Shown here: positions 1 through 64,000 of the stretch, in pieces | How the letters are laid out: the number at the start of each line of letters is the position of its first letter | How positions within the stretch are numbered: position 1 is the stretch's first letter | DNA from: a virus | Length of the DNA stretch: 64,000 nt | Virus record (IMG/VR): IMGVR_UViG_3300046808_000337 | Coordinates: 6,038-70,037 of that record | Strand: one strand, 5' to 3' | Made by a program: the position numbers and the translations under genes | The notes under the pieces: generated by a model | Seen by the model: only the letters and a program-made list of their open reading frames with translations | Told to the model about the DNA's origin: nothing | Database searches by the model: none

Positions 1-532
1 CCTGGCCTATGTTTTGTGCCGCACCCATTAAGTTTTCTCTCCATGCGTTTTCCATACGCTCTCTTGCAGCGGATTCCTCGTACCAATTTTGTTGTTGGTC
101 AGCAATTACCTTTTCCTGGTATCCGGCCATGGCTCCATATGCCCCAGCTAGGTCTTGTTGGCGTTCAGTGTAGTTTTCAGACGCCTGCAAACCTAAATTT
201 TGCTGCAATTCCATGCCTCTCTGACCAAGACCTTGTATTATCCCGGCAGCATCCTGCGCGTTACCAACTCGGCTCATTTGACCCAATGCTTTAGATTGCT
301 CTAAGTCAATCATGTTCTGCATCAGTTGTTGACCCGGCATAGTTCTCGACACCGCCATGTTTTCGTAAAGAGCAAGAGCTTTCTTTGCCTCTTCGGGTAT
401 TTGATAGTTAACCCTTGGGCCAAGATTTCTTGCCATCTCTTCCGACTTCCTTTTTTGCCCAATAGCTGTCAACCCCTGAACAACGGTGGGAAGAGCAGCT
501 GCGGCAAGCGGTATCAATAATGGAGCTGGCAT
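1..532 (-). CDS. Putative internal virion/ejection protein, partial (runs off window start; not in ORF track)
   Basis: ATG at 532 with an open frame to the edge: MPAPLLIPLAAAALPTVVQGLTAIGQKRK... Hydrophobic Ala/Gly N-terminus, then Q/A-rich helical region; follows the tail stabiliser as podovirus ejection genes do. Confidence 0.65.
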   Translation of the reverse strand, partial: MPAPLLIPLAAAALPTVVQGLTAIGQKRKSEEMARNLGPRVNYQIPEEAKKALALYENMAVSRTMPGQQLMQNMIDLEQSKALGQMSRVGNAQDAAGIIQGLGQRGMELQQNLGLQASENYTERQQDLAGAYGAMAGYQEKVIADQQQNWYEESAARERMENAWRENLMGAAQNIGQ

Positions 533-557
533 ATTTATTTTTTTTAAAACAACAAAT

Positions 558-3500
558 TTATGATAAAACACCCTTAATTCCAACTGAGAAAAGAATGGAC
601 GATTGGTTTGCCAGTGACGGGTCAAAGTAAAGATTGTGAGTCAAGGCGTTTGCCCTCATGTCCTCACCATTTACCATTGCCCTGTCGCTATTGTACCAAT
701 ACCCATTTACACCAAAACTACCTGGTTCTTGGTCAGCAAGTACTATTAAGGTGTTGTCATCTGGGATGCTATAAGTTGCCGATATAACTTCCCCTGAAAA
801 TATAGTTCCGTCGTCCTGTATAATGGTTATGTTTTGAGCCAGCAAATCCTGCTGATCCCCAAGAACAAGCCATCCATTTACAGTCAAACCATTTGGCGGA
901 TCGTAGTTACTTACGGTTGAAGTGCCGGTGTTAAAGAACCTGGGGTCATACAGATTCTTTCTGTAATAAGTCTTGCCATATCCCTCGTAAATGTTTACGA
1001 TGTTGGTTGGCATCGTTGTTTTCATTCCAAGCGGATAACTTCTGTTGGGCTCTGAATAAGCCTCAATTGAGAACGTGTCATCAGAAACAAGAGCTATGTC
1101 TTGATACCTTTTGACCCTCAAAGGTTCTTCGTTGGAAACAAACGATATTTTTTGAATAAAGTTTTCTCCGTGAAAATTCCAGTTGCCATACTGATTGTGG
1201 AGATACATCTGGTTGTTCCTATCCCAGCCAACCAGGGTCTGGCCTAGGCTGCAAAACTGCTGGAAATTGTAATCGTATGTAGACCTCCATCGCATATTTA
1301 CGTAGTCAAACACAACGTGGTCGTATGTGAAACCGCTAGTAGTGTAGTAATATGCCGGAACCAGATACTCAGAAGCAGATGGGCCGGAGTCGTTTATCTG
1401 AATGGTTGTATAGTTAAGCCCTTCGTCCCAAATGGCCTGTGTAACAGTCCCTGTATAAACGACTCCATTCTCGTGAACGACAACTATTTCTAAACCAAAT
1501 AAATTTTCAGCATCTACGCCAACAACTACCCAAACATCGTCAGTCAAGGACGGTGGGTTAAATCCTCCCAGCATTTCTCCGGTTAGTTGGTCTCCAAACC
1601 TAAACGCAAAACCAACCTCCCCAACTGTTTCATTCACATAAGTTCTAACTACCGGTCTGTTTGTCGAATTGTATGAAGCGGCAAGCTGTTTTGTTTTTGT
1701 TCTAAACTTGTAATCCTTTCCTGAACCAGGATCCACCTCACTTACAACTATTTGCCCGTTAGCACCAGAATATATAAATACTCCGGCCTTGTTGTCAAAG
1801 TACATAGTTGTGCCATCAGGCAGTATTGCATTTGCTCCAGTGTCTGAACAACCAAACAATGTCTTGTAGTCAAACCAAGAAGCAAATGTTCTGTTAGATA
1901 CGCGCACTGTTGAGTCAGATCCTACTTCGTTAGGGTAGAATTGGATGTAGATAGAGTTCTCCTTCCTTGGCTGAAGACACTTGAGAGTTTTACCCTCGCG
2001 ACCAGACATGTACGTTCTAGTCACAGGACCGAACAGTGCGTTCATGTCCTCGATGTTGTCGTTCAACAAAGAGAAAGAAGACAAGCCATTTACCTGTGTC
2101 CCTACAATAAATGAGTCTGAGTGAATAGACGTCGCCTGACGGTGATTCATCTTAGCGTTTGGATCCTCAATCCTTGTTCTTCCTGTCTCGTGTATATTGC
2201 TTGACCAGTAGTCTGAGTAGTTTGGATCTTCAACAAAATAATAAGCCTGAGCCGATCCACCGGCCATACCTGTCTGATAGTTTCTTTGTCTTACATACAC
2301 GTCCCCGTAGCCTAAAGCAAAAGTAGCAGGCCTAGATGAAAGTAAATCATTTGAAATTTGATACTCGTTCGTTTCGGCATCAAATGGGGCACTATCTATT
2401 GTGATATAAGCCATGCTAGACGTGGCCGAAAACGCAAAGATAAGATTGGTCTGATTTTGGGTTTGATCGTAAGCTGCAAGAGTAACTGACGAACTAATTG
2501 AGGTAGTAGTACCGTCTAAATTGTATATTGTTATAGAATAAAAATTACCCTCCAAAAACGTGTAGTCTCCGTTCATAGCAAACCTATACGGTCCGTCGCC
2601 GAATATATACACGTAATATAGAGGCGGAGCTCCGTGCGCCCTGTCTTCTGTGTGTGGGTTTCTTATGTCTATAGCCTCAGTTACATCTTTCCAAGTCGAT
2701 ACAAATAAACTGCCTGTATCATCTACCGAAGGTGTTGGCGTGTATATTTCTATCAGTTGACCAAACAACTGTCCTTCAACCAAGTCTAATCCAGCCTGCG
2801 TCTCTATAAGACTTGTGTCAAATATATTTGTGTAAATTATTTGGCGTTGCTGTTCACCTCCCACCGGATCGTATCCTACAACATCTAGTTCAAGATAAGG
2901 CAAATAGGCAACCTGGTCGGCAGTTGTTGCCGGTCCATCCAGCCTTCTTCTTATGAATCTTATCTTGTCTCCAACTTTAATCTCATGGGCTATTGAAGCT
3001 CCAACGTTTTGATTTACATAGTACTTATCTATGTTTATTATGTATCTATTGTTCGTTACCGTGTCCAGATATATTGAAGAAACATAACCACTTCCCCCAA
3101 CATTATTAATCAGACTAATGTCATTTGCGTTGGTTGTGTACTGTCCAAAACTAGAAATTTCAGTTGCCGGTTTTGCTACTATCCAATACCTATCAGCCCA
3201 TACCGGAGGTATGTGATCTATAGTAAATCTTGCATTTACCGTGAACGGATTGTCGGCATTGCTAAGTCCAGTCCTGTCCAAATCATAAAACCAGGGAACA
3301 AATAGGTTCATGGAATCTACCGTGTAAACAGTGCTGTCCCTATACGCCCTGTCTCCGTATACAATACCAAACTCATGTGTAGCCCCAACTTTCAGAGATG
3401 GAGCAGAAAGCGTTTGTCTGTATGATCTTACCCTTGGATTAACAATCGGATCTGGATTAGGACCCGCCGTAAAGCTGTATATAACAGCGTTACCCGATGG

Positions 3501-4901
3501 AGCCGCCGAACCGGGAGCGTATCCTAATTGAGACATGAAAGAGTTACATATGATATCCATTATCGCTACGTTCCAATCCATTGGAGTAGCCCCCGCCGCT
3601 AATGCCGCGTCGATATCCGCTTGAGTTATTTGATAAACAAATTGACCAATTGAAGCACTACTTGGTGCCGGACCTTGAAGCACCAAGCCGGCAGAAAACG
3701 GAAACACATCGTTTGCGTTAAAATCATCAGTGTCTGTTGCTATTGATGAGGACGCAAGGCTATATGTAATGTCAAGATCAATTGCCGCAAATGGGTTCCA
3801 GTTTATTTCGTTTAATTGATAGCCAACCCCAACGTCAAGGATAAAAGGCTCCTCTGTGGGTTTGTCGTACCCCTCTCTGAAGTTAGTGTACACTATCTGG
3901 CTTGTGGGGAGGTACTCTTGACAGCTTGCGGTTATAGGTAGTCGATCGTAGTTCTTAAACACATCTATAGCCGGAGTCGTGGCAACCCCTCCGTAAAATT
4001 GAACAGTCCAAATGGTATTGTTTGGTATTACGTCCTGGTCCTTGTCCAACTGAAGAAATACACCAAACGGAGGTTCTACGCCAAACAAGTCCTTGTCAAA
4101 CTGTTGTACAGCAATGTTGAACTTTCTTATTATGCTAGGACCTGTTTCAAACTGTATATTGATTCCGTTACTATTGTTTGGATAAACCCAATTGGTTCCG
4201 GGTATCAACTCAGACTGCTGAGGCAACTCTAAATTAGAATACATCGACCAAACGCCAACCTCTCCATTCTCGTAAATAGGCTGAATAATAAACTTGAACA
4301 GTTTATTGCGGAGTTTGTTGTCTTGTCTTGTGGGGTCTGTAAAATAAGATACGCGAGGCGGGTCCATAGGCCACTTTATCGCGTCAATTGTTTGAAGCGT
4401 AATACCACCCGTGTAAAAGTTATCAAGAACCTTTTGTATGTTTATCTGATATGGCGGATTGAACAAACGTGTTCCATCAGCCTCATACATCTGAGGGTCC
4501 CAGCGTCCATCAGTCCACTTCAAGATATCATCAATTACGTTTGCGTGGTAGATAGGAAATTCTCGGCTGAAATTAAGTGCTGGAGCTGCAACTAAAAGAT
4601 TATGTGTTTGTGTATCAATATAGTACAACCATATCTCATGCAGTCCGGTGGCTTTAAAAACAAAGTATACGATTGCATTTTGCTTTTGCCAAACGGTTGC
4701 CCCAATTATTTGGTCTTGAATTGAAATAAATGGATTAGGGATCAATAACGTCCCATCAGAAGTTTCTACAGCGTATGCGTTGCCAGAGTTGTAACCAAGG
4801 CGACAATAAGAGAAATCTCTATAATCTCCTTTAGGTACACCCTGTGGCGTATCGTCGGTGTTTATACCGCCGGCAAAAACTATGACTTCGTTAAACTCCA
4901 T
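558..4901 (-). CDS. Tail stabilisation/nozzle protein (crAss-like muzzle, P22 gp10 analogue)
   Basis: 1447 aa beta-rich; N-terminal GGINTDD..P..V..GDYRD and ILKWTDG..NPPYQINI motifs; lies downstream of ring proteins. Confidence 0.75.
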   Translation of the reverse strand: MEFNEVIVFAGGINTDDTPQGVPKGDYRDFSYCRLGYNSGNAYAVETSDGTLLIPNPFISIQDQIIGATVWQKQNAIVYFVFKATGLHEIWLYYIDTQTHNLLVAAPALNFSREFPIYHANVIDDILKWTDGRWDPQMYEADGTRLFNPPYQINIQKVLDNFYTGGITLQTIDAIKWPMDPPRVSYFTDPTRQDNKLRNKLFKFIIQPIYENGEVGVWSMYSNLELPQQSELIPGTNWVYPNNSNGINIQFETGPSIIRKFNIAVQQFDKDLFGVEPPFGVFLQLDKDQDVIPNNTIWTVQFYGGVATTPAIDVFKNYDRLPITASCQEYLPTSQIVYTNFREGYDKPTEEPFILDVGVGYQLNEINWNPFAAIDLDITYSLASSSIATDTDDFNANDVFPFSAGLVLQGPAPSSASIGQFVYQITQADIDAALAAGATPMDWNVAIMDIICNSFMSQLGYAPGSAAPSGNAVIYSFTAGPNPDPIVNPRVRSYRQTLSAPSLKVGATHEFGIVYGDRAYRDSTVYTVDSMNLFVPWFYDLDRTGLSNADNPFTVNARFTIDHIPPVWADRYWIVAKPATEISSFGQYTTNANDISLINNVGGSGYVSSIYLDTVTNNRYIINIDKYYVNQNVGASIAHEIKVGDKIRFIRRRLDGPATTADQVAYLPYLELDVVGYDPVGGEQQRQIIYTNIFDTSLIETQAGLDLVEGQLFGQLIEIYTPTPSVDDTGSLFVSTWKDVTEAIDIRNPHTEDRAHGAPPLYYVYIFGDGPYRFAMNGDYTFLEGNFYSITIYNLDGTTTSISSSVTLAAYDQTQNQTNLIFAFSATSSMAYITIDSAPFDAETNEYQISNDLLSSRPATFALGYGDVYVRQRNYQTGMAGGSAQAYYFVEDPNYSDYWSSNIHETGRTRIEDPNAKMNHRQATSIHSDSFIVGTQVNGLSSFSLLNDNIEDMNALFGPVTRTYMSGREGKTLKCLQPRKENSIYIQFYPNEVGSDSTVRVSNRTFASWFDYKTLFGCSDTGANAILPDGTTMYFDNKAGVFIYSGANGQIVVSEVDPGSGKDYKFRTKTKQLAASYNSTNRPVVRTYVNETVGEVGFAFRFGDQLTGEMLGGFNPPSLTDDVWVVVGVDAENLFGLEIVVVHENGVVYTGTVTQAIWDEGLNYTTIQINDSGPSASEYLVPAYYYTTSGFTYDHVVFDYVNMRWRSTYDYNFQQFCSLGQTLVGWDRNNQMYLHNQYGNWNFHGENFIQKISFVSNEEPLRVKRYQDIALVSDDTFSIEAYSEPNRSYPLGMKTTMPTNIVNIYEGYGKTYYRKNLYDPRFFNTGTSTVSNYDPPNGLTVNGWLVLGDQQDLLAQNITIIQDDGTIFSGEVISATYSIPDDNTLIVLADQEPGSFGVNGYWYNSDRAMVNGEDMRANALTHNLYFDPSLANQSSILFSVGIKGVLS

Positions 4902-5632
4902 TATCCTAAATTAAATTCTGAACTCTGTGAAAGTGCGTCAATCATTTCACTCAGTCGTGGCGCTTTTATCAAAAGGTTCGCACTCCACTGAGCTGCCTCA
5001 TATTGCATCTGCAATTCTTTGTATTTAGCCTTGTCTTCGCTATTTCCTTTGTGCAAGCAATACTCACTCATCAAGTACAAACGAAATGGCTCAGAATAAG
5101 CAACATCAATCATGGTGTTTTCGTTTACCTCCGATCCGTTTGAGAAGTATTCTATAATCAATTGACCATCAGGTATATTGTGACTGAAAATGATATTGTT
5201 ACCATCTATGCGGTAGTAGTTCTCATTGCGTCCACCACCAGCGGTGTAGTTTGGGTAGTTGTAAAAGTAACCAAAATAACCCGTTGGGAAAAACCCATCC
5301 AATACTACGTCGTCATTCTGATCGCTCTCGCATTGGAAGAACTCTTCTGGGTAAGTAAGCGAGGTGTCCGGTGTTAAAGTCCAAATGCGACGACCTGACT
5401 TCAATCCTATCTTGGAAATCCTCATACAGTCTCCTGGCATCGTGAACACCCGCGCCCCCGTATCTATCTTAGCGTATATTGTCTTTAGGCTCACATTCCC
5501 GTCGAGTGGAGCCTTCTCGCTCAAGTAATCAATAGCCACCTGAGTCATCCACGTAAGCTCACGACCGGCTGGGTTCTTACCTAAGCGGTACAAAGCTGAT
5601 GTGGCGATATATTTTATATTCTTAATGGTCAT
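4901..5632 (-). CDS. Tail ring/adaptor protein
   Basis: 243 aa; MPGDCMRISKIG and YYRIDGNNIIFS...IIEYFS motifs typical of crAss-like ring proteins; translationally coupled. Confidence 0.6.
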   Translation of the reverse strand: MTIKNIKYIATSALYRLGKNPAGRELTWMTQVAIDYLSEKAPLDGNVSLKTIYAKIDTGARVFTMPGDCMRISKIGLKSGRRIWTLTPDTSLTYPEEFFQCESDQNDDVVLDGFFPTGYFGYFYNYPNYTAGGGRNENYYRIDGNNIIFSHNIPDGQLIIEYFSNGSEVNENTMIDVAYSEPFRLYLMSEYCLHKGNSEDKAKYKELQMQYEAAQWSANLLIKAPRLSEMIDALSQSSEFNLG

Positions 5633-6228
5633 GATCTAGCCGCTGCGGTTTGTGCATCAATTGAGTCGTTGTTCAAATCGTCTTGGAACCCTTGGGTTGA
5701 CAAGACCTGCATACACATTTGAAAAAGCATCATTTCTCCCTTACCCGTCTCGTCACTTGGAATGATAAGAACATCGTCGTCATCCATCTGGTACACGTTA
5801 GGAACCATAGTAACCGTTACATTACCCTCTGGCTTTTTGTTGAAACGCAACTTATCTTTGAAAAGGATTGCAGCTGAGTTGTTTCCACCACGCAGTACGT
5901 TCAATGCGGTTGATTCCGCCTTGGTCTGTACCGAGTATGAATTAAACCCAGACGACTCGTCCTCCACACTAAAGATTGCCATCGTCCCAGCAATCGGCTG
6001 TGGACTGAGGGTCACATAATACCCATTGGCGTCAGTAGCCGGAGTAAACACGTATGGAACCGCCATGTCGCTTGCCTCATACGGATCGCGTGACACGGTG
6101 TCTGCAAGGGCTAAGTTGAGTACTCGAGAAATAATCGAACGAGGGTACAGACGGCGCAAGTCTTCAGGGGTGTCTCCCCCAGTCAATCTGTGCTGTATTA
6201 GTTCGATGGCTTGACGTTTTGTAATCAT
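5629..6228 (-). CDS. Tail ring/adaptor protein
   Basis: 199 aa; ATGA overlaps; synteny within the ring-protein cluster. Confidence 0.5.
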   Translation of the reverse strand: MITKRQAIELIQHRLTGGDTPEDLRRLYPRSIISRVLNLALADTVSRDPYEASDMAVPYVFTPATDANGYYVTLSPQPIAGTMAIFSVEDESSGFNSYSVQTKAESTALNVLRGGNNSAAILFKDKLRFNKKPEGNVTVTMVPNVYQMDDDDVLIIPSDETGKGEMMLFQMCMQVLSTQGFQDDLNNDSIDAQTAAARS

Positions 6229-6980
6229 ACTTTACTTGGCATTTGAGTCTGAATGTTCCATTGGTTTTCGTTACCAATACCGATGTAAGTCTTAATCAAA
6301 TCAGTTAGGTGGTCCACGCAGCTTTCAGGATATTCAAATTCAACGCTTGCACTTGGAGTGCCGATTGGAGCTGTAGTTGCATTTGTGTGAGTAGACCCCG
6401 GTGGTAAATATACAGGGATTCCGTTCTCAATTTGATAATCAAATACAGGCTGAATTGGCTCTCGTATGTAAGTAAAGGTTATCCGTGGCATATACGGATA
6501 AATGAAATACTTGTCATTTCGTGTAACAAGTATTGGATCGTTTTCTTGTGGGTTGTCTACCGGGCTTGTAATCGAATTACGCATCTTGGCGTCAAACTCG
6601 TGTTGGCTTACAAACTCTACGCTTCGGTAGTTTGTTTCGTATGAACACTCCTTATTCAATATCTCAAGGAAACTTGCCGTTGCCTGATACCAAATGTCGG
6701 CAGGAATGTTTGCGTATCCGCCACGTTCTGGTCGTCCTGCTAAAACAGGAGTGAACGACATTGCTGGGTACTGAGGTGAACCTAAGGTCTTGATAAATGT
6801 CTGAAGGTCACTAGTAATCTCTCGGCTATTTTCAAAGTTGTCTACGAGCGTGTTCAAGTAACGCTGGTTTACAATCTTAATCGCACGATTGAAGTCATCG
6901 GGCGTGATGTAGCCGCCCCTCAGATCCTTTCCGGCTCTGAAGAGAAGCTCATCATATATTTGACCGAGGTTAGTAGTCAT
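6225..6980 (-). CDS. Tail tubular/ring protein (P22 gp4-like)
   Basis: 251 aa; GYITPDDFN, IYP..ITFTYIREP and EFEYPES motifs. Confidence 0.65.
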   Translation of the reverse strand: MTTNLGQIYDELLFRAGKDLRGGYITPDDFNRAIKIVNQRYLNTLVDNFENSREITSDLQTFIKTLGSPQYPAMSFTPVLAGRPERGGYANIPADIWYQATASFLEILNKECSYETNYRSVEFVSQHEFDAKMRNSITSPVDNPQENDPILVTRNDKYFIYPYMPRITFTYIREPIQPVFDYQIENGIPVYLPPGSTHTNATTAPIGTPSASVEFEYPESCVDHLTDLIKTYIGIGNENQWNIQTQMPSKV

Positions 6981-9349
6981 TATGGGTAGATTTCAATTTT
7001 GATTCTAGCGTTTGAAATCAAATCGGCAAGTGTACCTGTCAAATTATAATTTGATACATCTATACTATTAGAATATATTGCAGCGCTAAATGTAGATCCT
7101 AAAACAGGAGTTATAAAGATTGCAGCATTAGCAAATACGCTTGATGATGCTGATATTAGATATTGACCAGTGGTTGCGTAGTCAAGAGTTATTGTAGCTC
7201 CAGTATTATTGAATATCTGTGTTAGCGAAGCAGTTGGGCCATTACCTGTTACCCTTCCTACATAAACCAAAGGACCACTTGAACTTGTAGTCTGAACCAC
7301 ATTACCCGAAGCGTCAACGCCAAGCAGGTATGCTGGGGCCGGATCTTCAAAGGTTGTGCTGTTGTAGCCGTTAAGAGTAACAGACTTGTCCGCATTGACG
7401 GTGAGTCCAATATCTAATAAACCTCCTTCGGTAATTGCAATTTGAAAGTCTGAATCCTGTGCAGCGGCGTCTGTCCAACGACTTCTGATGACCGCTGTTC
7501 GGTTTACTGCTCCAGCTGTGGTTTCAGCTTGGAACTCTATTGAGCTTCCTATTCCGTTAGCTCCCGAACCGCCATCAACTGACGTTTGCAAAACTAAGTT
7601 TTGACCAACGCTTGGGAACGCTCCGTCCACTAATAAAACCAATGGATTTGTGGCGTCAACAATCGAAAGTGAGTTTCCGTCTACGTCAATCGTAGTAGCC
7701 GCGTCAAGAGTACCTCCAAGTCGGAAGTCATCCCCAACCCTCGTCAAACCATTTATGCCGTCAAGGGCAGTCACGGTATTTTGAAGATCGGTTATATCGG
7801 CATTAAACTGAGCGTTCGCTAACAACTGAGCGGCAAACTGAGTGTTTGCTTGGCCTAGCTGATCCTGCACGTTGTCAGACGACAGATACGGGAGGTTAGG
7901 TGTAGCCGGAACATCTAAAGCAATAGGCAATACGCCTGGAGCATAATACTCTACCCATACGGCTTCAGAAGCCGTGTTTTCAGTACAACGATATATTATT
8001 CCCGTGTCCGTATTTTGCCACAACGCACCAACCTCAACACCTTGAGTTTCGTCATCATCAACCGTAGGAGAACCCGGGCCAGCAGGGGTGAGCGAAAACA
8101 AACGAAATTGGAACGATCGAATAAGGCTTTCTATTACAGATTCTCCAGAGTTGTTTGAAACCCAGTAGTAGGTGTTTTCATCACAACAAGCACACTCGCA
8201 TCCCGAAGAGTCGAGGTTCTGCTTAATTAATTCAAGTGTGGCTCTGTAGTTAGCTGTATCTCCGCAAGCCCTGTAGTTCTGAGCCTCCGCATAATACAGA
8301 AGCACATTGTCTACAAACACTTGATACTTTGAAATTCGATTGCGCTGGAGTTCAACTGCGTGAGCTGCGCGAAGATTCTCAATACAAGGAGTGAGACCGC
8401 AAAGGCTACCGGCACAGCTTACTTGAAACTCTTTAACTACAGACTTAGTGTAAAGCACAACCAAGCCGCTTGTTTGAGTTTGCTGTATCTGCTGCGTAAG
8501 CGAAACACTATAAGTTCCAGTTGCAAGTGGAGTTTCTGTTCCAGCAGGCGGGTAAGGAAGTGAGTTGGTAACTATGTTCCCAGGAAACGTAGGACTAAGT
8601 GTGGTCCAAGATGGGTAATTAATCGAACAACTTAAACTTGCAACAACTTCGTTTGAGGCAAGTGGTGTTGTGTTAGCTACACCCCAAGTTCCGCTGTCTC
8701 CATACTCGCAATCGTAAGTAAAGCTAACATCTGCGTTTACCTGTGTACATCCAGAATATGTGTATACTCCGTTAAACTGTACGTTCTGTAAGTCAAACAG
8801 AATGATTTCGGCAACAGGAATAGTATAATCTGAAACGGTTATCTCCGCGTCTGCGTCTACCTGTTCCAACGCCTCTACTGTAACATCCTCAAAGTCTACA
8901 CCCGGATCAGCTAGACGTATCACGTTTCCAACCTCCAGATATTGAGTTATCCATTGGTTAGAGGCCACGTTAATTAAGTCAGGCGGGGTGAGTGTAATCG
9001 CAACAGGAATAGTAAACGAGTTGACTCTGAGTCTATAAATAAACGTATAAACCCCGTTTGCCACATTTCCGTTTAGGTCTAGTGGTAGATCAAAGTAGGC
9101 GGTAGGAACCCCATCATCGACAAAATTCCAACCTTGAAGGTCGATAATGGGGCTGCTAATAGAATTGCCATCGACGATAATATCGCCGTTAAAGGTGACC
9201 TGCCCCAATCCTTTCAGTTCGTAAATTATTGGATCGAGACCCAATCCGATGTAGTCGGTAGAGTCAACGATAACGCCTCGTGGCTGTAACGCACCGGTGC
9301 CCGGGTTGGTGTACGTTAAGTCAAACGAAAAGGATATGGTGCTAATCAT
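6980..9349 (-). CDS. Virion structural protein (fibre/hub-like)
   Basis: 789 aa; Cys cluster (CAGSLCGLTPC, CECACC), coiled coil, then fibre-like NGLT..RLGGTL and LLGVDASGNVV modules shared with the 47979-52664 protein. Confidence 0.55.
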   Translation of the reverse strand: MISTISFSFDLTYTNPGTGALQPRGVIVDSTDYIGLGLDPIIYELKGLGQVTFNGDIIVDGNSISSPIIDLQGWNFVDDGVPTAYFDLPLDLNGNVANGVYTFIYRLRVNSFTIPVAITLTPPDLINVASNQWITQYLEVGNVIRLADPGVDFEDVTVEALEQVDADAEITVSDYTIPVAEIILFDLQNVQFNGVYTYSGCTQVNADVSFTYDCEYGDSGTWGVANTTPLASNEVVASLSCSINYPSWTTLSPTFPGNIVTNSLPYPPAGTETPLATGTYSVSLTQQIQQTQTSGLVVLYTKSVVKEFQVSCAGSLCGLTPCIENLRAAHAVELQRNRISKYQVFVDNVLLYYAEAQNYRACGDTANYRATLELIKQNLDSSGCECACCDENTYYWVSNNSGESVIESLIRSFQFRLFSLTPAGPGSPTVDDDETQGVEVGALWQNTDTGIIYRCTENTASEAVWVEYYAPGVLPIALDVPATPNLPYLSSDNVQDQLGQANTQFAAQLLANAQFNADITDLQNTVTALDGINGLTRVGDDFRLGGTLDAATTIDVDGNSLSIVDATNPLVLLVDGAFPSVGQNLVLQTSVDGGSGANGIGSSIEFQAETTAGAVNRTAVIRSRWTDAAAQDSDFQIAITEGGLLDIGLTVNADKSVTLNGYNSTTFEDPAPAYLLGVDASGNVVQTTSSSGPLVYVGRVTGNGPTASLTQIFNNTGATITLDYATTGQYLISASSSVFANAAIFITPVLGSTFSAAIYSNSIDVSNYNLTGTLADLISNARIKIEIYP

Positions 9350-9352
9350 CTT

Positions 9353-10282
9353 TTATATTTTTCTTAATTTGCCTAATAATTCTTCATTTACCTTGAGGTG
9401 GTCAATCAGAGCAAATGCAGCCTCGCTACCCGTCTGCGCTGATTCAAAAAATGGTGTCTTCAACCACTTTGTTCCATCGCCTCTACGGTCGCGAATATAC
9501 CACATTCCGTCTTCATTTTTGATAAAATTCTCATTCAAAAGACGGTTAACTAATTCATGGATAGACTCTCCCTCTGGAGCCTTAGACTCCTGAGGCTTAG
9601 ATGAGCCGATGATCTCGAACGCATTCTTTTTGAATGTTTCGCTTCCCTTCTTGATAGCGTCATGAAGTGCTACGCGGGTCTCCTCTTCAGTGAACAAAGG
9701 CTTCATACCCAAGCCTTCCATAGCTTTTAGGATGGTCTTGTAGTCAAGATTAAAGTAGATGAGGTCTTCAAGCTCACGTGCTGCCTTGGCTGCGTTGATC
9801 TTAGACTTAGCATCAACATCTTTTTTCTCATAAATAAACTTCTGCTTTCCAGACTTGTAAAGTGACTTGTTTCCGTCAATAACCGGACAGATGTATTGAA
9901 GGTAAAACAACAAGTCTTTTTGATGTGGCTGGACTGTAAATCCATCATTTATATTTAGGCGAGTGTTGCCATATCTGTAAACTCCACCAATGTTACTTGG
10001 TGCCGTGGTCGTGTAAAGCAGTGTGTACTCAGACTCGCCCTCCTTGTCGTAAAAATTACCCTTCGTTTTTACAGAAAAAGCTCCCGGAGACTGAACCATC
10101 AAAATTGGTTCAGCATCTGTGTTGTTAGTTGGAACCTTATAGGTCTTTATTTTGTATTGGTCTTTGATGCGCAAAACAACTGGCCTTTTTTCATTAAAGA
10201 AGTAAGGGAAGTCGTTTTTCATTTCCTGTTCTGCCCATTCCGGAACATCTACCGCTTGGTTGTTGCTTAAATCAAATAACAT
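9353..10282 (-). CDS. Conserved protein downstream of MCP
   Basis: 309 aa; occupies the position of the conserved post-capsid gene in crAss-like phages; function not inferable. Confidence 0.45.
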   Translation of the reverse strand: MLFDLSNNQAVDVPEWAEQEMKNDFPYFFNEKRPVVLRIKDQYKIKTYKVPTNNTDAEPILMVQSPGAFSVKTKGNFYDKEGESEYTLLYTTTAPSNIGGVYRYGNTRLNINDGFTVQPHQKDLLFYLQYICPVIDGNKSLYKSGKQKFIYEKKDVDAKSKINAAKAARELEDLIYFNLDYKTILKAMEGLGMKPLFTEEETRVALHDAIKKGSETFKKNAFEIIGSSKPQESKAPEGESIHELVNRLLNENFIKNEDGMWYIRDRRGDGTKWLKTPFFESAQTGSEAAFALIDHLKVNEELLGKLRKI

Positions 10283-10307
10283 ATCGTTTTATTTTTTTGT
10301 TTGTTAA

Positions 10308-10339
10308 AAATAGGGAGGGGTTTCCCCCTCCCCATTTTG
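10308..10339 (-). terminator. Intrinsic terminator after MCP
   Basis: GGGAGGGG/CCCCTCCC stem with T-run on the minus strand, just after the MCP stop. Confidence 0.8.
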
Positions 10340-10351
10340 AGTTTACTAAGA

Positions 10352-11812
10352 TTAGACTGTGAACAGACCGTACTTGTTAGCGTTTACAAACTTGTAAGCT
10401 ACTTCAGATACGATGTGAACACCGAGCTGCCATACATCAGTCTTGTTAGCTGCTGCACGACCACCTGTCTGCCACATGTTCATGAATGCTCCTGGCTTGT
10501 GACATACGCGGATATACTTACCCATGTTACCCATACCATCGTCAACACCTCCATTGGTGCTCAATGGAATGAAGAACGCGTATTGTTTCCAAGGGTTATC
10601 AGTAGCGTCAGCACCAGCACCGAACATTGTTGGGTTGTCGAAGATGCCCATACGAACAAACGCGAAGTTCTTGTTATTAAACACGAGGTTGTTGAATGAG
10701 AATGTACGACTCATCAAGTCAGCGTAAGCGCCCTCGCCCCAGAAGGTCTTCTCCAACTGAGTCTTGTTAACGGTCACGTTGTAGTTAAGCGCTGAAGCAC
10801 CTGGGCCAGCAGCTTGGAAAAGCGCTTGCTCTAATTGGGCTTGCATGTAACCGCTTGTCCACACCATATAGTTCTTTACAGAACCGTCCTGTGAGGTCAA
10901 AGCAGCTTCCATTGCGTAGAAGTCTTCAATATCAATTCCAGCACCAGCTCCACCGCCAATTGATATCGCAGTATTGATACCACCACCGTTTGCGCCAGAT
11001 TGGTTGTTTTCAATCGCGTTTACCAAACCTTGTGTGGTCTGGAAAGACGTAGGTGTAATGGTAGCGTTGTAACCTGTAGATGTAGATGGAACACCGGCAA
11101 AGAACGTGTTTACCAAGGCAACTTGGTGCTCACGCTGCAAGTAGATGATGTCACGTGAGTTAGAGTATGGAGTCTGAACCCCGTTCTCCAACTGTGAGTA
11201 CCAAAGCTGGTTGTAAAGCGCCTCTGAGCTAGAGGTGGTGTCGTTACGGAAAGTCTGCAAAGGAGAGGTGTGAACCGTGTCGAATGTAAACTTAGAAGCG
11301 TAAGCACCAGTGTTTTCACCAGCTGAGTTACCTACGTAGAACATCAAACCACTAGGACCTGCTGCGCCTGTTGTGATTAATGGCGCCATGGTAACTTCAG
11401 CAGCATCATTCGGATTCTTTGCTGTGATCTGGTATAGAGCACCAGTGGCAGCATTTCTCCAGATGTCTCCAACCGCTGGCCAAGAGTAGTCTACACCGCC
11501 AACAGTTGTAATGCTGGTACCGTCCAAAGTTACTGTATACGGACCTGGATTTGCACCAGCTGAGGTAACAGTAATTGGAGCTTCCATGCGGGTCATTTCA
11601 AACCAACGAACACGTGGGTTCTTCGCGATTTCGCGGTTACCTACTGCGTTCATGATCTGGTTCATCGCATCGAAATACTCATCACCAAATGGAAGATATG
11701 CTACCGCATCAAAGTCTTCCATGATTGCATCCCAGTTGTTCTGGATGCCCCCGAAGTTCATTGCACCCGTACTGATAGGGGGTGCAATTGGGTCACTTAC
11801 TACAAATGCCAT
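10352..11812 (-). CDS. Major capsid protein
   Basis: 486 aa; order TerL-portal-acidic protein-MCP-terminator; strongly biased codon usage. Confidence 0.8.
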   Translation of the reverse strand: MAFVVSDPIAPPISTGAMNFGGIQNNWDAIMEDFDAVAYLPFGDEYFDAMNQIMNAVGNREIAKNPRVRWFEMTRMEAPITVTSAGANPGPYTVTLDGTSITTVGGVDYSWPAVGDIWRNAATGALYQITAKNPNDAAEVTMAPLITTGAAGPSGLMFYVGNSAGENTGAYASKFTFDTVHTSPLQTFRNDTTSSSEALYNQLWYSQLENGVQTPYSNSRDIIYLQREHQVALVNTFFAGVPSTSTGYNATITPTSFQTTQGLVNAIENNQSGANGGGINTAISIGGGAGAGIDIEDFYAMEAALTSQDGSVKNYMVWTSGYMQAQLEQALFQAAGPGASALNYNVTVNKTQLEKTFWGEGAYADLMSRTFSFNNLVFNNKNFAFVRMGIFDNPTMFGAGADATDNPWKQYAFFIPLSTNGGVDDGMGNMGKYIRVCHKPGAFMNMWQTGGRAAANKTDVWQLGVHIVSEVAYKFVNANKYGLFTV

Positions 11813-11837
11813 TTTATTAAATTTTTTTAATAGTTAA

Positions 11838-12899
11838 TTATGATTTTAGCATCTGTGACGGTAAGGCAATACCACGCTCCATGAGATCTCTTTGAGCCGG
11901 GGTAAGTCCCTTGTTGTCTACAGACGTTTTGCCTACACGGTTCGGCGTCTTAGGCTGACCATTGTAGACCTCGCGTACCACCTTTTTTTCGGTTTGAGCA
12001 GTAAGTGACTTGGCTATTTGAACACCGAGATCCCCAGACTGAACCTTATGAATGAGGATTTGATTTGTTAACCATTCACGCACCGCTTGTTTACCTTCCT
12101 TTGTGGTGGTATCAAAGGCTTGACCTAAATAACCAGCATACTGCGACTTCAAAATCGATTCGACCTCTTCGTTTGAAACTTGTAACGAAACTTCCGTATC
12201 GCCGAATTTGTAGGGGACCTCCTTTAGCTGCTTACCGTAGGACTCTGCCTCGGTAAGTGCTATAGTCTGTCTTTCCGCAATCTGTTTTTGACTTTGGCTC
12301 TTTAGCTCTTTTGCAAAGGTAAAAGGATTCTTTACTGTTTCAACATCTTTTTTGGTCTTTTCAATCATCTCAATAGCATCGATTGCATCAGACTTTAAAA
12401 GGGCTGTAGCGTAATATTCTCCGTCACCTAAGTTATACTTTTCACGAATGGCTTCCTCAATAGTTGACTGGCCAAGTCGCTTAAATTTATCTGGATTCTT
12501 TACCGCCTCAGCAAGGACTAGTGCCTTCAAGGGGTCTTCCATCAAGCTGTCGGGGTTAGAGGACACGATCTGGTTGGCTATAGACGAGTTGATACCCTTT
12601 TTACCAAAAGCAACCATTGTGCGAGCCTCTTCGATGCCGCCAAATGGATCGTCTGCCTCCTGCAAAAGCGCTAAACCATCCTCTATCTCCTTTTGTTTAT
12701 GGGTTAACTCTTCCGCCAAACCTTTGTATGACCGTAATTGCTCGAACTCATTTTTAAACGAATCCTCGCTATCGTACCCATAAGCAGCAAACCACGGGCT
12801 ATCTTGTGGGGATACCTCTTCATTAACATGTTCAGTTCCTTGGTTGGTTAATTCTTCGTTTACCAACTCATTTTGATTGTTCAATTCGTTGTTTTCCAT
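11838..12899 (-). CDS. Acidic helical protein, probable scaffold
   Basis: 353 aa, E/N-rich N-terminus, located between portal and MCP. Confidence 0.55.
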   Translation of the reverse strand: MENNELNNQNELVNEELTNQGTEHVNEEVSPQDSPWFAAYGYDSEDSFKNEFEQLRSYKGLAEELTHKQKEIEDGLALLQEADDPFGGIEEARTMVAFGKKGINSSIANQIVSSNPDSLMEDPLKALVLAEAVKNPDKFKRLGQSTIEEAIREKYNLGDGEYYATALLKSDAIDAIEMIEKTKKDVETVKNPFTFAKELKSQSQKQIAERQTIALTEAESYGKQLKEVPYKFGDTEVSLQVSNEEVESILKSQYAGYLGQAFDTTTKEGKQAVREWLTNQILIHKVQSGDLGVQIAKSLTAQTEKKVVREVYNGQPKTPNRVGKTSVDNKGLTPAQRDLMERGIALPSQMLKS

Positions 12900-12904
12900 A
12901 TGTT

Positions 12905-15301
12905 TTATACTCTACCTGTTATTTCGTTTCCTAACTCAGCCTCAAGAGTAGCCTCAAGATTTATTTCTTCTAACGCCTGTTGTCCCTTGAGCATTTGTAC
13001 TTGGTAATCTGCATCAGCCTTCATCTTAGCCAACTGCTGTTCTTTCATGAGGTCAAGGTTAGCCTTTTCTCTGTGTGCCGCAATCTCCATTTGCATCTTT
13101 TGCATCATGGTCTGTCTCTTAGCCTCTTCCGTTACAATGGCAGATTCTTGCTGACCCTGAATAGTTTGCTGCAACATCATCTGAGAGTATTGCTGCTCTC
13201 TCTGGCGTGCCTCTGTTTCCTCTGTTGCCATGAACCACAACGCCTCGTCAACATCTCCGTTTTTCAGTAACTGAGCCACTCGCTCTACACTAGAAGGGCT
13301 CAACAAAACAGCACCATCTTTAGTAGGCATCTGTGACATTTGCATAGCGCGTTGTAAAATAGCACTCTTTTCCTTTTCATTAGGAAGAACCTTGCATGTA
13401 ATTGCGAGCTGATCCAAAGACAATCCCTCAATATCATCCAGGGCGTTAATCATTGTCTCACCAATAATTGCTTCATAAAACTCGCGGATCTTCGGGTCGT
13501 ACTCTATATCTATCCTGGCCTGATGTATAATTCTTTCACCAAGTTTTTGTTTAAATTGTCTTTCCGATTCACGTAACGGCCAGTTGGCGTGGTTACCAGC
13601 AACATAGTCGGCCTCCATAACACCAACCAAACGCTCCGCTGATTGGTCAGGACTTGCGGCCATAGCATCCGGAATACCCATAAGGTCCTTGATCATCATT
13701 TGGATATTTGCTATCTGGGCAAGCCATTCTTGGCCTTGTGGTCCCAAACCATTGTCCATTTCTGCCAATGGCTGAGATACATACTTGCCTGTTGCCGCGT
13801 TAAACTTAGTAGCGACAATCTGAATACCGTTTTGACGGTGGATGTGCATGAGGTCGAACAGGTCGTACTCTACACCTCCAATCTTGATGTTGGCGGCTTC
13901 GCCGACATCAATTCTGTATCCTTTCGGAGCAGCAGCCCATACCGCCGCACGTAACTTCAATACCGCAAACATCAAATCATCAAGCAATCCTTTCACGCTG
14001 CGTGTCGGAGACTGACCATTGATGCGGTGAATAACATAAGAACTCATTGGAGAAAGGCCCTTCTGCATTTGGTTAGGTTTCTTCTTCCATTCGTAAATTT
14101 TATCTTGTCCTGTACCAGAAATGATGTAAGACCCTTCGTACCAGTAGTTGCAGCTTACCTCGTCATATGTGTCGTTTGGGTTCTTCTTCTTCTCGTCTAC
14201 CGGCTTGTTGTTGCGGATATAACTTCCATATCCCTGCTTGTTTACTCGCTCTACGTACTGTTTGTAGTCTGTAGATAAATATTCAAACTTTAACACGTAT
14301 ATCTTAAAATCCATCCAAACCCAACGGTTTGTGGTAGAGTCTTTGCGCTCAAATGCCCACTGAGGAATGGTTGATACGTTGGTTTGGTATGGAACATACG
14401 ACTTTGCCATCGCCTGTATCTGTGCCTCAGTAAATCCGGCGTCAATCAGCTTGTCAAAAATAGACTGAACAGTTTCAGCCTCTATGTGTCCAATAGCCAC
14501 AGGCTCTTCCTGATTGTCTTCATTCCAAAGCATGACCATTCGGGCAGGATCTATGTACTGAAACTTTACCTGTCCGGTAATTGGATCATTGTAAATCTTA
14601 GCGGCACGGAAGTGAAAGTCAATCGCGTCACGATTAAACTCCATACGCTGACCCGCCCAGTTAGAAGCACGAAAACCAGACTCAGCAAGTTTCTCTAAGG
14701 CAACTTCATATTTGCTCTTGAAAAAACCAAGACGGTCAGCCATCTCAAGCATTGTCTCGTCCTTAGGAACAAAAGGTAACTTAAACTCTGGCAGACCTAA
14801 TTGACGCGCTAGTGGATTTGTGTAATTTGCCTTAGCGTACAAATCATATTTTTGACGCTTCTTTTTATTGATGATGTTTTTATCAAGAGAAACACAATCA
14901 AGTTTATAGTCGTTATCTGCAAGAATCGATAGAAGAACATTCGATAATTTTCTCATTGGAGAGAAAATGTCATAGCTAATGTTAGCCATTGCTTTTCTCT
15001 GAGCCTTACTTAATCCCTTAGTACTTGAATTGGCCTCATTTTGACTTATGCCTTTTGTGCCAATAGGAGACCCGTTTGTAAACCAATTTTTATACCTTTC
15101 CTGAGACTGATTTCCAGCGCCATAATTTCTAACTTCCTGCATCTCAGGTAATTGCGTATAAGTAAAATATGTACCACCGGCACAAAAACGAGTGTATAAA
15201 GCGCGTCCAACACGTAATCCGTACTCTGGCTTTAACTTGTCAATCTCGGGGATGTTGTCACTTGGGAACAACATGCTGCCGAGTATCTGCGGTAATATCA
15301 T
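12905..15301 (-). CDS. Portal protein
   Basis: 798 aa; follows TerL; C-terminal Q/E-rich coiled-coil barrel; crAss-like size and N-terminus. Confidence 0.8.
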   Translation of the reverse strand: MILPQILGSMLFPSDNIPEIDKLKPEYGLRVGRALYTRFCAGGTYFTYTQLPEMQEVRNYGAGNQSQERYKNWFTNGSPIGTKGISQNEANSSTKGLSKAQRKAMANISYDIFSPMRKLSNVLLSILADNDYKLDCVSLDKNIINKKKRQKYDLYAKANYTNPLARQLGLPEFKLPFVPKDETMLEMADRLGFFKSKYEVALEKLAESGFRASNWAGQRMEFNRDAIDFHFRAAKIYNDPITGQVKFQYIDPARMVMLWNEDNQEEPVAIGHIEAETVQSIFDKLIDAGFTEAQIQAMAKSYVPYQTNVSTIPQWAFERKDSTTNRWVWMDFKIYVLKFEYLSTDYKQYVERVNKQGYGSYIRNNKPVDEKKKNPNDTYDEVSCNYWYEGSYIISGTGQDKIYEWKKKPNQMQKGLSPMSSYVIHRINGQSPTRSVKGLLDDLMFAVLKLRAAVWAAAPKGYRIDVGEAANIKIGGVEYDLFDLMHIHRQNGIQIVATKFNAATGKYVSQPLAEMDNGLGPQGQEWLAQIANIQMMIKDLMGIPDAMAASPDQSAERLVGVMEADYVAGNHANWPLRESERQFKQKLGERIIHQARIDIEYDPKIREFYEAIIGETMINALDDIEGLSLDQLAITCKVLPNEKEKSAILQRAMQMSQMPTKDGAVLLSPSSVERVAQLLKNGDVDEALWFMATEETEARQREQQYSQMMLQQTIQGQQESAIVTEEAKRQTMMQKMQMEIAAHREKANLDLMKEQQLAKMKADADYQVQMLKGQQALEEINLEATLEAELGNEITGRV

Positions 15302-15326
15302 ATCTTGTAAATTTAGTTTACCAGCA

Positions 15327-15334
15327 CAAATGTA
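15327..15334 (-). promoter_or_regulatory. Bacteroidota -7 promoter element for the portal/capsid operon
   Basis: TACATTTG (TAnnTTTG) in the TerL-portal intergenic gap. Confidence 0.6.
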
Positions 15335-15364
15335 GTAAATTTTTTATTAAATAGCTGAAAACAA

Positions 15365-17827
15365 TCATTCTACATCAAACATTGCAAAGCCTCCTTTTAT
15401 TTCTATTGGCTGATAAACCTCTTTGTAAAGGTCTGGCATCCTGCTCTTTATAGCCCTCATGCACCATCCTGTAGCGGCACACAAGTCATGGTTGGTCAAG
15501 TCATCAAGGCCCCTCATCTGGCTCCATTCTTCTACTATCTCCCACATTTTTACATACTTAACATTGTTGTTGAAGAACGTCATGATGTCTCCGGCCATTT
15601 CGTTTTTCTCAGCCTCTCCCGCCCATACTCCCGGTCTTGCATCCTGCTTTCCATCAGACCCCAAATCCTTCAAAAGGTAGCCATCAAACCCATTGTCTCT
15701 AAAGTATTCCACTAGAGCTTCTCCATCCGGCCATTCAGGATAAACATATGCACCAAGGAATATGGCTGCCTTCAGCCACTCCTCGTGATACTCAGCCTTG
15801 TCTTCAGTTTGTCTGTTGTAAATCAGAATCCAGTCGTTACTCACCCATTCGTTTCTAGGTTTGCTGTCTGGATCTACCTGACTATCTCGTTTGTAGAAAA
15901 CCGCTGCTGCTGCGTTTGACTTCTTTTTACCTACTGTGTTTCGCTTATGGAACTTTACCGGGTCACAACAAAGGAAGTACTTGTTCATTACCGAAGGATC
16001 CGGCGCGTATATTGGGCCCCTTTCTTTGGGAGGTATATACCCTTCTTCTGCTGTCACAACTGTTCTTCTGTTCCTTTGATCGTGTGGGGGCAGGTAAGTC
16101 ATAGTCCAACTCCCCTTAGGGTCATTTTCCACATAAACATCCCCCCCAAACTTGTCTCCAATCCATTTGAAGTTTACCTTAGTGCTTATTGGGGTCCTTA
16201 AAAACTTCAATTCAGATATGCGGTCACGCATCTTCTCGATAGGCATACCCATGTCTTTTGGAATTACAGCAAACGCCTGCTTCCAAGTCATTGGGAAGTT
16301 CTGCTGCAACTTAATGAGCTTCTGCCATTCCCGCTTGCGCTCGAAGTAGTCTGCTTGGTTTAACAGATACGACTTGGCGCCCTTGGTAATCCACTTGCCT
16401 TCGTTGGACATCACGGGTTCCTTCGGGTCGTCAATAATGCTTGCACCGTACTCGTCGATGTACCCCTCCACTGCGTAGTAACCGGGCAGAAAAAAGTTGA
16501 TGAGTCCTGACGGAGTTGTTCCGTTCTCGTTGCGATCAGAGAAGTGTGAATCGTTGGCAATGTCAAAGAACTGTGCTCCACCGCCTGTGTCCATGTCACC
16601 CACCGTAGACGGCATGATGCAGAACCCACGAATGTTCTCACCTCGCTCGATCGCTGGCTTCATCGTGTTGTACCACCACGTCGGGATGTTTTGGTCTGCC
16701 GCCTTCGCGTCCGTTTTCTTCGCTGGCTCGTCACGATAGACAAATGCGATTTCCGCCTCTCCGTCCGCCGCCTTTTCCGACGACGAGAGTGGCGTAATGA
16801 AACATTCCATTTGTTCGGGGATGATTCCAGCCCTTGCTGCTGATGCGATTGCTCCTTCATATTGGAAACGTAATCCCTCTTTCGCCTCAATCCTTCCGCG
16901 ATAGTGTGGTCGGAAGAAGAAAGGAAGTTTACTTACGGGGGTTTGTATCTGCTTGATAAATATCTTGTTAACAGCCTGATCCTCGTTCATCGCCTGGATG
17001 ATAAAGGTCTGGTCTGGCATATTGAGAGTGCCCCAAGTACAAAAACAACATGCAATTGCTGTCTTGGCGATACGACGTCCGGAAACGAAGTTAATGCCGT
17101 GCACAGTCCTCTTTCCTCTTCCGACCGTTACGTTTACGTTTGGCTCAACGTAGTATTCTACCCCTTGATCGTTCATATCCTCAACGACACTTTTCACTTC
17201 TTGGTTTGAATACCTTGTCTTTACCACTCCGTTTTCCCGGTACAGAATCTTGTGCTTATAAAATGCATCCTCTGTGGTGTAGGCGTACATAAACAGGTGG
17301 AACATCTTTCGCTGGTAGTCGCGGTAGTCTGGACGGTTGTTGTTTTTTCCAAAATTCTTTACGGTCCAGAAGTTCAAGAAGAAGTAGTTCGCCCCGTTGA
17401 TGTATGTAGGTTTTCCTTTGATGAAACACCAATACCCAACATATCTACGCTTAATTTGGAGTTTGATCCATTCAATCTCCATGGCATAGTACTTCTGATT
17501 GGACTCAATTTCCTCGTAAATGTCCTCAAGCCTTACGTCGCCTACTTCCTTGTATTTGGATTTGTTAGTTGCGTGTTTCTTATTGAACACGACCTCATAG
17601 ATTAACTTTATCTTCTCAGGTGTTTCCTGATAAGTAAACTTTTGATCTTTAGGATTTAATCCATATCCATCGACAAAAGTAAGCGCTTCCTCTCTTGTTA
17701 TCTCTCGCTTTAGATGGTGAGAATACCATTCTTCCAGGCGCGGAAGCGGGATACGGATTGTATCTAACTCGTCATCATCCTCATGGAACGAAACATATTT
17801 GTCCTCCTCGTCGTATTCGTACTTCAT
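15365..17827 (-). CDS. terL: Terminase large subunit
   Basis: 820 aa; YINGANYFFL..PDYRD adenine-binding region, variant Walker A (SGRRIAKT), Walker B (FVYRDE), PST coupling motif, nuclease CCDP and HDL. Confidence 0.85.
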   Translation of the reverse strand: MKYEYDEEDKYVSFHEDDDELDTIRIPLPRLEEWYSHHLKREITREEALTFVDGYGLNPKDQKFTYQETPEKIKLIYEVVFNKKHATNKSKYKEVGDVRLEDIYEEIESNQKYYAMEIEWIKLQIKRRYVGYWCFIKGKPTYINGANYFFLNFWTVKNFGKNNNRPDYRDYQRKMFHLFMYAYTTEDAFYKHKILYRENGVVKTRYSNQEVKSVVEDMNDQGVEYYVEPNVNVTVGRGKRTVHGINFVSGRRIAKTAIACCFCTWGTLNMPDQTFIIQAMNEDQAVNKIFIKQIQTPVSKLPFFFRPHYRGRIEAKEGLRFQYEGAIASAARAGIIPEQMECFITPLSSSEKAADGEAEIAFVYRDEPAKKTDAKAADQNIPTWWYNTMKPAIERGENIRGFCIMPSTVGDMDTGGGAQFFDIANDSHFSDRNENGTTPSGLINFFLPGYYAVEGYIDEYGASIIDDPKEPVMSNEGKWITKGAKSYLLNQADYFERKREWQKLIKLQQNFPMTWKQAFAVIPKDMGMPIEKMRDRISELKFLRTPISTKVNFKWIGDKFGGDVYVENDPKGSWTMTYLPPHDQRNRRTVVTAEEGYIPPKERGPIYAPDPSVMNKYFLCCDPVKFHKRNTVGKKKSNAAAAVFYKRDSQVDPDSKPRNEWVSNDWILIYNRQTEDKAEYHEEWLKAAIFLGAYVYPEWPDGEALVEYFRDNGFDGYLLKDLGSDGKQDARPGVWAGEAEKNEMAGDIMTFFNNNVKYVKMWEIVEEWSQMRGLDDLTNHDLCAATGWCMRAIKSRMPDLYKEVYQPIEIKGGFAMFDVE

Positions 17828-18477
17828 GGTATTACCTCCGGGAATATTTCTTTCTTCTCACGCCATATGCGGGAGTAGTGTTCTGGCTGTATACCCAAGT
17901 TTTCTGAACGAACCGAGAACGTGATTGCTTTTTGTAAAGTTATGCTAACCTCATCGTTCATGATTCTAGTCCGCGCATCTACTAGGGTTTGACGCCAACT
18001 CTCAAGTCCTGCTTGAAAGTTCTTATCGTCATTTGACCTGTCCACGGGCTGAGTCAATAACGCTCTTTGCAATGCTGCGATTCGGATGTCTGCGGTACTC
18101 ATAATCGAATAGTCCTCCGAGCATTGTAGGCGGGTGAATACGATGTAACGCTCCACCGCCCAGTCCACATTCATCATGCAGAGCTGGGCGTACCCGTTGT
18201 CTGGATCCGTGTCATCAACCATTATGTTGAGTTTGTTCAGCGTATATCGTTTGCGCTGGTTGATGTCCGGATAGGCATCTTTTACAGGTGTTCCTGGAGC
18301 GAACATATATATGAGATAGCGCACAACCTTGTCAGCGCTAACCCCCTCAGGAAGGTCGTCAGACCTGTCGAGAATATGGGCTTGACTGGCCAGGTCCGAG
18401 AAACGGTATACGACCGCCTCGTCATCCGGGATGCCTTCAATGTTGTACGATATTTTACTAAAGTCTAGTTTTATCAT
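17824..18477 (-). CDS. Hypothetical protein, candidate terminase small subunit
   Basis: 217 aa helical; ATGA-coupled immediately upstream of TerL. Confidence 0.4.
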   Translation of the reverse strand: MIKLDFSKISYNIEGIPDDEAVVYRFSDLASQAHILDRSDDLPEGVSADKVVRYLIYMFAPGTPVKDAYPDINQRKRYTLNKLNIMVDDTDPDNGYAQLCMMNVDWAVERYIVFTRLQCSEDYSIMSTADIRIAALQRALLTQPVDRSNDDKNFQAGLESWRQTLVDARTRIMNDEVSITLQKAITFSVRSENLGIQPEHYSRIWREKKEIFPEVIP

Positions 18478-19277
18478 CTTTGGTACGCAAGGATCACCCT
18501 TGACTGGAATCTAACGTATTCTGTTGTCTTGGCAAGTGTAGGGTCTAACTTTGTTGCGTAGGCTCTCCTTACACATACAATGTCCCCCTTCTTGACCTCA
18601 TTGTTTGACCAAACATCTGGCCTTGTATATACCGGTGTTCTTGCTGGAGGAACAACAACTTCAACTAAAGTAAGGTCGTTGTCTACCATGTGGATTGACC
18701 CTATCTTCCTTTCATTACCAAGCAGTTTTCCTATAATGTACCCATTCAAGCTAACTATTTCATCACCGCGCTTGGCCGCGTATATCGACTTCTTAGAAAT
18801 CGTTAGGTATATTTTTCCGTCTACTATACAGCCACCTTCTCCCTCGGTTATCATCTCTCGGGTAAAAGTAGCGTCAAACCAAACTTCGTCACCTTCAACG
18901 GCATCAAACTCACACTGATAGTCCCATCCCTGTTCGCCAAGGTCAGCCTCAGAAATTTTAATTATTTTCCCTCTCCTTACAGCCTGTTTGTCTTGAATGT
19001 TTTCCTTGTCCGGGTCAGCCTCTTGTTGTGACTCAGCATGAATCCTATTGTATTCAGCTATCAACTTCTTGTCCTTATACCTTGACTTTCTTATACCATC
19101 GACAAGGTCAAACATATAGTTATGGTCTACGTCTGATACATAAGTCTTTACCTTGTTGACTATCTTGAGTTTACCTCCATTAAAGTCTATCTCGTCTTCA
19201 GTAAGCGCATGAAGCTGAATTATACACTCTCCGTTTATTAAACGGATCTTGTCCAGATCTATCCCGTTTAAATTCAT
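18474..19277 (-). CDS. Tandem GroES-like co-chaperonin
   Basis: Two GroES-like units: (AVEGDEVWF..IVDGKIYLTI.KKSIYA) and (SLNGYIIG..GSIH..VKKGDIVCV..SRVIL). Confidence 0.6.
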   Translation of the reverse strand: MNLNGIDLDKIRLINGECIIQLHALTEDEIDFNGGKLKIVNKVKTYVSDVDHNYMFDLVDGIRKSRYKDKKLIAEYNRIHAESQQEADPDKENIQDKQAVRRGKIIKISEADLGEQGWDYQCEFDAVEGDEVWFDATFTREMITEGEGGCIVDGKIYLTISKKSIYAAKRGDEIVSLNGYIIGKLLGNERKIGSIHMVDNDLTLVEVVVPPARTPVYTRPDVWSNNEVKKGDIVCVRRAYATKLDPTLAKTTEYVRFQSRVILAYQR

Positions 19278-19531
19278 TTGTTTGCTATTTTTTGTTCGTA
19301 AATCTCAAGCACCTTCTTTTGCTTGTCAAAGTTCTTCTTTCCAATTGGAATTTTTTTCTTTAACTTGTTTACGCACCTCCTCAATGAAGAGTAGCTACCA
19401 AACACCATAACGGCATCCCAGTCAGACATCAAGCCCTCAACTTTTACGGGATCCACCTGCTCTCTCCTAATGTAGTACTCGTATACCTCTATGATTTTGA
19501 GGTAGTTATTTTTTGTTTTTGTTCTTATCAT
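19274..19531 (-). CDS. Hypothetical basic protein
   Basis: 85 aa, coupled within the operon. Confidence 0.55.
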   Translation of the reverse strand: MIRTKTKNNYLKIIEVYEYYIRREQVDPVKVEGLMSDWDAVMVFGSYSSLRRCVNKLKKKIPIGKKNFDKQKKVLEIYEQKIANK

Positions 19532-19808
19532 AATGCTCTTGCAGTGTTTTGAAGAACGAAGACCTCTTAATCCTTGTCTCGACCTTTGTCTGTGAAATCT
19601 CAGTCATCGTCTCCTTATAGCGTCTTATCGCCTTTTCTACTTCGTCAAGGTCTTGTGAAGTTATGTTAGGGTCACAGTACAACAACCTCCTACGAGACTT
19701 CGTGGCCATTGGGGTGAATATTCTCATCACCTCGTATATCTCAATCTTCTCATCAATCATAGTGTTGAGGAGTAGTATTGCCCTGTCCCAATTCTTAATG
19801 TTATTCAT
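19506..19808 (-). CDS. Hypothetical protein
   Basis: 100 aa, coupled within the operon. Confidence 0.55.
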   Translation of the reverse strand: MNNIKNWDRAILLLNTMIDEKIEIYEVMRIFTPMATKSRRRLLYCDPNITSQDLDEVEKAIRRYKETMTEISQTKVETRIKRSSFFKTLQEHYDKNKNKK

Positions 19809-20016
19809 ATACCAAAACTATATGTCGCTCGTGTACAGAGTACTCCGTAACATCTTGCAGTTCAACCTTGTCTACCTTTCCTACAATGCAAACCCGCTGC
19901 CCAACCTCAAAATCACAAAAATTACCAACCTTGGTTATTACCGCATCGATTTGCTGTTTTGTATGGTTTTCTATCTGAATAAATACCCGGTGATCGGGTG
20001 GAAATAAGTTACTCAT
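19801..20016 (-). CDS. Minimal GroES-like protein
   Basis: 71 aa from ATG 20016: LFPPDHRVFIQ..AVITKVG..FEVGQRV..KVELQD..SVHERHIVLV follows the GroES pattern without a mobile loop. Confidence 0.55.
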   Translation of the reverse strand: MSNLFPPDHRVFIQIENHTKQQIDAVITKVGNFCDFEVGQRVCIVGKVDKVELQDVTEYSVHERHIVLVYE

Positions 20017-20020
20017 GTTG

Positions 20021-20088
20021 CAAATATACAAACAAATCACACAGTGTCAAGTTCTTGCTTGTAAACAATACTATTTTGCGTAAATTTG
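20021..20088. promoter_or_regulatory. Divergent promoter pair at the strand switch
   Basis: TATATTTG (minus, 20028-20021) and TAAATTTG (plus, 20081-20088), each 4 nt before an ATG. Confidence 0.7.
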
Positions 20089-20092
20089 CGCT

Positions 20093-20284
20093 ATGTTTAT
20101 CTGCTCAATTATATTGGTCCTACTATCTCTTGGTTTCATGATGAAAAACTCCATATATGGCTGTGGCAAAAGGTGTTACAAGACTCGTAAGGAGGCTCAG
20201 GAACATTGTGACTATGATCAGCAGGTTTATATGTGCTGGGACTGTGAAACCTGGCATATAAAAAATAATGAAGAAAATCCTTGA
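20093..20284 (+). CDS. Small Zn-binding protein with hydrophobic N-terminus
   Basis: 63 aa; CGKRCY..KEA and VYMCWDCETWH motifs. Confidence 0.55.
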   Translation: MFICSIILVLLSLGFMMKNSIYGCGKRCYKTRKEAQEHCDYDQQVYMCWDCETWHIKNNEENP

Positions 20285-20425
20285 CAACCTCGCGTGGTTG
20301 TTTTATGTTTGCTAAAATATTCCGCCCCCCGTTTGTTAAGAGCAACAACAACCGGGGGTTGGAAGGTGGTTACAAATCATAACCAACTCAAAAACCCGTA
20401 AAGTTGCTCTTACGGGTTTTTTTTA
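20281..20425 (+). promoter_or_regulatory. Promoter plus structured attenuator leader of the replication operon
   Basis: TATGTTTG at 20304-20311; hairpins 20320-20364 and 20367-20385; terminator 20390-20424 ending just before ATG 20430. Confidence 0.7.
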
Positions 20426-20429
20426 TTCT

Positions 20430-21119
20430 ATGAACACAGGACAAATAGTTAAAGGGAAACGCAAGCATGACTTCGCAATTATCCCAAACGAAATCTCACA
20501 ATCCAACCAGCTTACAATGGAGGAAAAGGGAATGATGTGCTTCCTTCTTTCACTTCCGGACAATTGGGTACTTTACAAAAAGAACATGTATGATCAGCTT
20601 CCCGATGGGAAACACGCAATTGACCGTGTGTTTAAGTCCCTGCAAGAGAAGGGGTATGTGCTTAGTTGCCGTCACATGGATACTGCTACAGGTAGGATGT
20701 TGGGTTGGAACCATATTGTGTACGATGAACCACAACTTGACCGAGAAGCGGATTTACCGACATCTGGTTTTCCCGTTGTCGGTGATAGCCAACAGTCGGG
20801 TGGCATCGATATATATAAAGAAACAAATACCAACAAAGAAACAATAAAATACAAATACGCATTTGAGGACTTTTGGCTTGCATACGACAAGAAGGTGGAC
20901 AAGAAACAAACCCTTGCTGTATGGAACAGACTATCTGCTGAGGACCGCATACTTGCAGTAGAAGGCGTGGGAAACCATAAGAATGGGCGCGAGAAAAAAT
21001 ATTGGAAGGATCCGGTGCGATATCTTCGCGACAGAAGGTGGGAAGACGAAATGACAACAACGAATGTAAAACAAACAAACTATAGCTATGATCCAAATGA
21101 CCCAAGGAATAAATGGTAA
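20430..21119 (+). CDS. Phage replication initiator (HTH replisome-organiser type)
   Basis: N-terminal FAIIPN..LT.EEKG...LLSLPDNW wHTH; C-terminal FEDFW.AY.KK..K...W...YL...RWEDE. Confidence 0.8.
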   Translation: MNTGQIVKGKRKHDFAIIPNEISQSNQLTMEEKGMMCFLLSLPDNWVLYKKNMYDQLPDGKHAIDRVFKSLQEKGYVLSCRHMDTATGRMLGWNHIVYDEPQLDREADLPTSGFPVVGDSQQSGGIDIYKETNTNKETIKYKYAFEDFWLAYDKKVDKKQTLAVWNRLSAEDRILAVEGVGNHKNGREKKYWKDPVRYLRDRRWEDEMTTTNVKQTNYSYDPNDPRNKW

Positions 21120-23034
21120 GGTATCTATCTACAAAGACTTCAACGACCTGCAAGGATTCCAAATTAGTGTGCTGGGCGCACTTGAACGAATTAGGACTGG
21201 AAAATCAAAGGCACTTGTTGAGAAGGCGAGGGAAGCCAAGACCAAGAAAGAGGCGGACGAGTTAAAAAAGAAACTCCCTGCCGTCTGTTTTAGTGGCACT
21301 TTTTCTAAAAGAAAGGACTCTGAACTGCTTGAACACTCCGGATACATAGTTTTGGACTTCGACAACGTGGCGGATATATCCCAAAAACGAAGCGAATTGT
21401 GTTCGGTAAGGTACATTACCGCAGTGTGGGTTTCACCGTCAGGAAAGGGCTTAAAAGCGCTCGTCCAAATTGAATGGAAAACCATGCATAAAGAGCATTT
21501 TGATGCCTTAATGAATGATATGCCGGACATTGACAAGACTGGACGCAATGTTTCTCGTCTGTGCTTTGAGTCGTATGATCCTGATTTATACTACAATCCG
21601 AGCGCCGAAACTTACAAGTGGTTACCCGTAAAAAAGTCAGACAGAAGGTTGCCTCAACAGACAACTACCGAGACGATTAACGATGACGACAAGATATTCC
21701 AAAACCTTTTGACATGGATGACATCTAAAGGTGATGCGTTCCGCGAGGGTGAAAGGAATCACTTTGTGTTTAAGTTGGCTGCAAGCTGCTGCCGATTTGG
21801 TATGATGGAAGAGACCTGCTACAACTTGATGATGATGCACGTCACTCCCGACTCTAGTTTTAGTCAGAAGGAATGCCGCCAGGCTATCCGCAGTGCGTAC
21901 AGGGCTAACATGAATCAGTGGAACACCGCTGAGTTTACCAAGGACCAACTGGTTACAAAAACTAACCACTTGGAGGTAAAGATTGAACTCACCGAGCAAG
22001 ACCTGGAAGAGATAAGCAAGGACGACGTGATATACGCTGAGGAGGTAATGGAACAGGCTTCTGAAATTTACCACAAGGGATATCAGGCAGCAATGCCTCT
22101 TGGGGTTCCATTACTCGACAAGCACTTCAAAAGAGTCAAGGGCGAATTAACAATTGTTTCCGGAATAGGAAACTACGGTAAGTCATCGTTTATGAAATGG
22201 GAGATGATATTCCGCATGGTCAAGTTTGGGGAGAAGGTGGCCATCTTCACCCCGGAGGAATTACCGGCAGAACAGTTCTATCACGACCTTGTAGAAATTT
22301 ACTTTGGCAAGGACTGTACTCCAAACAATTACAACAGGCCTGGGTACGATGCGTACATGAAGGTGTACAAGATGATTGGCGAACACATCTTCATGGTGTA
22401 CCCCAAGAACGTAAGCCCAACACCCGACTACGTGAAGGAGGTCTTCCTAAGCATGATTATTAAGCACGGTGTGGACCGTGTGATTATCGACCCGTTCAAC
22501 CAAATGGCAAACGACTACACAAAGGGCGGTGGACGTAGCGACAAGTACCTTGAGACGTTTCTGTCCGACTGCACCCGCTTTGCTCGAAAGAACAACGTTT
22601 ACTTTGACATCGTAGTCCACCCACACAAGATGCGTAAGGCTGACGACGGCAACTACCCGTGTCCAGAAGTGTTTGACTTAGCTGATGGTGCGATGTGGAA
22701 TAACAAGGCGGACAACATAATTATTTACCACCGCCCACTTGCTCAGACAGCCCCGGAAAGTCCTTTGTGTGAGTTTCACTCCAAGAAGATCCGCAGACAG
22801 AAGATTGTTGGAATCAAGGGATTCTTTGATTTTGAACTTGTAAGGTCTACTCGCAGGTTTACGTTCGAGGGCGTCGATTACCTTCGTTTGGCGATCGAGG
22901 GTAAATATGTACAGTCTGAAATCAAACAACCAACCGCGATAAAACCGAATAGGAATTGGACTGACTCAAAAGAAGTAAAGGAATGGGAAGAAGACGCAGG
23001 ACACCCGAACGGTTACAAGGAGGCGTGGGAGTAA
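21088..23034 (+). CDS. Primase-helicase (BT4734/VirE-N + PriCT + SF4 helicase)
   Basis: LKKKLP, HSGYIVLDFD, SPSGKGLK and SRLCFESYDP; EGERN PriCT; Walker A GIGNYGKS, IIDP, VVHPHK and WNNKADN. Confidence 0.85.
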   Translation: MIQMTQGINGKVSIYKDFNDLQGFQISVLGALERIRTGKSKALVEKAREAKTKKEADELKKKLPAVCFSGTFSKRKDSELLEHSGYIVLDFDNVADISQKRSELCSVRYITAVWVSPSGKGLKALVQIEWKTMHKEHFDALMNDMPDIDKTGRNVSRLCFESYDPDLYYNPSAETYKWLPVKKSDRRLPQQTTTETINDDDKIFQNLLTWMTSKGDAFREGERNHFVFKLAASCCRFGMMEETCYNLMMMHVTPDSSFSQKECRQAIRSAYRANMNQWNTAEFTKDQLVTKTNHLEVKIELTEQDLEEISKDDVIYAEEVMEQASEIYHKGYQAAMPLGVPLLDKHFKRVKGELTIVSGIGNYGKSSFMKWEMIFRMVKFGEKVAIFTPEELPAEQFYHDLVEIYFGKDCTPNNYNRPGYDAYMKVYKMIGEHIFMVYPKNVSPTPDYVKEVFLSMIIKHGVDRVIIDPFNQMANDYTKGGGRSDKYLETFLSDCTRFARKNNVYFDIVVHPHKMRKADDGNYPCPEVFDLADGAMWNNKADNIIIYHRPLAQTAPESPLCEFHSKKIRRQKIVGIKGFFDFELVRSTRRFTFEGVDYLRLAIEGKYVQSEIKQPTAIKPNRNWTDSKEVKEWEEDAGHPNGYKEAWE

Positions 23035-23048
23035 TTTAACGATTTTTT

Positions 23049-23080
23049 TTTGCATAAAAGAAACATATATGCTACATTTG
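23049..23080 (+). promoter_or_regulatory. Bacteroidota promoter for ssb
   Basis: TTTG-N20-TACATTTG. Confidence 0.7.
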
Positions 23081-23112
23081 CGAATATAACCAATTAATTA
23101 ATCAAAAAATCT

Positions 23113-23745
23113 ATGGGATTAAATCAAGGTGGTTCATCAAACCGTACTTACCTCAGTATTTCTAATGGTAAGATTGCCAAGCGAGTTCCGGAAGGCACAG
23201 CTGGCTCAATTAAGTGTAACAGCAAGGACGGCACCAAGGTGTGGTATGAGCAGCGATTTGCTTCGCTATCTGGCTACATCGTAGACGTGTTCAAGCGCGT
23301 ATCTGAACAAGGGTATGGGGATCAGCTCTGCGTTGTGTTGAGTGACAACGGCGAGGAGTACCAAATTCAAATGCCGTGGTCATCACGCTACTCTTCAGGT
23401 TTCTTTTTGTCAATGCCTAACATCGACGCCGGTAAGGAGATTACTCTTACACCGTGGTCTAAGGAAATTGACGGCAAGACTCGTACAATGCTATACCTCC
23501 GTCACGGACAGGAGGACATCAAGTGGGGATGGACCAAGGACAACCCCGGTAATATGCCTGAGATGAAGCAGATCAAGGTAAAGGGTCAGGTTGTATGGGA
23601 CGACTCAGAGCGCCAGGAGTTCTTTGAGAAGCACCTCAACGACATCTTCCTTCCGCAAGTTAAGGCCGTGAGCTCTGTAAAGAAACTAGACTCATACGCG
23701 GCGCCGGCTGTAGAAGATCCGGACGACGACGGATTGCCATTCTAA
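23113..23745 (+). CDS. Single-stranded DNA-binding protein (putative)
   Basis: 210 aa; acidic tail DPDDDGLPF; adjacent to the helicase. Confidence 0.65.
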   Translation: MGLNQGGSSNRTYLSISNGKIAKRVPEGTAGSIKCNSKDGTKVWYEQRFASLSGYIVDVFKRVSEQGYGDQLCVVLSDNGEEYQIQMPWSSRYSSGFFLSMPNIDAGKEITLTPWSKEIDGKTRTMLYLRHGQEDIKWGWTKDNPGNMPEMKQIKVKGQVVWDDSERQEFFEKHLNDIFLPQVKAVSSVKKLDSYAAPAVEDPDDDGLPF

Positions 23746-23811
23746 TCTTAACCAAGGCCGTGGCGGGGGATAAACGCAGGCAAACCCGCTGCGGCCTAAA
23801 CCTAAACAAAC

Positions 23812-24297
23812 ATGAGATACACATACAAAGATTTAGTCGATTTGGTTCACGTAAAAAAACGAGGTGAGTTTACAAAAATTTACGAGTACCTACACAAGGT
23901 AGATAATCCGCAAGAGAACGATATTCTTGAAAAAGTTAGCAAGCATTTTGAAGTGCCTACTGGAGAAATAAAAGGCAGAAAGAAATTTGCAGATATAGTG
24001 TTTGCAAGGCAGATGTTTATGACTACCATTAAGGTGTGTAGCACCAAAACTCTTGCACAGGTTGCCAGGATAGTAGAAAGAGACCATGCAACGGTTTGTC
24101 ATGCGTTAAAGACGCTTCGTGTTGACTACGAATACGATCCGGTAAGAAGAAAAAAGATAAGACACTTCATAGCCGATCTAGACCCAGCAAAACAAGAACT
24201 TTTATTAGACTTTTTTAATGAACGGAATCCCAATATACTTGCCGCCTACTCCGTCGACGCTGACCGAGTTACAGCACCTGCGGAAATTGAGGCATAA
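23812..24297 (+). CDS. DnaA C-terminal-like HTH protein
   Basis: IKGRKK..DIVFARQM...TLAQVARIVERDHATVCHA matches DnaA domain IV. Confidence 0.75.
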   Translation: MRYTYKDLVDLVHVKKRGEFTKIYEYLHKVDNPQENDILEKVSKHFEVPTGEIKGRKKFADIVFARQMFMTTIKVCSTKTLAQVARIVERDHATVCHALKTLRVDYEYDPVRRKKIRHFIADLDPAKQELLLDFFNERNPNILAAYSVDADRVTAPAEIEA

Positions 24298-24484
24298 GCT
24301 CCTCACTGAGGACATGGAGTACCCTAAAATGGGTGTGTACAAGCCAATGCACAAATACAAGCGAGATAAGTCGCTAATGCGCTTGATAAACAACAGATTG
24401 TATGAGCTGACCGGAAATGATATGTATCTTTGGCTTGGCGGAAATTATAACGAACTCAAAAAAATAGAAGATGGGCAGAATTGA
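24218..24484 (+). CDS. Hypothetical protein
   Basis: 88 aa; overlaps both neighbours. Confidence 0.45.
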   Translation: MNGIPIYLPPTPSTLTELQHLRKLRHKLLTEDMEYPKMGVYKPMHKYKRDKSLMRLINNRLYELTGNDMYLWLGGNYNELKKIEDGQN

Positions 24485-24746
24485 AATTAAAGACGCAAAA
24501 CGCACAATAGACGGTAAGAAGATTAACGCATACCGCGTGAAGACAATTGGCGAAAACAATGAAGTGTTGCAGACGTCAGAAGTCCTGAACACCATGGAAG
24601 CTGTTCTGGTGCACATAAAAGCAATGGCGTATGCGTGGAAAAGCGAAGGCGGATGCAGTGTAGTTGATTGTACTTATAGAGGCAAATTCAACGGAAAAAC
24701 AATACAATTGATCCTAATTGACAGGATAAAGTTTAATGTGGTCTAA
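24471..24746 (+). CDS. DUF1508/YegP-like protein
   Basis: YRVKTIGENNEVLQTSE resembles the A.NGE.I..SE motif. Confidence 0.45.
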   Translation: MGRIEIKDAKRTIDGKKINAYRVKTIGENNEVLQTSEVLNTMEAVLVHIKAMAYAWKSEGGCSVVDCTYRGKFNGKTIQLILIDRIKFNVV

Positions 24747-24765
24747 ACCTATAAATTTGGAGCTA

Positions 24766-24999
24766 ATGAAAAAATTTATCAAGCACATGTTGGAGTTGCC
24801 CAACATAACCCTTACGGCATTTTTAATTGCCTTCTGTATCGCAATATTTGTCTCTCTATGGGTTCGAGACTTTGTCAGCGCGTTTGCTTGCTTCCTTACC
24901 GTGGCCAGCATACTTCCTATAAAGTACTACGCATGGAAGAAATCGCAAAAGACGACTATAGAAAACAAGCAAAAAGTCATCGTAATCAAACGAAAATGA
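24766..24999 (+). CDS. Small two-TM membrane protein
   Basis: Two hydrophobic segments and a basic tail. Confidence 0.55.
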   Translation: MKKFIKHMLELPNITLTAFLIAFCIAIFVSLWVRDFVSAFACFLTVASILPIKYYAWKKSQKTTIENKQKVIVIKRK

Positions 25000-25028
25000 G
25001 CAAACTAAATTGTTTGTCGATACATTTG

Positions 25029-25112
25029 CTGAGGATGCGTGCTTCACGCAAGTTCAGTTTGTTTTATTTCATTTCGTTTGTGGAAACCGTCTCTTAACCG
25101 AGGCGGTTTTTG
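25029..25112 (+). ncRNA. Candidate small RNA
   Basis: TACATTTG at 25021-25028, 5' hairpin, U-rich single strand, then terminator AAACCGTCTC/GAGGCGGTTT. Confidence 0.55.
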
Positions 25113-25139
25113 CTGTATTGGTGATAGTGATTATATTTG
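25109..25139 (+). promoter_or_regulatory. Bacteroidota promoter
   Basis: TTTG-N19-TATATTTG. Confidence 0.7.
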
Positions 25140-25154
25140 TAACATATCAACTAA

Positions 25155-26189
25155 ATGAAAAATAACGTACAAAACTATCTCAACGTCTTAAACGATACAA
25201 GAGATCTAAGCCAAAATAAAAAGCTGGAGTTAGAATACGAAAACGTAACGTCCGGAACAAGCCTAGATTCCTTCAAGCGGGCATTTATGGCTTGGAAGAA
25301 AAGCAACTCATCGAAGTATGTCAAGCCTGGGGCTGTAAAAAAAGCCAAGATCAACCCGTACAAGGTGGCGGGGGGCTTCCAGGAACTCGTTAACGAACTG
25401 ATTCCCGACAGTAACCCATTATCGTTGCCCGAATCAAAGGAAAGGGAATGGAAGCCATATAAATTACCAGTAAATCACAATGATATTCTTTTTCTTACCG
25501 ACATACACGTACCATACCACAACATTCCTGCGCTCACAGCGGCCCTCAAGTACGGACTCGAAAACGAAGTCAACACCGTCTACATCAACGGAGACCTCGT
25601 TGATTTTTATGCCATTAGCCGTTTTCAGAAGGATCCTCGCAAGCGCGACCTTGCTTCCGAGATTTACATGGCGCGGGAGTTCCTCTACACGCTGCGGAAA
25701 CTGTTCCCTACGCAAGCAATATACTTCAAAGCAGGGAACCACGACATCCGGTGGGACCACTACCTAATCAACAATGCGTCTGAACTTGTAGGAATTGAGG
25801 AGTTTTCATTGGAATCCATCCTGCACCTCAAGCAGCTCAACATTACGTTTATCCCGGACAAGCAACTTGTTCAGATGGGTAAGTTAATTGCCGTACACGG
25901 CCACGAGTTTGGACAAAGCATGTTCAGCCCGGTAAACATCGCCCGTGGACTTTATCTTCGAGCCAAGGACAACGCAATCTGCGGACACCACCACCAAACC
26001 TCAGAGCATACCGAGCCAAATATCAACGGAAAGGTAACCACCTGCTGGTCGGTAGCTTGCCTATGCGAACTACACCCAGACTATATGCCGATCAACAAGT
26101 TTACACACGGTTTCGCTCACATCAAAGCGTTTGATAATGATGAGTTTGAGGTTTTAAACTACCGGATCGTAAACGGCAAGATTAAATAA
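25155..26189 (+). CDS. Calcineurin-like metallophosphoesterase
   Basis: DIH, GDLVD, GNHD, HGH and GHHH motifs. Confidence 0.85.
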   Translation: MKNNVQNYLNVLNDTRDLSQNKKLELEYENVTSGTSLDSFKRAFMAWKKSNSSKYVKPGAVKKAKINPYKVAGGFQELVNELIPDSNPLSLPESKEREWKPYKLPVNHNDILFLTDIHVPYHNIPALTAALKYGLENEVNTVYINGDLVDFYAISRFQKDPRKRDLASEIYMAREFLYTLRKLFPTQAIYFKAGNHDIRWDHYLINNASELVGIEEFSLESILHLKQLNITFIPDKQLVQMGKLIAVHGHEFGQSMFSPVNIARGLYLRAKDNAICGHHHQTSEHTEPNINGKVTTCWSVACLCELHPDYMPINKFTHGFAHIKAFDNDEFEVLNYRIVNGKIK

Positions 26190-26256
26190 CGGGCGGTAAC
26201 ATTTTCTGCTTGTTTTTTGTTACGGGGGTCTAAGAAATTTTTCCTTATTTTGCTAT

Positions 26257-26499
26257 ATGGAAAACTTGGTCGTAAAAGAAAGAAAGTTGGGGAGGGAAAA
26301 GGCTAGAGGTCTTTACCACGAGCATGGCTTGATCGAGATCGATCCCCGGTTGCCGGCCAAGGAGTGTCTAGAGGTCTTAATTCACGAGTTTTTACATCAC
26401 GAGTTCAAGCACTGGGAAGAAGATTATGTGAAAGAATACGGAATAAAAATATCCGAGTTCTTGTGGGAGATGGGTTACAGGAAAGTAAATTTGGATTAA
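26257..26499 (+). CDS. Minimal HEXXH zincin-like protein
   Basis: GLY...IEIDPRL...VLIHEFLH...EE. Confidence 0.65.
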   Translation: MENLVVKERKLGREKARGLYHEHGLIEIDPRLPAKECLEVLIHEFLHHEFKHWEEDYVKEYGIKISEFLWEMGYRKVNLD

Positions 26500-26500
26500 C

Positions 26501-26755
26501 ATGCTTAGAGTCATCCTTCCTGTTGTAATAGACAACGACGAGAAAAGAATCGCGGACTTGGTTGGCTCTACGCCAGAAAAGTTTGAATGCGAGCCGGCTG
26601 TCTTCTATTCTGTGGACAACGTAAGGCCGTACTTAAACTACAAGAATCTGTGCATAGTTAGCTCTGGTGGGGATGACTTTATCATCGGTATGTCAATGGA
26701 ACAGGTGGACGAAATCATCATGAGCGACGTGAGCTTTATGTTCAGCGCAAATTAA
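26501..26755 (+). CDS. Hypothetical protein
   Basis: 84 aa, operon position. Confidence 0.55.
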   Translation: MLRVILPVVIDNDEKRIADLVGSTPEKFECEPAVFYSVDNVRPYLNYKNLCIVSSGGDDFIIGMSMEQVDEIIMSDVSFMFSAN

Positions 26756-26813
26756 AGTTAAAATTCTTGACTTAATCCACGCGTGGTGTATATTAGCCAC
26801 CTAAATAAACGAA

Positions 26814-27296
26814 ATGAACGATCTAGAAAGAAAAAAACGACTGATTGTGACCGCTTTGGGCGCACAACAAATTTATGCACAGTGTCACGACGAGTGCGTA
26901 GACCTAAAGTTCTTCAAGCATGACCTGAAGATGCATTCTAAGAACCTTATTGCCAAGTTGGAGCGTGAAATGATGCCAATCTTTGGCATTTTGGGCAACG
27001 TAGAGGGCGGAAGTCCGTACTCAAGCGCTGTAGAGTCGATGGAGGTCACGCTACAAAACCTCGCAACGCTCCCGGTCGAGTACTGGGCGCTAGTAAACCA
27101 AGGAATTAACGACATAAAACGACAAATTGATGAAAAAGACCAAGCAGGGGCTGCTGGAGTTTCTGACGGAACAGCTACAGACAGCCAATCCGGACCAGAA
27201 ACAGAGGATAATGGAGATAGTGTCGAAGAACATACCGACACTGAGGAGTATGAGACAAGAAGACGTTCAAAGCCTGTTAAAAAAGTGTCAAAATGA
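26814..27296 (+). CDS. Hypothetical protein
   Basis: 160 aa after a promoter-like TTGAC..TATATTAG; acidic tail overlaps the next ORF. Confidence 0.55.
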   Translation: MNDLERKKRLIVTALGAQQIYAQCHDECVDLKFFKHDLKMHSKNLIAKLEREMMPIFGILGNVEGGSPYSSAVESMEVTLQNLATLPVEYWALVNQGINDIKRQIDEKDQAGAAGVSDGTATDSQSGPETEDNGDSVEEHTDTEEYETRRRSKPVKKVSK

Positions 27297-27339
27297 TCTT
27301 CGCGAGCAGGCCGATACCGGTGGTGACCCCGTTGGGTGA
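27130..27339 (+). CDS. Hypothetical helical protein overlapping the previous gene
   Basis: MKKTKQGLLEFL...; amphipathic sequence. Confidence 0.4.
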   Translation: MKKTKQGLLEFLTEQLQTANPDQKQRIMEIVSKNIPTLRSMRQEDVQSLLKKCQNDLREQADTGGDPVG

Positions 27340-27484
27340 CGGCTACATCCTTTACATTACACCAAGCGGGTTCTTAGAAAACGACGAGATAACGGTTGTG
27401 TTGTGTAAGGGAGGCGAAATCAGGCACTTTTCAAGCGATCAGGTGCGTGTGTGGAAAAACTCAACCTACGGGATACATGAATAA
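27293..27484 (+). CDS. Hypothetical phage protein
   Basis: IPVVTPLGDGY...ENDE...GGEIRH; ATGA-coupled. Confidence 0.55.
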   Translation: MIFASRPIPVVTPLGDGYILYITPSGFLENDEITVVLCKGGEIRHFSSDQVRVWKNSTYGIHE

Positions 27485-27665
27485 CTACGTGATAACGATA
27501 TGGGACGGCGAGAAGATCGTCCACAACGCAAAATCCAAAGCAAAGAGTCCTGAGTCAGCCAAGACCAAGGTGTTGAACGACTGCTTCAAGCTCGATAAAA
27601 TGATGGGAACTGAACATAAATGGTTAAGCTACAGATGGGACATACAAGCGACAATAAGCCGATAA
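27477..27665 (+). CDS. Hypothetical protein
   Basis: MNNYVITIWDG...; coupled. Confidence 0.5.
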   Translation: MNNYVITIWDGEKIVHNAKSKAKSPESAKTKVLNDCFKLDKMMGTEHKWLSYRWDIQATISR

Positions 27666-27856
27666 AACACGCATCGGACCTACTCAACGAGGTCATCGTG
27701 GACATGATTATGCGTGAAAAGAAGGGTTTTTCACAGTATAATCACACAATGGACCGCACGGACCTCACCGAGAAGCAGTGGATCCAACACGCATACGAGG
27801 AGGCGCTTGACCTTGCGCTGTACCTAAAGAAGATTATGGGGACAAATCGTCCCTAG
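27620..27856 (+). CDS. Small all-alpha MazG/NTP-pyrophosphatase-like protein
   Basis: G..QY..TMDRTDL...WIQHAYEEALDLALYL, a common phage family. Confidence 0.5.
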   Translation: MVKLQMGHTSDNKPIKHASDLLNEVIVDMIMREKKGFSQYNHTMDRTDLTEKQWIQHAYEEALDLALYLKKIMGTNRP

Positions 27857-27869
27857 GTAGAAAAATGTT

Positions 27870-27965
27870 AGTCAGGTGGCAGAAATGAGTAATTGCAAGT
27901 GTTCTTCAAACGGCAAGTGTACATAGCCTACCTTTTTACAGGTTCGAGTCCTGTCCTGACTACCA
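27870..27965 (+). ncRNA. tRNA-like RNA with non-canonical anticodon arm
   Basis: Acceptor AGTCAGG/CCTGACT followed by ACCA; T arm ACAGG-TTCGAGT-CCTGT; no anticodon stem-loop. Confidence 0.6.
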
Positions 27966-28018
27966 TGTTAACCCACAAAGACTAGAAACGGGTGACAGCT
28001 CGGAAAGACGAGCAATAT

Positions 28019-28088
28019 GGAGTGATAGCATAGTGGTATGCGTTGGGGTGAAATCCCAAAGAGTTAGGTTCGACTCCTGGTCTCTCCA
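28019..28088 (+). tRNA. tRNA-Phe(GAA)
   Basis: Cloverleaf: GGAGTGA/TCTCTCC (one mismatch), D arm GCAT/ATGC, TTGGG-GTGAAAT-CCCAA, TTCGACT loop. Confidence 0.8.
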
Positions 28089-28094
28089 CAACAT

Positions 28095-28186
28095 AGTCAG
28101 GTGGCGGAATGGTAGACGCGGTGAATGGCAATGTACACACCATGGGTGAGAAACCCTGCTTACAGGTTCGAGTCCTGTCCTGACTA
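28095..28186 (+). ncRNA. tRNA-Leu-like RNA with expanded anticodon loop
   Basis: Same acceptor and T arm as 27870; Leu-type D arm GGCGGAATGGTAGACGC; long variable arm; GGTG-N14-CACC in place of the anticodon arm. Confidence 0.65.
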
Positions 28187-28194
28187 CAAAACAA

Positions 28195-28491
28195 ATGAAT
28201 ATGAAAAAGAAAACAACCTACACAATCTTTGCCTACGAGCCGGGCACAGAGGTTTACGCCATCTCCATGTGGAGCGACAACGGCAGGCCAACAGACCACA
28301 TAGCAATCTACAAGGCCAAAGTTTCTTCCTGGAGCTTTGACGCCGAGGAGAAGGACGTGATGTACTACCTAGAAACCCCGCGTGAGGGCAAGTGGTGGGG
28401 TGAAGCTATCAAAGGAGAGAACGTGTCCGACGACTTCAACCAACTGCTTGAGTACGCTAAAGAACTTTGGAGAAATGAAGCGGAAATATAA
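28195..28491 (+). CDS. Hypothetical protein
   Basis: 98 aa. Confidence 0.55.
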   Translation: MNMKKKTTYTIFAYEPGTEVYAISMWSDNGRPTDHIAIYKAKVSSWSFDAEEKDVMYYLETPREGKWWGEAIKGENVSDDFNQLLEYAKELWRNEAEI

Positions 28492-28581
28492 CTTCTTCAA
28501 CAGCCTCGAGTTCGAGCGGCTCGTGCCCTACCTCGTCCTGCTTGCGATATACGCGGTAATAATGCTAATACTATTTTCACT

Positions 28582-28860
28582 ATGAGAGAACCAAAAGAAT
28601 ACAAGAACTACCTAGAGCTACTGCTTGACCTTTACCCGGAGGACGAGTTCCTTATCGCGGACGGGTTTGACGACGCCGTGATCGGTGTTGACTACGGATC
28701 GTCACGCCTAATCTATTCCTGCAAGAAGTGCCTAGAGATCCTCGTCGAGGTCGAGGGCATGGACCCGGAAGACGCCATCGAGCACTTCCAGTACAACGTG
28801 GCTGGCGGATACGTGGGCGAAAAGACACCCATCTGGTGCGAGGATAGCTACGAGCTATAA
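28582..28860 (+). CDS. Conserved acidic phage protein
   Basis: ADGFDDAVIG...YS...EDAIEHF.YNV.G.YVGE.TP, a widespread phage family. Confidence 0.65.
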   Translation: MREPKEYKNYLELLLDLYPEDEFLIADGFDDAVIGVDYGSSRLIYSCKKCLEILVEVEGMDPEDAIEHFQYNVAGGYVGEKTPIWCEDSYEL

Positions 28861-28885
28861 AAAAACCGGGAGTTACCCCGGCTTT
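28859..28885. terminator. Terminator between convergent operons
   Basis: A-run, CCGGG/CCCGG stem, then CTTT. Confidence 0.65.
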
Positions 28886-28926
28886 AGTCGTAAATATAAC
28901 GGGCCATCTACACAACCCGTGCATCC

Positions 28927-29187
28927 TTAGCAGTCCCACTTGCGTAAAGCCAGTGCCTTACGTGTAGGCTTGCCGTTTGGTTTCTTCATAGGACCAGGCA
29001 TGCCACCCATCCTAGCACAAAATGACTTCCTCCGGGCCGCAGCCTTAGGCGACTTCTTTGCCTGCTTTGCAGACACTGGGGGCTTGAGGTTGTGGCCCTC
29101 TCGCTTAGCGGAAGCTCTTCCTTTAGCGTTCAATCCTCCTGAGGGGTTCTTTCCCTCCTTACGCTGCCATGCCGGGGACTTTGCCAT
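28927..29187 (-). CDS. Small basic protein (DUF6321-like)
   Basis: AWQRKEGKNP.GGLNAKGRAS...RRKSFCARM...ALRKWDC. Confidence 0.7.
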   Translation of the reverse strand: MAKSPAWQRKEGKNPSGGLNAKGRASAKREGHNLKPPVSAKQAKKSPKAAARRKSFCARMGGMPGPMKKPNGKPTRKALALRKWDC

Positions 29188-29190
29188 CCT

Positions 29191-29349
29191 TTATTTTTTT
29201 TTGGTTTTTTTTGCTGTCTTCTTTGACTCCTTGAAGTCGTTTGCCGTGGGAGCACCTGGTGCACCCGGCTTCCTCATACTCTCGCCTGATCCAGCTGCAA
29301 TCCTCTTGCGCTTGGCGTGAATGTTTGCGTATAGCCCCCTCCTTGCCAT
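29191..29349 (-). CDS. Small basic protein
   Basis: 52 aa MARRGLYANIHAKRKRIAAGSGE.MRKPG..GAPT; true start is 29349 (TAATG coupling). Confidence 0.7.
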   Translation of the reverse strand: MARRGLYANIHAKRKRIAAGSGESMRKPGAPGAPTANDFKESKKTAKKTKKK

Positions 29350-29543
29350 TACTTTTTCTTTTGAATGTTCTTGTAAGTTGGGATCGGAACCGGCTTCTCT
29401 CCGCCAGGCTTCGGCTTGTAGTTCGGTATAGCTACCGGCTTTTCCCCACCAGGCTTCGGCTTGTAGTTGGGAATAGTTGTAGGCTTTTGAGTCGTGCCGA
29501 TCGGCTTTGACTTCGGAGTTGGTTGTCTTTTTATGTTTCTCAT
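29349..29543 (-). CDS. K/P-rich peptide with tandem repeat
   Basis: 64 aa; IPNYKPKPGGEKPV twice. Confidence 0.6.
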   Translation of the reverse strand: MRNIKRQPTPKSKPIGTTQKPTTIPNYKPKPGGEKPVAIPNYKPKPGGEKPVPIPTYKNIQKKK

Positions 29544-29659
29544 CCCTGTCCTCTTGATGGTTTTGTTTTCTTGTCCATGGGAGACTTGCGCTTACACGCC
29601 TTGCCATCCCTTCGCTTGCCAAATGTCGTCTTGGCACCGTTTCCTAGTGACTTTGCCAT
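29540..29659 (-). CDS. 39-aa basic peptide (not in ORF track)
   Basis: MAKSLGNGAKTTFGKRRDGKACKRKSPMDKKTKPSRGQG; coupled on both sides. Confidence 0.6.
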   Translation of the reverse strand: MAKSLGNGAKTTFGKRRDGKACKRKSPMDKKTKPSRGQG

Positions 29660-30030
29660 TATTTTTTCTTTAAGTAGTCAGGCTTAGGTGGCCCAACAAA
29701 CGTATTCTTGGTCGATGGCACAAACGCCTTAGCCTTGTTCTCAGTAAACTCCTTCTCCCGCTTTTCCTTCTGCTTGGCAGACAACACCTCGTTCTTTTCA
29801 CCGCTGGCACCTTTGTTCTTACCGGTAGACCCGCTGCCCTTGTTTGACTGACGACTAGGACCATCTCCGCCACCGTATGCAGGACAGTCCTTGCCCTTCT
29901 CACAGCTAACATCCACGTTGTCCGGATTGTCAGCAGATCCGTTCTTACCCCGTTTCCCCTTCTTGAGGAACTGCCTTACGCCACTCATGCCGTATGCGTT
30001 GTCTCTGTAGTCCTGTGATGCGTAGTCCAT
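29659..30030 (-). CDS. K/G-rich disordered protein
   Basis: MDYASQDYRDNAYG...; start 30030 lies just after the upstream stop. Confidence 0.6.
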   Translation of the reverse strand: MDYASQDYRDNAYGMSGVRQFLKKGKRGKNGSADNPDNVDVSCEKGKDCPAYGGGDGPSRQSNKGSGSTGKNKGASGEKNEVLSAKQKEKREKEFTENKAKAFVPSTKNTFVGPPKPDYLKKK

Positions 30031-30034
30031 AGTA

Positions 30035-30193
30035 TTATTTTTTACAGCCACAATCGTGATCGCCCTTGGCCTCCTTAGCCATACGGGCCTCCATCTCCTC
30101 CTGGGCCATTCTATAGCGGTTCTTTACCATCTGTCTTGCTGGGGTGTATCTGCCAAACATGTTGGCCGTATAGTCCTGCGATGCGTATCTCAT
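30035..30193 (-). CDS. 52-aa peptide (not in ORF track)
   Basis: MRYASQDYTANMFGRY...CGCKK; preceded by promoter TATATTTG (30213-30206). Confidence 0.6.
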   Translation of the reverse strand: MRYASQDYTANMFGRYTPARQMVKNRYRMAQEEMEARMAKEAKGDHDCGCKK

Positions 30194-30239
30194 GGCTTTT
30201 TTTTACAAATATATGCAAGGTCGTCAATTATCCAAATTT

Positions 30240-30267
30240 TAGACATTCCTAGACATTTTTAGACATT
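30240..30267. repeat. Three TAGACATT repeats at 10-bp period
   Basis: Copies at 30240, 30250 and 30260. Confidence 0.75.
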
Positions 30268-30360
30268 TCGTAAACTATCCCGGGTTGGGGTCCCCCCCTA
30301 GTCCCCCCCGCGAGAAAAAATTTCCCGAAGTCGATATGGCAAACGGGGTGGGGTCGAATA

Positions 30361-30376
30361 CGTTCCACGTGGAACA
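30361..30376. promoter_or_regulatory. parS-like palindrome
   Basis: CGTTCCACGTGGAACA, 15/16 identical to TGTTCCACGTGGAACA. Confidence 0.65.
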
Positions 30377-31204
30377 TCGGCACCCGCCTCGCTCGCTTGC
30401 TTGCCTAGGCTCGGGAGAAAGTAAAGTATTATGTACAGCTATAACATAGGGTATTCTTGGTATCCCATCGGTGGACAAAGTAGACTAACATACTGATAAC
30501 CAACCACATACCGCAAGAATAACTTGTAGTGCTACGTTTATGCATGCGGTTATCTATACGAAATGCAGCCCGCTCCCCTGTATTTAACTTATCATTAACA
30601 GGCCTGTGCCGTCTGCCCTGTGGCCCGCGTGTTTAGTTAATGCCCTGTTAATTCGAGGCCTAACATGCTGAGAATCAACTGCTTGGGCCAGATTCTGCCT
30701 TATTTAGAACCATTCCAAATAGCATTTTGAGGGGGCATAGAGGCATTATCTCGGGCTCGGATGTATGTAGATACCACCTAGGGCGAGAAAGTCGATTTAA
30801 AGCAATTTCCGCGTGTTTACAGGGGTTCTAGCAGGCCCGCTCTTTTTGGTTAGGGCAACCTAGCTCGGGAAGGCCTAATGTGCGGGCGCGCATGAGTGCT
30901 TTGTATGCCTATTGGCTAGTTTGTGCCGGTGCTTTGTGTGTCTCTATAGGGATCTATGGGAGGGCCTTGTGTGGGACTGCCCGCGCTCGGGGCTAGGTTT
31001 GCAGTGTTAACTGCTATGAGAACCAATAAGTTAGGTGGGAATTTCCCCAAATATAGGGTATGTTGGCCCCATATCCAAATATACCCTTAACTTTTTTGTA
31101 CACTGATTATCAACACGTTACATTAAAAACATTATGTTATGACATAAAAAGTGTTACTGAAATGTTAATGTCGAGCTCACAGCGAGCAGACCCCCCCATC
31201 TTTG

Positions 31205-31570
31205 CCCTGTTCAACGGAACAACAGCTGTACTGACCATGTATCTACCATACACAGCGCAGTTGCACGGGGGTCGCATCCGAGACAACACGACAACTAGAG
31301 GTTATAGCCACCTAGGCAAGCGAACCAAAAGGTCGCTCATCGGCTCACTAACTGAAAAGGCAGCGCAAGCGGCTGAATGAAAGGGTGTGAGATGCAAAGG
31401 CATACGACAGATAGCGGGAACGTCGATAAAGCCCGCAGTTCTTTGAAGTACTGAGACCATGTGTGCAAAGCACGCCACCGAACAGGTGGGGAAACCGCAG
31501 GGAGGCCGATGACACCCTCTACTAGTTGCGCTGATAGCCGAAAGGACGCGCCATACATGGACTCGCAAGA
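31205..31570 (+). ncRNA. Large structured leader RNA of the early operon
   Basis: Nested long-range helices, several GNRA-type loops, no credible ORF. Confidence 0.55.
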
Positions 31571-31583
31571 CAACAACTAAAAC

Positions 31584-31633
31584 AACAACGCCACCGACGG
31601 GGTGCTCATCTAGGTTCGACTCCTAGCGTTGTT
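31584..31633 (+). ncRNA. tRNA-top-half mimic 1
   Basis: 7-bp AACAACG/CGTTGTT plus CTAGG-TTCGACT-CCTAG. Confidence 0.65.
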
Positions 31634-31657
31634 CTAAACTTATACACAACACAACAC

Positions 31658-32008
31658 ATGGAAACACAGGAATTACTCAAGTCACTTAGCGGCATGCAGG
31701 TGGCTAAATTTGAAGACAACACAATCTACATGACTAACGGCATGGAGGTGCGTCACTACGTCAAACTCAACGAGTGGATAAACTTCGACTCATACGGGCG
31801 GCCCGACGATTTGGCCCTGCAAATGCAGTTGATTGTGCTATTCAACGGCGCACAGGTAATGACATGGGGCGCCGAGACCGAGCTAGACAACGCCTTGCTA
31901 GTGCGTTGGTGGAAACAACACTCGGCCATAGGTAGAAACAAGAGCCAAGAGGTGCAGCAGGACCTAGGCAAGGTCGGCTACACGCTGCTAATGCAGGGCA
32001 TTGACTAG
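31658..32008 (+). CDS. First early gene, hypothetical
   Basis: 116 aa; CAA-rich leader. Confidence 0.65.
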   Translation: METQELLKSLSGMQVAKFEDNTIYMTNGMEVRHYVKLNEWINFDSYGRPDDLALQMQLIVLFNGAQVMTWGAETELDNALLVRWWKQHSAIGRNKSQEVQQDLGKVGYTLLMQGID

Positions 32009-32059
32009 GTAAACTGACGAGTCTTCAATAGACGAAACCGCCTGCGGGCGGTCTTTACC
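32008..32059 (+). ncRNA. Type I hammerhead ribozyme 1
   Basis: GGTAAA-CTGACGA-GTCT/AGAC-GAAA-CCGCC/GGCGG-TC-TTTACC; predicted cut after C32053. Confidence 0.9.
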
Positions 32060-32072
32060 AACACACAACAGC

Positions 32073-32282
32073 ATGAAAAAACGATTCTTTTTCCGCCGCC
32101 CGTCGCAATTCTCATTCGACATGGTGGTGACAATCAACGACGACAGGCACGAAGCCAACTTCCTAGCCTCCATGGTGCGCAAGGGCTACGAGATAGTAGA
32201 CACCGAGACATACCGCGCCGAGTGCGCTATGTTCGCACCATTCAGAAAGACTAGACTATCATACGGCGGACGCAAATTCTAA
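32073..32282 (+). CDS. Early hypothetical protein
   Basis: 69 aa; CAA leader. Confidence 0.6.
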   Translation: MKKRFFFRRPSQFSFDMVVTINDDRHEANFLASMVRKGYEIVDTETYRAECAMFAPFRKTRLSYGGRKF

Positions 32283-32301
32283 CATTAACACACAACATAA
32301 C

Positions 32302-32583
32302 ATGGAAACTACTGAAAAATTCGCTCGCATATGCAGCGCAACAAACGAGGGTATGAATGAGGGCTACCTATTCGAAGAGTCCCTCATGTATTTCATTGAG
32401 CATGAAGACGCCGAACGCTACGCAATTGAGCTAGGCTATGCCGACCTCGACGAGGCATACGACGACGACGCGTACTGCTACACCGAATGGGACGTAGAAG
32501 ACGAGCGCGAATGGTATGAGAAGCATGCCGGCCAATGGTACGAATGCACACAGGACAGCAAGATATTAATCAACAACAACTAG
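32302..32583 (+). CDS. Very acidic early protein
   Basis: 93 aa, D/E/Y-rich; possible DNA mimic (inference). Confidence 0.6.
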   Translation: METTEKFARICSATNEGMNEGYLFEESLMYFIEHEDAERYAIELGYADLDEAYDDDAYCYTEWDVEDEREWYEKHAGQWYECTQDSKILINNN

Positions 32584-32588
32584 TCAGC

Positions 32589-32852
32589 ATGATACACAAC
32601 GAGCACCTACAGAAAGCGGACGAACTATACGAGGTCCGCCACGACAACAACGGCAACGCTATACACGTCTATGTAAAGGACGGCGAGGCTATCGTATTCC
32701 CCTCACTACATGACTTTGTGATGAGGGTATACTACGGACAGGAGGTCGAGCGCTTCTACCTAGACGAGGAAGAGCTGACCGACCTGTATAACGAGAGCGC
32801 ATACGACTACTACACGCTCAAGGCTAAACACGAGGCAATACAGAACAGCTAG
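32589..32852 (+). CDS. Early hypothetical protein
   Basis: MIHNEHLQK...; start adjusted to ATG 32589. Confidence 0.6.
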   Translation: MIHNEHLQKADELYEVRHDNNGNAIHVYVKDGEAIVFPSLHDFVMRVYYGQEVERFYLDEEELTDLYNESAYDYYTLKAKHEAIQNS

Positions 32853-32892
32853 GCATGGTGGCCATGGAGGGGTTCGCTTCCCCTCCCTAGCT
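32847..32892 (+). ncRNA. tRNA-top-half mimic 2
   Basis: 7-bp AGCTAGG/CCTAGCT plus GAGGGG-TTCGCTT-CCCCTC. Confidence 0.55.
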
Positions 32893-32925
32893 CTAATTTA
32901 TTAACAACAATTTATATTCAACACT

Positions 32926-33849
32926 ATGAACAACAATTTCAACCTCGACAGCATGCTGTCAACAATCGCCACAGGCGCTAAGACAATCGAAACCCTCCAA
33001 GCTACAGGCCTCGATTGGCAGGTAAACAAGGTACAACTCTACACACCCGACGGCACACCTGTCGACAGCGCATGGGCCAATCAACGAGCGGACAACGGCG
33101 CTATCCTAGGCGTAATGTCCGAGCAGTACGCAGTCTTTCAGAACGAAGAGTTGGCTGAGCTATGCGAGGCAATCGCAGGCGAGTTTGGCTACACCATCCA
33201 CAAGGGCGGCGCTCTCAACGGCGGCAAGAAGGTCTACCTACAGCTGTCAGCGGGCAGCGTTACAGGTATCGGTGACAACAACGACCGCGTAGAAAAGTAC
33301 GTGACGGCGCTCAACTCATTCGACGGCAGCAGCAGCGTTTGCTTCGGGTCCCTAGGGTACACGATTAGCTGTCAGAACACGTTCTACCGCGCAGCCCGCG
33401 ACAAGGCCATGAGCCGCGTGCGCCACACCTCTAGCATGCGCGACCGAATCGAGGCAGCCAAGCACCAAATCTTGGGTATCATCAAGGCCGACGAGAGCCT
33501 GTACGACACCTTCTTCAAGATGGCCAATGCTCAGATGACCCCCGAGATTGTACGCAGTGTGGTGCAGCAGTTGACCGACGTCGACATTACCAAGACGCCG
33601 AGCAGCATCAAGGCTGACCACAGCGCCCGCAAATTCAACATCGCAAGCGACCTGCTAGACAGCATACGCCGCGAGACTTCATACAAGGGCGGCTCGCTAT
33701 GGGGACTGATGAGCGGGGTTACTCACTACACCACTCACAAAGCCTCCGCTCCTAACCGCGAGAATGGCCGTATCGAGGCTAAGATGACAGGCAACGCAGG
33801 TTCAATGGACGCGCAGGCCTTCGATATCCTAGCCAAGATTGTAGCATAG
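32926..33849 (+). CDS. DUF932/DUF945-family early protein
   Basis: GLDWQV, LGV.S..Y...QN, GALNGGKKVY, NSFDGSS, CQN and SLWGL..GVT.Y.TH motifs. Confidence 0.8.
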   Translation: MNNNFNLDSMLSTIATGAKTIETLQATGLDWQVNKVQLYTPDGTPVDSAWANQRADNGAILGVMSEQYAVFQNEELAELCEAIAGEFGYTIHKGGALNGGKKVYLQLSAGSVTGIGDNNDRVEKYVTALNSFDGSSSVCFGSLGYTISCQNTFYRAARDKAMSRVRHTSSMRDRIEAAKHQILGIIKADESLYDTFFKMANAQMTPEIVRSVVQQLTDVDITKTPSSIKADHSARKFNIASDLLDSIRRETSYKGGSLWGLMSGVTHYTTHKASAPNRENGRIEAKMTGNAGSMDAQAFDILAKIVA

Positions 33850-33908
33850 GTAAACTGATGAGACTTCAGTAGTCGAAACCACGGGGCCCTGTCCCTGTGG
33901 TCTTTACC
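33849..33908 (+). ncRNA. Type I hammerhead ribozyme 2
   Basis: GGTAAA-CTGATGA-GACT/AGTC-GAAA-CCACGGG/CCTGTGG-TC-TTTACC; predicted cut after C33902. Confidence 0.9.
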
Positions 33909-33918
33909 AACAACTTAT

Positions 33919-36831
33919 ATGAACACAATGTACGTCATCAAGATTACGCGCACGACATCGGGAGAGGTGACCCTGCGCAAGGAAGTCAGCGGCTACACTA
34001 GGGCCTACAACCTATTCACGGAGCTATGCGACATGCACGGCTACGACATCCAAGAGAACCCCATGGAGGGCGGCTACCTAGCGGGCGGCCACAGCCACGA
34101 CTTCATCATCGAGCTGTACGAGCCTAGCGACGACAACGAAGAAACTCAATACGAACCCTTTTAACAACACCAAATCATGAAGACTAGACTAACCCTCATC
34201 GCGGTGTTTATCGCGGCCCTATGGCTCGCTTCTGACATCGACAAGCACATGCTGCTGCAAGATTGTGTGCAGCAAACCGACGGCAGCGACGCTGCATGCG
34301 ACAGCTGCTACTACGTAATCTACGGAGCATACCCAACCCACTAAACCCACAGCAACATGGCAAACTACCAATCAGCAATCGACGCTGCAAAGCAGCAGCA
34401 GGCAATCGACGAGGTTACAAACTTCATCGAGTACTTCACGTCCGACGACGACTTCCGCATCATGATGCAGCAGTCTCTACAGGACTACATGAACCACGTT
34501 TGGAAACCATAAACACAACAGCAACATGACAACTCAGCAAATTAAACAGCGCCTCCTGTTCATCATTGAGGACGCAAACAGGCTCATGCAGCACATCGAA
34601 TCGGGCAACGGCATGCAAGACCCTACGGCCTTTGCCGACAGCGGGTGGACTCACCTGTCTAACATTCAGATAGCCGCCGACCCCGAGGACACCGAGTCCG
34701 ACCAATGGAAAAAAGAATCATTAAACTAAACACAACAGCAACAATGACAACTCAGAAACTCACAGCAGACACTATCGACAGACTGATAGGCCGCACCATT
34801 CACAGCGCAGGCGACAATTGGATACAGCTAGACAACGGCATCCGAATCTATCTAGACGACAGCGAAATCGAACACCTTAATTAACAACAGCATGAAACAA
34901 GAGTACATGGGTATCAGCGGCAAGGTTAGCCATGACCCAGAATTAAGCAAGCAGTACAACGCCCTGCTACAGAAGCTAGGCACGGAAGGTATGCTCGTCC
35001 TCATCGAACGATGGATGGACGACAGCGACCTGCAATCAATCATCGCATACGACGACAACTACTAAACACAACAACAACAGCAACATGAAGACCTTATTTC
35101 TATTGGCAGCGCTTGCCATACAACAGCTAACAGCCGACGTTAAATTCCGCGAGATGCAAGACGACGGCACAATCGTGTACGAGGGGCAAGACCCCGACAC
35201 GGGACGAGACTTGTACATGATCATGCTGCCGGACAGCAGCGTGGCCCACTACGCATACCGCGAGGAGGCCATAGAGTACATCAAGACAGGCACATTCAAA
35301 TACAACGACTTCATTAAATAACAACAACATGAGAAAGATTACAGCACAGGCAGTGCAAGCCTTTGAAAATGCAACCCCATTCAAGAACGGCAACACACAG
35401 GTTGAAGTGACACCCAACTGCACAATCTTGAAACTATTTGGCAACCCCATAGCATACCGGTACAACGACCCCGAGCGCACACTCAGCATAACCAACTGCG
35501 GGTGGCCTACAGACACGACGCGAGAGAGACTCAACGGCATAGAAGGCGTGAGTGTATCGCAGTCCGCAGGCAAGTGGTACCTCAACGGCGTTGAGTGGGA
35601 CGGCAATCTAATCGATGTAAACGTAAAACCAATATAACAGCAACATGAACAGACAAGACAGACTCAGAAAGTACGACCGCATTATGTCGGCTGTAGTTGT
35701 AGCAATCGTGCTCACCATGCTCCTAGCATCCTGCACAGCCCCACGGGGCCTTGGCTACCAAGACCACCTGCGCTCAACACCTAGCAACAATTGGGTACGC
35801 CACGACAACGGCGGATGCGGGTGGAACAATTAACATTCACTAACAAGCGGGTGCAGTATGCGGCAGGTATATTGCACCCGCAATCTAAACACTAACAACA
35901 TGAACGAAGAGAAAGTAATCAGCTACATCCAAGAGCAAATCATGAACGAATGGCGCTCGGTAATGAAGTACGAAGACCAACTACGCAACATCGCGTTTCA
36001 CACCGAGGAAGACCACATCATCCACGACTGCATCGCCAACGCGAAGGAACGAATCGAAATGTATACAATAATCCTAAACAAGTTTGAACAATGAGCATCA
36101 ACAACGACGCATGGAAGCTATCCAACCCCGACGACGACGGGCACTACACTGAAGACCACACACCTCGCATTCAATCGTGCATCTACTACAAGTTTATCTC
36201 AGACCACAGGCTATCCAACCGCCCCGTGTACGGGATGTTCACGACCTCCGGTCACGACATCAAGATATGGAACTGGTTCGGCATCGAGACAATCGACATC
36301 GAACCGATCGGTACAGAGGTGGAAGAGATTGAGTCAGAGATATACCGCATCAAACAGAACTACACCGGCTACGAACTGATAGCAAAGGACGAGTTCTTAG
36401 AGGTGTTCAACTCGGTACAGGAACGAATCAATAAACTAGTCAGCCATGAAGCAATGTATTGACAACATAGCATTCGCCCTCATGACGTGGCTCCTAAAGG
36501 ACATCGACAAATGAACATCGACTACCGCGCAGGCGACGAGATTGTTTGCATAAGGGACCACTCACAGGGTGTCGTCAAGAAGGGAGAGATATACACCGCA
36601 CACAAGTTGAATCGCAACGGGTGTGGGTGTATACTCCTTGTTGACGTTGGGTATATATCTGACAGGCCGTTCACTAAGTGTCCTGCCTGTGGAATGAACG
36701 ACGAGAAGACCGACGACGTGTGGTGGATAGACGCTCGCTTGTTCCGGAGACTTCTCACCAAGTCAGAAGAGGAAGACCTCGCTGACGTGCTGGCTGAGGT
36801 GTTCCAAGAGGAACTAATTAGCCTTAATTAA
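33919..36831 (+). other. Array of about 12 small early genes
   Basis: ORFs 33919-34164, 34177-34344, 34357-34512, 34526-34729, 34744-34884, 34892-35065, 35085-35321, 35329-35637, 35645-35833 (lipobox LASC), 35900-36094, 36091-36462 and 36511-36831; most are preceded by a (T)AAACACAACAGCAAC-like leader. Confidence 0.65.
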
Positions 36832-36879
36832 TAATAAACAACAGCAACATCAGCATGTTGCACTATATTTGTAAAAGCA

Positions 36880-37086
36880 ATGGCAACACTATTCAAACTC
36901 AAAGATGGCTACGAAATGGTCACCAACTCGCGTGACATTTATGCAATCAGCCACACCGGTAGGACGATTAAATACATCGGCAGGGGCACACCGGAATACA
37001 AGTCCCGAGGCAAAAAACTCTCGGAAATACCGCCCGAAATCAGACAGACATTCTTCGACATACAACGACACAAATCAGAAATCTAA
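36880..37086 (+). CDS. Hypothetical protein
   Basis: 68 aa after TATATTTG at 36864-36871. Confidence 0.55.
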   Translation: MATLFKLKDGYEMVTNSRDIYAISHTGRTIKYIGRGTPEYKSRGKKLSEIPPEIRQTFFDIQRHKSEI

Positions 37087-37091
37087 ACAAC

Positions 37092-38087
37092 ATGAATTGG
37101 AACCTACAACAGCTATGGAATGAATGCGTTTATTCCCAACAACGTGCGCTAGAGCCACGCGATTATTGCTATGCATCAGAAATCGGACAGCCCCTTGTCG
37201 ATCGGTATCTGAAGATGAAGGCCGTCACGCCAACTAACCCGCCTAACATGCGCAGCCTCCGTAAGTTCGAGGCAGGCAACCTTGTCGAGTGGGTAGTGCG
37301 ATACGTGCTAGAGCGTGCCGGCATCATCTTCAACACACAGGAACGTGTCATGGTCGAGTACCCCAACATGCTCAAGGTGTCCGGACGTATCGACTTTCTA
37401 GCCGGTGGCCGCATCGACATCGAACGTGCCAAGCAAGACATCACATCGTCTCACCTGCCCGAGTCTATCCAAGCATCCTCCCTGTACATCGCCGAGAGGT
37501 TGTACGAGAAGTTCGGTGACAAGGAGCTAGAGACAAAGGTGCTGGAGATTAAGTCCTGCTCATCCTTTGTAATGGACATGATGGAGAAGACTGAGAAGCC
37601 TATCAAGCACCACCGCTTGCAGCTATTCCACTACATGAAGGGGCTCAACCTCAATGGTGAACTAGTGTACATATGCAAGGATGACCTCCGGATGATGTGC
37701 TTCCAATACGAGCCTACAGCCGAGCTGGAGCAGGAGTACCTCGCCGACCTCGCCGGCATCACCCACTACTTCACGTCTAACACACGCCCACCACTAGAGA
37801 AACTCATCATGGTGGAGGACGGCAAGTTCAAGAAAAACTTCGGCATCGAGTACAGCAACTACCTCAAGTTCCTGTACGACTTCGAGGAGCCACGCGACTA
37901 CGCCGACTCAGTCAAGTCACAGGTTGCACGTTGGACCCGCGTCATCGCACGCTACGCAAAGGGCGAGAAGATAACTGCCAAGAACGAAGAGGTACGCGCC
38001 GAGATCGAGGCAGCCGGATACAACTTCAGTCAGATCGTAGAGCAGGCCAAGAAGTTTGGCGTAACAGAAGAGGAAGAAGAAATCTAA
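37092..38087 (+). CDS. PD-(D/E)xK (Cas4/YqaJ-like) nuclease
   Basis: YASEIG, SGRID, LEIKS and Q..HY motifs. Confidence 0.75.
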   Translation: MNWNLQQLWNECVYSQQRALEPRDYCYASEIGQPLVDRYLKMKAVTPTNPPNMRSLRKFEAGNLVEWVVRYVLERAGIIFNTQERVMVEYPNMLKVSGRIDFLAGGRIDIERAKQDITSSHLPESIQASSLYIAERLYEKFGDKELETKVLEIKSCSSFVMDMMEKTEKPIKHHRLQLFHYMKGLNLNGELVYICKDDLRMMCFQYEPTAELEQEYLADLAGITHYFTSNTRPPLEKLIMVEDGKFKKNFGIEYSNYLKFLYDFEEPRDYADSVKSQVARWTRVIARYAKGEKITAKNEEVRAEIEAAGYNFSQIVEQAKKFGVTEEEEEI

Positions 38088-38099
38088 TCATCAAACCAC

Positions 38100-38318
38100 A
38101 TGAAGATACAAATCGAAACCAAGTTCTCCTTTGGAGACACAATCTTTTTCATCCAAGATGACAAGATTAAGTTCGGGGTGATGTACAAGATGGACGTCAC
38201 CCTTGAAGACAACGAACACAGGGTCTACCTCTACACACGAGACAACGATGGCGAGCTGTCGGTCGTGCCGGAGAGAAAGGCATTTATTTCACGAGAAAAG
38301 CTAATACAATCGCTATGA
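38100..38318 (+). CDS. Hypothetical SH3-like protein
   Basis: IETKFSFGDTIF. Confidence 0.55.
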   Translation: MKIQIETKFSFGDTIFFIQDDKIKFGVMYKMDVTLEDNEHRVYLYTRDNDGELSVVPERKAFISREKLIQSL

Positions 38319-38551
38319 AAATCAAAATCGAAAAGGGTGTGCCGATCCCTAAAACACGCGGCAACAGGAACATCTACCCGTTCAAAAAGATGAGCATAGG
38401 AGACTCGTTCTTTATCTCAGACAAGTCTAACCCGAAGAAGGCGCTGCGCAACGTGTGCTCGGCAGCCAGCTTCTTCAAAAAGAAGAACCCCAAGTACAAC
38501 TTCCATTCGAGGTCGTATGTCACCGGAGTTCGCGTGTGGAGGGTAGAATGA
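38315..38551 (+). CDS. Small basic putative DNA-binding phage protein
   Basis: IEKGVPIP..YPF..M.IGDSF...GVRVWR family. Confidence 0.6.
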   Translation: MKIKIEKGVPIPKTRGNRNIYPFKKMSIGDSFFISDKSNPKKALRNVCSAASFFKKKNPKYNFHSRSYVTGVRVWRVE

Positions 38552-38982
38552 AGCACAACGGAGTAATCACGCCACAGGGGGCATTGCGAATCTACAATCG
38601 CCCCCTCTTTGATGAGGAAGTCAGAGCCATGTCCCGTGAAAAGGACTTGGCTGTGACCATCGAAGTCAAGATGAAGAAACGTGTACGCTCCGACGTGCAG
38701 AACGCATACTATTGGGGCGTAGTCGTGTCGATGATAGTGGAAAGGCTCAGGGAGCTTGGCCATGACGTTGACCGCGACCTCGCGCATGAGTTCCTCAAGG
38801 GAAGATTCCTTTACTCTGAACTGACCGACCCGACCACCGGTGAAGTCATGAGAATCCCACGCAAAACGTCAGACCTGGCAACGGAGGAATTTATTGAGTA
38901 CATGGAACACGTCAAGCAGTTTGCTGCCGAGACGTTGGATATTTATATCCCAGACCCGAATGAGCAACTTGAGATAGGTTAA
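38548..38982 (+). CDS. NinB/YbcN-like recombination protein
   Basis: RS..QNAYYWG, HEFLK and TSDL.TEEF..Y.E motifs. Confidence 0.7.
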   Translation: MKHNGVITPQGALRIYNRPLFDEEVRAMSREKDLAVTIEVKMKKRVRSDVQNAYYWGVVVSMIVERLRELGHDVDRDLAHEFLKGRFLYSELTDPTTGEVMRIPRKTSDLATEEFIEYMEHVKQFAAETLDIYIPDPNEQLEIG

Positions 38983-39180
38983 ACCCTTGGTTCACTCAAA
39001 AGAAAAGAAGAGAAAAGAAACAAGTCAAGAAGAAACCTAAAGAGAAGAAAAGAAAAAGCCTCCCCCCGTGAAAAACAAACTACCCCGCCCCACAAAGGGG
39101 CAGCTACCCGATCCAACATACTCGCGTATGAAGTTTGCCTCTTGCACCGACAGGGCTGATTCGGGTGGTGGGGTTGGGGT

Positions 39181-39321
39181 AAAAAAAAAGCCCTCGTCTG
39201 GCTGGACCGAGGGCAATTCATAATAAGAATTTTAATTCTTATCTCCCACATTACACTGCCAGCCAGACACTGTAATGTGAGAACGCAACAAATGTATGGC
39301 GACCGCAACACGGAAGTCAAA
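39181..39321 (-). ncRNA. Antisense-strand promoter plus three-hairpin RNA ending in a terminator
   Basis: TTTG-N21-TACATTTG; hairpin 39244-39282, AT-rich hairpin 39223-39242, GCCCTCG/CGAGGGC-T9. Confidence 0.7.
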
Positions 39322-39377
39322 AGAAATAATTGCATAAACAACACACATAAGTTATCTTTGTAAAAAACAACAACGAA

Positions 39378-41194
39378 ATGAAAAAGCAAACAGCAGTAGA
39401 GTGGTTAACAGACCAACTTAGAATAGACGGCGGAACAATGCGAGACAAAGCATTAGCAATGGAGAAGGAGCAGATTGAAGATGCTTTTTTGGAAAGTCGA
39501 TTAATTCATCCAATGATTGGTTTCAAACACGAAGCATTTAACGATTACTTTAACGAAACATACGGAGGTGACAAATGACAATAGCACAGCGATTAAACAT
39601 CAAAGATTTTCCCTTTGTTGTCAGAGACAGCGGGGACAGGATTATTTACTACGAAAACAGCCACCATTTTTGGGAGATAAACGAATACGAACAAAGTGGG
39701 AAGCAAATCTATTACGAAAACAGCGAGGGGTTGATCGAAGACTACCGCCCCAAGCCAGAAGCCACAATACTCGGCCACTGGCATAAGGGGGGAAAGGTTG
39801 AAATGACCAAAGAGAAGATTGAAGAATGGCTTGACATGTATTCAAAACTAGAGAATCCATCAGTCTCGGACGCTACAAAAATGATGTGGGAAGATGTGGC
39901 AAAAATATTTTCAAAACAACTTAAAGGAGGTGAGCAAGAACATGACTGAGGAATTTAATTACTCATTAGTAGAGTGTGATATATGTAGAATCATGTGGGT
40001 TGCTGTTAGACCTATTGAAACATCAGAACTTGAATGTCCTAATTGTAATCACATGACATTTATTGAAGGAGGTGACAAATGAAAAGGCAAACAATAGCCG
40101 ATGTTATAGAAAGTGACTCATTCCAAAAAGCAATAAGAGACGCCATTGAGTGCGGGGAGCATAGGGACTGGGTGTACGATGGCGAAAACGAGTACGGCAT
40201 TGACACGTTCGATTCACAAGAAGCCCTAGAAGAGGTTATTAAGGTGATAAAAAAACATTTTACTTGACACAAATGAAAAACAAAAAAGTAGACTTTTATC
40301 AGGTTCCCAAGAACGAATGGCAGATGCCCATCGAGAAGGGATACAAGATGGCCTGTTGCGACTGCGGACTCGTCCACAGCATGGACTTCAAGGTGATTGA
40401 CCCAGACACCAACAAGGTCATTAAGAATGCGCGGGCAATCCTCAGAGCAAGAAGGCACGAGACATTGACAAAGCAGCTCAGAAAAAACAAATACTGAAAT
40501 AATATGAAAAAGCAAACAGCAGTAGAGTGGTTAATAGAGCAAATAGGATGGTATAATATCGAACTTTCATCTGAGTTGAGATTTGAAATAGATAAAGCCA
40601 AAACAATGGAGAAGGAGCAGATTGTTCATTGTTATGAGCAAGCCTATCGTGATGGATATATAGATAATGGTAAGTCTGGACAAGATTACTACAACGAAAC
40701 ATACGGAGGTGACAAATGAAGAATGTACGCATAGTTAAACGAACAATGCCAGACGGAAGGGTCTACTACTTTTATCAAGTGGAGAAGAAATTTCTATGGA
40801 AGCGTTGGTGGGCTGACTACTACGACGGATGGTATGCAAGAGACCTGTTTTATACCTTGGAAGAGGCTCAAGAGAATTTATGGTATGTACAAGAAATTAA
40901 ACCAATTGACGAAATAGTAGAAGGTGACGAATAAGTACACCACCTCCAAAATAAGTACACCAGTAAAAAATAACTTAAATGAAAGCAATACTTGAATTCA
41001 ACCTTCCTGAGGATCAGGAATACTTCGACATGGCAGTCAAAGCCCGCGAGATGGCCTACGCACTCAACGACATCAGAAACTACCTCAGAGGTAGAGTAAA
41101 GTACGAAGAGATGCCGGCTGAAAAGTGGGAGACCTGCGACGAGATATACCAAGAGTTTTTCAGATTACTAGAGCAAAACGACATCAAGCTATGA
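39378..41194 (+). other. Cassette-like array of small genes
   Basis: ORFs 39378-39578, 39575-39949, 39942-40082 (Zn ribbon), 40079-40267, 40273-40497, 40504-40719, 40716-40934 and 40979-41194; promoter TATCTTTG at 39353; two MKKQTAVEWL paralogues. Confidence 0.65.
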
Positions 41195-41649
41195 GCCCGT
41201 TACTATGCACCATAATCGTGTGGGGTGGTATGCACTACGCCACACCGGAGTGGATGGAGAAACAGATACCGGACTGGATGTGGTCAAGGTACGAGATACT
41301 CATCGCGCCCTACGGCACATCGCTTTCCGTCATCGATCCTACCATTGACTACGAGACCACGGCTCTGATAGGATTCAGTGCCGGAGGGATAGACGTACTG
41401 AAGAACTACGACAGCCGCTACGCCTTCATCGGACTGATAGACCCGTCAACGCGGCCATCGTTTCTTAACGGAACGTATGACAACGCGGCTATTGTGTACA
41501 ACCCCGCAGCGTGGGGTAGCAGCAACAAGTCTCTTGCGCCAATGGCCGACAGGATCAAGGCAACCGGAGGCGACGCGGAAAGGGTTCAGCTAAAGCATTC
41601 AGATATACCTAAATACTTTTTTAACAAATACTTTAAGCAACATGATTAA
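41191..41649 (+). CDS. Small alpha/beta hydrolase
   Basis: Nucleophile elbow LIGFSAGG, IDP, C-terminal H. Confidence 0.6.
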   Translation: MSPLLCTIIVWGGMHYATPEWMEKQIPDWMWSRYEILIAPYGTSLSVIDPTIDYETTALIGFSAGGIDVLKNYDSRYAFIGLIDPSTRPSFLNGTYDNAAIVYNPAAWGSSNKSLAPMADRIKATGGDAERVQLKHSDIPKYFFNKYFKQHD

Positions 41650-41917
41650 AATTTCAGACAAGCCATCCAAGCGGGTGGAGTACTTTACCGGAACGATAAC
41701 AATGGCCTTTCCGGGGGTCGAAAACAAAGTTTGGAACTTCACGGTCTTGCGTAGCACCAACGGAGTCACTACCTTTGCTGTAGAGGCAGACCATGAGCAG
41801 TTCAAACAATACTTCGAGCAAGATGGGGAGGAATGCTACTTCAAGGGCATTCTCGAAGAGACCGTCAAGGCGAACTTGGCTAAAGAACAGGCTGAGTGGA
41901 AACCTGCCGAAAAATAA
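41642..41917 (+). CDS. Hypothetical protein
   Basis: 91 aa, coupled. Confidence 0.55.
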   Translation: MIKISDKPSKRVEYFTGTITMAFPGVENKVWNFTVLRSTNGVTTFAVEADHEQFKQYFEQDGEECYFKGILEETVKANLAKEQAEWKPAEK

Positions 41918-41925
41918 CATAGCAT

Positions 41926-42465
41926 ATGAAGGAGAGGAGTAAGAAGTGCCGAATCTGTAGACAGGAATTTATTCCCAAGTACAGCACCATGCAGGCAACG
42001 TGTGAGAACATCGAGTGCATGATTGCCTACTCCTCCAAGCAGAAGGCCAAGAAGGTTAAGAGGGAGCTGAAGGAGGTCAAGGAGCGGAACAAGTCCGTGT
42101 CCCAGTGGCGCAAGGAACTACAGCAGGTGTTCAACCAATACATCCGGCTGAGAGACCAAGGGAAGGGATGCATATCTTGTGGTAAACAATTACAGGGCAA
42201 GTATGACGCCGGCCATTTTTATTCCGTCGGTTCCTACCCTAACCTTAGGTTTTCAGAGACGAACGTTCATGGACAATGTGTGGGCTGTAACCAGCACAAG
42301 CACGGTAACCTCCTTGAGTACGCCATTGGCATCGAGAGGCGCATAGGCAAGACCAAGTTGGAGGAGCTGAAGTCTATGCGGAATGACCGACTGAGCCTGC
42401 CGCTTGACAAGATAAAAGAATTAATATACCACTACAAAGACAAAGTAAAGGAGCTAAAAAAATGA
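41926..42465 (+). CDS. ninG: NinG/Rap recombination endonuclease
   Basis: FNQYIRLRD, CISCG, DAGH, LRF.E.NVHGQC..CN...HGN. Confidence 0.85.
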   Translation: MKERSKKCRICRQEFIPKYSTMQATCENIECMIAYSSKQKAKKVKRELKEVKERNKSVSQWRKELQQVFNQYIRLRDQGKGCISCGKQLQGKYDAGHFYSVGSYPNLRFSETNVHGQCVGCNQHKHGNLLEYAIGIERRIGKTKLEELKSMRNDRLSLPLDKIKELIYHYKDKVKELKK

Positions 42466-42508
42466 TTGAATCACCAACTTGGGAAGACCTAGGTTACGCT
42501 AATTTTGA

Positions 42509-42910
42509 ATGATGGACAAGACTAAGAACATTTACACCTTAATCATCCTTGCACTCAGTGTTGTGATCCTATTCGGAGTATTCTTTATGGTATTCCGGAT
42601 GGGCATTCTTCACACGAGCTCGGAGAATGAGACTGTGGCCATAGAAAGGCTGCATGAAATCAACGAGAAGTACATCGCACAGATGGACTCTAACCTGTTT
42701 ATCGTAACACAAACCAAGGCTGCCCTTGACTCCTTCATGGTGCAAGACCAGCAGCAGTTTGTTATGGAGCAGGAGCGCATAGAAAAAGCACAAAAAATTG
42801 TTTCACGAATACCCCGTATGTCAAATGACTCGCTTAAAACTTTATACGTTAACTCTTGGAATTATCTTCTCAACGAGTATCGCACCGGACGCTTGCGCCC
42901 AGCCGACTAG
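42509..42910 (+). CDS. Inner-membrane spanin-like protein
   Basis: N-terminal TM plus coiled coil; overlaps the next gene; adjacent to the endolysin. Confidence 0.5.
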   Translation: MMDKTKNIYTLIILALSVVILFGVFFMVFRMGILHTSSENETVAIERLHEINEKYIAQMDSNLFIVTQTKAALDSFMVQDQQQFVMEQERIEKAQKIVSRIPRMSNDSLKTLYVNSWNYLLNEYRTGRLRPAD

Positions 42911-43238
42911 CCCACAGCTCCCTAGGGAGGCTCAGGAAGTAATCTCAGCAGCCGCTGAGACCATCCGACAGGACAAGATGACGATCGAGTCCCGTTCGCA
43001 GCGTATTCAAATGATGCGCGATCAGTTAGAGGCTTGTCAAAAAGCCCTTGACTTAGCCATACAGAATGGCGACCTTTGTGAAGAGGTTCGTCAGAATCAG
43101 TTAGCGGAGATTCGTTTCTTGAAAGAACAATACGTCTTTATGAAATCTGAAATGAAGAAGGAAAGACGAAGAAAAATATTTTGGAAATGTGCAACGATCG
43201 TTACCGCTGGTACGTCGTTGTATCTGTTGTTGTTATAG
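42825..43238 (+). CDS. Second spanin-like component
   Basis: Signal-like N-terminus, coiled coil, C-terminal hydrophobic segment. Confidence 0.45.
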   Translation: MTRLKLYTLTLGIIFSTSIAPDACAQPTSPQLPREAQEVISAAAETIRQDKMTIESRSQRIQMMRDQLEACQKALDLAIQNGDLCEEVRQNQLAEIRFLKEQYVFMKSEMKKERRRKIFWKCATIVTAGTSLYLLLL

Positions 43239-43253
43239 TTGTTATTGTTGGTT

Positions 43254-43288
43254 AGGGGGGCTTCTATCGTGAGGCCCCCTTTTCTTTT
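43254..43288. terminator. Terminator at the convergence point
   Basis: AGGGGGGCTT/AGGCCCCCT followed by TTTCTTTT. Confidence 0.7.
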
Positions 43289-43877
43289 AACCCCTAAAAC
43301 GACTGGCTCTTTTCCACCTTGTGATGTGGACGTTCTTAGACAATGGCCGGATCTTGATATAGACACCATCCCGTGACCGTGAGTCACGCATCCCTTGCTC
43401 GTTGGTGTTGCCCTCTATTGTACGAATTGAATGGTCTCCTACGCGGTCTACGATACCCGTGTGACCTATGCCCTTATATCGGCCAGTGTTCTTAAACTTT
43501 TGGTACGACATAGTCATGACGAGTACATCTCCATCCCTAAAGGACTGATAGAACCTGCCGTCAGTAAAGATTACGTCTTTCCTGTTGTAAGCGGTAGGAC
43601 TCCATCCGGTTACCGTGCTTTCGATACCACACTCGTCGAGTATAGCGCGTACAAAGAAAGAACACCAAGCATAGCCTGGTTTCCATCCAACGTCAGCCAT
43701 CATTTTCTGTAGCTCGCGATCATTGAAGGCTTGGTTGTTACCTCCCTTCTCCTTGACCCCTACAAAGGAAGCGGCAGTGGCACGGACGCAGTAGCCGTCA
43801 TTATCAGCCACAATATGAATAGGAATGCTAAGAGCAAACCAAAGTAAACACAGACGTATAAGGTTATTCTTTGCCAT
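43287..43877 (-). CDS. CHAP-domain endolysin with N-terminal signal
   Basis: GVKE.GGNN, AWCSFFV, GHTGIV and TIEGNT motifs. Confidence 0.85.
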   Translation of the reverse strand: MAKNNLIRLCLLWFALSIPIHIVADNDGYCVRATAASFVGVKEKGGNNQAFNDRELQKMMADVGWKPGYAWCSFFVRAILDECGIESTVTGWSPTAYNRKDVIFTDGRFYQSFRDGDVLVMTMSYQKFKNTGRYKGIGHTGIVDRVGDHSIRTIEGNTNEQGMRDSRSRDGVYIKIRPLSKNVHITRWKRASRFRG

Positions 43878-44152
43878 GGCGTGGATGAGTATTCTAAGTC
43901 CAACTTGGCATTCTTCGAGTAGAAGTAGTTCTGCAAACCACGGAAGTTAAAGAACCCGCCAAGGAACACCACAAAGTTAGCAAAAACTAGGACAAGTGCC
44001 GCAAGGATTACCTGCTGAATGTACTCGATTGAGATGAGTCCATCACCAAAATACTCTGCGCTGTATGATCCAGCGAGGAGAAATAGAAAGAAGGCGAGTG
44101 GGATAGCCCACACGCCGTCAAACATCTGTAATTTTCTTAGTATCTTTTTCAT
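43760..44152 (-). CDS. Holin-like three-TM protein
   Basis: Three hydrophobic segments; overlaps the endolysin start. Confidence 0.55.
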   Translation of the reverse strand: MKKILRKLQMFDGVWAIPLAFFLFLLAGSYSAEYFGDGLISIEYIQQVILAALVLVFANFVVFLGGFFNFRGLQNYFYSKNAKLDLEYSSTPWQRITLYVCVYFGLLLAFLFILWLIMTATASVPLPLPL

Positions 44153-45258
44153 TACCAAAGAGATTTTTCCATTGTGTCAAGATCCAAGCAAGCACCTACC
44201 GTTTCGTTCTTACCCTGTGCAGGAAGGAACTCGAAGTCAAACACGAGTTTGCTGTCGGGTGGGTAAGTCAACGTATTAGTTGCTGAGTCATACTTCACCT
44301 CAGTACCCGCCTTGAGTTTGAGGGTTGTGTCTTGGTTAGACGCAAACATTCTGTTCCAAGCGGTTCCGTATACGTTGTCGCCTGGGGTTTTGAACTTCTC
44401 GTTGTACAACTTATAGCGACAAACAAAGTCCGGAAGGTTCTTACCATACGAGCTGATAAGGCTTGTAAACGGAATCTGAGAAGACAAGATACCATTGATA
44501 TAAGCCTCTCCCTTGATTGTGTTATCATCCACAATTACGATGTCGCTTGCAATGTTCAAGCAGTGTGTCTCATCGCTCTTGCGCTCAACGTGCCATGTGT
44601 GGCTATAGCATTCAGCGAGCTGGGTTTCGGTCATGCCAGCAAGATTGAGGAGCTGAGTGATCGTGTATCTTGGGAATGTACGGCTGAACTTGTTGAGTTT
44701 AACCCCGTCAAACGTAGACGTTTTAACGTATTCACGACGCAGGATCGAGCGAGTCACCGTGTTTGGATCGTGCGGCACAGGTTCCCCGGTGCGAGTCACG
44801 TTGTCTCCCTGCTCCCAATAGAACTTGTAGTCGTATCCATTGGCTGTAGGCACGATGTGGATCTCTGACCATCCGATCCAGCCCTTCAAAGGAGTTTCGC
44901 GAAGCACGATGTTACCCGAAGCGTCGTTGGTATACAAGTGGTCGATCTCTGTGAACGGCTTGTAAAGTTTGAAAGAACCATTGCTCATGTCAACAATGTC
45001 GTATTGACCCCAGTGGATGTGGCCAGCCGCTAAGTTGAGCGGGTACACACCAAACAGAGAAACGCTAGTCTCAACGGTAAACGTAGAAGTGCGCGTTGGC
45101 TCCATCTTTCCTGTGGTAGGGTTCTTCACCATCTTGGTAAAGTCGTTGATGCGGTTCTCTACAAGCGACTTTACAGAACGCTTGTTAACCTGTCCATTGA
45201 TAGCCCCCATCTCTGACGGGAGGTTCAGTAGTCGAAGTGTTTTATCTAAGTTTTGCAT
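44152..45258 (-). CDS. Hypothetical protein
   Basis: 368 aa with its own promoter TATATTTG (45282-45275). Confidence 0.6.
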   Translation of the reverse strand: MQNLDKTLRLLNLPSEMGAINGQVNKRSVKSLVENRINDFTKMVKNPTTGKMEPTRTSTFTVETSVSLFGVYPLNLAAGHIHWGQYDIVDMSNGSFKLYKPFTEIDHLYTNDASGNIVLRETPLKGWIGWSEIHIVPTANGYDYKFYWEQGDNVTRTGEPVPHDPNTVTRSILRREYVKTSTFDGVKLNKFSRTFPRYTITQLLNLAGMTETQLAECYSHTWHVERKSDETHCLNIASDIVIVDDNTIKGEAYINGILSSQIPFTSLISSYGKNLPDFVCRYKLYNEKFKTPGDNVYGTAWNRMFASNQDTTLKLKAGTEVKYDSATNTLTYPPDSKLVFDFEFLPAQGKNETVGACLDLDTMEKSLW

Positions 45259-45284
45259 GAGTGGATTGTTTGTGCAAATATAAG

Positions 45285-45911
45285 CTATGAAAGCGATATT
45301 GAGCTAACCGGAGGCGGCTGAGTTGGCATAATGTACCAGTTATTACAGTTTGTCACAGTGCCTTTATACGTCCACAAGGTACACGCAGCAGAGCTGTCGA
45401 TGTCCGTCACGTTCAGGTAGTCTATGTATTGGGTATTAGTCCCGTTGTTTACTAGCGTCAAAGACCGCTGGGTTCCTGGTACACTTGACCTTAAGGCAAT
45501 AGATCCCGCAGGAGTCCCAAACGCAGTCAGTCCTGCCGTCAAAATCATTGCGTCTGCAAGCTGAATGGTTGTGCTGATTGTACCAAAACGAAGGATACAG
45601 CCGATGGTTGCCCCTGCTGATATTATAGTGGAGTTTGTGCTTATGGTTATGTCAGAGGTTCCGCTTATGTTATTCGAGGCCGATAAGGTCACGTTGCCCC
45701 CGACCGTAAGCCTAGTGTTGACGATCAGGTTTCCTGTGTATCCGGTGGTAACAAGTGATAGAATTGTGGCTGTTGCCACTGTAATTGTGCATTGGCCGTT
45801 GTTAGTTCCGGTAAACACAACGTCATCCCCCGCAACAGGGACTCCGCCTGCCCAACTTGCGGCAGTATTCCATGTTGAGGCTACATTTGATATCCAAGTT
45901 TTTGTTGGCAT
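45285..45911 (-). CDS. Beta-helix-like tail accessory protein
   Basis: W....W.GGVP.AGDDV.F N-terminus; paralogous to the 45914-47734 gene. Confidence 0.55.
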   Translation of the reverse strand: MPTKTWISNVASTWNTAASWAGGVPVAGDDVVFTGTNNGQCTITVATATILSLVTTGYTGNLIVNTRLTVGGNVTLSASNNISGTSDITISTNSTIISAGATIGCILRFGTISTTIQLADAMILTAGLTAFGTPAGSIALRSSVPGTQRSLTLVNNGTNTQYIDYLNVTDIDSSAACTLWTYKGTVTNCNNWYIMPTQPPPVSSISLS

Positions 45912-45913
45912 GA

Positions 45914-47734
45914 TTATGAAATAGATGTTGATTGACGGGTCCTTGGAAAGTCCCAATTTTTCCAGTTTAAAGTACCAGCAATTATCTGTCCACCTCTTGT
46001 ATAAATTGTTTGTCCATTAGAACTATTAACAGGACCGCTGCTAACACCTCCGTTGATAACAAACATATCTTGGGACGCACCTGGAAGAAGGGTAAATATA
46101 GTGCTTGCTCCACCAGTAGGATCTGTACCCACACTCATTGCATTACCAACTACAGTTGCCCAAGAACGCATTATTAAACTTGTTCTTATCTTATACTCTA
46201 TTGATGGAAGCAGCCTAAGAGCAGATCCTGTAGATCCTGATTGTAATATGCAAGTCAGGCTATTACAGTCCCATCCTATGGTTCCCTTGTGAGTAAAAGT
46301 AAAATTTAATGTAGCTCCTGTTAAGTTAAATGTTAAAATCCTAAATGGAACTGTATCATAAAAAAACAAAAGTGTTCCGAAAGCAACACCGGCAGACCCT
46401 GTAAAATGTTCAATAGCAGGTATTGTAACACCAGCAGAACCAAAACCATAAAATGCAGCAGACTGCCCAGCCAATATACTTGCCCCGGGACTAAAAGTTA
46501 CTGCTCCAGCAGTATATGTAAAAGAACCCGCATCTCTAAATCCGATAATAGTTGAAATTGTTACTGATCCCGTTGTATTTATTTGAACCTGCCAAGCTGT
46601 ACCCCAAGATGTATTGGTTGTACTGGCACCCGATTCAGAATAAGTTACAGAAGCTCCTTGTAGTACAACAATTGTACTGCTTGCATTTCTCATACCGCCA
46701 TTATGCACAAAGTTTCCATTTGCATAAATAGTTCCTCCACTTGTTAGTATTGGAGCTTTAGTAGCAGAAAGCGGATTTGTGGAAAGAGTTCCTACGACAC
46801 ATACATTTCCAGTTATAGCACAAGCTCCTGGTGACGCCCCTACTGAGAATGTTGTAAAAGCTAGGTTGTTAAAGTTTACCCCTGTACTACTAGTCGTTGT
46901 GGCAGAAGTAGAGGAACTTCCATTTAAGTTGATTGAATATCCATTACCGCCCTGATTCCCTAATAAATGAAAAGTACCAGTGTGTATTACCGTGCCTGAT
47001 ACATAAGTAAAGTTTGTGCCTGCAACACTTACTGATCCTCCAAAACAACAGTTATTCCCTATAGTAATAGTTCCTGGAGTATCTATCACAATGCTTACAC
47101 CAAATCCTATTATAGAGTTGGCGACACCTGCAAATGTGGCCGCCACAGACCAAGTGCCTGTACCAGCCAATTTTATTGTTGTGAGAGCTGCTGCATTTGC
47201 AATTACCCTAGATGCGTTGCCAAATGATTGATATGAAAAACTACCGTTAACAGTAATGGTAAACGAGCCCTGCAAAGTCATGGCGTGATTAATTCCTGGG
47301 CCTAAAAATAAATTTTGTACAGTCCAGTTGTCCGTTATTGTAGCAATTGAGTTGGCTGCAATAAAATTGTTGTTTATCCCCAAACCGTTTGGCCATACCT
47401 TACCATTGCTAGTAAGTGTTGTAGTTCCATTGGCTCTTGTAGATATACTGCCCGTCCCTGCTACGCCCATAGTGGGGGAAAGAGTAACCGTATGACCTGG
47501 ATTTGCAGAAGCAGCAGATCCAACCAAAATACCATTGGTCATGGTTATAGTGTTAGTATAACCAGTAAAGTTCAAATTTCTACATACAGCCGTTGTAATG
47601 TTTACTGTACAGTTAGGGGAAGATGCATTAAATATAGCATCTGACCCCGCACCTGTGGCAGAGGGTAGTACCCCAGTATCCCAGTTACCGGCAGTACCCC
47701 AGTTACTATCTATGGCTCCCGTAAAGATTGGCAT
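45914..47734 (-). CDS. T/G/S-rich beta-helix tail spike/fibre protein
   Basis: 606 aa; NWGTAGNW..G.LP and FTGYT.T motifs; AT-rich DNA. Confidence 0.6.
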   Translation of the reverse strand: MPIFTGAIDSNWGTAGNWDTGVLPSATGAGSDAIFNASSPNCTVNITTAVCRNLNFTGYTNTITMTNGILVGSAASANPGHTVTLSPTMGVAGTGSISTRANGTTTLTSNGKVWPNGLGINNNFIAANSIATITDNWTVQNLFLGPGINHAMTLQGSFTITVNGSFSYQSFGNASRVIANAAALTTIKLAGTGTWSVAATFAGVANSIIGFGVSIVIDTPGTITIGNNCCFGGSVSVAGTNFTYVSGTVIHTGTFHLLGNQGGNGYSINLNGSSSTSATTTSSTGVNFNNLAFTTFSVGASPGACAITGNVCVVGTLSTNPLSATKAPILTSGGTIYANGNFVHNGGMRNASSTIVVLQGASVTYSESGASTTNTSWGTAWQVQINTTGSVTISTIIGFRDAGSFTYTAGAVTFSPGASILAGQSAAFYGFGSAGVTIPAIEHFTGSAGVAFGTLLFFYDTVPFRILTFNLTGATLNFTFTHKGTIGWDCNSLTCILQSGSTGSALRLLPSIEYKIRTSLIMRSWATVVGNAMSVGTDPTGGASTIFTLLPGASQDMFVINGGVSSGPVNSSNGQTIYTRGGQIIAGTLNWKNWDFPRTRQSTSIS

Positions 47735-47735
47735 A

Positions 47736-47972
47736 CTATAACTGATTTAGAACCTGCTCAGTAACCTGACGAGCTAATATTTTATCCTTCTCTGTGACTA
47801 TTCTGTTTTCTATATTATTCTCCACCTCTTCTACGCTTTGTGGTAGGAAGTGGTAGATTACAACATCAATAAGATCCGTAATATCCCCGGCGAATTGAAT
47901 AGAGACGTCCGTTACGAGAGCATCTCCTTCGAGGTACTTGTTGTTGATTGTATAACTATGAGTGATTGCCAT
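47736..47972 (-). CDS. Small acidic protein, possible fibre chaperone
   Basis: 78 aa directly after the fibre gene. Confidence 0.4.
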   Translation of the reverse strand: MAITHSYTINNKYLEGDALVTDVSIQFAGDITDLIDVVIYHFLPQSVEEVENNIENRIVTEKDKILARQVTEQVLNQL

Positions 47973-47978
47973 ATTGTT

Positions 47979-50900
47979 TTATATTTTAGTTACAAGCAAT
48001 TGAAGGTTTGCCCAAGAGAATACCGCAGCCCCTGACTCTACGTTAAATCCAAGGATGTCGTTAGCGGCAAGAGTAACTGATGTCCACCCAGAAGGTGATG
48101 CACTTGTTATTTGCTGTGTGGCGCTCGTTAGGAATGGCTTGGTCCCGCCTCCAACCAATGAGTTAGCTACCGTTGGGATAGCATTGTTTGCCCTCCATAT
48201 ATCAAACGTCACGGTTGCTCCCAAACCAGAATTACCTGTCAAGATCGACCATGTGTTAATTGTACAAGCGTATGGGATTCTTATGTACCCCTTCTGGCCG
48301 GCTGTAATTACACCTCCCGATCCGTCAACCGTAATACCTATGCTGAACGTACCCGATAAGCTTGGAACGCTGCCCGTTTTCCATTGGCTATCAGCCGAAT
48401 CAAAGTATATCGTATCATTATCGTTAGGCGACTGCGCCTGTACGTCATGAAGCTCATCTAACTCGTATCCGTTCTGGCATCGAACGTAGATCTGACCATT
48501 ACCCGCGTTGCTCTTCTCTACTATACCCACGTACACACGGTGTGTTGGTGCATAAGTTGGAGTTGATGTATAACCTCCGGGTGTGGTTCCGCTCAAGTAC
48601 AGGGTAGCACCTGCCGCAAACGCCGCCGTGTTGATTCCCTCTATTACACCTTGAATGATGATGTAACCCTCGCCACCCGCTGCGATTGATGAGTCGTAAA
48701 CCATACCAATCGTCTTTGCCGAAGTGTCGTCTGCATTAGCAAGAGCGAGCTTTACGCTCATCCTGTCTCCGGAAGCACCAAACGCATATACTACCTGACC
48801 CTTGGTTATTGGGGCAGCCTCTGAGTTGTGTACGTATGCAAGTAGTTGGTTGGTCACCAATCCGATTGCTTGGAAGTTTGTTCCGTCATACACGACCATG
48901 ATTTCTTGGCCTGCCTTGATATCCCCTGCCGCAATCTTTACATTGGTGTTCTTGAATATGTTGATTGGCGCAAGAGTATTTATCTGTAATGTAGACTCTC
49001 CCTCGTTGGTGCTATCAAAATTAATCATGAAGGCTTCGCCAGCCGTGTATGCGGTAACACCAGATATTGTCGCTTCATATACGCCGTCTGTCACCTGAAT
49101 AGCGTTTCCCGACTTTAAACCGCCGCCTCCGCCAGTTGGGGTAAACTCAACCACATCACCACTAGAGTTTACACCTAGCGCCCATACAGGGCTTGCATCA
49201 GGGAATTGAGCGGGGGTTTGGCCGTATTCATTTAACTTCAACTGACCAAGTGTGTCAATCTCAAGTTTGTTAACAGGAATAGGGCTTCCTGATTCCTTAA
49301 TGGAAACAAAGAAGTCAGCAGTTTCAGCATTGCCAGCAGCCGTTACTGATGTAGAAACAAATCCTATGTTACCTGCATCATAGCTTGTTGCGTTGTCATT
49401 GCTTAATGTATACAGAGTCTTGGCCCCATGTCCTATAAGTCCCCCTCCAATCCTTGTAGAAAAAACGTGGAGTGGCGTTCTTATCAAGTCTGCCACATCT
49501 GAGTTGGAACTTATTACTCCAGCCATTACTCCGTAAGATCTGCTGCCAATGGTCTGGATGTGATTATTAGTTGTTCCTAAAACGCCTATGCCTTTAGTGT
49601 TTCCTTGTCCAAAAATACCTGCTGAATTGTATGCCGCACCCGCATTTAAGCCTCCCCTAACGGCATAGGAAGCTCCAAGAGTAGCAACCAAGCTATTATT
49701 AGTCACGCTAAGCACACTAATTCCAGTTGGTGGTGTGCCAACTATTTGCAGGTTAAAGTCATCAAAGTTAAGATACCTATCCTGCGTAAACATATTGCCG
49801 ACAGTACCTGCATCTCCCGATGATAAGTACCCTAACTGAAATGTTTCGTTTGTAAGGGAGGTATTCTTGTATATGCCTTCGTTTGCGTCGTAGGTTCCGC
49901 CGCCACCGCCAAGAGGAACTTCCATTATTGACCCAGAAGCATTAACACCCAATCCGTATACCGCTGGACTAGCTGGATTTGTAAGCCAGGTTCCTATACC
50001 GTAAGTGTTAAATATCACTTGACCGTCCCCCTCAAATTGGGCAACCCTTCTGATGTTTGGGTCATTAGAAGGAAGTGTATACCCCTCTATGACAAAAGCA
50101 GTTCCATATTCTATAGCCAGTATGTTTTCCGGGCTTGCTATGTAGCCTATGTTACCTGCTTGCTTGTATCCAATACCCGTATTTGGGTCTGGTATTGCAA
50201 AAGATACCCTGGCAGACTTATCAGACGCATTTCCGGATGTTGTTGCGCTTCTCCATAGTTCTAAAACATTGTTTTGAGTATCGCTTTCTTGTAAGAAGTA
50301 AGACGCAAACTTCTGAGATACCTCCATACCGCTTACTGGAGCGTTTATTCTCAATCCAGATCCGGTTGTCGAGTCAAGATTTAATACAAATCCATCTCCA
50401 ACTGTACCTGAAACATTGAAATTAACCATCCCGCCTGGATATACGGGGTCAACACCCTCCATATTAAACGTAAACGTATCTAAGTCTACGAATCTGTTTT
50501 CTTGAAACGCTATACTAGCTTGCAGTCCAGATGGCGCACCAAGCATGAACGTGTCATTGGTAAGTGTAGTATCCTTATATACGCCTTGATTGGAGTCGTA
50601 GGTTCCGCCTCCACCATCTGCACTAAGTGTGTCGCCAGTCAAGGTCAACCCAGACCCAATAACGATCTGCTCGAAAACCCCTGTGCCTGAGCTATAACGT
50701 CCCACGAGGAATCCGCTGTCCATTATAGATGTAACAGTCCCTGTGGTTTCAATCGGATTCGGAGACGTGGTCAAGAGTCCTGTTGCGGTTACTGAGGTAA
50801 CAGTTCCTCCGCCCTCAGATAACTTCTTAAAGACGTTACCGCTCGTATCAACGGCAAGCACGTATTCGAGGTCGTTATTGATATTGCTTGTGCTGTTGCT

Positions 50901-52664
50901 GAACGCAGATGTAGCGTATTCATTCAACACAAGCTGACCAAATCCCTGCAACTCTAGCTTGTTTGAAAGCGTTCCGTTATCAACGAGTTGAACCTCAAAC
51001 CTAGTCTCCTCATTACCATCAACAAAACTTACCACCTCGGTAGACAGGCGAGAGCCTATGAAGTTTGAGCTGGCTACTACCGCGTTGTTGTTTCTGAACT
51101 GGTAGTCTATCGTCATCATGGCAAGCGATGGATCACCCGTGTAACGGAGGCGCAAAAGCGTGTCGTCCGCAGTCGGGAGGTTGCCCTCCATGTTTAACTC
51201 AAGTAACGGCTGGAGAAGGTCGACATCGCCGACGATTTCTACGGACGGATTAGGTCTTGAGCCTGATCCATAGTCCTGGAAGGTGGCTACACCGCCATTT
51301 CCAAGATTAGCCACACCAAATGGGAAGCGAGTGTCTTGGTCTGCGCTGCCTCTTACAGATAGTTGCCACTCGTTTACCGGACCGGGGCTTGCCCCCTCCG
51401 TAGTTTCTATTAAGGTATCTTCGATAAGCTGTCCGCCCAAGTGGAACACCAAAGGATCGGCAGGAGATTCTTTTGTATGAAGACCGTTTTCTACTGTGTA
51501 CACCGGGAGCGTAGCGAGTTCACCAAGTCCATTGATGTACTCTAAGGCTGTACCCGCGCCTGTTACCAAAATATCACCCGAAGTAGTAATGGGAGAATTA
51601 GTCACGGTAAATGCACTAGGCATATCAAGGCCAACGGATGTAACCGTACCTGTGCCTGCTAGGGTATATTCGACGTGACCCGAAGCGTCAAGGGCGAGAA
51701 CCATTCCCGGTGTTGCGGTTGCGTATCCGGGGGTTATGATATCTACAAATGCATTTCCCGAAATGGTTACAGCCCCCGGATCTATTTGCACAAATCCAAT
51801 TGAGCCGGCACCATCATCTGCGGTGTAAACCTGGTAAGCGATTGTGTCTATCGTGTATCGGTTTACATTAGTCCACCCAAAATTAAATCCTCCACCGTCA
51901 ACCGCGTTATTCTGCGTAAGCAAAGAACTAATGTTCAACGTGTCCTGCCAGTCTTGAACCAGCGATCCGCCAACGCTTGTAACGTCTACGCAAAGAGATG
52001 TACCAGCAGGGAATCCGGCAGGGCCGGTGAGAAGGGTAGAATCAAATTGAGCATACGTTCCTCCATCGCTATAGTTAGATAACTGATATACGCCGTAAAC
52101 AGTCGGGTCAGTCTTGCTGAAAATAAAAACCCATGAACCATCTTGGACTATAGGCCAAAAGCCTGTGAAGTCTTGGTTGTTTGCTGTGAAATAATTAAAG
52201 CGAACAGCTGACCCGCCGTCTACAAATATACCGGGGTTCTCAGCACCAGTATCACCAGCCGTATACTGAATGGAACATTCCGGCTCCGTATTCCCGCACT
52301 CGCAGCATCCCTTGAAGATAGCGGTTACAAGAAGTCGATATATTTCAACTGTCTTGGCTTGTACTACATCGGAAGAGTCTTGGAATGTAAGTGGGGTAAA
52401 TGTGTTACCACCAACGTCAGTTATCGCGTAAATTGTAAATGTAAACGAGTCCCCGGATACCTGTGAAATTGTAATGCTATCGTACCGATACGAAATGTAA
52501 GTCGGCGTCTGTGGCATGATTTGACTCATGCCTCGAACGTACTGATACGGGGCAACAGTCCCATTTAGAAAGGACACTGTGTCGTTTCCCTCTACTTGTA
52601 TTCGGGTAATTATGGGATTGTTGATATCAATCCGTTGCCTGTTCGATGTCGGTATTGTAGCCAT
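47979..52664 (-). CDS. Large tail fibre protein
   Basis: 1561 aa; GTVTSV motifs, repeated GQL.LNEY..L.V..SG.V..GGGG modules, KGQVVY and ELDELHDV motifs. Confidence 0.75.
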   Translation of the reverse strand: MATIPTSNRQRIDINNPIITRIQVEGNDTVSFLNGTVAPYQYVRGMSQIMPQTPTYISYRYDSITISQVSGDSFTFTIYAITDVGGNTFTPLTFQDSSDVVQAKTVEIYRLLVTAIFKGCCECGNTEPECSIQYTAGDTGAENPGIFVDGGSAVRFNYFTANNQDFTGFWPIVQDGSWVFIFSKTDPTVYGVYQLSNYSDGGTYAQFDSTLLTGPAGFPAGTSLCVDVTSVGGSLVQDWQDTLNISSLLTQNNAVDGGGFNFGWTNVNRYTIDTIAYQVYTADDGAGSIGFVQIDPGAVTISGNAFVDIITPGYATATPGMVLALDASGHVEYTLAGTGTVTSVGLDMPSAFTVTNSPITTSGDILVTGAGTALEYINGLGELATLPVYTVENGLHTKESPADPLVFHLGGQLIEDTLIETTEGASPGPVNEWQLSVRGSADQDTRFPFGVANLGNGGVATFQDYGSGSRPNPSVEIVGDVDLLQPLLELNMEGNLPTADDTLLRLRYTGDPSLAMMTIDYQFRNNNAVVASSNFIGSRLSTEVVSFVDGNEETRFEVQLVDNGTLSNKLELQGFGQLVLNEYATSAFSNSTSNINNDLEYVLAVDTSGNVFKKLSEGGGTVTSVTATGLLTTSPNPIETTGTVTSIMDSGFLVGRYSSGTGVFEQIVIGSGLTLTGDTLSADGGGGTYDSNQGVYKDTTLTNDTFMLGAPSGLQASIAFQENRFVDLDTFTFNMEGVDPVYPGGMVNFNVSGTVGDGFVLNLDSTTGSGLRINAPVSGMEVSQKFASYFLQESDTQNNVLELWRSATTSGNASDKSARVSFAIPDPNTGIGYKQAGNIGYIASPENILAIEYGTAFVIEGYTLPSNDPNIRRVAQFEGDGQVIFNTYGIGTWLTNPASPAVYGLGVNASGSIMEVPLGGGGGTYDANEGIYKNTSLTNETFQLGYLSSGDAGTVGNMFTQDRYLNFDDFNLQIVGTPPTGISVLSVTNNSLVATLGASYAVRGGLNAGAAYNSAGIFGQGNTKGIGVLGTTNNHIQTIGSRSYGVMAGVISSNSDVADLIRTPLHVFSTRIGGGLIGHGAKTLYTLSNDNATSYDAGNIGFVSTSVTAAGNAETADFFVSIKESGSPIPVNKLEIDTLGQLKLNEYGQTPAQFPDASPVWALGVNSSGDVVEFTPTGGGGGLKSGNAIQVTDGVYEATISGVTAYTAGEAFMINFDSTNEGESTLQINTLAPINIFKNTNVKIAAGDIKAGQEIMVVYDGTNFQAIGLVTNQLLAYVHNSEAAPITKGQVVYAFGASGDRMSVKLALANADDTSAKTIGMVYDSSIAAGGEGYIIIQGVIEGINTAAFAAGATLYLSGTTPGGYTSTPTYAPTHRVYVGIVEKSNAGNGQIYVRCQNGYELDELHDVQAQSPNDNDTIYFDSADSQWKTGSVPSLSGTFSIGITVDGSGGVITAGQKGYIRIPYACTINTWSILTGNSGLGATVTFDIWRANNAIPTVANSLVGGGTKPFLTSATQQITSASPSGWTSVTLAANDILGFNVESGAAVFSWANLQLLVTKI

Positions 52665-53311
52665 TATTTACATTCTTCTTCAGTCGCGAAGGTACAAAAT
52701 TCGTCGAGACTTTTGTACATTTTCGCATACTTAGAAGAAGAGAACTTGTCGCGCCACTCCATCTTGACCCGCGCCCACTCTGGCCCGGTTCGTACAGGCT
52801 GTGCTCGCCTTTCTTCCTTGGCGCCCGAAAAGATGAAATTAATCACAGACTTCTTGCTGGGACGACCGCCATTCTTGCGCTTACTCTCTATCAAAATCTT
52901 TACCTCGTCTAACTTTTCGTGGTTCGCTTCCTCCAGGAGTTCCACCATCTGACGAAGAGATATACAAGAATCGAGCTTACCACGGGTTATCGTAACCTTT
53001 TCACGAACGACTGGATCGCTGTCCAAAAACTTGATATCAAACCCAAGTTCGCGCATAGCGAAGGTAAGGGACAGAATATCCGCCTTGATTTGCGCCGTTC
53101 CCCTATTGGGAACTGAGGGGTAGATTGCGGAATGCCAGCTAGTCCTTTTGTCATCGTCTATAAATATTGATGTGTTGCTTATAGCATAGTCCCCAACGCC
53201 CCTTTCAACCAATACGGAGGCATCAGGAAACTTTTCCTTCAACTCACTAATTAGTACTCTATATTCACCTAATTCATGCGGCGTTGGATCCGCAAGTTTC
53301 AATTCAATCAT
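52664..53311 (-). CDS. Hypothetical protein
   Basis: Start reassigned to ATG 53311 downstream of TATATTTG (53336-53329). Confidence 0.6.
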   Translation of the reverse strand: MIELKLADPTPHELGEYRVLISELKEKFPDASVLVERGVGDYAISNTSIFIDDDKRTSWHSAIYPSVPNRGTAQIKADILSLTFAMRELGFDIKFLDSDPVVREKVTITRGKLDSCISLRQMVELLEEANHEKLDEVKILIESKRKNGGRPSKKSVINFIFSGAKEERRAQPVRTGPEWARVKMEWRDKFSSSKYAKMYKSLDEFCTFATEEECK

Positions 53312-53335
53312 AATTTCGTTTTGTTCTGCAAATAT

Positions 53336-53408
53336 AAAAGAAATCCCCGGGCCGTTGCCCAGGGAAAACCACATAAACACTAAACACTATATTACTTACC
53401 AAAACCAG
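53336..53408 (-). ncRNA. Candidate small RNA (G/U-rich)
   Basis: TTTG-N19-TATATTCG promoter, GTGTTTA repeats, terminator TCCCTGGG/CCCGGGGA-TTTCTTTT. Confidence 0.5.
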
Positions 53409-53480
53409 GGCGAATATATACGCAAGGTTCGTTTGTGCAAAATAATTTTGCATTAAATAATAAATGTCATATATTTGCCC

Positions 53481-53557
53481 CGCAAGTTCGCGCACACTAA
53501 GTGCAGTCGGGAGACGAGAACTTTGAGGGCGGGCTGATCACCGCCCTCTGTGTTTTC
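53481..53557 (+). ncRNA. Candidate three-way-junction small RNA
   Basis: TTTG-N19-TATATTTG; helices AAGTTC/GAACTT, GCAC/GTGC and TCG/CGA; terminator GAGGGCGG/CCGCCCTC. Confidence 0.5.
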
Positions 53558-53586
53558 AGAAGGTATACAACTACAGTAGGGAGAAA

Positions 53587-53802
53587 TTACTTATGGGAGC
53601 GCTTCGCCTTGGCCTTCTTATAGTGACCGTAAAGGACAACGACAGATACTGTACAAGCCAATAGTAGAGACGAAATTCGGAAGGCCCATTCGGCCTGTTC
53701 CTGCCACGATAGTACGGCTGCAAATGTTGTTAACAAAACTGATCCCGCAGCGTCTATATATCCTTGTCCTGTCATCTCCTGTTGATTTATATCATGGTGC
53801 AT
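53587..53802 (-). CDS. Small two-TM holin-like protein
   Basis: Two hydrophobic helices, basic tail; promoter TATATTTG at 53818-53811. Confidence 0.5.
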   Translation of the reverse strand: MHHDINQQEMTGQGYIDAAGSVLLTTFAAVLSWQEQAEWAFRISSLLLACTVSVVVLYGHYKKAKAKRSHK

Positions 53803-53820
53803 TGCGCTCACAAATATAGG

Positions 53821-56800
53821 TTACTTGCTAGTTTCTTTTTGTAGTTGCTTCAACTTTTTTTCGTAGTCAGCCACCGCTTCTTCAATCGTAGGAGGGATGC
53901 GCTTTCCAAGGGCCTTGAAGTACTCGTATGCCGCCGCGTTCTGTGCCAGCTTGGCCAGGTCGCCTATCTCGTCTGATATCTTTTCCTTCTTCTTCTTTTC
54001 GATGGCCATCTTCTTAGACTCCTCGTCGAGCTTGTCTTCCGGTACACCCTTCTTGATAGCCTCTGCGCGGGCCTGCTCAAGCTGGTTGTCGGTGACCTTC
54101 TCAAAGTTGGCCGGGAACTTCTTCTTGTCGTCGAGCGACGGCTTGGTGGCCGAGTATGTGTCCAAAAGGGTCGCTGCCTTCTTGCGGTAGTTTACGTTCA
54201 GCTGTACCAACTCATCGTCCGACAAAGGAACCGCGAACGTATCCTTCTTGATATCAGATATACCCTTGGGCTTAAACTCTTTTATGACTCCTGCCGTCTC
54301 CGGATTGTCATACTTCGGTGTAACCTTTTTGTCCTTGTACACGTTTATACCGGCACCTAAGAACGCATATGCGCTAAGGAAGGCCCCCTTCAGGTTTGGC
54401 TCCTCTTCAAATATTTCGAAAAGTGTGCTGGCGATCATAGGCGTCACACGCTCCTGTATCTGGTCGGTCAAAATAAAGTCCTCACCATAGGCGTTCACTC
54501 GCTTGCCATCTTCCTCGTGTGTGGTCAAGTAGTTTACAAGCAAGCTCGCGGTAGGATGCAGCTTGTTCCTTGCAAACTCAGCTATCAAGCCTCCCCGGGT
54601 GGGCGTGTTGTAGTCACCTAACTTCTTCTCCTCACCACCACGCACAAGGGCGTCGTTGTACAGGCGGGCCTGCAAAACAATGTGCTGGATAAATCCACCC
54701 CATGGGTCAATGTAGATGTCACCCATGCGGATCTTACCGAACCTAGAGCTGAGCGGGTTTAAGTCAACCTCAACCTCGTCCTCGTCGTCTTCGTTCGCCT
54801 TAAATGCTATCGTAGAGACTATACCGGTTGTAACAACAAACCATGTGATGAAGTCGCGTGCGGCCATCTTCTGTGCGACAGATGGGTAGAACGTACCCTT
54901 GTCCTTCAGCGTGAGTAAGAATATAGGAAACCCTACAGTAGACGTCTTCAGCTGGGACGCCCAGTTCTTTGGCGAGTAGAATATCTTAGAGAGTAGCCCG
55001 GCGTTCTTCTCGAGCGGTCCAAGCGAAGATCGACCGGTAAACGTGTTCACCATGTTGGCCACCTGCTTGTATGAGTCAGGATCAGTCTCGAACGTCTTTC
55101 CGTACTTGTCCCTGAGCATGGTTGCACCGTCCTCGAAGCGAAGCACACGCATGGTGTTGAGGTATCCAATACCCGCACGCTCAAAGGCCTTGAACGGGTT
55201 TGCTAACGTGACGCGTGTGTATGCGGCATTGCCGAACATCTTAAAAGGAAGCGCTAGGTAGTCCCACATGGAGTTACCCACACCACCCAAGAATCCTTCC
55301 TCCTTTTCAGACAACGACGCGTCGTACTCGGACAGTGAAAGCCCGGACTTCATCATCGTCTCGTAGTATGGCTGTGCCTTTATGAACTCTCCCCACTTGC
55401 GGGCACGGCTTTCACTCTTGAAGTGTTCGTAGGCCTTGTTGAACCCACGTATTGCGTACAGCGGGTGCGAAACGGTCAACTTGAGGCCCTGCACGAGCAC
55501 CATAGACAAGTCGAAGGTTGCCTGGAGCAGTCGGGCTATCTCCCAGAAGGCACCCAGTCCGTCCCATACCTTGGTTGGGCTGTTCTGTTTTTTAATCTTG
55601 TCGAGCTCCTTGTCGTACTGGTTCTGTAAGGTCTGGCGCTCTGCACGCAGTTCGTTCAGCTCCTCGTCTTCCTTTACCTTCTTGCGCTCCTGCTTGCTGA
55701 AGTCTCTTTCGTCAAGCCTGCGCTCGAGTTCTGCGATGCGCTTCTTTGCGTTCTCCTTGGCGTTTATCAGCCTCTGTGCGTCGCCTATGCCAGCCTCTTC
55801 GTATGCGTCCTGTATCTCCTGCGTGAGTTGCTTCTCCTTTTCGGTCAGCTTCGCCCTCTCCGAAGGCTTCTTGGCCTTGATCTTACCGGCCTGTATGTCC
55901 TCGAGCCTAGACTCCATGCGACCGATGTTGCGCAGTCTGGCGATCTCCCGCTGTATGTCGGTCTGGGTCATAGCCCGCTCACGTCCGTAACCACTTATGG
56001 CGTCGCGTATCTGGCGGTCAGTGGCGTTGGGGTACTTCTCTTGTATGCGAGACTTTATGTCCTGCACTAGCTCGTCCATGGTGGCTACCCCACTCTCTAC
56101 CGACTCACGGATAATGTTTGACGGTATGGATATCTTGCCGGGGGTGGTGCTCTGGAACTGTGCCCGCACCTGCGCCTCTACGGCCTTCTTGTCTGCGTCA
56201 GGCAGCGCCTGGAACCATGGCTCGGCACGTACAGCGTCTAGCGCAGCGTTTAAAGCAGCGTTGGATGCGGCACCGGAAAGGCTTGCCTTGGATATAAGTG
56301 AAGGCTTGCTCTTTAAATTCTTTACGGCGTTGGCTGCCGCGTCTACTATCTTGGCCCATGAGCCCTTGGGTATGCTAAGAGCGTTGCCCTTGGAGTCCTT
56401 GAACGACACAGACTTTTCCTTGAACTTCAGCACCTCAGCTGCCGCGTCGTTTGCCGTGTCCTTGATGTCTATGTTGGCCAGCTTGTCCTCGGCAGCCGCC
56501 TTGGCTATCTCGGCGAGGTTCCTTGCATCCTCTGCCTCCTTGGCCCGCTTCTCCATCTCGGCTATGCGGACGTTGAGCTCCTTTATACTCTCGTCTAGCT
56601 TGCGGTACTTCTCCTCGATCTCGGGGGATATGTAGTTAAAGTTCGCCTTCTTGTAGTCGTTGATCTGCTTGTCTAGGCTGTAGTTAAACAGCGAGTTCCG
56701 GTAGATGTCCTTGAGTGCGTTGGTGAACTGACCATAGGCAGTAGCCACCGCCGAGAACTCGTTCATCATCTTTGTCTGTAGGCTGTACAGCTCATTCTGA

Positions 56801-57324
56801 GCCTCTACAAACTCTTGTGGAGTCATGCCGCTGTCGTCCATGCTGGTCAGCTTGGCCATCTCCAAACGGTCGATCAGGTTGGCGTATACGTATGCGGCCA
56901 CCCCGTCGTTCATCTTCCTCTCAAGCACTGCATTGTACGCGGCCTCAAAACCTACGTCCTCAACAAACTTCTCTGCCCTAGCCCTAGCGTCAGTTATCGA
57001 CTGTATGTCCCGGTCTAGGCCGGTCTTGCGTAACGACTCGGCTAACCGCTCGTCTGTAGTCCCCACGAATGCCCTTGCAAGCAACGTCTTGAGCGCCCTT
57101 CCCTTCCCTGCCAGTGACTTTAAGTCTGCACGCTTCACCGGCTCTGGCTCGAATGCAATGAACGGGTTCTCCCCGCGCATGCGTCCCTCGTCAAGTGTGC
57201 CGTTGTTTATAAGGTCCATCAGCTTGCCGTCCTTGAGTATTTGCATGAACTCGTCATACGAATACTCTACGGGAGCCTCGCCCTTAGTGTTCTTAAAGGA
57301 TATCTTGCAGGGATTCTTGGCCAT
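53821..57324 (-). CDS. Large helical internal virion/polyvalent-type protein
   Basis: 1167 aa; coiled coils; C-terminal DLNPLSSRFGKI..YIDPWGG..KLHP region typical of large ejected phage proteins. Confidence 0.55.
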   Translation of the reverse strand: MAKNPCKISFKNTKGEAPVEYSYDEFMQILKDGKLMDLINNGTLDEGRMRGENPFIAFEPEPVKRADLKSLAGKGRALKTLLARAFVGTTDERLAESLRKTGLDRDIQSITDARARAEKFVEDVGFEAAYNAVLERKMNDGVAAYVYANLIDRLEMAKLTSMDDSGMTPQEFVEAQNELYSLQTKMMNEFSAVATAYGQFTNALKDIYRNSLFNYSLDKQINDYKKANFNYISPEIEEKYRKLDESIKELNVRIAEMEKRAKEAEDARNLAEIAKAAAEDKLANIDIKDTANDAAAEVLKFKEKSVSFKDSKGNALSIPKGSWAKIVDAAANAVKNLKSKPSLISKASLSGAASNAALNAALDAVRAEPWFQALPDADKKAVEAQVRAQFQSTTPGKISIPSNIIRESVESGVATMDELVQDIKSRIQEKYPNATDRQIRDAISGYGRERAMTQTDIQREIARLRNIGRMESRLEDIQAGKIKAKKPSERAKLTEKEKQLTQEIQDAYEEAGIGDAQRLINAKENAKKRIAELERRLDERDFSKQERKKVKEDEELNELRAERQTLQNQYDKELDKIKKQNSPTKVWDGLGAFWEIARLLQATFDLSMVLVQGLKLTVSHPLYAIRGFNKAYEHFKSESRARKWGEFIKAQPYYETMMKSGLSLSEYDASLSEKEEGFLGGVGNSMWDYLALPFKMFGNAAYTRVTLANPFKAFERAGIGYLNTMRVLRFEDGATMLRDKYGKTFETDPDSYKQVANMVNTFTGRSSLGPLEKNAGLLSKIFYSPKNWASQLKTSTVGFPIFLLTLKDKGTFYPSVAQKMAARDFITWFVVTTGIVSTIAFKANEDDEDEVEVDLNPLSSRFGKIRMGDIYIDPWGGFIQHIVLQARLYNDALVRGGEEKKLGDYNTPTRGGLIAEFARNKLHPTASLLVNYLTTHEEDGKRVNAYGEDFILTDQIQERVTPMIASTLFEIFEEEPNLKGAFLSAYAFLGAGINVYKDKKVTPKYDNPETAGVIKEFKPKGISDIKKDTFAVPLSDDELVQLNVNYRKKAATLLDTYSATKPSLDDKKKFPANFEKVTDNQLEQARAEAIKKGVPEDKLDEESKKMAIEKKKKEKISDEIGDLAKLAQNAAAYEYFKALGKRIPPTIEEAVADYEKKLKQLQKETSK

Positions 57325-57327
57325 GCC

Positions 57328-57819
57328 TTAGAATAGTTTTTTCTCCAACAGGAGCATGTTGAACTTGTCCTTCGCGTCTACGTCCTCGAGCATGTTGAGC
57401 TTGTCGCTATACTCAGCAACCGACTGCTTCTGTAGCATGCGGAACTGCTGTAGGAAGTCGAACACGCACAGGTCCTTCTTGAACACCTCCATTGACGTGC
57501 CTTCGTAGTCCTCGTACAGTGCATACTCGATAGAGTAAGCGTTCTCGATGACGTCGATGAGTCCGCCGAAGGTGATCTGCGGGCGCTCCACTGTTGGAAG
57601 CTCCGGATCCACGTTCCAGTCCACGAGGTAGTCCTCGATCTTCTTTGCGTGCGACAGTTCGTCTTCGGACTCCTTGGCGAAGAACTCAGCCGCCTTGAAG
57701 TAGCCCACGCCCTTACACCAGTTGCTGGCTGCGCGGTAAAAATAAAACGCGTTGTACTCGTCCTTGAGGCGAGGCAACAGCAGGTCTACGACCTCTTTGC
57801 TTAACTTATTTGGTGTCAT
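57328..57819 (-). CDS. Ferritin-like protein
   Basis: DE......Y, FF...SEDELSHAKKI..YL, IE and FLQQF...Q four-helix ferroxidase pattern. Confidence 0.8.
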   Translation of the reverse strand: MTPNKLSKEVVDLLLPRLKDEYNAFYFYRAASNWCKGVGYFKAAEFFAKESEDELSHAKKIEDYLVDWNVDPELPTVERPQITFGGLIDVIENAYSIEYALYEDYEGTSMEVFKKDLCVFDFLQQFRMLQKQSVAEYSDKLNMLEDVDAKDKFNMLLLEKKLF

Positions 57820-60800
57820 GGACAGTTACCTGATTTCGTTAAAAGTTGAGCGTCCTCGAGCATTCGAGTGATCTCCTTAAAGTTGCTGTAAATATAGGAC
57901 AGTTTAGGGTCTCTGTCCAAAATAGCGTTTATCTTCTGGCGCTCAGCCCATCCGCCACCCTCACGCATCTCGGCGTATAGGTCGGCAACCTCCTTGGCAT
58001 TGTTGTCCGCGAGCTGGGCCTTGGACTTAATCTCTGGCTTTGCCTTTATCTCCGCCAATCTATTGTTGAACTCGTCCTCGTTCTGCTTCATTGCCAGATA
58101 CAAGCCGTCGTGTGTGGTGCGCTCGTTCTTCACAGCGTCCCATATCATGTGGTGCCCGATGTACTCAGATATTGCTGGGTCAACACCAAACGCGTCTCCT
58201 ACAGCCTTCATGCGTCGGAGTATTTCCTTTTGTAACGGGGTAAGGTTCTTGAGTGACTTTAGCAACTCTGTCTGCATAGCCTGCTCCTTGGGGGTAAGCT
58301 CTCCCTTGAAGACCACGCCGCGCATCCATCCCTGGATCTCACGTGCGTCAATAACTCCACGGGTTCCTATGCCTAGGAAGTTTGACACGAAGCCAACCTT
58401 TGCCTGTGATATACCCTTGAGTTGAGCAATACCATCGAACAGCTGCTGTTGGTCCTGCACGCCGCCCTTGAGCATGTCGGCAAACTCGTTGATGTTTGTC
58501 AAGTTAATCTGCTTGCCTTCGGTGTTGCCAAACAGGTTGTTAAACTTCGACTCACCCTCGCTGAACATACCAAACGGCTTCATGGACTTGGCTATAAACG
58601 CCCGGTCCTTTGCGTCAATCTTTCCACGGCCTATGTTGTCGAGCATGCGCTTTCCTTCCGGTGTGGTGAGCAGGTACGCCATGGCGCCCTCTGTACGGAT
58701 CTTGCCGCGCTCCTTCTCCACAAATACCTCGTCCACGTTCTGTCCTATTGCGTCCTCGAACTTGCTTATTGTCAAGTCCCCTGATCGGATAGAAGACACG
58801 GCCATCATGTACGCCTTGGCCAAGTCTGTCGGGCCAACATTTCCGGAGCGGAGCTTCTCGCCCATCTCCAGGATGTGGTTCATCACGTCTCCAAGGTAGG
58901 TAGGGTCATTAGCGCCGACAATCTCAATCATGGAGTCTGTGGTAATGAACCCGGTCTCGTCGTATACGAGCTGAGCCTTGCTGGCTATCTTGGATGGTGG
59001 TAGTTGTTTGGATACTTTGTACTCTGCTTCTTTTAATTTTTTAGCAGCGCCTTTAATTGGAACAAATCCCTTACCTCCAGCTACACTTGTTGCTACGTCA
59101 GCTTGAATAGGAACTAAAGCACCTTCTATTTTTGACAAATAGTTTTCCTTGAGCGATATCTTTTTAGCGGCAGGCAACATTGTGTAAATCTTCAATGCCT
59201 CAATCGCTTTTTGCTTTTCTTCTTCGCTTATGGTTTTGTCTTTATTGATTTTATCCGCTTCTTTACGAACCTCAGCTTTATAGTCGTCAATGTTTGGATA
59301 CTGTTCTCTTACTATTTGATTCAACTCTTCATCGGGAAGAGTAATTTCCATGTTTGGTTTTGCATACTGAGCAAAATTCTCATTCACGTCATACAATCCA
59401 TCAAGCACAAAGTGGTTTGTTCCCGGGAGTTTAGCGTTAAACAAAGGGTGTTCAATTCCTTTCCCTTGTGTTACCTCAATTAAAGCCTCTCTTTCTGCCT
59501 TGCTCGTCACGTCAATTTCAAAACCAGCAACAACATATCCGCCCTCATTGTTACGCATCATTTCATCAGTCAATATGGTATCGTCACCATACTCCTTCAA
59601 GAAGTTGTAAATCGTAACCCCGTTATCTAAAAACGCTTTTTTGGTTTTTGCGCTTTTCACATTTATACGGGTATTGGGTTGATCAAGCATAAAGGTTTTA
59701 GCTATCTTGGATCTTGACTGGAACCCGGTTATTTCAAGATACTCTTTAGTCAGAGCATCCGCATTTGATTTAGGATTGATTTTTTTAAAGAAATTTACTA
59801 ATCGGTCAATGTCTTTAGCTCTTGTTTTCTCTGGATATTTACCTTTTATGCCCTTACCTTCTCTTATCAATCTTTCCATGTCCGCCTTGATTTCATTCCA
59901 ATTTTCGTTTTTTGAAATGTCAATAAGCGACTCCATGAAATATTGAGTTCCATATGAATTGTTTATGGTAGTATGTGGCGGTTGAACCATAATTAAAACA
60001 AGGGTCTTGCCTTTACCATACGCCTTATCAGCAGAAGTGTAAACTGATTTTACTGTTCCAATATTCAAACTTGCAAAACCAATTTCATCATTGACGTTCT
60101 TTAGATTGTTTGCAAATCCAGGCCCACCATAAATCTCACGTCCCTTACTGTCAACGCCATAACCTGTCGCGTCACTAGTAATAATAACTACACGACCGTT
60201 GTATTCCTTAATAACTTCTGCAAGCGATTTTGTGGGAACTGTAGCGATTGCCAAATCCTTCTTACCTTTTGGTATGATGTAATCTCCAATTGCGGATTTG
60301 CTCTTTAATTCTGATTTTACAAAATTACCATCCGGGTCTACCTCTACAGCTAAATAACCGCTGTAAGGCTCTGAAGTCATCAAGTCGTCAATAGGAGTTC
60401 CTGCCTTGATGCCTTTTGCGATTGTATTAAAAAATTCGAGCGCGTCCTTCTGGTCCTGTAGATCCTGGAACGGCTGGAATTTATCGAATGTAACCGTTGA
60501 CATTATCTTGTTGATAAGCTCTGCTATCTTACGGACGATGCCGTAGTTCAACGGGGTTTCCTTATCGGATAATATCGCTGACAACTCGGTGAGGTACTCC
60601 TCTGCCTGGCCAGCCTCGTCCGCAATTTCTTTGTACCTGTCGGCAAAGTCAGACAGTCTCTTGTTGCCGGAGACTGAGATTATCTTCTCGATCTTGTTGC
60701 GGAAGTCAATGAATGCCGCCGTGTTGTCCCCAAACGTCTTGAGAAGTATCGCGTGGGTAACCTCGTGTACCACCGTCTTTGGCGTGGCGTTGCTGAGGTT

Positions 60801-61871
60801 GATGTCTATACGCCCAACTATAGTACCGTCGCTAGACGTGTTGTACGCAAAGTTACCCTGAGAGTTCTTCTGCCCGTTAAGACCAGCCATAGCCGCTGCG
60901 TACTGCTTTGGATCCTCGTGGATGTGGATGTCCATGGATGGGAACACAGACTTCAGTGTGCGTGCAGCCTTCTTAGCCGCAGCTATCACAGCCTTCTTGG
61001 TGGCGTTGTCCGAGTGCTTGCGCTCGAGTGCGTCCATTGAAGCCTTGTTCCCGGCACGTGTGCCTGTAGGAACGCCTTCCATCTCCAAGGTCTCGTTGGT
61101 CTCAATTTCACCGGACAGGCTTGGCTTGGACTTCATCTGCTCCTGTAACGCAACCGCGTTCTCTACAGCCGCAACTAGTTCTGGCTCCACGCCATTCTCT
61201 ACCGCGTTGTGGTACGCCTCGGATATTTGCTGTGACGCAGGCTTGCCGATGGACAGCTTTACCTGCTTGGCAATAGACTCGTACACCGTAGGAAGGACCT
61301 TGGCTAGGTTCATGACCGCCGCCGTGGTGTTGTCCACGTTCTTGAGTGCCGCCTTTACCGTGTCTGTTACCGGGGCCTTTGGGAACTCCTTCTTGGCAGT
61401 AGGCTTCTTTTCTGTTGTGGTTTTCTTTTCGGGAACCGCTACCGAGCTTTCAATAATTAATTTACCATTTTCAACCTTGCTAGTAATGTTCTTTTCAGGA
61501 TACTTGTTTTTAAGTTCTTGTATATCGGAATCTATCTTCTGTCTTTGCTCAGGAGTAGCTTTAGATATATTAGGTACAACAGACTTACCAGTTTTAAGTA
61601 TATCAGCTTCCATGATTGCTAAACTTTGGTTGCCGATATTGCTGAAGAAAGACTTAATGTCTTCACTCACTGTTGTCTTTATATACCCGTTGTCGGTGAG
61701 CCACTTGGTCACGCTGCCCACGTCCATATTGCCGCCGGCGTTCTGGTACTTGGACATCATGTCCGCCAAAGCCGGGGTATAGTTCATGTGTGCAGCCAGG
61801 GACTCCTTTGAACCAAACACCTGGCCCGCATCCTTGCCTGTCTTGAGTATATATACGCAGCCTTTAGCCAT
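57816..61871 (-). CDS. Large polyvalent protein (zincin + HhH-like domain)
   Basis: 1351 aa; VVHEVTH...EEY..E metallopeptidase; C-terminal LKGISQAKVGF..FLG....VIDAR..HHMIWD. Confidence 0.6.
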   Translation of the reverse strand: MAKGCVYILKTGKDAGQVFGSKESLAAHMNYTPALADMMSKYQNAGGNMDVGSVTKWLTDNGYIKTTVSEDIKSFFSNIGNQSLAIMEADILKTGKSVVPNISKATPEQRQKIDSDIQELKNKYPEKNITSKVENGKLIIESSVAVPEKKTTTEKKPTAKKEFPKAPVTDTVKAALKNVDNTTAAVMNLAKVLPTVYESIAKQVKLSIGKPASQQISEAYHNAVENGVEPELVAAVENAVALQEQMKSKPSLSGEIETNETLEMEGVPTGTRAGNKASMDALERKHSDNATKKAVIAAAKKAARTLKSVFPSMDIHIHEDPKQYAAAMAGLNGQKNSQGNFAYNTSSDGTIVGRIDINLSNATPKTVVHEVTHAILLKTFGDNTAAFIDFRNKIEKIISVSGNKRLSDFADRYKEIADEAGQAEEYLTELSAILSDKETPLNYGIVRKIAELINKIMSTVTFDKFQPFQDLQDQKDALEFFNTIAKGIKAGTPIDDLMTSEPYSGYLAVEVDPDGNFVKSELKSKSAIGDYIIPKGKKDLAIATVPTKSLAEVIKEYNGRVVIITSDATGYGVDSKGREIYGGPGFANNLKNVNDEIGFASLNIGTVKSVYTSADKAYGKGKTLVLIMVQPPHTTINNSYGTQYFMESLIDISKNENWNEIKADMERLIREGKGIKGKYPEKTRAKDIDRLVNFFKKINPKSNADALTKEYLEITGFQSRSKIAKTFMLDQPNTRINVKSAKTKKAFLDNGVTIYNFLKEYGDDTILTDEMMRNNEGGYVVAGFEIDVTSKAEREALIEVTQGKGIEHPLFNAKLPGTNHFVLDGLYDVNENFAQYAKPNMEITLPDEELNQIVREQYPNIDDYKAEVRKEADKINKDKTISEEEKQKAIEALKIYTMLPAAKKISLKENYLSKIEGALVPIQADVATSVAGGKGFVPIKGAAKKLKEAEYKVSKQLPPSKIASKAQLVYDETGFITTDSMIEIVGANDPTYLGDVMNHILEMGEKLRSGNVGPTDLAKAYMMAVSSIRSGDLTISKFEDAIGQNVDEVFVEKERGKIRTEGAMAYLLTTPEGKRMLDNIGRGKIDAKDRAFIAKSMKPFGMFSEGESKFNNLFGNTEGKQINLTNINEFADMLKGGVQDQQQLFDGIAQLKGISQAKVGFVSNFLGIGTRGVIDAREIQGWMRGVVFKGELTPKEQAMQTELLKSLKNLTPLQKEILRRMKAVGDAFGVDPAISEYIGHHMIWDAVKNERTTHDGLYLAMKQNEDEFNNRLAEIKAKPEIKSKAQLADNNAKEVADLYAEMREGGGWAERQKINAILDRDPKLSYIYSNFKEITRMLEDAQLLTKSGNCP

Positions 61872-61874
61872 GCA

Positions 61875-62828
61875 TTAAAAAGTTATTGGTTTAGAGTCTG
61901 TAATAACTGGTTCGTATCCATAAGGAGTGCCGTTATCTATCTTCTTGTAGATTATATATTTTTTCTTTCCGTTTATTAAAAACTCACCGTAATGCTTGTC
62001 GTTAGAGTGTCGGACAGGGTACCTAGCTGTACCTATACGTACCTCTGTAGCGTATTCGGGAGTACCCATACCAGGATTGGCGTTTTGTATAGCATCTGAA
62101 TACTGCCTAGAGCTGTTCTGTGTTTCCCTTACCTGTATAATCTCGCGGTTTTCCTCGCCAATAGGCGTGCCTCCTGAAACGGGGGTTGGTGTTTGCTGTG
62201 GAACTGTTTGGGGTACTGGCTGTGGAGTCGTTTGAGGTACTGGCTGAATAATAAGTTTTTCTTGTGGTTTCCATTTGTACGTCTTTTTTTCACCCTCTTC
62301 TTTATCAAACGCTATCATGTCCTTCTGAGGACCGCCACAAAACAAAGAAGTCTTACCGTCAACGTCGCATACGTAGGCCGGTAAGTTGTCCCACGTGTAG
62401 TTTGAGTTTAGGCTCAGGTTTAACGAATTGAGGTACCTGTCACGAACATTTGGTGGTAGGTTTTGTTTCAAAAACGAGTTTCTACCCTCCTCGGTCGTCA
62501 AATCCATTACTTTACCAGTAGGGTTCTGGGCCTTCCATTCCTCAAGGGTAAGTTTCCTAGTCTGTGGTGTGCCTGTAGGTGGATCGATTGGTCCACCCTC
62601 CTCGAAAGGAATTTCACTAAGGTCGATCATAACCCCTTCCACTGCCTCCTGACCAGGACCATTATAGTTTGGCAGGCCCTGAACTAACGAGTCAATACAC
62701 TCGTGGCAACCTTCGTTCAACTTCTTTTTAACCCAGTTGACCTTGTTTTTAGGAATAATAGCCATAATCCCCGTAGTGGAGAATATCGCCATCTCGTCGC
62801 CTTCTACTTCTAACAGCTTCTTTTCCAT
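61875..62828 (-). CDS. Putative virion cargo protein
   Basis: 317 aa; LEVEGDE, AVEG/FEEGG motifs, P/Q/T linker. Confidence 0.5.
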   Translation of the reverse strand: MEKKLLEVEGDEMAIFSTTGIMAIIPKNKVNWVKKKLNEGCHECIDSLVQGLPNYNGPGQEAVEGVMIDLSEIPFEEGGPIDPPTGTPQTRKLTLEEWKAQNPTGKVMDLTTEEGRNSFLKQNLPPNVRDRYLNSLNLSLNSNYTWDNLPAYVCDVDGKTSLFCGGPQKDMIAFDKEEGEKKTYKWKPQEKLIIQPVPQTTPQPVPQTVPQQTPTPVSGGTPIGEENREIIQVRETQNSSRQYSDAIQNANPGMGTPEYATEVRIGTARYPVRHSNDKHYGEFLINGKKKYIIYKKIDNGTPYGYEPVITDSKPITF

Positions 62829-64000
62829 TATGTTATAGGGGTTAAATTCCCGTACTGATCAGGGACGTAATTTACACCATTTATTGTTACCATTTGCTGT
62901 CCGTTAGCAGAAAGTCCATGCTGATACATGTTCTGCTGGGCAGGAGCCTGTTGCATTGGCTGTTGGCCTACACCCATAGCCTTAGCTGCGTTACCAAGGT
63001 TCCGGTTTACTGGAGCCAACTTCATCGACATCTTATGTGCCGCACTCAACTTATCCCCTGCCTCAAAAGTCTTAGCCGCGTTATTGGCAACGCCTGCTGT
63101 TACGGCCATTCCTGCAACGCTACCTGCTACGTCTAAGATGCCACCCACCTTGTCAAGAGTGCTAGTGTGCTTAGACTCATCGTAGTTCTTGGCGTCTATC
63201 TGTCCCACCTGGTTTACGATGCCACCAACCGCACCAACTGCCGAAGCAATTGGGGCTGTAACAGGTATGACCTTTAGTGCGTTACCAACTATTTTACCAG
63301 CAAAGTTTGATGCATCATCGAACTTGTCGTTTCGGTACTGGTCCTCGTCAATTATGTCCTGCATAGACTTAATTCCAGCCACACTACCTACCGTTCCAAG
63401 GGCCGCATCTATTCCGGTGTATCCAACGTCTCTTAATGTGTTCCAGAATGCACCGTTCTTTGCCTTGAAATTAGGATCCTTGCCGGTGTAGTTTATCTTA
63501 CCGCCTGCAATCTCGATGTCGATACCCCCGTCTGCGTGACTCTTACCCTTGAACTCCTTCACGACGTCCCACTTACCGCCCGGGATGAAGCCCATACGCA
63601 TTCCTTTTTCGGCCTTTTTTGTACCCGGAGGACACTTTACCTCTACCCTCTTCTCCTTGACCATCTTGTCCACGTCCGTCATTGTCACAACCTTTTCGCC
63701 AAGCGCCTTCTTCATAAGGGTTTCCGCCTCGTTAAGTCCGCCCTGCTTGTTCTCCTTCTTCATCTCGGCGAGCTTTGCCTTTGTTTCGGAACTCTGCTCG
63801 AGCGACATAGGTGCGGTACCAACAGCGTCGTCGTATATCATCTTCTCCAAGGCGTTGATCGTGGCGATGCGCTGCTGTCCCTCGGTGGGAACCTCTGGCA
63901 TCTTGGGTGCCTCTGCCTTCTTCTTCTTACGTTCAGGTGTTGCCGGCTTCTCTTGAGCAGCCTTGTTTGCCTCCTCTTGCAGTGCCGTATACTTCTTACC
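62828..64000 (-). CDS. Putative virion cargo protein, partial (frame open to window end)
   Basis: G.SH..GGI motif, AEKG/AKNG motifs, Gly/Ala hydrophobic segments; no stop upstream of 63901. Confidence 0.55.
   Translation of the reverse strand, partial: GKKYTALQEEANKAAQEKPATPERKKKKAEAPKMPEVPTEGQQRIATINALEKMIYDDAVGTAPMSLEQSSETKAKLAEMKKENKQGGLNEAETLMKKALGEKVVTMTDVDKMVKEKRVEVKCPPGTKKAEKGMRMGFIPGGKWDVVKEFKGKSHADGGIDIEIAGGKINYTGKDPNFKAKNGAFWNTLRDVGYTGIDAALGTVGSVAGIKSMQDIIDEDQYRNDKFDDASNFAGKIVGNALKVIPVTAPIASAVGAVGGIVNQVGQIDAKNYDESKHTSTLDKVGGILDVAGSVAGMAVTAGVANNAAKTFEAGDKLSAAHKMSMKLAPVNRNLGNAAKAMGVGQQPMQQAPAQQNMYQHGLSANGQQMVTINGVNYVPDQYGNLTPIT

What the first reader, a model, noticed from the sequence alone, without database searches (positions are those of the whole stretch)
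39181..39321. Second, sequence-unrelated copy of the same three-hairpin kissing architecture on the antisense strand
Seen (minus strand): consensus promoter, a 12-bp hairpin with loop GTCTGGCTGG (39268-39259), a short AT-rich hairpin, then a terminator with the exact complement CCAGCCAGAC (39205-39196) and T9. The order, length (~105 nt) and 10-bp complementarity match the 20.3 kb element, but the 10-nt sequence is different. Two independent instances make chance unlikely and suggest an RNA family with orthogonal specificities.
Basis: partly seen in the sequence, partly recalled or inferred. Interest (0 to 1): 0.75.

Follow-up and report, generated by a model that had tools for sequence, protein, structure and literature searches.

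The report
Phage leader RNA with kissing terminator loop
A phage of Flavobacterium-like bacteria carries two short promoter-to-terminator RNAs in which the loop of the first hairpin base-pairs with the loop of the terminator, a pairing kept through many sequence changes in related phages, and one copy sits directly in front of the replication gene, so it is most likely a new kind of gene-control leader.

Summary
On the minus strand, 39296->39181, lie a promoter, a 12-bp hairpin whose loop holds GTCTGGCTGG, an AT-rich hairpin, and a terminator (7-bp stem, U9) whose loop holds the exact complement. A second unit at 20304-20424 (+) has the same layout with a different word.

Related phage contigs decide the matter. 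A structure model that ignores the loop-loop pairing finds the 39.2-kb element in 33 of 52 NinB-linked loci. Across those and the window there are 12 different loop words, and each matches its own terminator loop. Three loci show a U.G wobble, which points to RNA on this strand.

The 20.3-kb type lies 3-20 nt before the replication-initiator start codon in 57 of 60 testable loci and shows four word types.

The promoter is of the Bacteroidota type (TTTG-N21-TACATTTG), not a sigma-70 consensus. No Rfam family matches.

Best reading (0.5): a cis-acting 5' leader or attenuator whose loop-loop pseudoknot sets termination against read-through. The direction of the effect, and any action in trans, are inferred. 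"Orthogonal specificities" is only partly borne out.

The element at 39.2 kb precedes an ultra-conserved non-coding block, not a gene.

The parts
39289..39321 (-). Promoter of element B: -33 box TTTG (39321-39318), a 21-nt spacer with a small inverted repeat, and -7 box TACATTTG (39296-39289)
   Evidence: Sequence. The bipartite motif search gave 7 matches against 0.93 expected. A TAnnTTTG box is present in 34 of 34 B instances.
39244..39282 (-). Hairpin 1: 12-bp stem and 15-nt loop carrying word X, GTCTGGCTGG (39268-39259)
   Evidence: Fold. Six of 12 stem pairs show changes on both sides and 96.9% of cells are paired.
39223..39242 (-). Hairpin 2: AT-rich, variable in sequence, acting as a spacer or strut
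   Evidence: Fold. Five of 8 pairs show double changes, but only 71% of cells pair on the MAFFT alignment.
39181..39214 (-). Intrinsic terminator: stem GCCCUCG/CGAGGGC, 11-nt loop carrying X' CCAGCCAGA(C) (39205-39196), then U9 (39189-39181)
   Evidence: Stem cells are 100% paired. In the part of the loop-loop helix tested, 99.2% of cells pair and 4 of 5 pairs show double changes.
38990..39180 (-). Conserved non-coding block downstream of B's terminator. Its C-rich 5' end pairs with a G-rich segment. A second terminator-like hairpin lies at 39103-39085, followed by UUUGUUUUU. It ends in a 75-nt pyrimidine-rich stretch.
   Evidence: Twenty-one distinct sequences are identical over about 75 columns and no covariation is seen. 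An exact 40-mer occurs in 24 IMG/VR contigs, all of which carry B. Contigs from RNA libraries cover it.
20304..20424 (+). Element A, the sister copy: -7 box TATGTTTG (20304-20311), hairpin 1 (20320-20364) with loop word AAGAGCAAC (20338-20346), hairpin 2 (20365-20388), and terminator (20390-20421) with GTTGCTCTT (20403-20411) followed by a U-run
   Evidence: Model R1 hits 20305-20426. Covariation is shown.
20430..21119 (+). Replication initiation protein gene, whose ATG lies 5 nt after element A's U-run. The primase/helicase gene follows at 21088-23034.
   Evidence: phrog_270 at E 1.4e-17; phrog_18375 and PF08800.

Best explanation
Elements B (39.2 kb, minus strand) and A (20.3 kb, plus strand) are two members of one family of phage 5' leader RNAs that has not been catalogued. 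Each unit has its own Bacteroidota-type promoter. It transcribes about 100 nt that fold into hairpin 1, spacer hairpin 2 and an intrinsic terminator placed just in front of the cargo. For A the cargo is the replication-initiator and primase/helicase operon. For B it is a conserved non-coding block.

The loop of hairpin 1 (word X) pairs over 7-11 bp with the loop of the terminator (word X'), forming a pseudoknot or kissing contact.

Shown here: the transcription signals, the three helices, the loop-loop pairing (by covariation), the RNA strand, and the fixed position in front of the cargo.

Inferred: the contact decides how much RNA polymerase stops at the terminator (giving the ~100-nt RNA) and how much reads through into the cargo.

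My preferred direction is anti-termination. X sits in a hairpin loop that is already folded. It can capture X' as soon as X' leaves the polymerase, before the terminator's 3' arm is made. The long loop-loop helix then hinders or strains closure of the terminator stem, so pairing in cis favours read-through. Released short RNAs, whose loops stay free, could bind nascent leaders in trans and restore termination. That would give dosage-dependent negative feedback on replication genes. Hairpin 2 would provide the time and distance between X and X'.
For: Transcription unit:
- The TAnnTTTG box is conserved in 34 of 34 B units and 55 of 58 A units; the other 3 A units have TAnnTTTA.
- The bipartite motif is enriched in the window, 7 matches against 0.93 expected.
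- All distant protein relatives are phages of Flavobacteriia.
- Every unit ends in a GC-rich stem followed by a U-run.

Structure:
- B alignment: 91.2% of cells paired against 37-52% in the slid controls, and 17 pairs with double changes.
- A alignment: 92.5% against 37-53%.

Loop-loop pairing:
- B instances were found by a model that does not include this pairing. There are 34 instances, 28 distinct sequences and 12 words. The helix has 9 or more pairs in 32 of 34 and 7-8 pairs in the other 2.
- The cognate duplex is the most stable in 12 of 12 rows.
- A has four word types in 58 units, including wholly different words where the Rep protein is only 36-54% identical.
- A U.G wobble occurs in L002, L006 and L040. 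On the other strand, or as a DNA half-site, it would be a mismatch.

Leader position:
- A's U-run ends 3-20 nt before the rep ATG in 58 of 58 units.
- B is followed by one of two conserved non-coding blocks in 34 of 34 instances.
- One contig from an RNA library runs across B's termination point (X1 record 2, 39009-39215).

No other target: neither word has another match in the window above chance.
Against: - No experiment or stranded read data shows where the RNA starts or ends, or how efficient the terminator is. The RNA-library contig could come from carried-over DNA.
- The direction of the effect is not determined. Overlap of X' with the terminator's 3' arm is 2-3 nt in this genome but 0 nt in the 7-bp variants (GAACCAC, GTAAGGC, GTAGTGC). 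Direct competition for the same bases is therefore not a conserved feature.
- My steric argument rests on crude helix-length arithmetic, not on a model.
- Action in trans has no direct support. The words share a conserved half, so variants are only partly orthogonal. The loop-loop helix covaries at about the same rate as ordinary stems, which simple structural constraint would explain.
- B has no protein-coding cargo in this genome.
- Alignments A1 and A2 were made from sequences I had picked with a complementarity filter, so their percentage paired for the loop-loop helix is biased upward. The unbiased tallies are those.
Confidence: 0.5

Rival explanations
1. Stand-alone small RNA. The ~100-nt terminated transcript is the functional product. 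The two complementary loops let it form closed homodimers or multimers (X of one molecule with X' of the next, as in phi29 pRNA), or recognise like molecules. The loop word sets the specificity, so that A, B and the RNAs of co-infecting relatives do not mix.
For: - Each unit has a strong promoter and a strong terminator.
- A and B words in one genome do not cross-pair.
- Words differ between close relatives.
- A symmetric dimer would stack hairpin 1, the kissing helix and the terminator on both sides without linker strain. This is my geometric inference.
- B has no gene behind it in this genome.
Against: - A is fixed 3-20 nt before the rep start codon in 58 of 58 units. B is always followed by a conserved block. 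Both fit a leader better than a free-standing gene.
- Orthogonality among B variants is partial: 19 of 132 non-cognate pairs lie within 4 kcal/mol of the cognate.
- No partner or target was found.
Confidence: 0.27
2. Cis-antisense regulator. B is transcribed against the plus-strand NinB-to-downstream operon and acts like ColE1 RNA I or lambda OOP on the read-through plus-strand transcript, or on an R-loop at the polypurine block. The internal X/X' match would be secondary.
For: - B lies between two plus-strand genes, and no plus-strand terminator separates them.
- It has three stem-loops over about 100 nt.
- The adjacent block is a 75-nt polypurine/polypyrimidine tract that is 100% conserved.
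Against: - Antisense pairs are complementary automatically, so this reading does not explain why X and X' within one strand covary.
- Element A has the same design but lies on the sense strand of its operon.
- By eye on the sequence, I found no TAnnTTTG box on the strand opposite A. This was not a formal scan.
Confidence: 0.1
3. A tertiary contact with no switching role. The kissing contact merely compacts and stabilises the terminated RNA, or helps an unusually large terminator loop to fold, which would favour termination.
For: - The terminator loops are large (8-11 nt, up to 19 nt), whereas the clearest other terminators of this genome have 4-6-nt loops.
- The loop-loop helix covaries at a rate like ordinary stems.
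Against: - A 9-11-bp helix of -15 to -22 kcal/mol is far more than a stabilising tertiary contact needs.
- This reading does not explain why a constitutive promoter-terminator pair should sit directly in front of the replication gene.
Confidence: 0.1
4. A DNA-level feature: an inverted repeat bound by a dimeric protein, an inversion site, an origin hairpin, or a chance palindrome.
For: At the DNA level X and X' form a 9-10-bp inverted repeat about 54 bp apart. A lies next to replication genes.
Against: - The U.G wobble variants are a mismatch in DNA.
- Both words sit exactly in hairpin loops between a conserved promoter and a U-run.
- Stem wobbles are strand-specific (U.G in 17 of 24 rows at one stem pair).
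- Twelve words would need twelve co-evolved proteins.
- The spacer is too short for known invertases (recalled, not tested).
- Chance is excluded.
Confidence: 0.03

Closest known systems
P4 CI RNA and P1/P7 c4 RNA: phage immunity RNAs encoded on the sense strand (recalled; no paper read here)
   Same: They are phage-encoded and lie in the untranslated leader upstream of replication or anti-repressor genes. The regulator box and its target boxes lie on the same strand of the same transcript. The boxes change together between heteroimmune relatives. Pairing causes premature termination.
   Different: Those RNAs are cut out of a longer transcript by RNase P, and they pair with linear boxes upstream and downstream. 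Here both boxes are hairpin loops within one ~100-nt promoter-to-terminator unit, and one box is the terminator loop itself. Nothing in Rfam, which includes the C4 family, matches.
Replication-gene leader attenuators of plasmids pT181, pIP501 and pAMbeta1 (recalled)
   Same: An intrinsic terminator lies immediately 5' of the rep start codon, and loop-loop kissing decides between termination and read-through. This gives copy-number feedback.
   Different: In those plasmids the kissing partner is a counter-transcript from the opposite strand, and a pre-emptor pairs with the terminator's 5' arm. Here the partner is in the same RNA and pairs with the terminator loop. I saw no counter-transcript promoter.
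Pseudoknot-type transcriptional riboswitches: fluoride, ZTP, preQ1-I (titles and abstracts seen in the listing)
   Same: An upstream hairpin loop pairs with a downstream segment at the terminator, and the pseudoknot competes with the terminator during transcription.
   Different: In those riboswitches the 3' strand of the pseudoknot overlaps the terminator's 5' arm, and a conserved ligand pocket exists. Here the pairing words are the most variable columns, the junction is not conserved, and no Rfam model matches.
ColE1 RNA I (recalled)
   Same: It is about 108 nt long, has three stem-loops, uses kissing loops, and controls replication.
   Different: RNA I is antisense to RNA II, and its loops are not complementary to each other.
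phi29 pRNA (recalled)
   Same: Two loops of one RNA are mutually complementary and covary among related phages.
   Different: In pRNA the pairing is only 4 nt, intermolecular, and forms a ring on the packaging motor of protein-primed podoviruses. Here the phage has a terminase, the units lie in early regions, and the pairing is 7-11 nt.
sRNAs that pair through their terminator loops (PMC11979758; title and abstract seen in the listing)
   Same: A terminator loop is used as a base-pairing site.
   Different: Those are trans-acting bacterial sRNAs that pair with mRNAs, not with a loop of the same RNA.

Membership tests
Intrinsic (factor-independent) terminator | GC-rich stem-loop followed directly by a U-tract | tested here: met
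   B has a 7-bp stem with 6 G-C pairs, followed by U9. A has a 10-12-bp stem followed by U8. Termination itself was not measured.
Bacteroidota sigma-A promoter | TTTG (-33) and TAnnTTTG (-7) boxes 19-21 nt apart (consensus recalled) | tested here: met
   39321-39289 is an exact match. The -7 box is conserved in 34 of 34 B units and 55 of 58 A units.
Any Rfam 15 family, including C4 antisense RNA, pRNA, RNAI and the riboswitches | Covariance-model match at the gathering score | tested here: not met
   In the whole window only two tRNAs reach the gathering score. In 38800-39500 the best hits at E up to 10 are far below their gathering scores. Four relatives gave 0 hits at E up to 1.
Plasmid-type antisense copy control (ColE1 RNA I, pT181 RNAI/II) | The regulator is transcribed from the strand opposite its target | tested here: inconclusive
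   B is antisense to a possible plus-strand read-through transcript, but A is on the sense strand. Neither counter-transcript has been shown to exist.
Plasmid-type antisense copy control (pT181) | A pre-emptor pairs with the 5' arm of the terminator | tested here: not met
   Complementarity is to the terminator loop, plus 0-3 nt of the 3' arm.
P4 CI / P1 c4 type sense-encoded immunity RNA | Complementary boxes on one strand of one leader that covary between relatives | tested here: met
   Twelve B words and four A word types, each with its own complement.
P4 CI / P1 c4 type sense-encoded immunity RNA | RNase P processing from a longer transcript, lysogenic immunity | not testable with these tools
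   No end-mapping data are available. I found no integrase or repressor, but I did not search for them. The Rep-based scan found no relative in GTDB genomes.
Ligand-sensing riboswitch | Invariant nucleotides forming a pocket at the helix junction | tested here: not met
   The linkers and hairpin 2 are among the most variable parts. Mean column entropy is 1.08 for the linker and 0.86 for hairpin 2, against 0.35-0.59 for the stems.
phi29 pRNA-like multimerising RNA | Two mutually complementary loops in one RNA | tested here: met
   Whether the pairing is within one molecule or between molecules cannot be told from sequence.
phi29 pRNA-like multimerising RNA | Association with a phi29-type packaging motor | tested here: not met
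   The phage has a large terminase and a portal. The units lie in the replication and nin-like regions.

The most novel reading that the evidence does not exclude
A self-titrating sense-RNA attenuator. The nascent leader's own loop-loop pairing lets RNA polymerase read through into the replication genes. The short RNAs released by termination carry the same two loops, bind new leaders in trans, and force termination. The phage thereby counts its own genome copies with an RNA that is both sensor and signal. The 4-5 variable bases of the word would act as an incompatibility or immunity code between co-infecting relatives, and between the two units of one genome. This would be a natural set of programmable, orthogonal kissing-loop transcription switches in Bacteroidota phages.
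Probability: 0.2. Interest if true: 0.85.

Novelty: new variant of a known kind. Interest (0 to 1): 0.66.

Why it matters
Very little is known about regulatory RNA in Bacteroidota phages. In this case covariation already supports the structure of a compact (~100 nt) unit that sits in front of the replication initiator across a whole clade of freshwater phages.

A terminator whose loop is pre-paired with an upstream hairpin loop is not among the described attenuator designs that I could find: Rfam 15 and literature searches. If the contact sets termination, it is a new way to build a protein-free and ligand-free transcription switch. The natural word variants would then be ready-made orthogonal parts.

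The finding also points to two conserved non-coding blocks behind the second copy. Those are unexplained in their own right.

Tried and rejected
- Rfam at gathering and at E-value thresholds: no family.
- Megablast of 38500-40500 against GenBank phages: no match.
- Rep protein against GTDB genome contigs: 33 pattern hits, none confirmed.
- The 40-mer of the conserved block against genome contigs: 0 matches. No host or prophage was found.
- Earlier notes of this scan: none for this genome or sequence.
- Further targets of the words in the window: only chance-level near-matches, plus one extra exact 9-mer of the A word inside a large gene at 48507-48515.
- Coding readings were rejected.
  - The 136-aa ORF 38979-39389 (-) spans the whole element and lies in a region whose AT skew points to plus-strand coding.
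  - The 41-50-aa minus-strand ORF in the downstream block changes mostly by non-synonymous differences, and the window carries a 1-nt deletion inside an otherwise identical stretch.
  - The 81-85-aa ORF behind B in 7 loci has C-terminal frames that shift between loci, and it has no PHROG family.
- The model R1 search of the window's own genome through the genome search listed only B, although cmsearch on the window found A as well. I take this to be the tool's first-look filter.
- R1 found B in 3 of 5 complete related genomes.
- The 13-kb regions around the primase genes of two distant relatives (MW202828, Maribacter phage Panino) hold no such unit.
- Sequencing runs. Five RNA-library runs each held only 5-6% of the words. 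Four were laid (X1, X2, X3, X5); X4 was not. They are contigs, so they give no starts, ends or strand. Hairpin 1 and the promoter had no cover, which proves nothing. Contig ends near 39168-39170 coincide with a strain-variable C-rich stretch and are not taken as RNA ends.
- Literature searches found no description of this element. I saw only listings and abstracts and opened no paper. Supplements were not consulted.
- The count of structure pairs could test only 6 of the 10 loop-loop pairs of B. MAFFT placed the gaps of X and X' differently, so the full tally was made by script.

Full report
**Observation.** Read on the minus strand, the region holds five features in order.
- A promoter.
- Hairpin 1: arms 39282-39271 and 39255-39244, with a 15-nt loop that contains GTCTGGCTGG at 39268-39259.
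- Hairpin 2, AT-rich: 39242-39223.
- An 8-nt linker.
- A terminator: stem 39214-39208 / 39196-39190, an 11-nt loop, then U9 at 39189-39181. CCAGCCAGAC lies at 39205-39196.

ViennaRNA gives exactly these three hairpins at -46.3 kcal/mol, z = -5.6, with 0 of 200 shuffles as stable. The unit at 20.3 kb on the plus strand folds alike (z = -4.6). Its words are AAGAGCAAC at 20338-20346 and GTTGCTCTT at 20403-20411.

My own scan found 31 terminator-like sites in the 70,037-bp genome. Only these two have a loop complement of 9 nt or more within 120 nt upstream; the other 29 have 6 nt or fewer. Shuffling the upstream 120 nt gave two or more such sites in 3 of 2000 trials.

**Host type and promoter.** The window is 64 kb of an IMG/VR virus record rated complete. 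It is a tailed phage.
- Portal and large terminase.
- A replication initiator and a primase/helicase with a BT4734-like domain.
- NinB/Orf-like, NinG/Rap-like and Cas4-like exonuclease genes.

The distant tblastn relatives of the primase/helicase (192 records) and of the terminase (87 records) are almost all phages of Flavobacteriia: Flavobacterium, Cellulophaga, Maribacter, Tenacibaculum, Nonlabens. One Bradyrhizobium record and a few unnamed records are the exceptions.

The same bases are an exact match to the Bacteroidota bipartite motif (consensus recalled): TTTG, 21 nt, TACATTTG, at 39321-39289. That motif occurs 7 times in the window against 0.93 expected, and 0 of 100 shuffles reach 7. 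The -7 box is kept in 34 of 34 units of the 39.2-kb type and in 55 of 58 of the 20.3-kb type.

**Relatives.**
- NinB-like protein search: 52 IMG/VR loci.
- Rep protein search: 61 IMG/VR loci.
- My terminator-plus-loop-complement filter over all 113 loci found 244 terminator-like sites. Sixty-three had a complement of 8 nt or more. All 63 lie at one of two homologous positions: 29 behind NinB on the opposite strand, and 34 just before rep. None of the other 181 sites qualified.

Because that filter selects for complementarity, I built a covariance model (R1) from 24 sequences using only the three nested helices. R1 found the 39.2-kb type (B) in 33 of the 52 loci, plus the window. Of the 19 loci without a hit, six end within 35 nt of the NinB match (lengths). 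Thirteen extend 330 nt or more and lack B, and two complete relatives also lack it.

R1 also hit element A in the window over its full length (20305-20426, 28 bits, E 0.0012). This was the only match at E below 0.1 apart from the B units themselves. The genome search route did not list it.

**Covariation.** In the 34 B instances (28 distinct sequences), the hairpin-1 loop carries 12 different words, listed here without the shared 5' U that extends most helices: GTCTGGCTGG, GTCTGGCCGG, GTCTGGTAC, GTCTGGTAG, GTCTGACGG, GTTTGGCGG, CTGGCACC, GTTGGAGAG, GTGTGAGAG, GTGTAGAGAG, GTGTAGGA, GTGGAAG.
- Each word faces its own complement in the terminator loop. The helix has 9-11 pairs in 32 of 34 instances and 7-8 pairs in the other two.
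- L002, L006 and L040 pair GUUUGGCGG with CCGCCAGAC through a U.G wobble. This fits RNA of this strand. It would be an A.C mismatch on the other strand and a mismatch in duplex DNA.
- On alignment A1, the testable part of the loop-loop helix is 99.2% paired, with double changes at 4 of 5 pairs.
- Hairpin 1 has double changes at 6 of 12 pairs.
- The whole structure is 91.2% paired against 37-52% when the partners are slid.
- The rows of A1 had passed my complementarity filter, so the unbiased figures are those.
- Duplex energies: the cognate pair is the most stable in 12 of 12 rows (mean -16.8 kcal/mol against -7.1 for non-cognate). However, 19 of 132 non-cognate pairs lie within 4 kcal/mol, because most words share the half GUCUGG/CCAGAC.
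- Column entropy puts the distal halves of X and X' among the most variable columns: 0.85 and 0.94, against 0.35-0.59 for the stems.

**Element A.** A unit is present before rep in 57 of the 60 loci that reach upstream, and in the window. L076 is cut; L103, L112 and L113 lack the unit. There are four word types.

| Word type | Units | Helix length |
|---|---|---|
| AAGAGCAAC | 21 | 7-10 bp |
| AAGAACCAC | 28 scored by the script, plus L079 and L080 read by eye after the script mis-parsed them | 7-9 bp |
| GTAAGGC / GCCTTAC | 6 (Rep 36% identical) | 7 bp |
| GTAGTGC / GCACTAC | 1 (L095) | 7 bp |

On alignment A2, the two positions that differ between the first two word types change on both sides in 10 of 26 rows, and the helix is 100% paired. 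The same selection caveat applies. The U-run ends 3-6 nt before the rep start in 37 units and 10-20 nt before it in 21.

**What lies behind B.** No minus-strand gene follows B here.
- In 27 of the 34 instances, the U-run is followed by a ~190-nt block (window 39180-38990). It is nearly invariant: about 75 consecutive columns are identical in 21 distinct sequences, and no covariation is seen.
- An exact 40-mer of this block occurs in 24 IMG/VR contigs, all of which carry B, and in no GTDB genome contig.
- In the other 7 instances, a different ~300-nt block follows. It has variable-length hairpin inserts and indels that are not multiples of three. The open frame of 81-85 codons that begins 3-5 nt after the U-run shifts frame between loci.
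- Both blocks share the strands of a possible closing helix. I judged this by eye.
- Contigs from three RNA libraries labelled riverine metagenome cover 39009-39170. One 260-nt contig runs from the block across the U-run to 39215 and continues into a relative's hairpin 2. This is compatible with read-through, but carried-over DNA is not excluded.

**Interpretation.**
- Firmly shown: a family of ~100-nt RNA units bounded by a promoter and a terminator, with three helices and a selected loop-loop pairing between hairpin 1 and the terminator.
- Shown by position: for A the unit is the leader of the replication operon.
- Not shown: what the pairing does.

I commit to a cis-acting attenuator in which the pseudoknot tunes termination, and I favour anti-termination for three reasons.
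1. X is presented in a folded loop about 50-60 nt before X' appears.
2. The helix, at -15 to -22 kcal/mol, is stronger than a mere tertiary contact.
3. Stacking hairpin 1 (12 bp), the loop helix (about 10 bp) and the terminator stem (7 bp) gives a rod of roughly 80 Å. Hairpin 2 plus an 8-nt linker can barely span that length. This is my rough arithmetic, not a model.

Released RNAs with free loops could then bind nascent leaders in trans and restore termination, which would give copy-number feedback. Three points weigh against this reading.
- The overlap of X' with the terminator's 3' arm is not conserved.
- Orthogonality among variants is partial.
- The covariation rate needs no selection for diversity.

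The rivals are a stand-alone or dimerising small RNA, a cis-antisense regulator of the plus-strand operon, a purely stabilising contact, and a DNA-level site.

**Comparison and novelty.** No Rfam 15 family matches. Five literature searches found no description (listings and abstracts only). Four known systems work in a similar way.
- P4 CI and P1 c4: sense-encoded boxes in a replication-gene leader.
- The pT181-type rep attenuators: kissing decides termination just before rep.
- Pseudoknot-type transcriptional riboswitches.
- phi29 pRNA: two complementary loops in one RNA.

The element fails a defining feature of each: processing and linear boxes, a counter-transcript and pre-emptor, a ligand pocket, and the packaging context. 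I therefore file it as a new variant of a known kind, a leader/attenuator RNA using a kissing contact, and not as a member of any named family.

Noticed in passing
window 38990-39180 (-): A non-coding block behind element B. About 75 consecutive pyrimidine-rich bases are identical in 21 distinct relatives, so it is better conserved than the neighbouring genes. It occurs only in contigs that carry B (24 of 24). Contigs from three RNA libraries cover it. Its function is unknown; it could be an ncRNA cargo, an origin or R-loop site, or a protein site.
   Followed up: partly
L019, L020, L027, L028, L029, L043, L047, about 300 nt downstream of B (e.g. L043:2250-2571, minus strand): An alternative block behind B that looks like a structured RNA. 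It has conserved segments interrupted by variable-length hairpins, indels that are not multiples of three, and a predicted long-range closing helix. There is no Rfam hit. The 81-85-codon frame in it is doubtful.
   Followed up: partly
window 20286-20303 (+) and 39303-39313 (-): A small inverted repeat lies between the -33 and -7 boxes of both promoters. In element A it covaries among relatives (ACAACC..GGTTGT against ACAAAC..GTTTGT). It may be an operator. For A it may instead be the terminator of the small upstream ORF.
   Followed up: no
L054, L060, L073, L082, L083: hairpin 2 of element A: In relatives whose word is AAGAACCAC, the loop of hairpin 2 carries TTGCTCTT, which is the terminator-loop word of the other word type (AAGAGCAAC). 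It may be a relic of a word switch, or a decoy for the other type.
   Followed up: no
window 20095-20270 (+): A small Cys-rich ORF of about 58 codons with its own TAAATTTG box lies just upstream of element A. Its 3' end is conserved in the relatives' upstream sequences.
   Followed up: no
window 28019-28186 (+): Two adjacent tRNA genes (Rfam tRNA, 50 and 39 bits).
   Followed up: no
window 23049-23080, 25109-25139, 53447-53477 (+); 30206-30236, 31048-31079, 50996-51026 (-): Six further exact matches to the Bacteroidota bipartite promoter motif. By coordinates, several lie just upstream of ORF starts (for example before 23113 and 25155).
   Followed up: no
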